From Mobula hypostoma (lineage: Eukaryota): a stretch of 64,000 nt of DNA. Below the pieces are notes generated by a model. The model saw nothing but the letters and a program-made list of their open reading frames with translations, had not been told where the DNA came from and made no database searches. Below, piece after piece: positions 1 to 64,000 of this stretch; the stretch's first letter is position 1, and each line of letters opens with the position of its first letter. The position numbers and the translations under genes were made by a program. The stretch covers positions 42,534,001 to 42,598,000 of the forward strand of contig NC_086108.1 in NCBI RefSeq assembly GCF_963921235.1, given 5' to 3'.

Positions 1-10
1 TTAAACCTAC

Positions 11-69
11 CTGTAACGGATGTGATAGGGATATTCACGCAGGCTAACCAAAATATCACTTGCATCCAT
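11..69 (-). CDS. GPSM2: GPSM2 (LGN) first coding exon, CDS part; gene continues beyond the left edge of the window
   Basis: Reverse complement reads ATG GAT GCA AGT GAT ATT TTG GTT AGC CTG CGT GAA TAT CCC TAT CAC ATC CGT TAC AG|gtaggt = MDASDILVSLREYPYHIRY(R). This resembles the human GPSM2 N-terminus MEENLISMREDHSFHVRYR and ends at a phase-2 donor. It lies head-to-head with an AKNAD1-like gene, as in human. Confidence 0.85.
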
Positions 70-292
70 TCAGCTGCTTAATGTAGGGGTTCTCCACATA
101 ACCACAGTAGGCTCAGTCAGAATACTTAAAACTTAGTTAAGCAATTAAAATACAGGCTCCACAAGTATGAGGATGTTGACTACCTACAAAGCTCAGCATC
201 ATGGTTTTCTCTGCAAAAAATTAATTTGGATCATAAAGGGTGCCGCAATTTTGTGTAATAATGGACCTTTTAATTCTTCAGCAGGCTGGAAT
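70..292 (-). other. GPSM2: 5' UTR portion of the GPSM2 start-codon exon
   Basis: Minus-strand acceptor gggtttttgttctttttgcag| ends at 293. An alternative acceptor (aattttttgcag|) lies at 211. Confidence 0.6.
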
Positions 293-526
293 CTGCAAAA
301 AGAACAAAAACCCACAGTCTTGTAAATAAATATCATTATTAGTGACTGCCACTAAATAAAAGGCAATGGTGATTACAATGAAAAATTGCAGAAGTGCTTA
401 TGTCATGCTGGAAAAACACAAAATTACAAATAGCACTGAATAGAGATTCAAGTGAAACATTATGCTCCAGCTCCCGAATTTTCTCCCTCAAATACAGATC
501 TCCTAATGTGCACATGTCATAGATAT

Positions 527-975
527 ACATAGAAACATAGCACATTACAGGCCCTTTGGCCCATGATGTTGTGCCAACCATGTAACCTACTCTAGAAACT
601 AGAATTTCCCTACCGCAAAGCACTCCATTTTTCTAAGCTCCATGTAATCTGAGAGTCTCTTAAAAAACCCTATTGTATCCGCCTCTACCACGGTCACTGG
701 CAGTGCATTCCACGCACCCACCACTGTGTGAAAAACTTACCTCTGACATCTCCCTTGTACCTACTTCCAAGCACCTTAAAACTATGCCCCGTCGTGTTAG
801 CCATTTCAGCCCTGGGAAAAAGCCTCTGACTATCCACATGATCAATGCCTCTCATCATCTTATACACCTCTATCAGGTCACTTCTCATCTTCCATTGCTC
901 CAAGGAGAAAAGGCCGAGTTCACTCAACCTATTCTCATAAGGCATGCTCCCCAATCCAGGCAACATCCTCGTAAA
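527..975 (-). mobile_element. CR1 LINE 3' fragment (RT C-terminus and 3' UTR)
   Basis: ORF 694-966 MLPGLGSMPYENRLSELGLFSLE...DLIEVYKMMRGID...FFTQ is the typical CR1 ORF2 C-terminus. Short ctatgttt-type tail at 527-540. Same subfamily as 54912-55548. Confidence 0.9.
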
Positions 976-2008
976 AGGAGGCCTTGAATTTCAAGTGAAA
1001 GGCAAATGGTGATGGTGATGGGAAAGAAGTGGGATGCAAGTAAAATAGAAGCAAGCAGGGAATTCGCATTACAGGCCCAAATTCATTGCAACGTCAGGAG
1101 TACTTAGTCGTGGTTCAAAAGACATCCTGCATAGAGAAATCTGTTACATAACCCCTCAAATGGAAATCATATCAAGTTGGGAGGGGGAGGTTGCTCAGTC
1201 AAATCTATGGGTAACATGGAAAACTGAGTTACTACAGATCACTCTCCTCCCCTTCCAGCCCACCAGAGAGACCCTTCTTAACTTCCTAGTCAAGGAGTTG
1301 CAAACCTTTTGGAGAGCATGTGCCCAAATTGGTGATAACTTTCTAAATAATTGTCTAGCATCCCATGGTAACTTTTAGCAGACATCATCATTGATTAATG
1401 ATCTAGTAACAGTAATTATGGACTACAAGGAAAAAGGTTGAGCCCTGTTCTTTCTTACATACATTCATTGTTTTTCTATTAATAAAAGTGAAACAGAGAG
1501 ATTGAAATCAATGAAGCATTTTAGATTGTTCAAAAATTAACATTGTCTTTTAAAAAAAATTAAAAAGTAACATTTCTAAATAGTATTGTAGCTGTTTACT
1601 ATCTAAATACTAATATGTACATCAGTCTGCAAGGAGTTCAAAGTGCATCATCAAATGTCAGGTATTCTTGTTATCATTTAGCTGACACCAAGCCAGTGTG
1701 AGACTTTTCCTATGGAAACATCTCATTATTCTTCAAATTGTATAAAATCATTCATTGCTTCATTTGGTATTAATGATAATCATTATGTATTTTTATGGTG
1801 GAATTTACAGAATCATGGGCAGCACTGCATGTAGTATGCCAAAAAAATTTTGCACATGCCATCTTGGGCATGCATACTTTAGGTTTGGCACTCCTGTGGG
1901 CCTAGTCCATTCTTCCATCCCCACAAACTACTTAGTTTGCCGTATAACCCAAAGGAGGTGCAACACCAGTTCTTTTACCTTTTCCGTTCCCACCAAGTTT
2001 CCTAAACA

Positions 2009-2181
2009 CAAAATACTCTGCAGATGCTGGGGTCGAAGCAACACTCACAACACGCTGGAGGAACTTAGCAGGTCAGGCAGCATCTGTGGAAACGATCAGT
2101 CAACGTTTCGGGCCGCCGTAAGTTTCCACAGACGCTGCCCGACCTGCTGAGTTCCTCCAGCGTGTTGTGAGTGTTGCTTTT
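2009..2181. mobile_element. Short palindromic non-autonomous element made of two inverted Penelope terminal-repeat (pLTR) fragments
   Basis: gcaacactcacaacacgctggaggaac...tgtggaaac is followed by its near-perfect reverse complement. Flanked by 14-bp direct repeat aagtttcctaaaca (1995-2008 and 2182-2195). The sequence matches the 3' end of the PLE at 23921-24715. Confidence 0.85.
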
Positions 2182-2246
2182 AAGTTTCCTAAACAGTTGT
2201 CTCAACAGAAGCACTACAAATAGTGGGTTGGATTCAATATTCTAAA

Positions 2247-2398
2247 TGGGACAGCACAGGAGCATAGTGGTTAGCACAACGCTTCACAGCACTAGTGACA
2301 CAGGTTCAATTCCCACTGCCGCCTGTAAGGAGCTTGTGCGCTGTCTCTGTGACCACATGGATTTTCTCCGGGTGCTCTGATTTCCTCCCACAGTCCAA
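2247..2398 (+). mobile_element. tRNA-derived SINE, V-SINE (HE1-like), 5' part
   Basis: tRNA-like head with A-box (tagtggttag) and B-box (ggttcaattcc), followed by V-domain-like ttttctccgggtgctctgatttcctcccacagtccaa. Confidence 0.7.
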
Positions 2399-2519
2399 TT
2401 TCACCCCAGTATTGGTTAGTAGGTTACGTCTTTTGCAGGAAGACAATGTTGAGAGGACAAAATTGGAAGTGTATTGCCTGCTTCTTCCTGGTTACACATT
2501 TCTGGATTTCGAATGATGG

Positions 2520-4592
2520 TCAAGGAAGAGGCAAGTACAAAGGTGAAAGCAGAAGTTCAAGAAATTGAATAGACGGGGTGGGGTGGGAACCATAATTATG
2601 GGAAACGCATCACATTGGAGCCATGAACAGAACGAATATGACAGAGCTTAAAAAAAACAGGCAGAACAGTATGAAGTCCATTCAAGAATCTGGAGGAAGA
2701 GGTAGTGGTATGATCAAGATAGCAACCAACGTCAGAAGGACTAATGGGTACTGGTTGCTAATCTATCTCCTGAGATGGAGATAAAGATCAGGGAAACAAA
2801 TAGATGGATCATGGATAACAGAGCAGGGTAGAGACTGGCAGCACAAGATAAACAATGGAGCAGCCAGGAGAGTAAATAATAATTACATTCCAAATATTAC
2901 ATTTTTAATTTGGATGCATTAAGTGGAATTAAAAGTTGTTGTTAAAGGAAGGCAAAGTTTGGCTGGAATTACGGTTCAGAGAAGTGGTGAAATGCCTTTT
3001 GTATAGAATTGTAGAGGGATTGTATATTCCTGGTGAAAATGAGTCAAAAGGGACCAAGAAACTCCCTGGTGAAATCGTAATATCAATTCCTTAAACCGTC
3101 TTGGGTTTAACACAAATACAAATGATTGTTCCAGATTAAAACTCCGTCTGCCAGCTCCCGTTCTGTTCCCAGATTTTAATCTGGTTCATGCCTTACTTTC
3201 AAGTACGTATACGCAGCAGTGCCATCATTCTGGCATAAGGACTAACTGTATTAAAGACTTCCTCCAAGGGCCGGTAAGAGTCATCTACCGTTTGTAGCTC
3301 TACGGGTGCTTAGAACAGTGGCACAGCTAGAGCCCACTGAATCACCACTATACACAAACTCACAAATAAAACGTAAGATCCAAATAGAGAAATTCAAAAA
3401 AAAATGTACAAATTCGAACCAGTGACATTGAAGACTTTTAAAGTGAGATTTTTAAAAAGCGATAGCCGCAGTGGTGAAAGTCAGAAAGCCAAGAGTTTAC
3501 CATGAATAATGTAATCAATGCTAAATAATGGACAGAACTGAGTAAACAAACTTTAATCTGATACCAACCAGCATAGCAGTCCGTAGTTGAAAGTTTCAGA
3601 ATCCTGCTCGACTTTTGTTGGGGATTACTGCTATTTGATGCCTCCGACCGTGACGAACCATTGTAATTCAAACAACTCGAAGCGACCAGTTTACCCGGAC
3701 GTTGCACGTTTAGTATCAACGCCAGGTCTGCCTTCACTGCAACCTCTTTCACTGGGTAAGAGAAACTACCACTTCCACCGCTACCTTCGTGGTTGAACAC
3801 TCACAGTGCAGTTCATCAATTCAATGCCCGAGAACACTCTTTCTGGTCATGGCACAACCTTCCAAACTCACGTCAACGGCAGTTTACATGAAGAACCATT
3901 GGTTCAAATTTGAATCGAACCCGGGGGGAAGGCGGGGTTTGGGCTCGCCAATCTATGATGATGTAAGGGCGTAACGCTGAAGGAAGAATTGAGGATACCG
4001 AAGAAGAGAAAACTTGGCTGTCAAATTCGTATCCAATCTGAGGTGAAATAGTCAATCCACTTAGATTTCCCCTTGTGAATGTCGCCAATTAGCATATTCC
4101 TGACAGTAGGTGTACCTATAGCTCGCAGAAATACTCTAACCACAGTGTAAGGACACTTGCCTCTACCAGACATTGAGGGTCCTATGTTAAAGCTTCCAGG
4201 ACGCTTCACACGTGTACTATTTAAAAATGAAACACTGGCTGCTGCCTTGTAAGAGTACATTTTTACCGTGTGGTGTCCTTCACTTTAAGACACTGAAAAT
4301 ATTCCTAAAATAACGATGGGCTAATTTCAAGTAGCAGGGGTACTCACGGGTAAAGACTGACAAATCACTTAGACCCGACTCCTGAGAGTTTCTCTATTAC
4401 TTTACCTCTTATGGTGGTCTACACACAAGGGTTTTAAAGACAGAAGCGTAGAGATAGTCAACACTTAGGTTGATTTATTTTTTAAACTTCCTAAATCAGA
4501 AGGCTGGAAAATAGTCAGCATGATTCCCTTGTTCATAAAGGAAGGCAAAAGGCAGGAGCTAAAGGCTAGTTAGCTATCAAGATGCTAGAGTC
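2520..4592 (+). mobile_element. Ancient, heavily decayed CR1 LINE (ORF1 remnant, endonuclease, start of RT)
   Basis: Collinear remnants: VWLELR (about 2957), GDFNL-like agattttaatct (3171), LEQ..EPT-like (3310-3340), SVFT.EDT.NIPKI-like (4275-4312), LKTDKS.RPD (4350-4379), GLHTRVLK (4416-4439), WKI..IPLF.K.G (4505-4547). Confidence 0.55.
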
Positions 4593-5839
4593 AACAGCCA
4601 TTCAGCAAAGAAACAGTCTTCAGCCTACCATCTCAATGCTGACCATCAAGTAACCATTTAAACAGATCCAATTTTACAGCAATTTGCCTGTGGCCTTCTA
4701 TGCTGATTCTATAGCTCTTCTAGATCGTTCTTATATTTGCAAGTCTCTGGCACTTCTTAGGCAGATTATAATCAGCCTGTGAGAAGAGAAATCTTTCTCA
4801 AATCTCCTCTAAACCTACCATACCTTACCTCAAAACAGGGGTGCCCGACCTGGGGTTCCTGGTTAATAGCAGGGGTACATGGCATAAAAAACGATGGGGA
4901 CTAACTCCTGCCTTAAAGCCATATCTTCTGATTTTATGCACTTTCACTAGGAAGAAAGGCTATCTGCTGTGTATATAACCCTCATCGTTCGTACAGCTAA
5001 ATTAGGCTAAAGAAATATTTCCCTCAGTGGTGTTAGGCATTAAGTAGAAAGGCAAAAAATACATATTACAAATCATTTAATATTCTGTTACTCTATGTCT
5101 GAATATATACATAATACTGTTTACAATTTAATCATTCCTGTATGACTACTATATGAAACCACTGTAATTTATGGATTCACTTTCTATCAAATATTGTAAA
5201 TATTGTTAACATTCCGTTCATATTTCTGGGCTCCAGTCTGGAAGATTATTCAAAACAAAAGGTTAAATGAGTCTTTTATTAAGTTACTCATTGTTCATTA
5301 ATTGGAATAGGTACTGATCTGCACATTCTTAAATGAGATGCAGTAAAGTATTTCTGTGCAACATCATTTAATTAAAAATAAATCACTGAACTTTAATAAT
5401 CTTTCAATTCAGGTCACACTTTGAGTTTAATTAATAAAACTGAGAAATGCTTAGAAATTTTGCACATGCTTATTATTGTATCAGGCAAATATCAATTAAT
5501 ACATAATACATTACAAAAGTCCAGAATGAGTTGTGATTTTATGCTATGTGATCCAAATTACATTTTCAGCAGTCTAAAACTACACTCATATGTGCATATA
5601 AAAATGTTACTTTTGATAGTCAATTCATTTCAAAGAGCTCACTGCCAGGTTAACCTGTGAGCTTTGAAAGCTGTGGATGTTTGCTCTACCCCATTAATTT
5701 CCATGAAAAATCCAACTGGCAGTGCAGGATTCCTACAAAGTTGGAAAGGTATACAATTATAGTCACCTTCAGAGTCATGAGTCAAGATGGATTGCCAGGG
5801 ATTGTAGGTTACAGTTGCTTATTGTAATTATTGTCAGAG

Positions 5840-5906
5840 ATTATGGGAAGAAGTCATTCAGATTGAGAGTAGCATTATGGGAAGAAGTCATTCAGATTGA
5901 GAGTAG
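5840..5906. repeat. Tandem duplication, 33-bp unit x2 (period 34)
   Basis: attatgggaagaagtcattcagattgagagtag occurs at 5840-5872 and 5874-5906. Confidence 0.95.
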
Positions 5907-8900
5907 GCTTTTGAAAGAATCATAACGTGGGGTGCAACAAGACGCAGAAGCCACATAGACTTGAGAGTCGACGGCCCTGCCCAAGCAGACTACTGATCAG
6001 GCAGTCCTGGGTGGCACCAAATCGTCTATGTCAGTTGCAAGATGGGACTCCAATAAACTGAAGAGAGGAAGTGCAACCTGCTACAATGAAACTACTTCAG
6101 GACTGAAAAATTACAAAGTAGCAACACAGTGAGTGGAAAGTATAAAGGAAATGTAATTTTTGAAGAAAAAAAATCCATGCTGTAAAATGCTCAAGCTAAC
6201 TAATTCACACAATCTTGTGAACCTGGATATTTCACAAGCAGAAAGCTGATTTTCCGGAGATGCTGAACTGTCATCAGATGAAGAATTGTCAGATAAGGAA
6301 CAGATCACAGCTTTGAACAACATGGCAAAAGATTAAACCAATGCTCTGGAAAGGGAGGGAAACAATGTCACCACAGTTGGAAGCAGCATTGAAAGATAAT
6401 AAACTGCACAGGAAGAGGGTGAAAGCTATGCTGCTTACTAAAAAGAATGCAATGAAGATACAGTATGGAAGTCAAGCAGAAAATGTTTGCAGAGTGTTGT
6501 TTGTTTAAAAATCTTCCACACAAGTTAATGCTGGATTATCTTCAAAAAAGCCTTTAAGGTATTGCAATTCCTAGCTCTCAAGTTAGCCTAGAAACTCAGG
6601 GCATTGTGTTTATTGAATCTGAACAAGAAGTTATTGCAGCATTAGTATTGAAACAAAGTTAAAGATATTCAAATAGAAGGTTTGTTCATTGTTGTCAATG
6701 TAGTGGATATTAGATTTAAAATGAATTGCACACAAAGCTGTAGTTGCATATGAAAATGTTCTGACACAGATACAACCCTTGAAAGTGGGTATGAAGGACC
6801 AACAGAGGTGACAAGACATAGCTAATATGGTAATACAGTTTGCATTGCAAGACACTTGGCTTCTCTTTCATTCCATGGAGGGACATATTGGTGCATTAAT
6901 TGATCTTAAGTGCAGGTGATTGGCAAGATCTGGAGGGAATTGGTGGGAATGTGAGGAGAATAAGATAGGTTTAGTGTTGAATTACTGGGAATGGGTGTTT
7001 GATGGCTGGTGCAGACCAATTGGACTGAAGGTTCCATTTCCATTTTGCATCACTCTGAGTGGGTGCCACAGCTCTAATTTTGGTCCAGTCAACAGCTACC
7101 ATGAATTCCCAGTGTCAGTGATAAATGACTAAAGGAGAGCATAAATGAAGCTGGAAAGTGGAAAAGAAGAGGAACAACACTGGTCGGAAGAAAAAGTAGA
7201 ATAGCTCATAGAAACCGCAAGTCTGATTTTTTAAAAATGGACCAAGAATAGAAAAAAATTTGGAAAAACAAGTCTGTACTCTGAAGCCAGGGTATGATAG
7301 TGGTTGATGACAAAGATTAGTCCAAACAAGAGACACATGGTGAGTGAATGAAGCAGGAGCAGGCTACCCAGTCCCTCACATCTGCTCTGCCACTTAAGAT
7401 AAAGGTTTACCTGATTGCGGTCTCAACCCATGCTAACTTTTCATTCTCTTTCCTATCAAATATTTATCTACCCTAGTCTATCCAACCTTTCTGTACAAGT
7501 TAATCTGTCTGAGTGAGTCTAGGAAACCTTATATGATTTCAATTCATTAACAACCTTAAGGAAAACAGTAATGTATTCCAGATATGATGCAAGGAGTATC
7601 CTAAATAACTAAAGCAAAACCTTCATAATTTAATATCAAATTTCCCTTTGCAACAATGATCTTCTATTACTGTTTCTAATTGCAAGCAAAACATGTATAT
7701 TAGCCTTTTGAGGATAATGCAAGACACCTAAATACCTCTGACAAACACTGCAGTCTCTCAGCATTTACATACTCTCGTTTTTCATTAAAAAAAAGGTACA
7801 ATTGTTTCCATTTGCCAGATCTTTGCATGTTCACTTGACTTGATAGCCCTTTGTATCCTGCACAGTTTATTATCCTATCTTTATATCAACAACAAATTTA
7901 GCTAATAACTCAAAGTTTAAAGAGGAAATAGAATCATTGCAACGTACAAAACAGAAACAGGCCCTTTGGCCAAGTCTGCTCTGGTCATTGAGCACCAATT
8001 TACACTGATGCTATATTTACCCTTTAAAAAATCTCCCATATTATCAGCTGCTTAAGGACATAATATCTAGTTCCTTGTATATGGTTCTAAAGGATATGCT
8101 CTACAGTCTTAGATCTAAGAGGTTGCTATAAACAGTCAGTGGCCAATGATGGATCATGACTGTCATTATTCAAGTTAGCCATCAAATTGTCTGTTAGGGA
8201 ACTTTAGATTGAGAACCTTGGTCCATAAAATAAGCAACAGGCAGATTAAGGCCCATCAATTTAGTTCATAATCTGGGAAATGAATGATTAGGCCCCAGGC
8301 AGACAGTAGATCATGGGTCCTCTCAGTACTCTGTTGTTCCACAACAGCAAGAGGCAGACAGTTCCAGGGAAGACAAGAGTTCAAGTTAGATGCCTTCCAT
8401 GGGAAAGCTATGGATACATACACAGCAAAGTCGGAAATGTAAAAGAGACAACTACTGCTCACAAATTAGAAAAAAAAGAGGAAAGTCAGGATGAAAGATC
8501 ACGTGAAAACAAAGGTAGGAAGACTTACATGGCACCAAAGTAGCGCCTTTGAATTCATATTTTTAGAAGGGAAACAAATATGTTGTGTTGTTACTTTCAT
8601 TGTAGCTGCTAGACATTAAATATTTGTATTAAGATTTATGTAAATTGTGAACTGCACCAAGCATGTTCAAAGAGGAAGAAAATTATGCTGCTGGAACAAT
8701 GAGTTACTATGAGAACTGCCTGATGAGTTACTGAAATCACTAATGTCTGAAGTGGATACTTTAGAGATGTTCAATAATATCCTAAATTTTTTTTTAAATG
8801 TGGAAGAGAATATTAAAATAACTAGGTAAAGTTGCATTTGCTGAAGTTTATAATGTTGTATGCATATCTCTAAAACATACATTAAGTTTAATTCAGTTAA

Positions 8901-9607
8901 GAATTATCTGAATGGGGTAATCAATGTACAAGGGTTTGCACAAGTTTGTTATCTCCTTCCATTCTCTCACTCAACCACTGATGCACAGTAGCAGCAGCTG
9001 GGTACCATTTACAGGACGCACTGCAGCAGCTCACCACATTCCTGAGGAAGCGACCTGAGTCCAAATTCAAGTCTACCAGCAGGTTGCAAGGGCACAGCAA
9101 AAACAAAACACCACTAGGTGGAAATTCCCCCAAGCGTCACTTTCGCTCGGTTAAAGTTGTGGAATGCCCTCCCTGACACAATTGTGGGTGTACTCATGCC
9201 TCATGGACTGCAGCTCACCATCGCCTACTCAGGGCAATTAAATGCTGGTTTAGCCTGTGAAGGCCAAATGCCTTGAATAAAAAAATGTAAAACAACGCAT
9301 GTGAGTATGCCTTTAAGATCAATTATTGCCCAGAGTATGCTGATGAACGGTTGGCTCTTTCACTCCTGTTTAGTATGAGAATAGTTGCCTTCAATAAGGA
9401 CTTATTTTAAATCTCGATCGGGTCTGAACAGCAGTGTTCTCGCGACTTTATTGGGGAAAAGTGGACTAACCCTGTACATTAAAAGAAAGGAAAATAATAA
9501 TTCTGAAAGCCTACTTAACCACATGCCCTGGAGTAAATCTAAAAATGCCAATACGCTTAAAATCATTCAAAATTTGCAATACAAATTAACAAAGTTGCCT
9601 TGTAGCC

Positions 9608-10544
9608 ACACTCACAACACCTGGAGGAACTCAGCAGGTCAGGCAGCATCCATAGAAATGATCAGTCAATGTTTCGGGCTGGAACCCTTCCTCAGGACTG
9701 AAGAGGGAAGGGGCAGAGGCCCTATAAAGAAGGTGGGGGGAGGATGGGAAGGAGAAGGCTGGTAGATTCCGGGTGAAAATCCAGTAAGGGGAAAGATAAA
9801 GGGGTGGGGGAGGGGAGGCAGGGAGGTGATAGGCAGGAAAGGTGAAGAAAGAATAGGGGAAAACACAATGGGTAGTAGAAGGAGGTGGAACCATGAGGGA
9901 GGTGATAGGCAGCTGGGAGAGGGGGCAGAGTGACATAGGGATAGAGGAAGGGAGGGGGAGGGAATTACCGGAAGTTGGAGAATTCTATGTTCATACCAAG
10001 GGGCTGGAGACTACCTAGATGGTATATGAGGTGTTGCTCCTTCAACCTGAGTTTAGCCTCATCATGGCAGTAGAGGAGGCCACGTATGGACATATCTGAA
10101 TGGGAGTGGGAAGCAGAGTTGAAGTGGGTGGCTACTGGGAGATCCTGTCTGTTGTGACGGACAGAGCGGAGGTGCTCGACGAAACGGTCCCCCAATCTGC
10201 GTCGGGTTTCACCGATGTAGAGGAGGCCGCACCGGGAGCACCGGATGCAATAGATGACCCCAACAGACTCACAAGTGAAGTGTTGCTTCACCTGGAAGGA
10301 CTGTTTGGGACCCTGAATGTTGGCAAGAGAGGAGGTGTAGGGACAGGTGTAGCACTTGCGCTTACAGGGATAAGTGCCGGGTGGGAGATCCGTGGGGAGG
10401 GACGTGTGGATTAGGGAGTCGCGGAGGGACCGATCCCTGCGGAAAGCGGAGAGGGAAAGATGTGCTTAGTGGTGGGGTCCTGTTGAGGGTGGCGGAAGTT
10501 GCGGAGGATAATGTGCTGGATCCGGAGGCCGGTGGGGTGGTACA
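9608..10544 (-). mobile_element. Penelope-like retroelement (Neptune-type), 5'-truncated, with GIY-YIG endonuclease and pLTR
   Basis: ORF 9965-10291 HFTCESVGVIYCIRCSRCGLLYIGETRRRLGDRFVEH...GMN is a GIY-YIG domain. Pyrimidine-rich 3' region and hammerhead-like motif at 9663-9700. Probable TSD gccttgtagcc/gccttatagcc (9597-9607, 10545-10555). Confidence 0.9.
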
Positions 10545-10638
10545 GCCTTATAGCCGTCTCTCATCATCTACATCCAATTTTGAGTAGGATCTTCAAGCAC
10601 TTTTTCCGCTGTTAAATGGTTGGAAATAACCTATAAGT

Positions 10639-10824
10639 AAACAAGAGAAGATCTGCAGATGCAGGAAATCCAAGCAACACACACAAAATGCTGGAGGAAC
10701 TCAGCAGGCCAGGCAGCATCTCTGGGGGGTGGGGGGGGAGTATAGTCGAGGTTTCAGGGCAAGAACCTTCGCCGAAGGGTCTACTGAGCCTGTTCAATTC
10801 CTCCAGCATTTTGTGTGGGGTACA
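10639..10824. mobile_element. Short Penelope pLTR-derived element with inverted arms
   Basis: cacacaaaatgctggaggaa (about 10680-10699) is inverted at ttcctccagcattttgtgtg (about 10798-10817), with a decayed hammerhead core in between. Confidence 0.75.
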
Positions 10825-11211
10825 CATAAGCTGTCCAGTTAGCTACCCAGGGCTAACCCTACGGCAGCTTCCAAACTTCTGAATACCCATTTAAATTACC
10901 GTCAGTAACTTGGGAAAATCGTGACAACTTCTGACGCTTGCAAAAAGAAAATATCTGCAGAATCCGAGCCTCCTTGGCGGCGCGCAATTCTAAATGCGGC
11001 AATAAATACATAATTTCAAAATAACTTTAAAATAAAGTGCTACAAATATAGTCAAACAAAATAAGATTGATAGCAAACTTAGCTTGTGGAGAAAAGTAGA
11101 TAATTGGTCAAATTTACGGAGATATGTTGGAAAACTAGAGACATCGCCCTTCCCGGTTTACTACTCCTTTTCCAGGTTTGATCCGGTGCTGGTGAAGTAG
11201 AGATGTCTCAC

Positions 11212-11450
11212 CTGCAGGTGCCCAAGGTTAAGGAGAGACAAAAACTGGGACAAAACACTTAGGAATAGGAAATAACAAATAAACCGCCATATCCTGAATT
11301 ATACTAAAGACAGCGAGACAATTAATTCCACGATATGCGCTGGAACATCCAAACCTTATGCACGGGAGTCTTGACCATTCTCTTCTGCCATAGCTGCAGC
11401 TTCCTCGTCACCATAACAACTGTGACGAGCCCCGGCCCTTCGTCTCAGAG
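11212..11450 (-). other. GPSM2: Putative non-coding exon 1 of GPSM2 (5' boundary approximate)
   Basis: Strong minus-strand donor CAG|GTGAGA at 11212/11211, downstream of the CpG island core. Confidence 0.5.
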
Positions 11451-11549
11451 CCCGATTCAAATTTGATCCAATGGCAGCGCGCGTTTGCCTAATTTATGCA
11501 ACCGCCGTTGGTGCGGACTTTGAAAGATTGAGTAAACTCGCAGAAAGGC

Positions 11550-11766
11550 GGAAACACGCTTCCTGCGCTGGGACAGCGAGTCCCACCGGACCAGCCGGCT
11601 GGCAGCACCGTGACTGGCAACGGATGTGTGCGATCACTCCCCGAGAGGGCGGAGGGAGAAGCGCCGACCTCTCGTTTAGGAACGACGAAGACAGACTTTT
11701 TGGGGAAAAAACATGAGATATTCTGCAGATGCTGAACAAGGACTGCATTTAGCCAATTGAAATTAG
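11550..11766 (+). other. AKNAD1: Putative non-coding exon 1 of AKNAD1 (5' boundary approximate)
   Basis: Plus-strand donor TAG|GTAATG at 11766/11767 at the edge of the CpG island. The first coding exon has an acceptor 4 nt before its ATG, so an upstream exon is required. Confidence 0.5.
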
Positions 11767-12399
11767 GTAATGGAGCACGTTGCTCTTTAACTCTTCAAAG
11801 CCTTCGAAAGTGTTTTTCCACTTCACTTCCTATCATCCAGACGTGCAAACAGTTCTTCCAAAGGAAGGGAAAAAAATTATTGAACTTCTTCCTGTCCAGT
11901 ATTGACCACGTCGGCTCCCCTATGCTAAAGAAACTAAAAGTCAGCTGCTTTGGTGATTACGTCTGTAATTCAGTTTGCAAGGACCACTCGGAGCTCCTTA
12001 TTGCCTGTCAATTCATTTGTTAATCTCATTCAAACACTGACTTGCCTGTGATCTCTTGCACTTTTTATAAGGTTGGCCAAAATAGAGGAACAGCACTTCA
12101 TCGTCCATCTATGTACTTTGCAGCCTTCTGGATACGATATTGAGCTCCCTTAATCTGTATCACAACTAGCCATCTCTGCTGTAAGTTAATCAATTGTGAT
12201 GTTGTCTCAGTTTCTCATTGTCCACTGGAGTAACCAGATATGTTGGCAAGTCCTCCAGCCCTGCATTTCATACTGTGTTATGTGCCTTCTCCTATTCTCA
12301 GCCTCAGATTGCTCTCCTCTCATAGTTTTGGTCCTACATTTCCCCTCTCTCCTCCGGCCCTATTAACGGATCAAGTGAATGATTCTCAACCTATTAGAT

Positions 12400-12780
12400 A
12401 AAGCATCAGGAAGGAGCCCTTGGAGCCCACACCACCAGGTTCAGGAGCTGTTATTACCCCTCAACCATCAGACTCTGGAATCAGAGTGGATAACGTCCCC
12501 CAACCCGGCACTGAACTGATTCCACAACTAATGGACTCACTTTCAAGGACCCCTTCAACTCACGTTCTCAATGTTTGTTGCATATTTATTATTTTGTTTT
12601 TTTCTTTTTTTTGTCTTTGTCTTTTGCACAGTTGTCTTTCTGTCGTTGTTTATGTGCAATTTTTCATTGATTCTACTGTGTCTTTTTGTACTTTGAATGC
12701 CCACAAGAAAATGAATCACAGGGCAGTGTATGGTGACATGTATATACTTTTTAAAATAAATTTGCTTTGAACTTTGATGT
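12400..12780 (+). mobile_element. Rex1/Babar-type LINE 3' end
   Basis: catcaggaagg...caccaccaggttcagg...tattacccctcaaccatcag plus a T-rich 3' UTR ending tttgaactttga. Same family as 14305-14798 and 40020-40440. Confidence 0.7.
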
Positions 12781-13406
12781 TGCATTTGACTAGTATATGC
12801 TCCCACATGACTTTCTGACTTAACTAATTTGTCTTTCCTCATTTCATTTGAAACGTTCATTCTGTTTTATACCCCCTCAGATGCTGTTTGATCTGCTCAA
12901 ATGCCAATGTCGTCTGTCCTGAATGAATTGTAATCCATGATTCCAGAAACACCAGCCTTTATGAATGTATCTATTTTGATACCTACTGCAAGAGTTTTGT
13001 ATGTTTTAATGACATCACTAGTCATTCTTCTGTTCGTTATGATTAACCCAGCGGCAATTTCTGAGTTTGCAATAATAAACAAAAGAATGCCATTTGTATT
13101 ACAACCAGATTACTGCAGCAAAGGAGACAACTTACTGACTGAACCTGATCCCTCACTGTTGAATCCCGAAAGCAAGTAACAGAAGTCTTCATTTGATATC
13201 ACAGTAAAATATTTAGAAGACTCAGTAACTTGAGCTATAACTAATTGTCTAGAATGGCTTAATACCACATTACTTATTTATTTTTCAAAAGATTGCAAAC
13301 AGCTGACATAGAATTTTAAATGTAGAAGGTTCCATACTTGTATGCTGCTTTTAATCTATTTTATGCTCCTGTTGGTTTAATATGCATTTACTGGTAGAAA
13401 GTTTAA

Positions 13407-13709
13407 TTTAGTAATTTTTATTTAGGCATCCGTTGGTCTCATGAGACCATGGATTTGCGCCTTGGAAGGTTTCCAGGGTGCAGGCCTGGGCAACATTGTA
13501 TGGAAGACCAGCAGTTGCCTATGCTGCAAGTCTCCCCTCTCCATGCCACCGATGTTGTCCAAGGGAAGGGCATTAGGACCCATACAGCTTGGCACCGGTG
13601 TCGTCGCAGAGCAATGTGTGGTTAACTGCCTTGCTCAAGGACACACATTCTGCCTCAGCTGAGGCTCGAACTAGTGACCTTCCTTAACCACTTGGCCACG
13701 TACCAACAC
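13407..13709 (-). mobile_element. tRNA-derived SINE with CORE-like segment
   Basis: Minus strand starts gtgttggtacgtggccaagtggttaagg and contains gtgtccttgagcaaggcagttaac. 12-bp TSD tagaaagtttaa (13395-13406, 13710-13721). Confidence 0.8.
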
Positions 13710-13774
13710 TAGAAAGTTTAAATGGATGCAATTTTAAAATAAAATGTTTCTGTAAGATGGATTAGATATAAACC

Positions 13775-14103
13775 GTATTGAATTGACTTTATTACTTAAA
13801 TCCTTCATATACATGAGGAGTAAAAATCTTCACGTTATGTCTCCATCTAAATGCGCAATTTATAGTAACTTGCAGTAGTATGTACAACAGGATAGTCAAT
13901 ATAACATAGAAATACAATTGTATCAGCGTGAATTGATCAGACTGATGTCCTGGTGGAAGAAGCTGTCCTGGAGCCTGTTGGTCCTGGCTTTCATGCTACG
14001 GTACAGTTTTCCGGATGGTAGCAGCTGGAATAGATCATGGTTGGGATGACTTCGGTCCACAGTGATCCTTTGGGCCATTTTTACACACCCGTCTTTGTAA
14101 ATA
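13775..14103 (-). mobile_element. Rex1/Babar-type LINE 3' fragment
   Basis: Minus strand encodes a ...LLPSGKLYRSMKARTNRLQDSFFHQDI-like C-terminus followed by a 3' UTR ending aataaagtcaattcaat. Confidence 0.65.
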
Positions 14104-14304
14104 TTCTTGCAATAGAGCTTAGAACAACCTTATGAAAATCTGTTTCTAAATTGTCTAGTTGTTCTTTTCTACTTTCAGCACAACAAAGGATAATATCACT
14201 TCAATAATTAAGTTACCTTGCTGGTTATATTGATAAGAAAAATCTCATCTTTGTTTAAATAGAAAATTTTTTAAAAACAAAAAATCTCCTTGCATATGCA
14301 TTTA

Positions 14305-14798
14305 CCCATCACAGGTAAAGCCCTCCCCACCATTGAGCATATCTACATGAAGCATTGTCACAGCAAACAGCATCCATCATCTGGGATCCCCCAGCACCCA
14401 GGCCATGCTCTCTTCTCGCTGCTGCCATCAGGAAGAAGGTATATGAGCCTCAGGACTCACAACACCAGGTTCAGGGACCCTTATTGCCCCTCAACCATCG
14501 GGCTCTTGAACCAAAGGGGATAATTTCATTCAACTTCACTTACCCTATCACTGAAACATTCCCACAACCTATAGTCTCATTTTGAAGGATTCTTCAACTC
14601 GTGTTCTTAATTTTTATTGCTTATTTATTATTATTTCTCTCTTTTTGTATTTGCAGTTTGTCGTCTTTTACACGTCTGCCCTGTTGGTGTGGTCTTTCAT
14701 TAATTCTAGTATGGTTATTGAATTCACTGAGTATGCCTGTAAGAAAATGACTCTCAGGGTTGTATATAGTATTATATATTTACTTTACTTTGAACTTT
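14305..14798 (+). mobile_element. Rex1/Babar-type LINE 3' fragment
   Basis: ORF ITGKALPTIEHIY...HPGHALFSLLPSGRRYMSLRTHNTRFRDPYCPSTIGLLN is a characteristic Rex1-clade C-terminus. Confidence 0.8.
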
Positions 14799-15810
14799 AA
14801 ATTTCTGTTTTGCAAAGTGAGTAAATATTCAAATAAAAGGCTTACGTTTAGTTCAACGTTGTTTTCACAAACCAAACAAGTTTTCATTCAGCCATGCAGT
14901 CCTATATATTTATGTGCGTTATGTTTAACTTAATATGATCACCAGAAGTATACCTTATCAATCTTCCTGCATAGAATTTCAAAGTAGATTTATTATGCAA
15001 GTACATATGTTACCATATACTCCCTTGAGATTTGTTTTCTTGCAGTATGAAAAGAAATACAATTTTATGAAATACTATATGGAAACAGATCAAGCTTGAC
15101 AAACAACCAGTGTGTAAAAGAAAACAAACTGTGAAAAGATGGGCAGGTATCAAACAGTATGAAACTAGATGTAATGGAATTACCCATGGAACACGTTTGC
15201 ATCCGTACAATAATCTTAAAAGATACAAATTTTTGCTAAACTCCCAGTTTCAAGTTTCCTCTGGGTACAAATGCTCGAGCATTTCAACTCATAGTCACTT
15301 CAGTAGTGATGGCACTGGGTCTGAAACTGGGAAATTACTTTTGATATCATCCCTGCAAATTTCTTAAAGTTAAGCTGTCTAATTTAAATACAACACTAAA
15401 TCGTAGTTTCATGGAATTAAGAGGTTTTATGCAGAAAGTAAGCAATATGTATTGTTCTGAAGTAGATATGATAGATATGCTGGACAGCTAATAAATATAG
15501 CATTACACGATTTCAGTACTTCCAATACAATTTAGTACAACACGTTATATTAATATGATAATTTAAAAATTAAATTCTACTTTTTAATTTGGTGCACAGT
15601 ATATAGTGTCTGCCTGAATATTTGGTAAGTCATATATTTAAAGTGCATTCTGTATTTAAATGTATCCTTGATGTGATGTTCCTTCTTTTCCTATATAGTT
15701 TATTAAAGTTCTGAAATACTGTAATTATTTTGGATTTCAATGATTGCATCTATATAAATTGGAAAATCACAAAAAATACCAAGTATTATAAATTCTGTTA
15801 ATACAGGAAA

Positions 15811-16147
15811 ATGGAATATTTTGAAGCTGATGTAAACCTTCATACCACAGATGAACTGGATATAGAAAATAATGAAGACTTTTTAGAAAAAATGGATGAT
15901 TATCATTTTGCCAGTTATGTGGAGAACTACTGTAGTAATTTGCAAAAATCACATGGCAGCACAGAAGGTGAATGGATCAAACATGGAACTAAGAATTCTT
16001 TAGTATGGGAGAAATCCTTTGAGCATGAAATACTTCTAGATGTGGGTGATGATGTCAACTTGAATTTTAATGATATATGTAATTCCTATACCATCTGCCT
16101 TTCTCAGTCGTCATCATCAGAAGATGCTAGTGTCAACATTACAGCAG
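15811..16147 (+). CDS. AKNAD1: AKNAD1/AKNA-like coding exon 1 (start; MEYFEADV...NITA, phase 1 end)
   Basis: Acceptor atacag| at 15806, gaaaATGG Kozak context, acidic ORF, donor G|gtttgt. In phase with the next exon. Confidence 0.7.
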
Positions 16148-17039
16148 GTTTGTAAATGTAACATTTATCTTTCTCTGATATTTTCTCTTTCTAATGTTTC
16201 GGTGGGTAAGAAAAAATTGAAACTTTATAAATCCTTTCAGCAATGTCACCAAATGAATGATGAGTATCTTTTGTTATTCTCTCATTATGATATACAGTAC
16301 AATCAATTATACGAATTTTAATTGACATGTAGTATTAACCAATGTGTTTCGTACTAAAAATCAGTGTTTTTAGTAAGTTTTACATTGTGTACATCATCTA
16401 TCCAACACCGTAACTGCTTTTTTGGCTGCTGTATAAAATCAGAAGTGACATGGTGAACAAAACATTAAAACCAAACAGTCAACCATCCAAAGAAACTCTA
16501 CTTCAGCTAGATCTTTTATTCTTTCTTCTCCCCTTTCAGGTGTCTGAACTTAAGATATTAGACTTCAATATATTAACAAGACTAATGTGATAATTTTCTT
16601 TATTTGTAATTGTACGTGATATCAAGTTCTAAGTTCCTTTAATACTAATCTTTGTGGCTTAAGTCCAGTCATAAAGAATTTGGAAAATATTGGATAGCTT
16701 ATTGTTTTAATTAAATTTAATGCTTCTGCAGTTCAATTTTCTCCCCTTAGTTTTAGTTGTACTCAAAGTGCAATTTTATGGATTGATCTGTTCCTTTGTT
16801 TCTGCAACCTATATATCTTGTGACTAGTAGGAGAATTGAATGAATTGGTATTAAGCAAGGTCAAAAGAGAAGAAAGGCAGAGTTTAAGATGGCTGAAGGG
16901 ATAGTGGTCTGTGGTGATATGAAGGAAGTGTAGCAATAGACAAGCTTCAAACAAAAATGATTTCATAGAAGGTTGATGGACTAGAACATAAAACATTATA
17001 ATATAGCACAATACAAATTCTTCAACCAACAAGACTATA

Positions 17040-17625
17040 CCAACTGTAACACTGATTTAAATTATTCCCAACTGCCTGCACCTAATCCATATCTCTTTAT
17101 TCCCTGCTTGTTCGTGTTCATGTCTAAGTGTCTCTTAAATGTTTCTATTGTATATTCTTCTACCATCTTTCTTGGCAGCTTATTCCATGCACCTAACACT
17201 ATTATTTTTCTTTAATTGCCTCATAAATCTCCTTTAAACTTTCCCCCTCTAAACTTGCAGTGATGCCCTCTAGTATTTGATTTATTTTCCACCCTGGGAG
17301 AAGACTATATACCCTGTCCATGCTCCTCATAATTTTAACAGTCCATCTACATTTTTGTAGACATCATTTGTGTATAATCACAATGACAGAGGTCATAACA
17401 CTGATCCCTCTTGTCACAGACCTCCAGTCAGAATAACACCCTTTCACCACTGTCCTCTCTTCTATGACCAAGCTAATATTGAATAGTCTACCAAGTCACC
17501 TTGGACCCCATGTGCCTTAAGTCTTTTGAATTAGCTTGTAGTAAGGTATATTAACAAATGCTGTATAAAGTCCATCTATATATCATTTACTAACCTACCC
17601 TTATCCATCATTATCTTCACCTCCT
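17040..17625 (-). mobile_element. Decayed CR1 LINE fragment
   Basis: Minus-strand remnants of the CR1 3' region (ccctctagtatttga...tccaccctggga) and RT (ccttggaccccatg...aagtccatcta). Confidence 0.6.
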
Positions 17626-18078
17626 CAAAAAAAAAACTAGAATGGTTTGGGTAGATAAAAACAGAGAGAACGATCTTGAGGGCCTACATCATCTAATCCT
17701 ACTACTTTTTAATGTTCTCTCATGAAAAATGCTACAAAGGAATCAAAATAATAATATGTACAACAGATTTGCTTTGAATTGAATGTAATAATTAGCTCAC
17801 TGGAGTTAGTACAAGAATAATTCAAATCTATATAACTTGAAGAATAAAATTATGTAGGAAAATATTATTTTCTCACCTTTGAGTTATAGGAAAACACTTT
17901 TTGTAGATTTCATCCAATTAAAATAATGCATCATTTATTTAACTTGATAAGCTTTTAATAAAGAATTTCTTGATGTGTGATGAATCAATGGAGACTGATT
18001 TTGACTAACATTACATTTAAAGACTACTGAAAATAAACTATTTCCATTTTTGATGGTGTTTTTCTGTTTCTACAATAG

Positions 18079-19385
18079 ATGACATATACAAAATTGAAAA
18101 TAAATATGATAGTGATGAAGAAGAAAGAATAGACACTGAAGAAATTAACTATGAACATAACCAAGGCATTTACGGTTGTAACGGTTCTGACATGCATGAT
18201 GAAACAAAACATAATTTGGAAGGCTTTCAATGTCATAACACAGCTGCCAGTACCAGTGATGAAGAACAAGAAGAGTTGCCTTATGATGGTAACTTAAAGA
18301 ATGTTAGCCATCATCAAAAAGACGAGAAAATTGATTTAGCTGATAATGTACCACCATTATCCAGAGTCCTTGGGAACCTATCAGGTCTTGGGCCTGTTAG
18401 TGGAATGAGCCAAAATATCCCACTTGGAGATCAAAAATCAATTGTAAAAAATATGTCCCCCCAACAAGAAGTGCCCGATAATGAAATGAACATAGAGGTT
18501 AAAGCTTCTAGTCATGAAAATAAAAGTGAAATGAAGGACCTTACATCAGAGCAGCCGGGTGATTTGTTGATGCCTACAAATGTAACTAAAGCAAAAAATA
18601 GCTTTCAGCTTGGTGGTGGAAGGTCAAGTATTTCTGAATCAGTTCTACATCATCCTTTTGAAGATGAGGCACTTGGTTCATCCATGTACATTGACTCTGA
18701 GACTCTACCAGAGACTTCTTTTACGGATAGTATTGAAGAAACTGTAATTATGAATCAAATTTCATCAACTTCCAATAATGATTTGTTCATGAAAAATAAC
18801 ACCATTTGTAAATCAGGAACTGATCTTTCAAAGAAAGAAGAAACAGATGGAAAATTTGGAAATGACGAACAATTGGTCCAGGTGATAAGTGATTCTTACT
18901 GCAATAACATTACTGAAGTGAATGTGGAAAAAATTGGCACTTGTAGAAGAAAGACAAGTTGTGATGTAGAGACTGCACCAAAAATAGTACAAGAAGAAAA
19001 TGCACAAGCACCACTTGGTCATAAAACTGCATCAGGAGCTGCTCAAAATCCCATGATAAAAATGAGAAGAACTATCTCTTATAATGAGATCAAATATGGC
19101 AAAGGAAAACAACATTATCCTCTACTTGACCTTTCCAAAGTGGCGCCCAAGGTCAAAATTCCCAAGAGGAATACTTACAATAATTATAAATGTCAAAGAT
19201 CCAAAAATGCAAAATCTTCCCCCAACTCATCAGAAAACCTCCACAACATTTACAAATCAACAGTAGATGTAGTGCAAAGTGTACCAGATAACGCACAACT
19301 TTCAGCAATTGCTACAGAAACGGAAGTTAATATTAAAAAACATTTGGAAGTGAATCAGACCCCTGAAAATTTCCAACAATTGCAG
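18079..19385 (+). CDS. AKNAD1: AKNAD1/AKNA-like coding exon 2 (large, 1307 nt)
   Basis: Acceptor tttctgtttctacaatag|, donor CAG|gtaat. Motifs QEELPYDG, SSISESVLHH, IDSETLPETSFTDSIEE and KYGKGKQHYPLLDLSKVAPKVKIPK match human AKNAD1 QEDLPYDG, SSISDILLHH, IDCETLPEISNADSFEE and KYGQGQVHYQLPDFSKIAPKVKIPK as recalled. Confidence 0.92.
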
Positions 19386-19699
19386 GTAATATACATTTTA
19401 TGGTCAGCTTTGCATCTTATGAAGCCAGTCATAGCTTGTATCTAATTAGTTCACTGACATCTTTATGATACCATCAGCTATACATAATCTATTCAATTTG
19501 CCGGTGCGCATGGGACACAAAAACTGCGTTTTGAATGTTTTAGTTCTGAAGTGGGGAAGAACATTTCTATTTTTCCTGGCTTCACAAGAAGGTACGTAAT
19601 GTTGTTGTTCATAGACCAATTTGACACTTCAGTCTAATCTTACTTAAACAATAGGACTAATGGAAGTTTCAGGTAATAACATGAATGCTTTCTTCCTTC

Positions 19700-20320
19700 A
19701 CTGTGTATTAGTTCCTAATAGTTATTGATGCAGGAATCCATCATATATACACTGACATGTTCTTTTGATTGACTCTGAATGAACAATATCAGCGCAGACA
19801 CCAGTGTAGATGATGGACTGCCTTCATACAATGCTTTTAACAATTGTATTCTCCAAATCTTCATTTTCATTGTAGCATTCAAAATGATTGTCAATACCTT
19901 CAGATTCTTTGTCGTTCCTAATTTGTTGAGGTAGTGAAATGGTTTCATTTTCACTCCTGGCTATTTTGGGCATTTCCAAGTGTGAATGCTTCAAACTGCA
20001 GTGTACAAAACAGTTCTGAATTGTCTTACAGCTTATTTCTCGCCAACTATCAGTGACAAAAATCACTACTTTTGAGCACATACATACACAACTTGATGTT
20101 ATTTAAAAATTGTTCACCCTAAGCACAGTGTAATAATGAATGACTACACAAGTCCATGCAAATAACACTAGTTAGAAACTGTTCGGCAACACATTCTCCT
20201 GTCTTAATTAAGCGGCATAGTAGCCCAAATAAAGTCCTAGCTATTTTCTTGATTAGTTTTTGTTCTTTAAGAGTTGTCCTAAATAAGTAGCTGCCTCGAT
20301 TAACTGCCTCGATTAACTCC
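19700..20320 (-). mobile_element. Tigger/pogo-type DNA transposon remnant
   Basis: ORF 19824-20081 contains VIFVTDSWREISCKTIQNCFVH, resembling the W..V....I.NCF motif at the end of Tigger/CENP-B-type DDE domains, followed by an acidic tail. Confidence 0.65.
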
Positions 20321-20791
20321 ATGTTTACCAAATAATTATAGTTATCAGTATTAAACACAGTTTTATTTTAAGAAATTATTGGTTATAAGGTGTGTTTGAT
20401 TATTTTATTAATGAGATGCAATTTACCTTCACGTACGTAATATAAGGGATTTTAAATCAGTTATCAATGCTGGAGCAGGTATTTTAGGTAATTTCTAGAA
20501 ACAATAAGTTGTTCTTTTTCCCTGTTTTAACCTGCTGGAGTCATGGGGTACCACAAGCACAGAAATAGACTATTCAGCCCACTTAGTCCATGGCCACCTT
20601 CCCTAACTCTGTTATTAGAGAACATTGTTAAAATTCTATTGATCATCTATTTTCTTTGATATGATTTCACATTTTAAAATTTAACACTTTTTAAAGAATT
20701 TGTCAATATTATTTTCAGCAGAATTTTTAGTCTGCAAGTTACCAGAAAAGTGCTCAGTATTTAAAATTTTATTTCCACATTTCATTCATAG

Positions 20792-20866
20792 GAAGAGTTT
20801 GACAAACTATTAATAAAGTATGCAGAAGCAGAAAATACCATTGATCAGTTGCGGTTTGGTCGTAAG
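20792..20866 (+). CDS. AKNAD1: AKNAD1/AKNA-like coding exon 3 (EEFDKLLIKYAEAENTIDQLRFGRK)
   Basis: catag|...AAG|gtatgt, phase 0-0. Matches the AKNA-domain motif LLTKYAEAENTIDQLRLGAK. Confidence 0.92.
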
Positions 20867-21616
20867 GTATGTGCATTAGATTTAGCAACAATATTCAGGT
20901 CCATTCTTTCTAATACATGAAATGAATGCTATTGTTATTTTAAATTTCTAGCATTCACACTACTTTGAATTTGAATCTTTTGATCTGTGGGATGAATTCC
21001 ATCAAACCTCTCACTAATTGTTGGTTATGGAATTTCTGATTTCATTGTTAATTTTATACGGTGACTCTGAATTGCCTTGTAATCCCAAAGTTACATAATC
21101 TGCAAATTTAATTTTGAATTGGTGAGAAAATCTATTGTTCTGATTAGAGACAATTAATAATATGTTTTGTGCAGAAAACCCTCTTTGAGTAATTGGGAAA
21201 TGTTTCTCTCGGGACTTCTGAGTTGAAAGTTCCAGCAAGTATTTCAGATATACAATATCACAATCTCATACAAAAATGCTACAAAGCGCAAATGAAATAC
21301 ATACATTTATTTGTAATTTATTGTTGTTTTGTATCCAGACACTTAGTATATTTAAATTCAAAGACACATTGACAAATCAGACACAAGGTAATCAGACACC
21401 AATATATAACTATTTAGACAACATTAAATCAAGGAATTTCATGTTTGCTACCTCAAGTGCAAAAATCTAGGACTTGAATTTACTATGAATTTGTTATTAT
21501 TAAATTATTATTATTATTAAAATTACTATGAATTTGCTCCACTGTTGTAATGTACACTGAGTATTACTTCTCAGATTTTCTGCAGATTATAGGATTGTGG
21601 ACATGAAGCAACAGAA

Positions 21617-21921
21617 CTAAAGATTAAAGTCTGTCACGAGCCTTGTGGCCCATCAGGCCGGTGCTTATGCAGGTTTCTGTGGCATGAAGCGACTGAGAGT
21701 ACAAGACTCTTTCCCCTCCCCCCGGCCCCAGATAGGACGCCAGTCTATCGCGAGATTAACCCCCAGCATTTTTTTGCCGGTACCCATTCTCAGCTGGGTA
21801 GACTGGAGCATTGTGTGGTTAAGTGCCTTGCTCAAGGAAACACATGCTGCCTCGGCTTTGGCTCGAACCCACAACCTTCAGATCGCTAGTCTGGTGCCCT
21901 AACCACTTGGCCACGTGCCAC
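21617..21921 (-). mobile_element. tRNA-derived SINE, MetaSINE-like
   Basis: Minus-strand head gtggcacgtggccaagtggttagggc, body ccagtctacccagctgagaatgggtacc...gtcgcttcatgccacagaaacc resembling the Meta domain. 11-bp TSD aagcaacagaa (21606-21616, 21922-21932). Confidence 0.75.
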
Positions 21922-22774
21922 AAGCAACAGAATAGAGATGTTTAATTTTCAAATTTATTTTTGGTTCACAATGTTTTTATTTATGTCTTTAAAAATTACT
22001 CTACTCTGTAAAAGAAATGTGAACAATTTTAGTTGCAAAAATGATATTTTTAAATGTTAATTATTTGAAATACCTCTATTGACAAACGTTGATTTAAAAA
22101 GTGGAAATGACATCACAGCTTTGACAGACAGCAAAGCCAGGAACAGGATTTGGTGGATGTTAAAACTTTCAATGGCATTTCAGCGCATGGTTTCTTCACT
22201 GTTGCGTGGAGGTCCTACTTCAGTCGGACCACCATTGGAGTCTTGAGTTCATCACGACTGCAAGGATGATCATGGAAAGACTACAGTGATGTTTCAAGCA
22301 AGGTGGGGAGGGGGCAGTGTAGTGGTGGGGCTGATCGAAGAATAAAATATTCTGAAAAGATTTCAAGTTCCTGCTGAGCTATTAACTTCCTTAGTTAATA
22401 TTGTAACCTAATGGAAGGTTTGATCATACCTTATCATTATAATTAGCACCTAATCTCTTTAAAATAATTGGGAAAATCTCCCTAGGGAGGTTAACAATAT
22501 AGAGCTGAAAGCATCGATTTAGTTAATTATGTGTCAACATTAACCAGACTTGCTTGGTATATCATGTCATTTGTTCACCAGTGCAAGAAACAGGGTGCTA
22601 AATTACAATTTAAATCTGAAGTTGATTAATAACACAAATCTGAAATGTATTGCTGTGAGATTCACATCACAGAAAGAATGCAACCATTATGTTGAGAGTA
22701 GCAAATGCAATATACATAGAGGCTCAATATAGCTAACATAAAATGTTAATTTTAACTTTTTATTCTTGTATTAG

Positions 22775-22925
22775 AGAACTGTAACTTCTGATATATCCAA
22801 ATCAAGTGAAATGATTCATTTTGGAATTTTGCCAGCACCTTGTCAATTAGCCATTTTGACAAGTCCACAACAACCCAGAGCTGAGCCGATATGCACCAAT
22901 GAATCAGTCACATTCTTCCCTTTAG
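22775..22925 (+). CDS. AKNAD1: AKNAD1/AKNA-like coding exon 4 (RTVTSDISKSSEMIHFGILPAP...)
   Basis: ttcttgtattag|...G|gtaaat, phase 0-1. Similar to the AKNA segment that follows the YAEAENTIDQLR motif. Confidence 0.85.
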
Positions 22926-23515
22926 GTAAATGAATAATCTCTAGGACACGGAATGGTATTGTGTACCTTTTAGACTTATTCATTGGAAATGTTATTGAAC
23001 AGATGGAGTAAGCATGTAAGACATTGGGATTCAAGTAGTTGCTGTAGCTCATAACTTCAAAACATCAGTTTTAAGTAATTTCATATTTTAATTTTGATCT
23101 TTTACCCTCTATAATGAAGGTATTGCTGATACCTTTATAATGTAAACTGACTGTATGAATTACTTTAAAGAACTCCTAAGTAAAACTTGCTGTATTCTCT
23201 CTAACAAGACTTCAAAAATGGAGAATTCAACTTTGTTGTTCTAAGATTCATATATCTCATGTAATAATAGTTTTTACTTTAGCTTAAATTAATCACATTT
23301 AAAGGTAGCTAAATATGTAAAAACCAGATTGAAATTTGATATTCTGACATTACAAAAATGATTACATGTTATAATGAACTTGCATTCCAGTCCAAGATGA
23401 TGAAGTGTGTTACATTACTGTGTGACTTATTTTTCTTTAGATTTAATGGAGATTTATGAATGTATTGCAAAGTTTAAAGGTTTCAGAACTAAACTGAGAA
23501 TTTTATTTTTGGTAG

Positions 23516-23667
23516 AATCAACCTGTAAAAACTGCCCCATGTCATCATCAGTAACTCCTGCTGGATCTAAACCAGATTCTTGCCAATCTATTTCTGAATT
23601 TTACAAGGCAACGGCAGAACAAATGGCTCAGCAGCTAAATAAACACATTAAGTATTTTAAATGTCAG
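23516..23667 (+). CDS. AKNAD1: AKNAD1/AKNA-like coding exon 5 (...EQMAQQLNKHIKYFKCQ)
   Basis: ttttatttttggtag|...CAG|gtaagt, phase 1-0. Confidence 0.85.
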
Positions 23668-23920
23668 GTAAGTATTTATTTGAAACATAGCACAGCAAAC
23701 TATTCAACTCTAGTGATAAATATAGGATGAGAAGAAAACTCTAAATATAATGTGAAAGTACTTCTCAAATTCTATATAAATCAAGTTTAAATACTTTATT
23801 GGTTAATTTAATTAGATTAATAACATAGTCTGACACTAGAATTCTGAACCAGACACTCTCTTCCAAGCTCTGCATTGGAAAGCGATTAATAGGTAGAGAG
23901 AGAAAAACATTAAGGATGCC

Positions 23921-24715
23921 TGTAAGCACAAGTGCTACACCTGTCCCTACACCTCCTCTCTTGCCACCATTCAGGGCCCCAAACAATACTTCCAAGTGAG
24001 GCAACACTTCACTTGTAAGTCTGTTGGGGTCATCTATTGCATCCAGTGCTCCCGGTGTGGCCTCCTCTACATCGGTGAAACCCAACGCAGATTGGGGGAC
24101 CGCTTCGTCGAGCACCTCCACTCTGTCCGCCAAAACAGACAGGATCTCCCAGTAGCCACCCACTTCAACTCTGCTTCCCACTCCCATTCAGATGTGTCCA
24201 TACATGGCCTCCTCTACTGCCATGATGAGGCTAAACTCAGGTTGGATGAGCAACACTTCATATACCATCTAGGTAGTCTCCAGCCCCTTGGTATGAACAT
24301 AGAATTTTCCAACTTCTAGTAATTCCCTCCCCCTCCCTTCCCCTATCCCTATGTCACTCTGCCCCCTCCCCCAGCTGCCTACCTCCTCCCTCTTGGTTCC
24401 GCCTCCTTCTACTATCCATTGTGTTTTCCCCTATTCTTTCTTCACCTTTCCTGCCTATCACCTCCCTGCCTCCCTTCCCCCACCCCTTTATCTTTCCCCT
24501 TACTGGTTTTTCACCTGGAACCTACCAGCCTTCTCCTTCCCACCCTCCCCCCACCTTCTTTATAGGGCCTCTGCCTCTTCCCCCTTCAGTCCTGACGAAG
24601 GGTTCGGGCCCGAAACGTCGACTCATTGTTTCCACGGATGCTGCCCGACCTGCGGAGTTCCTCCAGCATGTTGTGAGTGTTGCTTTGACCCCAGCATCTG
24701 TAGATTATTTTGTGT
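23921..24715 (+). mobile_element. Penelope-like retroelement (Neptune-type), 5'-truncated
   Basis: ORF 23996-24319 is a GIY-YIG domain preceded by a CK.KCYTC linker. The 3' pLTR carries a hammerhead. 11-bp TSD ttaaggatgcc (23910-23920, 24716-24726). Confidence 0.92.
24588..24623 (+). ncRNA. Minimal type I hammerhead ribozyme motif in PLE terminal repeat
   Basis: AGTC-CTGACGA-A-GGGT(TCGG)GCCC-GAAA-CGTC^-GACT: stem I AGTC/GACT, conserved CUGANGA and GAAA cores, stem II, palindromic ACGU stem III and GUC cleavage triplet. Confidence 0.8.
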
Positions 24716-26151
24716 TTAAGGATGCCCTCATTACCCACATTGCCTCATTGCCTCACTGAAGGAATGTATCACCTTCACCGATTCCTGATATTCTTTGGCT
24801 CATGGAGCATTCAGAGTGGAATTGAGAATCTTGAGGCTGTACATTAGGAGTAGACAGAGGATTGGCTTAATCAGCAGTAGGAGCATACTACGCCACACTT
24901 AGGGCTCATTAGAACATTTAGAACCTGAATGGAAGTTGGTCAACCTTGATCCCAAGGGGCTTGCATAACAAGGAAAAGAAATACCACCATTATCTTGTGT
25001 TGCACGTAAGAGTGCTAGTGTCTTTAATTTCAAAAAACATCAGTTTACAAGGACTCTCCTTTTAATTACTTTTCTAAAAGGAATTGCTTTGAGACCAGAA
25101 TCCTGCACTAAAATAAATCTGTTAATGTGATCTTTATAACACGTACACATTTACATTGATTAAAGTATTAAATATTATTAGAATATTTGGCCTATCTGAA
25201 ACATTTACTTTGGTTGCTGTAGATGCTTGTGATTTGTTAATACAATGGTTTCCATAGTTACTTGAAGCCTTTCTGTTGCAATATTGAATAGTCTTTGAAA
25301 TACATATGCACTTGCTGTTTATTCCTTTGACAATAGATATCTGACTCTAAAGCCGGGGAAAATATCTGAGCTGCATTTTAAACCTGCATGTTTAAGTTAA
25401 ATTCAGTGTAGATGGATTAAGTAGTAAGTTTCATTGAGCAAATTAACTTGTATATAAGTGGACAAATATACAAATGGAGACATAAATATAGGCCATCTCC
25501 AGATAAACAACAGGTTCTGTTTTTACTGGTGACCCATCAGTCAATTTTGTCCATTAATTTAGAAAATAACTTAAATTCTTTTGTATGCCCAGAATAAGGA
25601 ACTCATGTTTGATATGTTATGGACTCCATTGCAATTTTAACACTTGGCGAAGCAGAAAATGTAATATAACATTCTTACCTTGTGAACAACATAAAGTATT
25701 AAAACCTGTGTGAACATTTAATATTCACGCTCATAGGACGAGATGTTTCAATCCCTTTGATAAGTAGATCTTCTCTGACTATGCATTTTATATATTTCAT
25801 CTATTCCTTTATATAGCATTTCAAAGAAGTTGTGCCACATGAAATTTAATGCAATACACACAATGGGGTGTCTATAGTGCATTGACATTACCCTTATTTC
25901 TTCTTAGAAGCTTATCAAAGCATGATTTTCCAATATGTTAGTGTGCAAGTTTTAATGTGGATGAAAATATTTTGTGGTAGAATACCCTGCTAATGTGAGT
26001 TTAATGTAGTCTGTCCATAAATTAGGAGCTAAATATTTGTTGAGGAAAGTTATCTTTGTACAATGTATCTTAAAAATATAAACAAATCCTGGATCATTCC
26101 TTTTCAGTTAATGTTTTCTTGTTTATTGTATATCTTTTTTATCTCTTATAG

Positions 26152-26211
26152 GTTGAAGACTTTAAGAACTTCCTTAATTTTAAATCAGCTCCTATGGAAG
26201 ATAAAATAGAG
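26152..26211 (+). CDS. AKNAD1: AKNAD1/AKNA-like coding exon 6 (VEDFKNFLNFKSAPMEDKIE)
   Basis: Long pyrimidine tract ending ttatag|, donor GAG|gtaatt, phase 0-0. Confidence 0.85.
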
Positions 26212-26742
26212 GTAATTCTTTAATAATCATCTTCAAGTATTTTGATAATAAGAAAAGTCTGTTTACCATAGAAATAAAGTCATACTTTTTTCTGAATTTC
26301 ATGTTGTAAGCCATGAATAACATTCAAATTGTTACATTAATAAAACATATTTTGCAACATTCTAGGAATTATGAATATATTCTACTCAATTTACTTCAGT
26401 AATAAGTACATTTATGTTAAGTTAAATAACTTCTATTCAAAGACATTTGTTTTTAGTAATGCATTACAAAGAACATGAACAAGATAGTCCATCAATAGGC
26501 ATATTATTTTTATCTAGTAACATAACATGCTATAGATAGAGTTACAAATCTTGGTCTACAATTTGTCCACAATATCCTGTGGCATAATAAAAATTACACT
26601 TGGTGAATATGAATTTGAAAGAAAGTCTTCTCATTCTCACACTGTGGAAATAACCTGAGGTCTTTACATAATTGGCAAATGGAAATGAATGTCATAGTCT
26701 ATATCATACGTACACATTTTAATTGTGTATTTCCCACAACAG

Positions 26743-26876
26743 GCAATGAAGGAACTGAGAGATGGCCTAGACAAGCTAGAAAGGACCTACATTGCAACTA
26801 AAGATGAGCACAGTAATTTTCAACGTCGCTGCTATTTGGAAAAAAATACTACTGTTGGAGAGTTTGACCCAGATAG
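26743..26876 (+). CDS. AKNAD1: AKNAD1/AKNA-like coding exon 7 (AMKELRDGLDKLERTYIATKDEH...VGEFDPDR)
   Basis: ttcccacaacag|...AG|gttaga, phase 0-2. Matches AKNAD1 LELLEQNFLATKDKH...VGDFDPER. Confidence 0.92.
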
Positions 26877-27582
26877 GTTAGAAATAAATAAATGGGGTTT
26901 GGCACTCATACATATGATCTTTAATGAGTTATGATTTTGACAGATTTACATGCCATTTGTAAAATCTATTTTTTGTTTGAAAGGGATGATCGATTTCAAG
27001 TTTATTCAAATAATCTGAATTGGATATAATTATAAGTATTGCAAGTGAATCTAAAGTATTTTTGGAGCAAATCATAGTTAATTGCACTTTGAACAACTCT
27101 TCATCTACTTATAAATTTGTTTGTAATGGATACAGAGACTCCTATTATAGAGGAATTATTTATAATGATAAAATGATTACCACTTTATGCTTTTCATTTT
27201 CCCCATTTAAACAAGAAATACTTTCCATGGATCAACGGATTCCAATAAAAATGCTGTTCTTTTTTTTCCATGGACTAACATGTTTTTAACCCTTTACTAT
27301 GGTATAAATTCAGAGATTCGAATGCAGTAAGTGCATATGTTCAAATAGTTACTTGATATGTGTCAGAATAACTGTCTTCAGGGTATCTGATCATTTTTAG
27401 TATTATGGGAAGGTGAGTGTGCATAGCAGGGGCATCATAGCTAAATGTATTCTTATTTTATAACTATATAGATTCTCAAAAGGGTTCAAAACAAGCTAGA
27501 ATATTTTATAATATTGTACTGGATTTTCAGGATTCATTTGTTCTCTGTGTTAACCAAGGGTAAAATAAATCATTATCACAAT

Positions 27583-27960
27583 GATGTAGCAGTTAGCACG
27601 ACACTATTACAGTTTGGACCGTTGGAGTTCGGCGTTCAATTCCGACTGTTGTCAGTAAGGAGTCTGTACATCCCCCTGTTGAATGCGTGGGTTATCTCCG
27701 GGTGCTCGGGTTTCCTGACGGACCGGTTAATTGGTCATTGTAAATTGTCTTGTGATTATCCTAGGGTTAAATCAGGAGTTACATCTGGGATCCTGATGAA
27801 GGGTCTGAGCTCGAAACGTCGACTGTTTATTCTTTTCCATAGATGTTGCAGGACCTACTGAGTTCCTCCAGCATTTTGTGTGTTAAATCGGGGGTTGCTG
27901 GGCAGTGCAGCTTTAAGGGTCAGAAGGGCCTATTTGATGCTGTATCTCAATAAATAAATA
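27583..27960 (+). mobile_element. V-SINE interrupted by a Penelope pLTR fragment (about 27775-27881)
   Basis: tRNA-like head (gttcaattcc) and V-domain gcgtgggttatctccgggtgctcgggtttcct. The insert carries ctgatgaagggtctgagctcgaaacgtcgact and is flanked by gttaaatc repeats. Confidence 0.75.
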
Positions 27961-28004
27961 TAACAATAAAAATAGCAGCAGTATCCATTTATATACCTGA
28001 ATTA

Positions 28005-28270
28005 CATAGATAGATAGATAGACATACTTTATTGATCCTGAGGGAAATTAGGTTTCATTACAGTTAAACCAACCAAGAATAAAGTATAAATATAGCAATA
28101 TAAAACCATAAATAATTAATAATATGTAAATTATGCCAGATGGAAATAAGGCCAGGACCAGCCTATTGGCTCAGGATGTCTGACCCTCCAAGGGAGGAGT
28201 TGTAAAGTTTGATAGCCACAGGCAGGAATGACTTCCTATGACGCTCAGTGTTGCATCTCAGTGGAATGAG
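28005..28270 (-). mobile_element. Rex1/Babar-type LINE 3' end
   Basis: Near-identical to 29495-29745, with an (ATAG)n tail at 28007-28021. Confidence 0.8.
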
Positions 28271-29304
28271 TAACAGTGTGGAAGGAAGTCAGTTGTCCCA
28301 CTCTCGGTGCAGTTTTGTTGCAAGAGCAGTTAAGCTAATTTTACTATCCCATCCTTTCACTATCATCTTGCACTTTTATTTCTTTCCAAGAACTTATCTA
28401 GTTCTGTTTTGAATGCCACAGTTGAACTTGTGCACTACCAACTCAGCAGCAAGTTCATAGCCACTTCTATTTTTAAAAACTTTGCTTTGCATTACTGTTG
28501 GTTCCCTTACCAGTCATTTGCATTCTATATCCTCTGGTTCTTGTGTTATCTGCTAATGGAAGCTGCTTGTTCACCTCTACTGTCTACAATCATTTGTGAT
28601 TCAGACTCATTTATTTATCACATGTAGATCAAACCATACAGTAATATGCACCGTTTGCATTAACAACCAGCGCAACCTAGTGATATTCAGCAAAACAACA
28701 AAGAATGCAACAAGCAACAAAACAACAAGAGCAAAACAAGCTCCTTTCCTCTCTGCACAGACAGACCTCAAATCACAGGGCAGGCTGTTGTGCCTCCAGT
28801 GGACTCATGGACAATGGGCCTCCAACTTTCCCAGTGGATCCAGGGCTCTGGCTATCGGTTTCATCTTTCGGATTTCCAGTTGATCTTCAGTGTCAACCCC
28901 AGGACAAGCTGATGATGGGACCCTAAGCTCCAGGCTTTGAACTCTGGTCTCGCTCTCTCGCATACGTAGGGGTCACAGGCTCTCATGTCTCCAACTCATA
29001 CGGACATTTGATCCCAGAACCCACCAACCTGGGGGACCTGCTGACCCAATGGGCCACCAGTCTTCATTCTTGCTGGTCCCCATCCACAGCATTTGCTAGC
29101 CTGACATCCACGGATGTCCATTATCACCCATCCATGTCACTGGCTTTTCTATGCAGGGCAGAAGCCTAGACTCTGGACGTCCTTTGTCCTATGTCCACAT
29201 TGCTGGCCTTGACCTCTGACTCCCCCACATCCCTGTCTCTAAACTCTAACCTGGCCCCTAACCCCTCCCCCCCCGTGTCTAAAACCATGCCTAAGAACAA
29301 AAAA

Positions 29305-29329
29305 AAACAACAACAACAACAACAACAAA
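29305..29329. repeat. (CAA)n microsatellite
   Basis: About 7 CAA units following an A run. Confidence 0.9.
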
Positions 29330-29484
29330 GCTTTAGCCATGACCTCAATGGAGACCAGAGCTTGGCGCCATCTTGAGCAAAAGTTTCTGATTTGAATCAC
29401 CTGCAGCCACAGATTTTTTAATCTATTCACTTAAGTCCTTCACTTAATTCTACTAAATTTTGTTTGCGTCCATCCAGGTCCTTC

Positions 29485-30271
29485 ACATAGTCACAGTCAT
29501 ACTTTATTGATCCCGGGGGAAATTGGTTTTTGTTACAGTTGCACCATAAATAATAAATAGTAATAGAACCATAAATAGTTAAATAGTAATATGTAAATTA
29601 TGCCGGTAAATTATGAAATAAGTCCAGGACCAGCCTATCGGCTCAGGGTGTCTGACCCTCCAAGGGAGGAGTTGTAAAGTTTGATGGCCACAGGCAGGAA
29701 TGACTTCCTATGACGCTCTGTGCTGCATCTCGGTGGAATGAGTCTCTGGCTGAATGTACTCCTGTGCCTACCCAGTACATTATGTAGTGGATGGGAGACA
29801 TTGACCAAGATGGCATGCAACTTAGTCAGCATCCTCTTTTCAGACACCACCGTGAGAGAGTTCAGTTCCATCCCCACAACATCACTGGCCTTATGAATAA
29901 GTTTGTTGATTCTGTTGGTGTCTGCTACCCTCAGCCTGCTGCCCCATCACACAACAGCAAACATGATAGCACTGGCCACCACAGACTCGTAGAACATCCT
30001 CAGCATCGTCCGGCAGATGTTAAAGGACCTCAGTCTCCTCAGGAAATAGAGACGGCTCTGACAGTGTTCTTTGACCAGTCCAGTTTATTGTCAATTTGTA
30101 TCCCCAGGTATTTGTAATCCTCCACCATGTTCACACTGACCCCCTGGATGGAAACAGGGGTCACTGGTACCTTGGCTCTCCTCAGATCTACCACCAGCTC
30201 CTTAGTCTTTTTCACATTAAGCTGCAGATAATTCTGCTCACACCATGTGACAACGTTTCCTACAGTAGCCC
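29485..30271 (-). mobile_element. Rex1/Babar-type LINE, RT C-terminal fragment
   Basis: ORFs WCEQNYLQLNVKKTKELVVDLRR...YKYLGIQIDNKLDWS and ...HPLH...RLIPPRCSTERHRKSFLPVAIKLYN. Confidence 0.88.
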
Positions 30272-31049
30272 TGTACATCTTTCCTATTTAGCCTATTTTT
30301 CCAAATTAGACAACTAGATAAAATATTGGGTTATGAAGATATACCATTTGTCCCTTGATCTTGTACTCAATATGCCCACTTCATGGTGCAAAATGCCAAA
30401 TGCTTTTAAACAATTTTTTCAAATTGCTCATCGCTATCAGCAACTGAAGTGCCTATAATGGATATATCTACCTATAGGCCAGATATCTCTGTTCCTATGT
30501 TTCCCAGTTTACATTGTCTTTCTTCATACTTAATGCTACAGTCTAACACTTAAGACTTTCCTGTTTTTAACTTACATCATTATAGATGTATGACCACTAG
30601 CCTGTGTATACTGTACCTTCTCCAGACTATTAATACTCCTCTCACAGTCTATTACACTTCCACAGAATGGTCATGGTAGTGACTCCAGAGGAACGTCAGT
30701 GCATACTCCCCTCCCAGTCCAAAATAAACAACCATTCACTTTTACTTTCTGCTTCCTGTTATTTACTTAATTTTTTAAATCTGCACTGCTATTGGCCCGT
30801 TTAGTCCATTTGCCTCCGTTTTGGTGACGGGCTTATCATATAGCACCCCAAAACCAAACTGAATCCTGCCGCCAGGTTTTCTTCAAAGTTAACTGCAATT
30901 GAAGTTTTAGTGTCAATGTTATGAATAATTAAATTGTTTTCATATGATCATAATCAGTTAATATCTTTGCCCTAGGCAATTGAACTGTGTACTATAGTAT
31001 TTTTAAGAAATCATCCACATGTTATATCAATCATGTGCAATCATATAAC

Positions 31050-31820
31050 TGTACAGCATAGAAAGGGCTCCCTTAGCCCATCTTGTCATGTGTGATGCCT
31101 ATTTATAATAATCTAACTTGTCCACATTGGATCCTTGTGCTCCTTCCTATCTAGGTACTTAGCTAAATGCCTTTGAAATATTGTAATTGTACCTGTCTTT
31201 ACCACCACCTCTGAAAGCTTGCTTCAGATATCCATCACCCTCCATATGAAAAATATCTTTCAGATCTTTAAATGTTCCCCCCTGTCACCTTCAACTTGTG
31301 TCGTCTAGTTCCAGACTTCCCTGCCCTAGGAAAAATAAATTCTGACTATCTATCCTACTTATGCCCCTTATATAATTTTTTTTTAAATTTACAAGTTCAA
31401 ACTTCAGGATTATCTGTTTCAGTCTCTCCATTCTAAGCAACATCCTGGTGAACCTATTCTGCATTTTCTTAATCGCTGAAACATTGATCCTGCAGTGTGG
31501 TGACCAGAACTGTGCACAATGCTGTAAGCGCAATCTAACCAATATTTTGTACAGCTGCAGCATGACGTACAGACTCTCGTGCTCAGTATTTTGACTTCTG
31601 AAGCCAAGCAAATGTCTTTTTCTCTACCCTCCTCGTCTCTGCGGCCATTTTCAGGGCGCTGTGGACTTGCTCCCCAAGGTTTCTTTTTATACTCACTTTT
31701 ATTTACTCTCCATGTCCTATCAGAATTCAACTTCCCAAAGTATGTTACCTCACACTTGTCTGGATCAATTTCCATCTGCCACCACTCTGCCCAAATTTCC
31801 AGCTATGACCTACTGTATCC
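31050..31820 (-). mobile_element. Decayed CR1 LINE 3' fragment
   Basis: ORFs MEIDPDKCEVTYFGK and MLQLYKILVRLRLQHCAQFWSPH...RFTRML. Confidence 0.85.
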
Positions 31821-31829
31821 TTAGAAATG

Positions 31830-32260
31830 TATCAAGGATCAACTTTATTTGCCATATACATTTACATGTATTAGGAATTTTCTGTGGTGTGTTGATCAGG
31901 GCATAGCATGCAATAAAAAAATTTTTGACAAATATGAAAAATAAAGTTAGAAGTTAAAGTACCAATATGGAAAAAATGTGCACAAATACTGGTATGCATT
32001 TACAATGAAAACAGCATTATAAAAGTGGTTTAAAGTATTTACAGTACAGTGCAGTGATAGGGGCATTAGATGGGTGCAGTGGTGGAGGTGAGTGGGGGGC
32101 TTACTAGAATAGTTGATCTGATTAACTACTTGGGGGAAGAAACTTTAAAAAGCTTAATAGCCTTAGTGCTTACCAGAAGGGAGCTTTTGGAAAATGTAGT
32201 TTGTTGGGTTGGTGATGTCCTCAATGATGTTTCCTGCCCACCTCTTTATCCTTTCCCATT
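31830..32260 (-). mobile_element. Decayed Rex1-type LINE 3' end
   Basis: Minus ORF ...RIKRWAGNIIEDITNPTNYIFQKLPSGK followed by a 3' UTR ending aataaagttgatc. Confidence 0.6.
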
Positions 32261-32824
32261 GTACCTGTGACTCTACTAATTGTTGAGTTGTCTGCAAATG
32301 TCCAAATACTGTACTTCTGAAGCAAAGATGAAATTGTATTTTACTTATCAAAACATGTTTACCTCTGAGATAGGTTCAACCCAAACCATTGTAGTATCAT
32401 GGAAATCTCAATAGTTTCAATTCTTTCTGAGAAAATTGCAATCAGGAACCTAAAGGGATAATTATACAGCAAAAAATTGTATTTAAATTGTCAACCTTAC
32501 TCAGAAAAGATACCAGATGGGAAAAATAGAACACTATTGCTGTCAGACTGTTTCATTGAGGACAAGGATAAAGCATGTTGCTCTAATATTGCTATTCCTA
32601 TATTTTGTTGACAGCAATTTGTGGCATCTGCACATAACAGTTAAACGTAGAAAGCTGAACATTGCTGCTAATGGTGCCCTGCTCCTCCATAATGTGCACT
32701 TTACAGTTTTCCTTAATACAGTCAGCACAGATTTCACTGTTAAGATGTGAGCTTAAACAATTAACCACTAACACTACGTGAAAATATGATGAATAATTCC
32801 TAATCTTAATATGAGTAACTGACA

Positions 32825-34110
32825 AATAAACTCTCCTCGAGCTTCCAGCCAGTACAGTTATTGATTATAACCAACATTTCGATGACAAACTCTGCCATCT
32901 TCACCAGGGATAATGCTTGGGCGTGGTATTTATACCCCCCCCATGTCCATCCCTTCTGATTAATTAGCCCTCATCCAATCAAGTTTCTGCTTTCCCACCT
33001 CATTTACAATTGAATTCCAGTTCTTACTTAGAGTAAGAACTCTAACTTACTGCCACCATCATGACTCTTAATGTAGAGCGGTTCTTTCTACTTTGATTAA
33101 CCGTGCAAAACCTATTATGGACTCAGAGATTCTCCCCGAGGAAATAAGACAATTACACACAACATTCCTACAGAATGGCTGCAAGGCAAAGGAAATGAAT
33201 CGGGCTCTTAGAAGGGCCGATGGAAAAACCAGGAAGCCTAACAGCGAGGAGGAACCTGTCACTACCGCCTATAGTCCCTATATTTCCACTGTTTCTGGAA
33301 GGATGGCCAGGATCCTGAAGAAATACCAGATTAATACCATCTACAAACCCCTAAGGAAGCTCAAATCACACATCAAAGTTGCTGGTGAACGCAGCAGGCC
33401 AGGCAGCATCTCTAGGGAGAGGTACAGTCGACGTTTCGGGCCGAGACGTTGACTGTACCTCTTCCTAGAGATGCTGCCTGGCCTGCTGCGTTCACCAGCA
33501 ACTTTGATGTGTGTTGCTTGAATTTCCAGCGTCTGCAGAATTCCTCGTGTTTAGGAAGCTCAAATCGCTGCTTATGCGGGTCAAAGATGACCTGGGACTC
33601 AGGTCAGCTGGCGTTTACAGGGTTCCCTGTGAATGCAGAACAGCGTATATCAGTCAGACAGGACACAAGTGGAAACGTGCATCGAGGAGCACAGGAAGTG
33701 TATCCATTTGGGTTTCCCAGAAAATTCGGCTATAGCAGAAATGGCTACAGGATTGACTTTGACGGCACTAAACTACTGTGCAGCGCCAATGGCTTTTGAT
33801 ACCACCTGGTAAAGGAAGCCATTGAAATAAAACTAGAGAAAAGGGATTTTAATGAAAACGAAGGTCTCACTCTAGGTAAGAACTGGAATTCAGTTGTAAA
33901 CAAGGTGAGACAGCAGAAACCTGATTGGGTGGGACGAATCAATCAGGAGGGATGGTCAACAGGAGTATAAATACCACTGGACTAGACATGCCTAGGTATA
34001 TTCCCTAATGAAGATGGCAGAGTTTTTCATCAAAACATCAGTTATGCTTGATATCTGTGCCTGGCTGGAGTTTAGTCCTCATACAGGCCGGGAAAGCACT
34101 AGATTCTTTA
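32825..34110 (+). mobile_element. Penelope/Poseidon-type retroelement with inverted 5' pLTR, RT thumb/linker and GIY-YIG remnant
   Basis: ORFs LINRA...PYISTVSGRMARILKKYQINTIYKP and GVYRVPCECRTAYISQTG. 32830-33040 is an inverted copy of 33865-34070. Both ends carry decayed hammerhead motifs. Confidence 0.85.
33368..33552. mobile_element. Palindromic Neptune-type pLTR element nested inside the Poseidon-type ORF
   Basis: acacatcaaagttgctggtgaacgcagcaggccaggcagcatctctagg...ggtacagtc is followed by its reverse complement. 14-bp TSD aggaagctcaaatc (33354-33367, 33553-33566). Confidence 0.9.
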
Positions 34111-34686
34111 TCATGAGTAATGAGTTTATTTAAAAAACTGGCATGTTGGATTATGTTTTTGGTCCTGAAAAAATGATTTTGCAAAGAGTTGAGTCTCAGT
34201 ACACTATAAAAAAAATATAAATATTGAATACCAACAAAAAAGCACTAAAATTTTATTTGTTATATTTAAATTTATCTTTTCCACGTATATGCCCCACATT
34301 TGAATTCACATCATAAATGATTTAAGTATAATTTATTTTTCTTGTTCTTGTTTCCTGTGTCACCCACTCTAAAGATTCTTACTGTGATTCAATTCCTCTC
34401 TGCTGCAGATTGCCTATGGATGACACAAAGTTCAAATTTATATTGGAAAAGTGGAAGGTTGCCCTGTAGAAATTATAAAATTTTGAGATAGATGGCAATG
34501 ATCAAATATTACAGTACTCTGTGTGAGGATCATTTTTAGAGCAGTGTCGTCTGTTTTGTTTTTGCCCTGAATTTGGCTGTTCTGGGAATACTCTGTGTGC
34601 TTCACAATAATTCTTATGTTGAAATTAAGAGAAATGTAATTTTTCAAAATTCCAATAGATTAACGCAACTTTTCTGTAATCTTCAG

Positions 34687-34849
34687 AGAAATTGAAGGAG
34701 AAATATTTAGAATAGGAATGGCACTGGAAAATATAAAAGAGCAAATTGATGAGGATATTTGTAATCAATCAAGCTTACCCAGTTCCTTCTTTACATCTGC
34801 TCCACACTCCATTCCTGAACTGTCTTCGAGTCTTGCAGTTTATTCTGAG
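34687..34849 (+). CDS. AKNAD1: AKNAD1/AKNA-like coding exon 8 (EIEGEIFRIGMALENIKEQIDE...)
   Basis: cttcag|...GAG|gtaaat, phase 2-0. Matches AKNAD1 KVEGEIFKLEMLLEDVKEKMDE. Confidence 0.92.
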
Positions 34850-35049
34850 GTAAATATATTAAAACATTATTATTATTATTATTATTATTCAGAAGGTGAG
34901 GAACTCAAATATGTCCCTACAAATTATATAAATAAGATTAGAACAGTAGCATGTATTAATATATTAAAAATAGCTGTGATTTTTTTTGAAAAGATAATTT
35001 TGGCTCTAAAATGCCCGAGTTTATTTATTAAATAAGTAATGCAAACGAT

Positions 35050-35265
35050 GGAGACACAAGGGACTTCAGATGTTGGAATCTGAAGCAGCACACAAAATGA
35101 GCTCGGGGAGCTCAGCCGATCAGAGGAAAATGGGCAATCAACATTTCAGTTTGGGATCTTTTATCTGTACTAGGCAGACCAGATGAAGAGCTTCAACCTG
35201 AAGTATTGACAGTCCATTTCCCTTCGTAGATACCCTATGATCTGAGTTCCTCCAGATCTTTTTGA
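35050..35265. mobile_element. Old palindromic pLTR-derived element
   Basis: Decayed inverted arms (ggggagctcag / ctgagttcctcc) with two back-to-back decayed hammerhead cores. Confidence 0.55.
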
Positions 35266-35416
35266 TGGGCCCTGTGACTTCATGACTGCTCATTTTTTAA
35301 AAGAGCATGAAAGCCTGTAAAGTTTTCAAGTTTGCATAAATTTGAGTCATTGTAAATACTGCAATTCATTTTCTTGACTAAAGATTATGCATTTTACATT
35401 TTCTTTAACATTAAAG

Positions 35417-35580
35417 AGTTCCATGACTACCATTACACAAGAAGGACTAAGGGAAGTACATGAGAGCAGCTTACTCAATGATGGAAGTGAAACACAGACC
35501 ATTTTTCAAATGCAGATGATGACAAATGAGAACAATAATTCAACCTTATTAAAAGATGCATACAATCACATCCCACAAAG
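35417..35580 (+). CDS. AKNAD1: AKNAD1/AKNA-like coding exon 9
   Basis: ttaaag|AGT TCC ATG...AG|gtaaat, phase 0-2, open frame. Confidence 0.75.
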
Positions 35581-36542
35581 GTAAATAATAGTTTTTGTGT
35601 TAAAATGCAATATGCCATTTGTGACATTAATATGGTTATTAATTAAAGCAAGAATGAAGTCGTGGACAAAAGATACGGAAGAGGTGTTGAGTTTGCAGAG
35701 AGTACGATTAGGATATGTGTAAGCTTAGTGGAAATATAGTTAAAGTTTTCTAAAGGGGTTGGATGGGCACTTGTGGAAAAATGATCTGCAGGACTGTAGC
35801 GAATAAGTTGGGGAATGAGACATTTTCTCTGCTGTAATGATGTGATGATCGTAGATATCATTGTAAAAGGAAGCACAAAAATGCACAGAGCCATTAGTTA
35901 ATTAAGTAAATGGGCAGAACTAGTAAATGGTTGCCAGTATAAAAAGATCTAAAATAAATGATGCTAAGCTAGAAACAGTGGTAATGTGAAAAGATTTTAG
36001 GATCAATATACTATGTCATGAATCAAAAAGTTAGTAGGCAGCAAATACAGTAAAATGTGAATAAATTGCTATCTGATTGTTCAGAAATCCCAATGTCTGA
36101 GCATCTGGCTCACTGGATGCTGATTCTCACAGTACCTTGAACTGAGAAAGACCCAGTTTTCACACTCCCTTTAAACTCTGTGGGGCTGTGTTCCCCAGTT
36201 TTGCTAGAAAATATGTTATACTACTCTGCCATATCTTAAAGAAATCAAATTAGAAGTGTGATCAGGTTCTAATTGCAACAACATCCAATAGTGTAGAAAA
36301 TTTACCACTACAGCAGCACCAAAATTCTGAAAATTATACTTTTACTGTGGTCAGGAAAGCAAATGGCAGATTACCCTTTCTTGCACAGAGGCTGGAGTTT
36401 TGAAATAGGCAAGAATTGTTATAATGAGCAGTGTGCTAGTGAGACAACATCTGGAGTATTGTGCAACGTTTTGGTATCCTTATTTTAAAAAGGATGTACA
36501 ATCATTGGTGCGAGTCCAAAATAGATACACTAAGCTCATTTC

Positions 36543-37828
36543 AAACAAGAGAAAATCTGCAGAAGTGGGAAATCCAAGCAACGCCTACAAAATGCTGGAG
36601 GAACTCAGCAGGCCAGGCAGCATCTATGGGGAAAAAAAGTACAGTCAACTTTTCAGGCCGAGATCCTTCGGCAGGACTGGAGAAAAAAAGATGAGGAATA
36701 GAGTTAGAAGGTGGGAAGAGGGGCAAGAGAAACACAAGGTGAGAGGTGAAACCGGGAGGGGGAGGGATGAAGTTAAGAGCTAGGAAGTTGATTGGTGAAA
36801 GAGGTATAGGACTGGAGAAGGGGGAGTCTGATACGAGAGGATAGAAGGCCATGGAAGAACGAAAAGGGGGGAGGAGCACCAGAGGGAGGCGATGGGCAGC
36901 CAAGCAGATAAGGTGAGATAGGGAATAGGGGATGGGGAATGGTGAAGTGGGGAGGGCATTACCGGAAGTTCAAAATATCAATGTTCATGCCATCATGTTG
37001 GAGGCTACCCAGACATGATGTAGGGAGGAATAAGGTGTTCCTCCAGTTTGAGTGTGGCCTCATCATGAAAGTAAAGGAGGCCATGGATTGACATATTGGA
37101 ATGGGATTCAGAAGTAGAATTAAAATGGGTGGACACAGGGAGATCCCACATCTTCTGGCCGCTGAAGTGTAGGTGCTCAGTGAAGCGGTCTTCCAACCTA
37201 TGTCGGGTCTCACCAGTATACAGGAGGCCACACCGCGAGCACCGGACATGGTATATGACTCCAACAGACCCACAGGTGAAGTGTCGCCTCACCTGCAAGA
37301 CTGTTTGGGGCCCTGAATGGTAGTAGGGGCAGATGTAGCACTTGTTCCAATTGCAAGGATAAGTGCCGGGAGGGAGATCAGTGGGGAAGAACGAATGGAC
37401 AAGGGAGTTATGCAGGGAGCAATCCCTGGGGAAAGCAGAAAGTGGGGGGAGGGGAAGAGACGTGCTTGGCGGTGGAATCACATTGGAGATGGCACAAGTT
37501 CCGGAGAGTTATGTGCTGGACATGAAGGCCTGTGGGGTGGTAGGTGAGGCCAAAAGGAACCCTATCCCTGGTAGGGTGGCAGGAGGATGGGGTAGGAGCA
37601 GAAGTGTTCATGAAATGGAAGAGATGTGGTTGAGGGCAGCATTGATGGTGGAGGAAGGGATGCCCCTTTCTTTATAAAAGGAGGACATCTGCCTCATTCT
37701 GGAATGAAAAACTTCATCCCGAGAGTAGATGCGACGGAGGCAGAGGAATTGCGAGAAGGGGGTGGCAATTTTACAAGTAACAGGGTGGGAAGAGGTATAG
37801 TCCAGGTAGCTGTGAGAGTCCGTGGACT
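36543..37828 (-). mobile_element. Penelope-like retroelement (Neptune-type), frameshifted, inserted beside a decayed CR1 (about 36350-36540)
   Basis: ORF 37005-37481 PGTYPCNWNKCYIC...HFTCGSVGVIYHVRCSRCGLLYTGET (Cys linker plus GIY-YIG). pLTR at 36543-36690. Confidence 0.88.
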
Positions 37829-37938
37829 AGGTATGTCCATTATTCAGGCTTTTGTAACCCAGAGACGCCCTATATATAGATAGCAAATATTTTAGTCATC
37901 CAGTGTCATGTTTGATAATCTTTCTTTGTCCATTATAG

Positions 37939-38074
37939 GCAAGCTGCTATTGTATCAACAAAGGCAGAGAATAATATTCATTCTTCAGTGAACATTGCTG
38001 ATTTATCTTTGAATAGAACATCAGAATTACAAAACATCTCATTCCAGGGACAGGAATTATTGAATGAACTTAAG
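37939..38074 (+). CDS. AKNAD1: AKNAD1/AKNA-like coding exon 10
   Basis: tttctttgtccattatag|...AAG|gtgtgt, phase 2-0, open frame. Confidence 0.75.
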
Positions 38075-39537
38075 GTGTGTATGACACAATATGCCATTTT
38101 TTTCATGAGCATTTAAGGCTAAACTCAGTAATCTTGTGCACAGGGGGAAACTTTGCTGAACAACAGTGAAGATGTCAGAATGCAGAGTTTGTCACAGAAT
38201 GCAGGGAATACATATTTCCCTCATGACTTTCATGCATTCTGTTTATCCTCATTTTAGGCTATAGCACAGAGCAGAATTAGGCCATTTAGCCCATTGAATT
38301 TGCTCTGTCATTCGATCATGGCTGACTCATTCTCCCTCTCAATCCCATTCTCCTGTGACCTTTGCTTTGAGTAATCAAGAACCTATCAACATCTGGATTA
38401 AATATACCCAATGACCTGACCTCCAAAGCTGCCTGTGGCGATGTGGGCATGTTATGTTGATGCCAGAATGTGTGATGACACTAGCAGGCTTTCTCCCGCA
38501 CATCCTCAGGTTAACATGAACAACACATTTCATTGTATGTTTTGATGTACGTATGATAAATGCAGATTCACCACCCCCTGGCTAAAGAAATTCCTCCTCA
38601 TCACTGTTCTAAAAAAACTTCTGAGACTCACCAACTAATGGCCAAGAATCTTGTTAAAAATAAATTCTTAGAGGCCTTGCAGCCATGAATAGCTTGCACA
38701 AAAACAATGGAGATCTGTGAACTCTATAGTGTTAGAGTTATACTGCGTGGGAATGTGCCCTTTGAACCAACTGGTTCAGCTTGACCAAGACTCTCATGTG
38801 TTAGTCCCATTTGTCCCACCTCCCTCTAAACCTTTCCTATCTAAGTACCTGTCCAAATATCTTTTAAACGTTGTTAGTTTCTCTACCTCAGCCACCTCCT
38901 CTGACAACTCATTCCACATGCTGACCGCTCTCTAGGTGAAAAGTGCCCCACAGGTTCCTATTAAATCTCTCCCCTCTCTATTCTGTATGAATACGTGTAA
39001 ATTATTAAACACAAGCAGAAAATATAGCAAGCAGCAGCTGAGGGAGCCCCTATGAAGAGAATAGACAAGTTATTATTTCAACTGTTGAGTCACCATCTGG
39101 ACTGTTATTAAAGATGAATAGCACTTAAATAAATGTAGATAGACAACTGACCATAACTGAGGAAGCAGGTGAATGACATGCATTAATGATTTCTAGATTC
39201 CTTTGAAGGATCTATTAGAAAATTACAAATTTACCATGCTTTGTTTATGGTCTTTGTTCAAAATTTCAAATTGTGAGAGAATCTGCCAATGATCAGCTGT
39301 TGCATGTGTAGGCTCCAGTTCTCATTAAATGCATTCCTTGAGATTTATTGGCCTCACTCCTTTTGTTTGTGTCAAATTTAATGCACACTCCCTTCTCACA
39401 GGCAAAATCAATGACATGTTAATGATAATCTTCTCATCAATTGTGACCTACTTTCCACTGATGTCTTATAAAATAAAATAAATTTTAAGTAGTTCTTGTG
39501 TTTAACCCATATATAATTTTATATATTCCACTGATAG

Positions 39538-39635
39538 CAGCAGATGCTCATCCCTGACAGAGGGGCTGGTACATTGGAAGGCAGCAGACGTACCATTACA
39601 CACACATTGAATTCTGAGCAACCACAAACGGAAAG
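39538..39635 (+). CDS. AKNAD1: AKNAD1/AKNA-like coding exon 11 (tandem TAG CAG CAG acceptor)
   Basis: ctgatag|cagcag ATG CTC...AG|gtattt, phase 0-2. The start could also be 39541 or 39544. Confidence 0.7.
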
Positions 39636-40019
39636 GTATTTATACAATCGTCGTATCTACAACCACCAAATAAAATGCAACAATGTGTTTGATGTACAAT
39701 GAAATAATCAACAAACTTTCTGTAAATGCTATTATTTCTAGCACTTCTGATTAAATTTTAGTTTTCTGCTTTCTTCAATATTTCACATTTATATTAGCAT
39801 TGAATCTACTTTAGATAAAGCTTGTATTTTACTCTGGCAAGGTATAAATCAAGATTTCTAGTTTTCCAAAATTTAGAAAATGTTCACTATGGTTTTAATG
39901 TGATATAATTTCTTGGTTAAAATGATAATTATTAATGACAATTAGAATTCATCTCTCTAGTTTTATTACTCAACTCGGTTAGAACACCAGATATCCAAGA
40001 AATTTATTAAGTGACCCAA

Positions 40020-40440
40020 ATCCCCGCCATCCAGGACCTGCTATCTTCCTGCTGCTGCCTTCAGGTAGGAGGTACAGGAGCCTCAGGACCCACACCACCA
40101 TATTCAGGAACAGTTATTACCCTCAACCATCAGGCTCTTGAACCAGATGAGATGACTTCACTCAGTTTCACTTACCCATCACTGAACTGTTCCCACAACG
40201 TATAGACTCACTTTCAAGGACCCTTCATCTCATCTTCTCAATAGTTATTGCTTGTTTATTTATTATTATTATTATTATTTCTTTATTTTGTACTTGCTCA
40301 GTTTGCACATTGGTTATCTCTTTACCCGGTTGGGTGCGGTCTTTCATCGATTCTATTGTGTTTCTTGTACTTACTGAAAATGCCCCAAGAAAATGAACCT
40401 CAGTGTTCCATATGGTGACATGTATTATGTATTTTGAAAA
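40020..40440 (+). mobile_element. Rex1/Babar-type LINE 3' end
   Basis: Same family as 14305-14798 (ctgctgccttcaggtaggaggtacaggagcctcaggacccacacc). Confidence 0.75.
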
Positions 40441-42709
40441 CATTATGTGTAAATGTAGAAGACTAACAAGAAGTTTTGAAGAGTGTTTCCACTGTGAAGA
40501 AATCATTTGCAATTGCCACATAACATTGTATTTTTAAAGTCAATCTGACCCAGTCGATTACTGACTACAGAATGAGTCAGATTTATTAACATCAACAGTG
40601 ATTGAAATCATGATCATTAATTTGCAGAATATATTATGTTAACAATTTAACAAAATTACTGCCTGCATTGATTTCAAAGTTAAACGATCTTCCTGACAAC
40701 CTCCCTTACTTTCCTGAGCACTTCTGGAAAGATTTTGAGGTCTCAGATGCAATACAATTATGAATAATACCAAGAAAAACAGAACATATATGTGATTGAA
40801 ATATTTTTATTAATAATTGAGAAAATTATTGTAGTTGTGAGAGACAAGATTGATTCCTGAGACGGCAGCTGTGTTGTTTAGGAGATTAATCAAACTGGGC
40901 ATTCTTTATTTTAGAAGCCTGAAAGATGATCTTGTTAAAATGTGCTTATTTTCTCTGACTGGGTTGCCTGGAACTAGAGATACAAATCAAGGTATTAGCC
41001 ATTAAAGATTGAAATAAGGAAAAATATTTATTAATCCAGAGGGTAGTGTACCTTAGAAATTCTTGTCCAAAGGGCACTGTGAATGTTTAGTTATTGAACA
41101 TATTCAAGTCAGAAGTCAATAGAATTTTATGTATGAAAGGTATCAAAGGTGAGTGAATTATTTCTTTTCCTATTTCTAAAGTTAGGATGAACAGTCTTTG
41201 CAGTTTGTTCAATTTCATAATCAGATAGTGTCACATCGTTAATTGAATTCCATTCACTCTTCTTTGTTCAATATAAATACTAGTATCTAACAAACATCTT
41301 TCAGTCACTGTTTGAATATGTTAATTGGTCTAGGATCCTCTGATTTGAGGAAAGTGAGATCTAATCGTCATTACTACTTGCTAACAATGTGCTTCTTGTT
41401 GCATTACTGCATTACAGCTCAAATTGTAACATAATACCTTTTAAACTAGTTGCCACCTGAAGAGGAGATACTTTTCCAATTAGCATCTTTTGAGTTGTTC
41501 TGTCATTTTATAAACAACCTAAATTGATCATATTTTGACCTGTCCTCAATAGAACATAATGCACATTTATTTAACCAAATAAGCCCTGTTAGCATCCAAA
41601 GGAGTTTGCAGAGCTAATACATTTTTCCTGAGGCTACGTCCACAATCAAAGACTGTACTCCAGATGAGCTCTGGCCAAAAAACTGAAAGCAGCAACTTTT
41701 TAAAATTGATAACTTTTTGGATTTTTGTTTAGATTTTATGTCTTTGCACTGTACTGCAGCCACAAAACAACAAATTTCACATTATATGTCAGCGATAATA
41801 AATCTGATTCCAATTCTGTTTCCTCTGAATTAAAGTCAACATTTGATTAACATTTTCATTACTTGTACGTTTGTAATTTTGCGTCACCTTTTAGTGATTT
41901 ATACTCCTCTAAAGATTCCAAACTATCACTATCAATTAAACGTTCTGAAGGGCAGTGAGTGCCGGATGAAGTCCTGGCCTTGTATTTAAGATTAAAACTG
42001 ATATGCTGCCTGTCAGAAGCCAAATAGTATCAATTTCTTCCAAATTTCAAGCATGATCGAATTCTACTCTTCTGAACTGGCATGTCAATCTTTCTGAGGT
42101 AGCTCATTGGTCCTTTGGATCAGCTTGATGTTGCTGAATGCTGTGTCACAGGAGATAGAAAAAGCAAGACTAGAGTCATAGAGACGTAGAACACTACAGC
42201 ACAGAAACAGGCCCTTCGGTCCATCTAGTCCATGATAAGAAGAATTTCAGAGTTGTATACTTCGATAATAAATGAACCTTTGAACCTTTTGAACTATTAA
42301 TCTTCCTGGTCCTATCAATCTGCACCTGGACGTAGCTCCACGTACCTCTCCCATTCATGTATCTACCCAAATTTCTAATGGAAGGAAAAGATTTGGCAGG
42401 ACAAGACCAACCTTCATGGATGTGGGGCCATAAGCAATGTTGATAACTGACTTTGTGATCGGAAAGGATAGTCCAGTTGAGATTGCTTTGCATTGCAAGA
42501 ACATTACCTTGCCTCAATCCAGTTTAGAACTGGCAAAGAGCCAAGAATATAGAAAAATGTAGGTTTCACAGACAACAGTAAAATAAGCCTTTTCTTAAGT
42601 AAAATAATTGGAAGGTCTAGATTAATGCATAATGCACAATAAGGTTTTTAGTAGTATGAAATCAATTATATGCTAAACTTTTTAAAACACCCTTTCATAT
42701 TCTATTCAG

Positions 42710-42924
42710 AAACTCAGGCCTCGGTGAACATATGCTTTCCTCTAAATCAAAATTGCATAATGCAAATGAGGAGCCTCCATCCTTGCAAACAGATGAAAAT
42801 ATAAATGAATTGGGCGATAATAGAGTGAGGCAGTTACTTCAGATGGCTGATCCTTTGGGTTGTGGTACTCCATTCAACTGGCATAAATCCATCACTGGTG
42901 TGGCTGAATCTCCAACACAACCAG
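42710..42924 (+). CDS. AKNAD1: AKNAD1/AKNA-like coding exon 12
   Basis: cctttcatattctattcag|...G|gtaata, phase 2-1. Overlaps ORF 42732-42959. Confidence 0.75.
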
Positions 42925-43690
42925 GTAATAGGGCAAAAAAGGTTAATGTTTTGATTTGATGATCAAAACTTGCTAACATTTTTAATGTATTGTTAATTAG
43001 TCTGCTGATGTTGTTGGGTACACAGTTTAAATTGATTTAATATAACTTCAACAGATCCATAAAACCCTGACTGTAAATGTTTAAAAAAATAGCACTCTAG
43101 CAGGCTGCATCAAGAAAACTATGTAATGAAATTTGTCAGTGGTAAACAATTAAGTTTCCTTATTAATTTCTACAAAATACAATGAAACAGAATTCCCTGT
43201 TGTTTTTTTTTTGCATTTTTTCTTTTAAGAGGATTTTACAAGTATGAATTTTTAAAACTTTAATATGTTAACACTGCAAAATGTAGCTATTTAATGTTAA
43301 ATAATTTTCATTATTGCATTAGCAAATATACTGCAGTTATTTGTAATATTTTCATTTTTGTGATGGAACTCTATTCTAATCCCACTTTTGTTTGAAAGAA
43401 GCTGTTGATTTTCAAGCTAAATGAATGAAACTAACATAACAAAAACAAGTAGTGAATGAATCATATTCACCACTATGGCAGCATAGACAATTAGATTATT
43501 TGATCTTCTACATAATACAAGAACGGTAATATAAGGAGTGGAAAAGTCCTAACGGTCATTAGCAACAACATTTTCACATCCTTTGTGTATGCCAGCTTTT
43601 TTCAGTATTATATTAGCTAGCATTAAAAAAACTTTTATTGCATTTCTGAACTGGAAATCAGTTTCATTGTATTTTAAATTATTACTGTAG

Positions 43691-43847
43691 GAGAAGCATT
43701 CCTACAACTGGATTTTCTTACTGAGTGCTCAGACGATCACATACCATTGCCAGACCCTCAACAGTGCACACCTAGAATAACTCTACAGCAGACTACCTGT
43801 GACACAGATGAAAATGAAAGTTTATCTCAGCCACGTTCTGCAAGAAA
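43691..43847 (+). CDS. AKNAD1: AKNAD1/AKNA-like coding exon 13
   Basis: attactgtag|...AA|gtaagt, phase 1-2, open frame. Confidence 0.75.
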
Positions 43848-45589
43848 GTAAGTGGGATTTTATCAGAATTTAAAACTCAACTTGATCAACTATGTTTCCC
43901 CTTGAACTGTAAAAGGCATGATATAAAATATATTTACCAATACATTTGTACTATGCCAAATAAATAAAAATATCAGCTACTTCAATTTTCATTTGCTGTA
44001 AGGATTCCTGGGTTAGTGATTCAGTGGCCCAATAAAGTTGTTATAGTAGAAGTAATTAAATTAAGGTGGAAAATTTTAATTGCTTGATTAAATGAATATA
44101 ATTAACTTGATGTTGTGATTTTCAAATACAAATTCACATTGAATAGTCACATTTACTTATAGTTATGCAAAACTGAAGCATTCTCTATTGATTACTAGCT
44201 AAACTATAAAAACAGGAATCTAAATGCAATTACTATCTAGAATTTAATGCACACAAAGACTCTACAAATCACGCCAACAGGCATATGTCTTTTCACAGAA
44301 AAGTAAATGTGTTAGTATTGTATCAATTTATACATTACATAAATTAGTTTGAGCATAGCATTGTTTGAGGAAACATTGAACTGGATGAATGTGCTGTGCA
44401 CAAGTTGAAACTATGTGTATTTGAGTAACTATTTTTGTATTTATTTTCATGCGCAAAAATAATTAACACTTAATCCAGAGTCTAAGTACAGCCTCTAACA
44501 AGAGAACACATTGCCATGTGAAACTTAGCTCCCTATGGGTATTGTAAGTTCAGTGAAAAGCCAAGAATGCATGATAGATTGCTTGGAGAGAGAAAAAGGA
44601 GCCATGTGGAGAGGAACACGTGGAGAACTGTGTGTAAGATTCAGCAGTGGGAATACTGGTATTTGTATTGAACAACAATAACCTCAAATAGTCAATGCAA
44701 AGTGATCAAATTGGCACCAAGTTAAGCAGAATAGTACTTTATAGGCTTTTAAAAACAATTGGATGAATTAAATAAGATATGTAGGTGGGGTTGAACAATT
44801 ACAGATAAAATATATTACAGACAAAAGGGATTGAAAATTTGGAAGCATATACTCTATGAACATTGTTAAAATATATTAAGATGCTAAAGACTCAAGTGAT
44901 TAAACGTTTAATATGTCAACTAAAGTGAAATAGCAACCTTTAAAACAAACGGATATTGACCAAATGGTTTCAGTAGTGTCTGCTTAATTTTCAATAATGG
45001 ATTTTGAGGGGCATGGGAACCACTCAAACATTAAAAGTTGTGTGTATAGGATCAATCACTATTACAAAAGATTGAAAAGACTCAGGATCTCAGCCTGGTA
45101 CAGAGATGTAGAAGAAGTTATTATATTGAAATGAAAATTCTTGAAGGAAATGGATAAATCTAATTGTGTACATTGGGTAAAGAAGATACCCATTTAATAG
45201 AGCAATTTAGGATTTGATTCAGAAAAGTTGCTTTTAATTCCTGAATTAAGTTACTGACAGCAAGAATAGATCGGAGCTGAGCTGTAGGAAGAAACAACAA
45301 GGATCATTTAAGAATTAATTAAATTTTACTGAATGAATGAAATAAGAAGGGTCCAATAATCTTTGTGATGCTTACCTTATGATTTTGCATTTCTGCTGTG
45401 CTAAATGCAAACCTTGTAGATGAGTTGATTTTACTTTCTTAGTTGAGCACAAACACAGTTAAGGTGGACAAAAGTTTACAAATGAAACAGTTTTCGAATA
45501 TACATAAGTTGTATGAAGTATAGTGCCTTTAATGAGGTCTCGCAAGGACTACATTTAGATATACTGATTTACTTATTATTCTGTTTAAG

Positions 45590-45760
45590 TGAAGAAATCA
45601 TGGAACTGCAACTTGAAGTTGCAAAACTCAAGCAAAAATTGGAGGAAAATCCCTCTCAGTTTTCCAATGATCCCAAGACAAAAAAGGCTTTTGAATCTGT
45701 GTTACAGAAACAAAGCTACAGCATCACAGCATGTCATAGAAAGAAAACTTCATCCAGAAG
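45590..45760 (+). CDS. AKNAD1: AKNAD1/AKNA-like coding exon 14 (EEIMELQLEVAKLKQKLEE coiled coil)
   Basis: ctgtttaag|...AG|gtaaaa, phase 2-2. Resembles the AKNA coiled coil IRELQEEVSRLRLRLE. Confidence 0.8.
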
Positions 45761-45961
45761 GTAAAATCATTATTCATATTTCTTTGTTTTTATTAAAAAA
45801 TATAATTTCATATGAACAGTCCAAAGATTAAAATTATTGATACAATGGAATAGTTTTAGGATAGTTTTTGGTTAATATTTTGATTATTAAATGTTTAATA
45901 TTAAGATTTATATTAGGTTCTTTACTTCTGTTTTATGTTCATGTTCTTTTTCTTTCAATAG

Positions 45962-46068
45962 CGAAAGTGTGGAACATGTTAAATTAATGAACAATAGTTT
46001 AGAAGACCATAAAAGAAGGCATTCTACTTGGCTACAATCAGGTGATGATGCTTCAGACGCTGAACTAT
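45962..46068 (+). CDS. AKNAD1: AKNAD1/AKNA-like coding exon 15
   Basis: ttctttttctttcaatag|...T|gtaagt, phase 2-1. Confidence 0.8.
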
Positions 46069-46324
46069 GTAAGTGTTAAAAATTTAAAAACTGCAATGCC
46101 AGAAAAATAAATTAAAAGTGAAAACAGAAAATAATGAAAACACTTAGCAGATCCAGCAGGATCTGTGAAAAGAGCAAGAGAATTAATGGTTCAGGTTCAA
46201 GACAAGGAGTCTTTAATCTGGAATGTTAATTTGGTTTTCTTATCCACAGATGCTGTTTGATCTTCTCATTGTTTTCAGCTTTTTCTTCTGTTATTTTAGT
46301 GCTTAAATATGCTATTTTTTAATC

Positions 46325-47230
46325 ACATAGAGTCATAAAACACCACATCCCAGTCCATGCTGAACAATTACTTTGCCTAGTCCCATTGACCTGCACCTGG
46401 ACTATATCCCTCCATACCTCTTATTCAAACTTCTTCTCTTAAATGTTGAAATCGAACCCACATCCACCACTTCCGCTGGTAGCTTGTTTCACATTTTCAC
46501 CATCTTCTGAATGAAGTAGTTCCTCCTCATGTTTCCCTTAAACATTTCACCTTTCACCCTTAACCTCTAGTTCTAGTGTCACCCAGCTTTAGTGGAAAAA
46601 GCCTGCTTGGATTTACCCTATCTATACCTCTCATATTTTTGTATACCTCTATCAAATGTCCCCTCATTCTCCTAAGCTCTAGGGAATAAAATACGAACCT
46701 TTTCAAACTCTCCCTTTATCTCAGGTTCTCAAATCCCAGCAACATCCTCGTAAATTTTCTTTGCGCTCTTTCAATTTTATTGATCTCTTTCCTGTAGGTA
46801 GGTGACCAGAATTGGACGCAATACTCCAAATTAGGCCTCGCAAATGTCTTATACAACTTCAAGATAACATCCTAACTCCTGTACTCAATAAACACACTCA
46901 ATAAAGGGTCTCGGCCCGAAATGTCGACTGTACCTCTTCCAATAGATGCTGCCTGGCCTGCTGCGTTCACCAGCATTTTTTGTGTGTGTTGCTTGAATTT
47001 CCAGCATCTGCAGATTTCCTCGTGTTTGCGTCCTGTACTCAATATATTGATTTATGAAGGCCAATGTGCCAAAAGCTTCCTTTACGACCCTATTTCCCTG
47101 TGATGCCACTTTAAAGGAATTTTGGATCTTTATTCCCTATTCCCTCTGTTGTACACACTCCTCAGTGTCCTGCTGTTCACTGTGTAAGACCTGCCCTGGT
47201 TTGTCCTCCCAGAGTGCCACTCCTCACATT
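46325..47230 (-). mobile_element. CR1 LINE 3' fragment interrupted by a pLTR insertion at 46891-47030
   Basis: Minus-strand CR1 RT C-terminus. The insert is flanked by 14-bp TSD tcctgtactcaata (46877-46890, 47031-47044). Confidence 0.85.
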
Positions 47231-47607
47231 TGACTCTGCGTATTTCTGAATATATGATAAAACGGATTCCAAAAATCGCAGAAAGTAGTAATTTAATGAA
47301 AATCAATATTATGTTTACTTAATTATTTCTCAACATTGTGAAGAACTTGATGGCATTTTAGGAGAATTGATTGATTTCAGGCACTTATTTAGTAATTTTG
47401 ACCTTGTTAAAGTATTCACTCTTAAGACTAAAAGGCCAGAATTTCTGTTTATATGCAGTTAAAAGTAGTGCATTTCTGATGTAAAAGATTATAATTTATT
47501 GCATGTGAAAAAGAAGTTACGCCCATTCTAAAACACATAATAAGAGTTACTTTATTATTATCTAATTTATATGTGAACAGTAAAATGATCTTTTATTTTC
47601 AATAAAG

Positions 47608-47745
47608 GCAATGGAATGGATTATTTTTCTGACACAGAAGCATCTGTGCACTCAAAACTAAGTTTCATAAAGGCATCAAGAACTGCACACCATAAACAAA
47701 TTTACTCCAGAAACCACAAGTCAAACAGCACCTGGTCAGATGAAG
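47608..47745 (+). CDS. AKNAD1: AKNAD1/AKNA-like coding exon 16
   Basis: ttttattttcaataaag|...G|gtaata, phase 1-1. Confidence 0.75.
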
Positions 47746-48351
47746 GTAATATTTACTCAAAACTTACAACTACCTTTGATAAAGGTAGACAACATACAAT
47801 ATAAGATATTCATTTTAATAGGCTGAATGCAGTGTCAGCCAATCGATTCTTTTTAATTTTTTAATTGAGCAAAAACACAATTAATGTGGGCAGGTGTAAA
47901 AATGAGTCCACAAACTATATGTTTTTAAGTTGTACTTTCATTTTGTGAAGTGTAGTAGCTTTAATGAAGTCATGTAATGTGTATTTAGATACTGCATGCT
48001 GATTTGCTTACTCTGCTTGTGAATAAGTCATGGATCTACAACAAGAAATAGCAAATTTCAAGCAAAATTGGATGAAGATTTTAGGAGTAAGCAAAAACTG
48101 TAAAGAAGATAGTGTGGGAATTCCAAATGTAAAGGGCTTAGTCACTGAAGGTACAGCTGCCAAGTGTTGTAGTAGTGTACAGATTAAAGTTGGGTTGCTT
48201 AAGAGGCCAAAACTGGGGAAACAAAGATTTGGAAGAAAACATTTCATTGAATACATGTCAAATGTACAGCTCACCATCAAGTATTTGTAAATGTTCTATT
48301 CTTTTTCAGTTATCTGAAAAACATTCATGGATACTTTATATATGGTATCCT

Positions 48352-50332
48352 GGCATACAAGGAAGCAAAAATTAGTGGGAAGACAGAGGATTGGGAAGTT
48401 TTTAAAGCCTTACAAAAGGAAACTAAGAAGGTCATTAAGAAGGAAAAGATTAACTATGAAAGGAAGCTAGCAAATAATATCAAAGAGGATACTAAAAGCT
48501 TTTTCAAGTATATAAAGAGTAAAAGACACGTGAGAGTAGATATAGGACCGATAGAAAATGATGCTGGAGAAATTGTAATGGGAGATAAGGAGATGGCAGA
48601 GGAACTGAACGTGTATTTTGCATCAGTCTTCACTGAGGAAGACATCAGCAGAATACCGGACACTCAAGGGTGGCAGGGAAGAGAAGTGTGCGCAGTCACA
48701 ATTACGACAGAGAAAGTACTTAGGAAGCTGATTAGTCTAAAGGTAGATAAACCTCCCGGACCAGATGGAATGCACCCACGTGTTCTGAAGGAAGTAGCTG
48801 TGGAAATTGCGGAGGCACTAGCGATGATCTTTCAAAAAGTGGATAGATTCTGGCATGGTTCCAGAGGACTGGAAGATTGCAGATGTCACTCTGCTATTTA
48901 AGAAGGGGGCAAGGAAGTAAAAAGGAAATTATAGACCTGTTAGCTTGACATCAGTGGTTGGGAAGTTGTTGGAGTCAATTGTCAAGGATGAGGTTACAGA
49001 GTACCTGGAGGCATATGACAAGATAGGCAGAACTCAGCATGGATTCCTTAAAGGAAAATCCTGCCTGACAAACCTATTACAATTTTTTGAGGAAATTACC
49101 AGTAGGCTAGACAAGGGAGATGCAGTGGATGTTGTGTATTTGGATTTTCAGAAGGCCTTTGACAAGGTGCTACACATGAGGCTACTTAACAAGATAAGAG
49201 CCCATGGAATTATGGGAAAGTTACATACGTGGATAGAGCATTGGCTGATTGGCAGGAAACAGAGAGTGGGAATAAAGGGATCCTATTCTGGTTGGCTGCC
49301 AGTTATCAGTGGTGTTCCACAGGGGTCCGTGTTGGGGCCGCGTCTTTTTACATTGTACATCAACAATTTGGATTATGGAATAGATGGCTTTGTGGCTAAG
49401 TTTGCTGACGATATGAAGATAGGTGGAGGGGCCAGTAGTGCAGAGGAAACGGAGAGTCTGCAGAGAGACTTGGAGACTTGGATAGATTGGAAGAATGGGC
49501 AAAGAAGTGGCAAATGAAGTACAATGTTGGAAAGTGTATGGTTATGCACTTTGGCAGAAGTAATAAATGGGCAGACTATTATTTAAATGGAGAAAAAATT
49601 CAAAGTTCTGAGATGCAACGGGACTTGGGAGTCCTTGTACAGGATACCCTTAAGGTTAACCTCCTGGTTGAGTTGGTAGTGAAGAAGGCGAGTGCAATGT
49701 TGGCATTCGTTTCTAGAGGAATAGAGTATAGGAGCAGGGATGTGATGTTGAGGCTCTATAAGGTGCTGGTGAGACCTCACTTGGAGTACTGTGGGCAGTT
49801 TTGGTCTCCTTATTTAAGAAAGGATGTGCTGATGTTGGAGAGGGTACATTCACTAGAATGATTCTGGGAATGAGAGGGTTAACATATGAGGACTATTTGT
49901 CCGTTCTTGGACTGTATTCCTTGGAGTTTAGAAGAATGAGGGGAGACCTCATAGAAACATTTCGAATGTTGAAAGGCATGGACAGAGTGGATGTGGCAAA
50001 GTTGTTTCCCGTGATGGGGGAGTCTAGTACGAAAGGGCATGACTTAAGGATTGAAGGGCGCCCATTCAGAACAGAAATGCGAAGAAATTTTTTTAGCCAG
50101 AGGGTGGTGAATCTATGGAATTTGTTGCCACAGGCGGCAGTGGAGGCAAAGTCATTGGGTGTATTTAAGGCAGAGATTGATAGGTATCTGAGTAGCCAGG
50201 GCATCAAAGGTTATGGTGAGAAGGTGGGGGAGTGGGACTAAAGAGGAGAATGGATCAGCTCATGATAAAATGGCGGAGCAGACTCGACGGGCCGAATGGC
50301 CGACTTCTGCTCCTTTGTCTTATGGTCTTAGG
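48352..50332 (+). mobile_element. CR1 LINE, 5'-truncated, frameshifted ORF2 (tether, RT, C-terminus)
   Basis: ORFs with PGPDGMHPRVLKE, QHGFLKGKSCLTNL, YLDFQKAFDKV, SGVPQGSVLGP, KFADD. 3' tail cttatggtctta. Confidence 0.95.
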
Positions 50333-51428
50333 GTCTGTGTAAGATTTATAGAGAAAAAAAACAAGAAGGTAATAATTGTTCTCATTCTTTCAATCTTATT
50401 GATACCTTAATAGGGTTATAGACTACCAAGGTTGAACAAGTGCTTGACAAAGCAATCCCTTATCTGTGTCAGTTCTCACCAATGAAGAGGAGGCTGTACT
50501 GGGAGCACAAGATGCAATAAGTTACACTGATGGACTCACAAAGAGTGTGTAGGGCCTGAATGTTCATGAGGGAGGAGGTTGTAGTTGTAGTTTCAGGTCA
50601 GAATCAGGATCAGATTTACTATCACTGGCATGTGTCGTGAAATTTGTTAACTTAGCAGCAACAGTATAATGGAATACATGATGGTATAGAAATAAAAAAA
50701 AATAAATCGGTAGAACATTTTTCCAGTCTGAAAGCGATATATTTCTTGGAGCCACCTGCTGTCAACTCTCCCATGGTGCAGCAGAAACTGATGAAACAGA
50801 TACTGCTCACATGGAGACAGAGGCCTTCCTAAGTCTTTATGCCTTGGTGGACCATCAGGCCATTCTAGTTAGAGCTCAGCTAGTTGTCCCCCTTCATCGG
50901 GCTGCTCTTATACAAGAGTAGAGAGATACTTCTTGGAAAATGATTGTTGCCAAGGGAAGCAAGTGACTTTTCTATGACAACAAATGAATAAGAACTGTGG
51001 GAACAGTTATCTTCATAAATAAGACCACAACAATAAAGGAGTTGAGTTGGATTTATTGTCCTTATCTGGTCTGCTTCAGATTTTACAGATATTTAGTTCA
51101 TTGTGTACCAAGTCCCAAATTGTTCCAATAGAACTGTAAGGCTAGAAAGAGCCATTTCTCCTCAAGTTATCTGGATCATTCCTCTAGTTTTCTGGCATTC
51201 CCCTCTTATATATCCCAGACTGCAGCCTGTCAGCATAAGACAATGCAATACCACATAGTTTTTATTATGGCTAATTGCAGTGACCCCACTGAAAGAGGTC
51301 CTTACAAAACGCTGGAAGAAGCCACAAGGGATCATTGTACAGTATAGAATTAGTAGGGCCAGCCAACCAAGATGTAAGCTATTCACTAAGGGAAAATATT
51401 ATCCCATAGTTAGAATGCTTCCTTTAGC

Positions 51429-51664
51429 ATTATTAGGTTTAGATATACGTTCATCTGAAATGTTTATGAGTAGTGTATGAGTATGAGAAAGAATAACATT
51501 GCAGACATGAAACAACTTGAAATAGCTATTTAATAGAAATGGGATTATTAGGTTTAGATATACGTTCATCTGAAATGTTTATGAGTAGTGTATGAGTATG
51601 AGAAAGAATAACATTGCAGACATGAAACAACTTGAAATAGCTATTTAATAGAAATGGGATTATT
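51429..51664. repeat. Perfect 115-bp tandem duplication
   Basis: 51429-51543 equals 51544-51658, followed by a third ATTATT (microhomology). Confidence 0.95.
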
Positions 51665-52205
51665 GCTTTTCGCTATAATACAATGAATTTGAGCCTGAAT
51701 GAAGCCATCAGATTTTCAAGAGAAATTTCATTTCAGATTAACCACATGATATTTATATATTTATACATTTTTTAGAATTATTACTGTTTGTTGAAAGAAC
51801 TTTACCACCATGCCCAAAATGCTTGAAATGTGCCACTTGCATCTTGCATCTAAACTACAAAAAGGCTTGTTTGGAATATAAGACCTAGAGAGTAATGAAA
51901 TGGAGTTCTAGAGATTAAACTAGTTGAACTGCTAGGCAGGCTGCATTATTGTGCAGAGCTGAAGCAATTAGGATAGTGTACATGCTTTCATGAGCCTGAT
52001 CACTGTTGTTCGATCTGCTTTATCTATCTAAATTCTCTTGGTCTGTAGGCATACCTTCTATCAGATATATTTATACCTTATGAGTTGGAACTGAATACAG
52101 ACTCAAATTTTAACAGTAGAAAGGAGATACCTTATACCAGCAAACAGATTGCAGCAATTTTTCCTGGTCAAGAAATTATTAATATATATTTCTTTGCATG
52201 CACAG

Positions 52206-52289
52206 GCTTGTCCTCATCATCAAATGGACAGAATTTGCAGAGAAGGAGAAGGAACACAAGTTCTTTGAATAACAAAATCATACCCTTTA
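52206..52289 (+). CDS. AKNAD1: AKNAD1/AKNA-like coding exon 17 (alternative in-frame acceptor at 52065)
   Basis: tttctttgcatgcacag|GC TTG...A|gtgagt, phase 1-1. Confidence 0.65.
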
Positions 52290-53148
52290 GTGAGTACACA
52301 AAAGAATAACGTTGTGGAAATGTCAACCCTACCAATTAGATTATGTTGTTACAGCACAAGTCTTTATTTAATATTACTGGGATTAATGATTTTTTTAACC
52401 ATAAACTACTGAATTTGAGCCATAATTAAGTGATCAATTTTTTAAAGAAATGTTTCAGGTGGATTAGCCACACGAGACCTTCAAGTGCATATGGCAGGAA
52501 TACACATAGCTCAATGTAAATGGCAAAAGGATTGTATCATCTCCTAAACTATTCATGAACCTGCCCCATCTGGAGCAGAGTTTGTGACCCCCCCATGGTG
52601 GGGGCTCCAGAACGCCAGAAGCCACAGAACTAAAGCAGAAGCACATTATCCTCAACACAAATTCGGTAATTTACAGTGGTGTATATTTAGCTAGTCTAAG
52701 TTCGGTTTGTCTTTAACTCCCAAGATCATTCTTGATAGCTGGATTGAAAAATTAATTAAAACCTTATACACATACATAATTAAATGAATCTTAGTCTTTT
52801 GGATCCATTTAAAAAGGCAATTATTTAATATAAAAATTATTTTAAACACAACTAACTGTATTTATAGCTGTTGGCCTTGCAGCTGGTATAATGATGGGAA
52901 ACTATATGATCAAAGTCAATTTAGAGCACAGATTTGATTAAGGTACACCTAGCTGATACCTTTTACATTAACAAATCCAAGTACCATGAAAAATATTGAA
53001 AAAATAAACCTTTAAAAGATTAAAAATAAATAAATATTCAATATTAGAGTCAGATATTTAGAGCACATCTATTGAAATTATTATTTGAACAATATTGAGA
53101 TTATTTAGAAGTACAAATGGAGATATCATCTTTATATTTATTACACAG

Positions 53149-53266
53149 AACACTTCTCCGAGAGTTCCTCACGACAAAGTAGGAGTAATTGCACTTCTAG
53201 TGACAGTATTTCATCTACTGCAGCAAATGAATATTCTGAAATGTTAAAATCTATTTCGCCAGTAAG
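53149..53266 (+). CDS. AKNAD1: AKNAD1/AKNA-like coding exon 18
   Basis: ttattacacag|...AG|gtgagt, phase 1-2, Ser-rich open frame. Confidence 0.8.
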
Positions 53267-53503
53267 GTGAGTGTATTTTTGTAAGTTATAGTATTGTTTT
53301 GTCTTTTATGTACTGCTGCCACAAAAAAACAAATTTCACATTAAATAAGACAGTGATAATACATCTGATTCTGACTCTGTCATAGGTTAATGCATAAACA
53401 ATATGAATAGCTTTATTTTCATTAACAATCTAGTTGACCAATATAATTTTCTCAATGAGCAGACTATTATAAACTTTACAAATTGAATTTACCTTTCTTG
53501 CAG

Positions 53504-53663
53504 ATCTACCATTGATTATTCACCAATGTCAAGGGTTTCTAAAAATTACTATGTACCATCATATGAAATAATCAAAAAAGGATTACAGTGTTTACCAAAC
53601 CAAAACTATAGCACTAAGTATTTTTGGAGAAATTGCACTGATAAAAGCATCAGTATTCCAGAG
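53504..53663 (+). CDS. AKNAD1: AKNAD1/AKNA-like coding exon 19
   Basis: cctttcttgcag|...GAG|gtaagt, phase 2-0. Confidence 0.8.
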
Positions 53664-53749
53664 GTAAGTAATGTACTACTACTGTATAGGGTCCATGACC
53701 TCGCTGTTGCATTGCATCACATAGAGATTGTCATCTCCTGAGTAAATAC

Positions 53750-54905
53750 AGATGCAAATAATCCATTTACGATCTCCCCCATCTCTTTCAGTTCCACACA
53801 TAGATTACCACTCTGATCTTCCAGAGGACCAATTTTGTCCCTTGCTATCCTTTGGCATTTAATGTATCTGAAAGAGCTCTTAGGACTCTACTTCCCCTTG
53901 CCTGTGAGAGGAACTCGTGTCTTGGTTTAGACTTCCTGATTTCCTTCTTAAATGTTCTCTTGCATTTATTATGCTCCTCAAGTACCTCATTTGTTCCTGC
54001 CTGCCTATACCTGCTATACACCTCCTTCAATTTCTTAACAAGGCCTCAATATCTCTTGCAAAGCAAGGTTCCGTAAAACTGTTATCCTTGCCTTTTATTC
54101 TGACAGGTACATACAAACTCTGTATTCTTAAAATTTCACTTTTGAAGGCCTCCCAGTTACCAAGTACACCTTTGCCAGAAAAAAATCCACACTTGCCAGA
54201 TGATTTCTAATACCATTAAAATTGGCCTTTCTCCAATTTAGAATTTCAACCTGAGAACTAGACCTGTCCTTTTCCATAATTACCTTGAAACAAGTGACGT
54301 TATAATCACTAGATGCAAGGTTTTCCCCTACACAAACCTCTGTCACCTGCCCTGTTTCATTCCCTAATAGGAGATCTAGAATCACACTCTCTCTAGTTGG
54401 GTCCTCTAGGTACTGATTAAGGAAACTTTTCTGAACACATTTGACAAACTTTTTCCAATTCAGCCTTCTTACAATACGGGAGTCCCAGTCAATATGTGGA
54501 AAGTTAAAATCACCTACTATCAGAACGATGTGTTTCTTCCAACAGTCTGTGACCTCTCTTTGAACTTGCTCCTCTAAATCTTCTTGACTGCTGGGTGGTC
54601 TATAATATAAACCCATTAATATGCCCTGACTGAGTACTTCTGTGCCATTTTCCTGTCTAGTAATGCCATCCCTCCCGCTCACTCATACCTAAAACAACGG
54701 AACTCCGGAACATTGAACTCCAGTCCTGCTCCTTCTGCATCCAAGTCTCACTAATGGCTACATTGTCATAATTTCACTTGCTGATCCATGCCCTAAGCTC
54801 ATCCGCCTTCCCTACAATACATTGGCATATATGCAGCTCAGAACATTAGTGCTGCTATGCTCAACCTTTTGATTCCTGACCTTGTATGTAGGCTTAACCA
54901 CATCA
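53750..54905 (-). mobile_element. CR1 LINE endonuclease-region fragment
   Basis: ORF 54128-54682 GLYYRPP...IVGDFNFPHIDW...PTRESVILDLLL...SSDYN (APE endonuclease). Confidence 0.9.
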
Positions 54906-54911
54906 TGTGTT

Positions 54912-55548
54912 TAGAACATAGAAGTCTACAGCACATTACAGACCCTTTGGCCCACAATGTTGTGCCAACCATGTAACCTACTCTAGAAACTGCCTAGGAT
55001 TTCTCTACTGCATAGCCCTCTATTTTTCTAAGCTCCATGTACCTATCTAAAAGTCACTTAAAAGACCCAATTGTAACTACCTCCAGCACTAGCAGTGCAT
55101 TTCACGCACCCACCATTCTCAGTGTGAAAAACTTACCCTTGACATCCCCTCTGTACCTACTTCCAAGCACCTTAAAACTATGCCCCTTCATGTTATCCAT
55201 TTCAGCCCTGGGAAAAAGCCTCTGGTTATCCACATGTTCAGTGCCTGTCATCATCTTATACACCTCTATCAGGTCACCTCTCATCCTCTGTCGCTCCAAG
55301 GAGAAAAGGCCAAGTTCACTCAACCTATTCTCATAAGGCACGCTCTCTAATCCAGGCAACATCCTTGTAAGTTTCCTCTGCACTCTCAATAGTAAACACA
55401 TCCTTCCTGTAGTGAGGCGACCAGAACTGAGCACAGTACTCCAAATGGGGTCTGACCGAGGTTTTGTATAGCTGTGACATAACCTCACGGCTCTTGAGCT
55501 CAATCCCATGGTTGATGAATGCCAATACACCATATGCCTTCTTAACAA
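54912..55548 (-). mobile_element. CR1 LINE 3' fragment
   Basis: ORFs LYKTSVRPHLEYCAQFWSPHYRKD and MLPGLESVPYENRLSELGLFSLE. Confidence 0.9.
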
Positions 55549-56907
55549 CATCTATATATGTTTAATGATCCATTTGAAGAAACCTTGTTTCTGTAAAGAT
55601 ATCAGGCTTCCACTCTAATATTTGTGCTATTTCTTTGTGGCTGGACTCGTTTGCACGAGTGTTCCTTTCAGTTTTGCTGTAACTTCCTTGCTTGTTTCTC
55701 ATTGTCTTTCATACCACATTTCAACAGTCATCTGCTATGAGCAACAACCAGAGGGTTCCTCAAGCAGAATTTCAGTGGCATTACACTCCATTGATAGAAT
55801 AGCATGTATATGTTTTATACTTCCAGCATTTTATATTCAAGCAAAATTTTTGAGTACCTCTTGGCAACCACCTTTGAAAGGAACAGCTCACTTGTCATCC
55901 CTCAATGACCCAATTAGCTCCCAGAGGCCAGTTCCCCGATTAGTCTCCGAGTCATATCTCTCAATTAGCGTGTTATTGGCATTGTTATTACTACCTAAAC
56001 TCTACTGATGTGAACAGTTGCCTAGGTAATTGACTTGGGTTGTGTACTAGTTCTGTTATTTACCATTGACTTGGACTTGAGAGTCCTAATCAGTGTCACA
56101 CTGTACATAACTAAATAACCCAGTAAATGTCAATATGTTTTTTGCTTCAAGCTCTTATGGTAATATGTTGTATATTCTTACCATCTTTGGGTGAAGAAGT
56201 TTTCTTTATTTGATTTCTAGTGGCTATCTTATCATTATGTCGAGTGATAAATATGGCTCATGGATGGAACGTTTTCCTTACACTTACCTTGCTAAACCCT
56301 TTCATTAGCTTAAATGCTAAAGTTAATTCCTTTATTTTCTCCTTTCTATAGAAAAGGTCCCTCCCTCTTCCATGATAAATTAATCTCAGTTTTGATAACA
56401 TCCTTTTGAATATTCTTTGTACCATCTCCTATGCCGTTATGTCCTTTCATTACTAAGTGGATCAGAACTATCCAGTACTCAACTGTGCTCTAACCAAAGT
56501 TTAATACAATCTCAATGTACATATGTGCTACTCAATAGCATCTCTCTAGAAATGAACCACATAACTTGGGTTGTTTTAATTAAGACTTTAGTATCCAGTG
56601 CCATTACTTATAGTGATTATTATCATTCGTATCTGAAAATTTGCTCCTTTGCACCCTTTGAACTCCAGTTATCTGGCAGCCTTATTCTAACCATCAAAAT
56701 GCATCATACATTTCTCTATACTTAACTTCATTTGCTAAAAATACAACCACGTTGCCAGCTTATTTAAGACTAGTATTTTGTCACCTTCTTCCTTTGTATC
56801 AAATTAATAGTAGACTCAACTAGATCACAATCTTGATATACTAAAGAGAGAAACAAGTAGTGAATTGGATGGCCTAGCTTCATTCTGCAGATTCTTTCTT
56901 GCATTGC

Positions 56908-57020
56908 AACGCACAAAATGCAGGTCGGGCAGCATCTATGGAAACAAATAAACAGTCAATGTTTTGGTCTGAGACCCTTCTTCAGGACTGAAGAAAGGTC
57001 TTGGCCCGAGGTGTCGACTA
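56908..57020. mobile_element. pLTR-derived fragment with two back-to-back decayed hammerhead motifs
   Basis: Minus strand cagtcctgaagaagggtctcagaccaaaacattgactg abuts plus strand ctgaagaaaggtcttggcccgaggtgtcgact. Confidence 0.7.
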
Positions 57021-57189
57021 TTAAAGTTGTAAGTTGGAAATAGACATGGATCCAGCTCATTGCTATCTCCCTCTCCTTTCCTTCTGGATGTAGCACTACA
57101 TGCTGAGCTCACAATCAATTGCTGATTGAGTCATACCTTTCACTCTCAATGTGACAACATAGCCTGTAAACATAACTCTTGGCTTGATC

Positions 57190-60100
57190 ACGAGAGGGAA
57201 AGCAGCCAGAAGTTGTGATACATGTTGGTACCAACGACATAGGCAGGAAGAGGGATGAGGTCCTGAAGTGTGAGTTTCAGGAACTAGGCAGAAGGCTGAA
57301 GAACAGGACCTCAAGGGTGGCGTTCTCAGGATTGCTGCCAGTGCTACGTGATAGTGATGGTAAGAGTTGGAGGAGATGGCAGTTGAATGCGTGGCTGAGG
57401 AGTTGGTGCAGGGAGCAGGGTTTTAGATGTTTGGATCATTGGGATCTCTTCTGGGGAAGGTGGGACCTGTACAGATTGGATGGGTTGCACCTGAGCCCGA
57501 GGGGGAGCAATATCCTTGCAGGTAGGTTTGTTAGCATGGTTTGGGAGGGTTTAAACTAATTTGCAAGGGGGATGGGACCCGGAGCGATAAAGCAGTGAAA
57601 GAAGTGCATGGAGTAAAGCCAGATCTAACATATAGAGAGGCTTTGAGGAAAGAGAAGCAGAATAAACGGTGTAAAGGTAGTAAGGTAGAAGGGCTGAAAT
57701 GTGTGTACCTCAATGCAAGAAGCATCAGGAACAAAGGTGAAGAACTGAGAGCTTGGATACATACATGGAATTATGATGTAGCGGCCATTACAGAGAATTG
57801 GCTGGCACCAGGGCAGGAACGGATTCTCAATATTCCTGGATTTCAGTGCTTTAAAAGGGATAGAGAGGGGGGAAAAGGGGAGGAGGGGTGGCATTACTGG
57901 TCTGGGATACTATTACAGCTACAGAAATGGTGGATAATGTAGCAGGATCCTCAACAAAGTCAGTATGCATGGAAATCAGGAACAGGAAGGGAGCAGTTAC
58001 TCTATTGGGGGAATTCTATAGGCCCCTTGGTAGCAGTAGAGATACAGAAGAGCAGATTGGGAGGCAGATTTTGGAAAGGTGCAGAAATAACAGGGTAGTT
58101 ATCATGGGTGACTTTAACTTCCCCAATATTGATTGGCACCTGATTAGTTCCAAGGGTTGGATGGGGCAGAGTTTGTTAAGTGGGTTCAGGACGGATTCTT
58201 GTCACAGTATGTGGACAGGCCAACTAGGGGGAAAGCCATACTAGATCTAATACTAGGTAATGAACGGGGTCAGGTCACAGATCTCTCAGTGGGTGAGCAT
58301 CTGGGGGACAGTGACCACCACTCCCTGGCATTTAGCATTATCATGGAAAAGGATAGAATCAGAGAGACAGGAAAATTTTTAATTGGGGAAGGGCAAATAT
58401 GTGAGAAAAGCAAGAAGGGGGCATGAGAAGGCCTTGACGAGTAGGGTAAAGGAAAACCCCAAGGCATTCTTCAATTATGTGAAGAACAAAAGGATGACAG
58501 GAGTGAAGGTAGGACCGATTAGAGATAAAGGTGGGAAGATGTGCCTGGAGGCTGCGGAAGTGAGCGAGGTCTTCAATAAATACTTCTCTTTGGTATTCAC
58601 CAATGAGAGGGAACTTGACGATGGTGAGGACAATATGAGTGAGGTTGATGTTCTGGAGCATGTTGATATTAAGGGAGAGGAGGTGTTGGAGTTGTTAAAA
58701 TACATTAGGATGGATAAACCCCCAGGGCCTGACAGAATATTCCCCAGGCTGCTCCATGAGGCGAGGGAAGAGATTGCTGAGCCTCTGACTAGGATCTTTA
58801 TGTCCTTGTTGTCCACGGGAATGATACTGGAGGATTGGAGGGAGGCCAATGTTGTTCCCTCGTTCAAAAAAGGTTGTAGGGATAGTCCGGGTAACTATAG
58901 ACCAGTGAGCCTTACGTCTGTGGTGGGAAAGCTGTTGGAAAAGATTCTTAGAGATGGGTCTATGGGCATTTAGAGAATCATGGTCTAATCAGGGACAGTC
59001 AGCATGGCTTTGTGAAGGGCAGATTGTGTCTAACAAGCCTGATACAGTTCTTTGAGGAGGTGACCAGGCATATAGATGAGGGTAGTGAAGTGGATGTGAT
59101 CTATATGGATTTTAGTAAGGCAGTTGACAAGGTTCCACACGATAGGCTTATTCAGAAAGTCAGAAGGCATGGGATCCAGGGAGTTTGGCCAGGTGGATTC
59201 AGAATTGGCTTGCCTGTAGAAGGCAGAGGGTCGTGATGGAGGGAGTGCATTCAGATTGGAGGATTGTGACTAGTGGTGTCCCACAAGGATCTGTTCTGGG
59301 ACCTCTACTTTTCGTGATTTTTATTAACAACCTGGATGTGGGGGTAGAAGGGTGGGTTGGCAAGTTTGCAGACGACACAAAAGTTGGTGGTGTTGTAGAT
59401 AGTGTAGAGGATTGTGGAAGATTGCAGAGGGACATTGATAGGATGCAGAAGTGTGCTGAGAAGTGGCAGATGGAGTTCAACATGGAGAAGTGTGAGGTGG
59501 TACACTTTGTAAGGACAATCTCCAAGGCAGAGTACAAAGTAAATGGCAGGATACTTCGTAGTGTGGAGGAGCAGAGGGATCTGGGGGTACATGTCCACAG
59601 ATCCCTGAAAGTTGCCTCACAGGTAGATAGGGTAGTTAAGAAAGCTTATGGGGTGTTAGCTTTCATAAATCGAGGGATAGAGTTTAAGAGTCGCTACGTA
59701 ATGATGCAGCTCTATAAAACTCTGGTTAGGCCACACTTGGAGTACTGTGTCCAGTTCTGGTTGCCTCACTATAGATAGGAAGGATGTGGAAGCATTGGAA
59801 AGGGTACAGAGGAGATTTACCAGGATGCTGCCTGGCTTAGAGAGTATGCATTATGATCAGAGATTAAGGGAGCTAGTGCTTTACTCTTTGGAGAGAAGGA
59901 GATGAGAGGAGACATGATAGAGGTGTACAAGATAATGAGAGGAATAGATAGAGTGGATAGCCAGCGCCTCTTCCCCAGGGCACCACTGCTCAATACAAGA
60001 GGACATGGCTTTAAGGTAAGGGGTGGGAAGTTCAAGAGGGATATTAGAGGAAGGTTTTTTACTCAGAGAGTGGTTGGTGCGTGGACTGCACTGCCTGAGT

Positions 60101-60258
60101 CAGTGGTGGAGGCAGATACACTAGTGAAATTTAAGAGACTACTAGACAGGTATATGGAGGAATTTAAGGTGGGAGGTTATATGGGAGGCAGGGTTTGAGG
60201 GTCGGCGCAACATTGTGGGCCGAAGGGCCTGTAATGTGCTGTACTATTCTATGTTCTA
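57190..60258 (+). mobile_element. Near full-length CR1 LINE: ORF1 SGNH esterase domain, ORF2 endonuclease and RT (frameshifted, internal deletion at about 58400)
   Basis: HVGTNDIG...DGLHL (esterase); YLNARSIRNK, GDFNFP, SDHH (APE); PGPD, DFSKAVDKV, GVPQGSVLGP, KFADD (RT); ttctatg tail. Confidence 0.95.
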
Positions 60259-60412
60259 TCACTTGCTCCAGAACTTTTATTTTCTCATTTAACTTGCTTA
60301 TTACCACATAAAAGGAATCCATGTTGAAAATTTTAGGTACATGCTTAATTTCTAAATTCAGAAATTTATTTGAAATTTCAGTTCTTTAATTGGCAGTCTT
60401 TTCTTTATCCAG

Positions 60413-60550
60413 ATTTCACATCTGAACACAAATCTGGACAGAGCAATCGAGGCTGCGCGTAAGATGAAGAAAACAACCAGGAGAATGGTTAACATTTTGT
60501 CTGCTGACTTGGCCAGGACTGAGCACTATAAATATTTGTATGATTTTTAG
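60413..60550 (+). CDS. AKNAD1: AKNAD1/AKNA-like last coding exon 20 (ISHLNTNLDRAIEAARKMKKTTRRMVNILSADLARTEHYKYLYDF*)
   Basis: tcttttctttatccag|, phase 0, TAG stop. Matches the family C-terminal helix (AKNAD1 LNSALDHALRTATILKETTDQMIKTIAEDLAK). Confidence 0.9.
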   Translation: MSHLNTNLDRAIEAARKMKKTTRRMVNILSADLARTEHYKYLYDF

Positions 60551-60822
60551 TATTTTCTTTGTAGTGCAGACTTTCCTTGTGCAATGATGTGCAATATTAT
60601 GTATCAAAATCTTGTAATATATAGAGTAAGAATATATCACCTTGATGAAATAATTTTCAGTATTCAAGGCTATTATGCAATTTTGGACTTTTTCCATTAT
60701 TGTTTCAGTGATTTCTGATAATCATATAAATACTAATATGCATCTACTTGTGCCTGGGTCTCTATAGCATTGGTAACTAGAGAAGGCACTACAACTAGAC
60801 TTTGGGAGAGTTGTTGTAATTA

Positions 60823-61498
60823 CCATAGACAATAGGTGCAGGAGTAGGCCATTCGGCCCTTCGAGCCAGCATCGCCATTCACTGTGATCATGGCTGATCA
60901 TCCACAATCAGTATCCAGTTCCTGCCTGATCCCCATAACCTTTGATTCTGCTATCTTTAAGAGCTCAATCCATCTCTTTCTTGAAAGCATCCAGAGACTT
61001 GGTCTCCACAGCCTTCTGGGGCAGAGCATTCCATATATCCACCACTCTCTGGGTGAAAAAGTTTTTCCTCAACTCTGTTCTAAATGGCCTACCCCTTATT
61101 CTTAAACTGTGGGCCTCTGGTTCTGGACTCACCCATCAGCGGGAACATACTTCCTGCCTCCAGCGTGTCCAATCCCTTAATAATCTTAACTATTTCAATC
61201 AGATCCCCTCTCAGGCTTCTAAGTTTCAGAGCATACAAGCCCAGTCGCTCCAATCTTTCGACATATGACAGTCCCGCCAACCCAGGAATTAACCTTGTGA
61301 ACCTATGCTTCAACCTCGTGAACCTTGTGAACCTCAATAGCAAGAATGTCCTTCCTCAAATTTGGAGACCAAAACTGCACACAGTACTCCAGGCCTGGTC
61401 TCACCAGGGCTCTGTACAGCTGCAGAAGGACCTCTTTGCTACTATACTCAATTCCCCTTGTTATGAAGGTCAGCATGCCATTAGCTTTCTTCACTGCC
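60823..61498 (-). mobile_element. CR1 LINE 3' fragment just downstream of the AKNAD1 stop
   Basis: ORFs AVKKANGML.FI.RGIEY...FWSPNLRKD and RFTRLIPGLAGLSYVERLERLGLY. Confidence 0.9.
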
Positions 61499-62386
61499 TC
61501 TAGCAAACTCTTTGATGAGGATAGCTGACATGGCTTAGGACAAACCTGTCAAAAAAAGATTACGTGCTTGGCAATTGTGTCTTTTGCTGATCAAATCACC
61601 CCAGAATGCCAATTTCCTTTTGCTGTTCCACCACAGGATTATCCAAAATGTTACTGAATGTTAACCTGCACTATACTGTAGAATATGATAAGTGTCCATT
61701 GCAAATGAAGCAAACTCTTTGATGAGGATAGCTGACAAACCTGTCAAAAAATGATTATTAGCCATCACTGCCAATAATGAGGAAGTCAATCTAAATGTGA
61801 CTGTGCAAGTTAGTACTATTAACCATTCTTAATAAGGGAAAGCTCACGTTTGGCCTCCATGGCACAAAGAAAGTATTTTTCTATCAAAAATCATGTTATA
61901 TATGATTAACACAGCTCAATTCCCACCTTTCTCATCATTTCTGTTCAAATCTCTTTAATTGGATTTCTGCCCTCTCCTTTGCACAAAGGATGCCCAGTTT
62001 AGTACTCTTCTGTGAAGTACTTGTTGTGTTATCCTGCCTTGCCCTTTTCAGTATCCTTCAGATGATTGACAATGTCATCCTTTCTGACTATGTAAAGTAC
62101 CTCAGTTATGCATTACAGTCCAGCTCCATTACATTACCCTCAACTTTACTCCTTATTTTATCTCTGCCAACAACGGTCTCTTAACATGTGGTTACCTTAA
62201 GAATGCACTCAAGTTGTCATTGAGATTTTCCTTATTTACATCATCACTGCCTCTGACTCTACTTACCTGTGGGTGCCAGAACATCACTGCCTTAGATAAT
62301 GTTTAATATATTTTTAGATTATGAGAACACTCAGTCCTTGTTTATTGTCATTTAGAAATGCATGCATTAAGAAATGATACAATGTG

Positions 62387-63920
62387 CAAAGGATGTATTA
62401 GTGATAATTTTTCAAAACTCGTTAGATTCTGGACTAGTTCCTGAGGATTGGAGGGTGGCTAATGTAACCCCAATTTTTAAAAAAGGAGGGAGAGAGAAAC
62501 CGGGGAATTATAGACCGGTTAGCCTAACGTCGGTGGTGGGGAAACTGCTGGAGTCAGTTATCAAGGATGTGATAACAGCACATTTGGAAAGCGGAGAAAT
62601 GATCGGACAAAGTCAGCATGGATTTGTGAAAGGAAAATCATGTCTGACGAATCTCATAGAATTTTTTGAGGATGTAACTAGTAGAGTGGATAGGGGAGAA
62701 CCAGTGGATGTGGTATATTTGGATTTTCAAAAGGCTTTTGACAAGGTCCCACACAGGAGATTAGTGTGCAAACTTAAAGCACACGGTATTGGGGGTAAGG
62801 TATTGGTGTGGGTGGAGAATTGGTTAGCAGACAGAAAGCAAAGAGTGGGAATAAACGGGACCTTTTCAGAATGGCAGGCGGTGACTAGTGGGGTACCGCA
62901 AGGCTCAGTGCTGGGACCCCAGTTGTTTACAATATATATTAATGACTTGGATGAGGGAATTAAATGCAGCATCTCCAAGTTTGCGGATGACACGAAGCTG
63001 GACGGCAGTGTTAGCAGTGAGGAGGATGCTAAGAGGATGCAGGGTGACTTGGATAGGTTGGGTGAGTGGGCAAACTCATGGCAGATGCAATTTAATGTGG
63101 ATAAATGTGAAGTTATCCACTTTGGTGGCAAAAATAGGAAAACAGATTATTATCTGAATGGTGGCCGATTAGGAAAAGGGGAGGTGCAACGAGACCTGGG
63201 TGTCATTGTACACCAGTCATTGAAAGTGGGCATGCGGGTATAGCAGGCGGTGAAAAAAGTGAATGGTATGCTGGCATTCATAGCGAGAGGATTCGAGTAC
63301 AGGAGCAGGGAGGTACTACTGCAGTTGTACAAGGCCTTGGTGAGACCACACCTGGAGTATTGTGTGCAGTTTTGGTCCCCTAATCTGAGGAAAGTCATCC
63401 TTGCCATAGAGGGAGTACAAAGAAGGTTCACCAGATTGATTCCTGGGATGGCAGGACTTTCATATGAAGAAAGACTGGATGAACTGGGCTTGTACTCGTT
63501 GGAATTTAGAAGATTGAGGGGGGATCTGATTGAAACGTATAAGATCCTAAAGGGATTGGACAGGCTAGATGCAGGAAGATTGTTCCCGATGTTGGGGAAG
63601 TCCAGAACGAGGGGTCACAGTTTGAGGATAGAGGGGAAACCTTTTAGGACCGAGATTAGGAAAAACTTCTTCACACAGAGAGTGGTGAATCTGTGGAATT
63701 CTCTGCCACAGCAAACTGTTGAGGCCAGTTCATTGGCTATGTTTAAGAGGGAGTTAGATATGGCCCTTGTGGCTACAGGGGTCAGGGGGTATGGAGGGAA
63801 GGCTGGGGTGGGGTTCTGAGTTGGATGATCAGCCATGATCATAATAAATGGCGGTGCAGGCTCGAAGGGCCGAATGGCCTACTCCTGCACCTATTTTCTA
63901 TGTTTCTATGTTTCTATGTT
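62387..63920 (+). mobile_element. Young 5'-truncated CR1 LINE (RT nearly intact; one in-frame TAG at 63241)
   Basis: ORFs 62374-63243 and 63250-63819 are in the same frame and carry all RT motifs. Tail (tttctatg)n. Confidence 0.95.
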
Positions 63921-64000
63921 CCTCCAGAGTAATATCACAGAAAAACAGCACAAACCAAAGACTAAAACTGACAGAACCACATAATTATAACATATAGTTA

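Follow-up and report, generated by a model that had tools for sequence, protein, structure and literature searches.

The window, a stretch of 64,000 nucleotides of the Mobula hypostoma genome (NC_086108.1, positions 42,534,001 to 42,598,000), carries the gene aknad1 on its forward strand. A tblastn search places 20 aknad1 coding segments, in order and on the + strand, between 15811 and 60547. The large exon at 18054-19388 (445 codons) matches a protein of Mobula birostris at 97% identity and one of Hypanus sabinus at 91%, and the close relatives of the protein it encodes bear the names aknad1 or AKNAD1. Coding exon 5 (23516..23667, +) is followed by a GT donor after 23667, and coding exon 6, only 60 nt long (26152..26211, +), is placed by tblastn and by contigs. 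In two contigs (X1 record 2 and X4 record 15) a piece of exactly 60 nt, the length of exon 6, joins exon 5 to exon 7. They come from one study, from runs guessed to be RNA, and their organism differs from the exons of the window at one listed base. Intron 5 is spliced normally in that organism, which may lack the insertion described below. Other repeats lie within the gene and beyond its last coding exon. On the − strand, 21858-21920 gives a tRNA-like Rfam match at the gathering threshold within a highly repeated stretch, and probably represents the head region of a SINE of tRNA origin. Several LINE-type endonuclease and reverse transcriptase (RT) frames, CR1-like by eye, lie on the + strand at 48251-50241 and 57188-63819, in aknad1 introns and beyond the last coding exon.

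Intron 5 holds a 5'-truncated copy of a Penelope-like element of about 800 bp (23921..24715, +), 93% identical over 769 nt to a sister copy at 10371-9604 and flanked by 11-bp target-site duplications at 23910..23920 and 24716..24726 (both +). Family homology begins at 23919, two bases being common to the element and the duplication, as the loose ends of family reads indicate. The left part of the copy, 23921..24319 (+), is the C-terminal remnant of an open reading frame (ORF), 132 codons with no internal stop, whose translation contains a CX3CxxC linker finger and a GIY-YIG endonuclease with an internal CxxC. It matches the C-terminal end of an RT and GIY-YIG protein of 889 aa at 44% identity (E 4e-34), shares 62-86% identity with eight ray protein records among 15 matches, and has GIY-YIG atlas neighbours at 0.96; its Pfam GIY-YIG match (E 6e-4) falls under the curated cut-off. 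RT is absent from the focal copy and present in relatives, where P0135 scores 29.7 bits against RVT_1 for a cut-off of 29.6. The linker finger reads CKHKCYTC in the focal copy and CKRKCYTC in the sister, both of the CX2-5CxxC type, which the accessible text of 10.1101/2021.04.23.441226 gives as a mark of Neptune and Nematis elements that is missing in Penelope and Poseidon. The translation of the remnant agrees with a Neptune/Nematis-type EN+ element, with the histidines placed by eye and the Pfam match below its cut-off, and we class the element as such by its linker finger, not by an RT tree. Poseidon had been entertained as its clade and was abandoned once the finger was found.

The element continues past the reading frame into a pseudo-LTR (pLTR) stretch and ends in a tail (24624..24715, +), so that the copy stops 96 nt beyond the predicted cut site of the ribozyme motif that lies between them. 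This motif starts 269 nt past the GIY-YIG stop and ahead of the tail, which is a terminal-repeat position. Shorter family copies have 3' ends near 24669-24684 and make a second 3' end class, which fits the optional tail of 30-40 bp described in the available portion of PMC11167929.

The motif itself, at 24588..24623 (+), is a minimal type I hammerhead without a helix III loop, with a predicted cut after 24619. Its positions are numbered here by the standard hammerhead convention. The 5' arm of stem I (24588-24591) leads into the C3-A9 box (24592-24598) and an extra A between A9 and 10.1 (24599). Stem II (24600-24603/24608-24611) consists of three G-C pairs and one U-G pair closed by a 4-nt loop, and its G10.1-C11.1 pair is G24600-C24611. 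G12-A15.1 (24612-24615) then runs into the self-complementary ACGT at 24615-24618, ACGU in the RNA, which is all there is of stem III, and C17 (24619) precedes the 3' arm of stem I (24620-24623). All 12 core positions are kept (C3-A9, G12-A15.1, U16.1 and H17), and stems I and II pair at four positions of four each, giving a helix I of 4 bp. A strict descriptor, with stems of at least 4 and a palindromic helix III, finds this one match on both strands of the window against 0.0075 expected per window from 400 dinucleotide shuffles, a count that rules out a chance origin; a loose descriptor finds two matches against 0.055 expected.

The initial annotation had described a minimal hammerhead of Penelope-like terminal-repeat origin, lying in sense orientation between AKNAD1 coding exons 5 and 6, and each part of that description stands. 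The sequence is exact, the motif falls between the end of exon 5 at 23667 and the start of exon 6 at 26152, and it has the endonuclease remnant upstream, the tail downstream and the 11-bp duplication around the whole. The Infernal search that the annotation proposed came out otherwise: no Rfam 15 hammerhead model reaches its gathering score in the window, and none matches up to E 10 in 24400-24800 (401 nt). This silence suggests that Rfam holds no model for the form of hammerhead that lacks a helix III loop. Four weak lncRNA matches in Rfam (E 0.9-5) were dismissed as composition noise, and pattern scans of metagenome contigs and viral contigs returned no match to the motif.

The element belongs to a numerous family. 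A profile seeded from six of the family alignments yields 15 alignments in the window, of which the ten inside aknad1 (six sense, four antisense) are too few for a strand test. Ten copies were aligned, leaving out 2121+, 10788+, 33433+, 35171+ and 35171- as tail-only or very decayed. The whole core survives in three of the ten and core plus palindrome in two. Paired cells make up 74% in the hammerhead register against 20-45% in slid controls, with the structure derived from one row, and these mostly decayed copies contain no compensatory double change. The only other sense copy in the window with an intact core lies in intron 7 at 27789..27824 (+), 3.2 kb downstream of the focal motif and two exons away, where a minimal hammerhead with 12 of 12 core positions and a mismatch in stem I sits on a short Penelope tail; no other candidate for a dimer partner in cis was found. 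This tail (27766-27889) begins at hammerhead stem I, inside another repeat, with an apparent 8-bp duplication by eye. A contig of run X8 covers it to 27841, which suggests a greater age than that of the focal copy, and its core is still intact. Five pairs of Penelope tails are inverted head to head (2003-2182, 10656-10823, 33365-33535, 35067-35263 and 56888-57022), with junctions in or near the hammerhead region.

Run X8 also bears on the age of the insertion. Its record 23 joins 21922-23919 to 24743-25426, and 71 + 31 of some 2,700 letters differ (about 4%). Most simply, this sequence would be an empty site accompanied by an independent indel of 17 nt where a short repeat occurs locally; since the relative's allele also lacks the roughly 17 nt beside the site, it may instead have undergone a deletion. 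The site is empty in the one relative with a bridging contig. In the same run the element has a summed contig depth of 2.6-5.1 x 10^5 and the adjacent bins one of 7-9; the figure is not a copy number, but it marks a very large, extremely repeated family.

The focal and sister copies differ by 6.7%, or 3.3% per copy, at which an intact core is expected in 67% of cases without selection. The intact core therefore needs no selection, since the copy is young. All five CpGs of the motif are intact, against 7 of the 15 sister-shared CpGs elsewhere in the focal copy (nominal P 0.022), which leans against pure drift and is given little weight because the motif was picked for its intactness and the numbers are small. 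In the reading frame, raw counts, to which no weight is given, are 7 synonymous and 13 nonsynonymous codon differences in 132.

Would such a motif cut RNA? Folding models, which take in secondary structure only, ignore tertiary contacts and were run without a known active hammerhead as control, are suggestive only and favour inactive forms of both the monomer and the dimer. Within 24570-24640 the RNA folds no better than its shuffles (z 0.25) and does not form the hammerhead shape. In the bare 36-mer, G5-G8 pairs with 15.2-17 at a probability above 0.98. The C at position 7 makes 24594-24597 (G5-G8) complementary to 24616-24619 (15.2-17), and a self-inhibited fold is predicted. The probability of stem II is at most 0.006 in all five contexts of 71-900 nt, and sliding windows give stem I a mean probability of 0.007-0.14. 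Some placements of short windows do permit the stems, which speaks on the other side: at 60 nt stem I reaches 0.64 and stem II 0.86. Dimers are predicted to fare no better: the active homodimer is computed at −14.7 kcal/mol, whereas its inactive counterpart comes to −36.9 and a pair of separate monomers to −23.8, and the active heterodimer with the 27789-27824 copy at −8.0 versus −32.2 for its inactive form. A perfect 12-nt palindrome (24603-24614) overlaps stem II and G12-A14, and is predicted to form a strong inactive dimer in longer contexts.

Published activity of comparable ribozymes is low. As far as the accessible text of PMC4209133 goes, cleavage by a single minimal hammerhead was undetectable and dimers and trimers were weak. 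A review, in the portion available, holds that the hammerheads of Penelope-like elements (PLEs) probably do cleave in dimeric form, though very slowly (PMC6765202), a point against complete inertness. The Anolis Penelope hammerhead, in the available text of PMC11167929, cleaved only when the element protein was added, was dispensable for insertion in vitro and had no RNA-seq reads ending at its site. The statement in the initial annotation that such motifs are thought to cleave efficiently mainly as dimers agrees with the single minimal hammerheads of PMC4209133. Its suggestion that the motif could cleave the nascent aknad1 RNA finds no such backing: the copy is solitary, it is predicted to misfold, a published monomer gave no detectable cleavage, and the site appears empty in a relative.

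The motif is the terminal-repeat hammerhead of a 5'-truncated Penelope-like copy that landed in aknad1 intron 5, and very probably it is inert there, a passenger that is lost when the intron is spliced out. The anatomy of the element, its duplication, its position and orientation, the high repetition of its family and the vacant site in the relative are direct observations from which this account starts. Its remaining steps follow published elements and the folding models. Target-primed reverse transcription would have initiated within the tail, some 96 nt downstream of the hammerhead, and broken off in the endonuclease part of the element. The hammerhead would serve the element's own tandem transcripts, in which a second copy, and probably the element protein, would complete helix III. 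In a lone intronic copy the core is predicted to be caught in inactive pairings and to meet no effective partner by the time splicing removes the intron.

The borders of the pseudo-LTR deserve attention in their own right. This pyrimidine-rich stretch of 271 nt (24319..24589, +) has a donor-like GT at the end of the reading frame (24319) and an acceptor-like AG at 24588-24589, the latter overlapping the 5' arm of stem I. Both dinucleotides are invariant in the three aligned copies, one of them about 69% identical. The 20 nt upstream of the AG contain 19 pyrimidines, against 16 of 20 at the acceptor of exon 6, and the focal element has another four acceptor-like AGs. The D. virilis Penelope has an intron that stops at the 5' boundary of helix I (PMC4209133), and a pLTR intron may be common to further PLEs (PMC8557442), as described in the accessible parts of both papers. 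By this analogy 24319-24589 may be the element's own intron. The AG could also be used as an acceptor in the host transcript. With a donor-like site at 24673 it would delimit a cryptic 83-nt exon from 24590, whose second codon, read in the frame of exon 5, is a stop. Three ray gene models, P0122, P0125 and P0136 (annotated as mucin-2, divergent protein kinase domain 1C and chitinase domain-containing 1), consist mostly of element sequence, through either exonisation or annotation error, and P0125 has unrelated sequence after the element's last codons.

Three other readings were weighed against the inert passenger. It is quite unlikely that a noticeable share of aknad1 pre-mRNA is cut conditionally, with the help of the element protein or of RNA from another copy. 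The core is whole at 12 of 12 positions, the five CpGs of the motif are kept, a second intact-core sense copy lies downstream at 27789-27824, the family is abundant in runs guessed to be RNA, and protein-assisted cutting is known for the Anolis element (PMC11167929). Against such help, the active dimers are predicted to lie 22-24 kcal/mol above the inactive ones, the downstream partner is two exons away with a mismatched stem I, and the Anolis site, in the text available, has no RNA ends (PMC11167929). The minimal RNA for Anolis insertion, moreover, is given there as reaching ORF position 172, past the ends of genomic copies, so by a cross-clade comparison the focal copy may miss part of the protein-binding site. 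It is quite unlikely that the copy acts on its host by splicing and not by cutting, through the 83-nt exon between the AG at 24588-24589 and the donor-like site at 24673. The pyrimidine tract is richer than that of the true exon 6 acceptor, the AG and the upstream GT are unchanged in all three aligned copies, the D. virilis intron ends at the equivalent place (PMC4209133, accessible text), and the run of P0125 beyond the last codons of the element fits use of the donor. Yet the extra exon is missing from both spliced contigs, though contigs drop rare forms; the focal element offers four further acceptor-like AGs; and the conserved GT and AG can be explained otherwise, by the end of the reading frame and by stem I.

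The most remote of the three holds that the motif is a domesticated, host-selected intronic ribozyme comparable to the conserved intronic type I hammerheads of amniotes, which we take to be of the HH9/HH10 kind. Its sense orientation, intronic position and intactness would suit this reading, and hammerheads in the introns of RECK, CTCL and DTNB provide a precedent in the accessible text of PMC6155905. The empty site in a relative about 4% diverged largely refutes it, the motif still lies inside a whole element fragment, and the features of canonical intronic type I hammerheads are wanting: there is no Rfam hammerhead match, and helix I has 4 bp versus 6 bp with loop contacts. Domestication is accordingly judged extremely unlikely.

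By itself the focal copy, read as an inert passenger, matters little, since it adds a further copy to a motif on record since 2014. It is a clean test case all the same: young, bounded by a duplication, matched by a relative with an empty site and placed in an expressed gene, it bears on the question of whether the hammerheads of Penelope elements cut RNA in vivo at all. If such copies cut or mis-splice host transcripts, gene expression in rays would be burdened unseen, or else regulated, by a very large repeat family. A broader speculation, which we hold to be decidedly unlikely, is that sense Penelope tails in ray introns act as gated traps in which stem I serves as a splice acceptor as well and self-pairing keeps the core off. 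If true, element protein or splicing factors would toggle between a poison exon and cleavage, and aknad1 would be one among very many genes tuned while the family was active.

Comparison with known systems places the ray motif closely. The non-LTR retrozymes share type I hammerheads related to Penelope pLTRs and are present in the one chondrichthyan sampled, according to the available text of bioRxiv 10.64898/2026.07.22.740005. They are tandem hammerhead units and non-coding, whereas the ray motif is a single unit with an endonuclease remnant, and no long direct repeat was found in 18000-27300 that could represent the at least two tandem units of a retrozyme. The amniote intronic hammerheads of RECK, CTCL and DTNB (PMC6155905, accessible text) resemble it in being type I and lying, in sense orientation, in introns of vertebrate genes. 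They are canonical, have tertiary contacts and are conserved across classes, while the ray motif is minimal, inside an element and missing in a relative.

Nearer still is the Anolis carolinensis Poseidon element PAc (Frangieh et al. 2024, PMC11167929, as far as its text was accessible), with its pLTR hammerhead, AT-rich target and two 3' end classes. There too the distance from cut site to end is fixed, 85-92 nt by subtraction versus 96 nt in the ray, with reverse transcription starting 111-118 nt into the ORF and a cut site at 26. The ray element differs in its Neptune/Nematis CX2-5CxxC linker, the focal copy lacks RT, and the ray hammerhead is known from sequence alone.

The closest match is the min-HHR of metazoan PLE pseudo-LTRs (Cervera and De la Pena 2014, PMC4209133), whose accessible text names Neptune elements and fishes among the carriers. 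Both are type I, lack a helix III loop and have a palindromic 15.1-16.1; both have the extra base between A9 and 10.1, the G10.1-C11.1 pair and a helix I within the 4-5 bp given for the class; and min-HHRs, too, occur mostly as single copies on truncated elements. Helix II differs, with 4 bp in the ray versus 7-8 bp in the Schistosoma families. Neither of the two supplementary files of that paper that were searched contains a ray or shark name, and no literature on Penelope hammerheads in rays was found in a search outside which most subscription papers lie. Within the literature searched, rays may thus be an unreported host group for the min-HHR. The motif in aknad1 intron 5 carries every testable sequence feature of that class and, judged by these features, is an ordinary min-HHR of a Penelope-like element, of a kind known since 2014.
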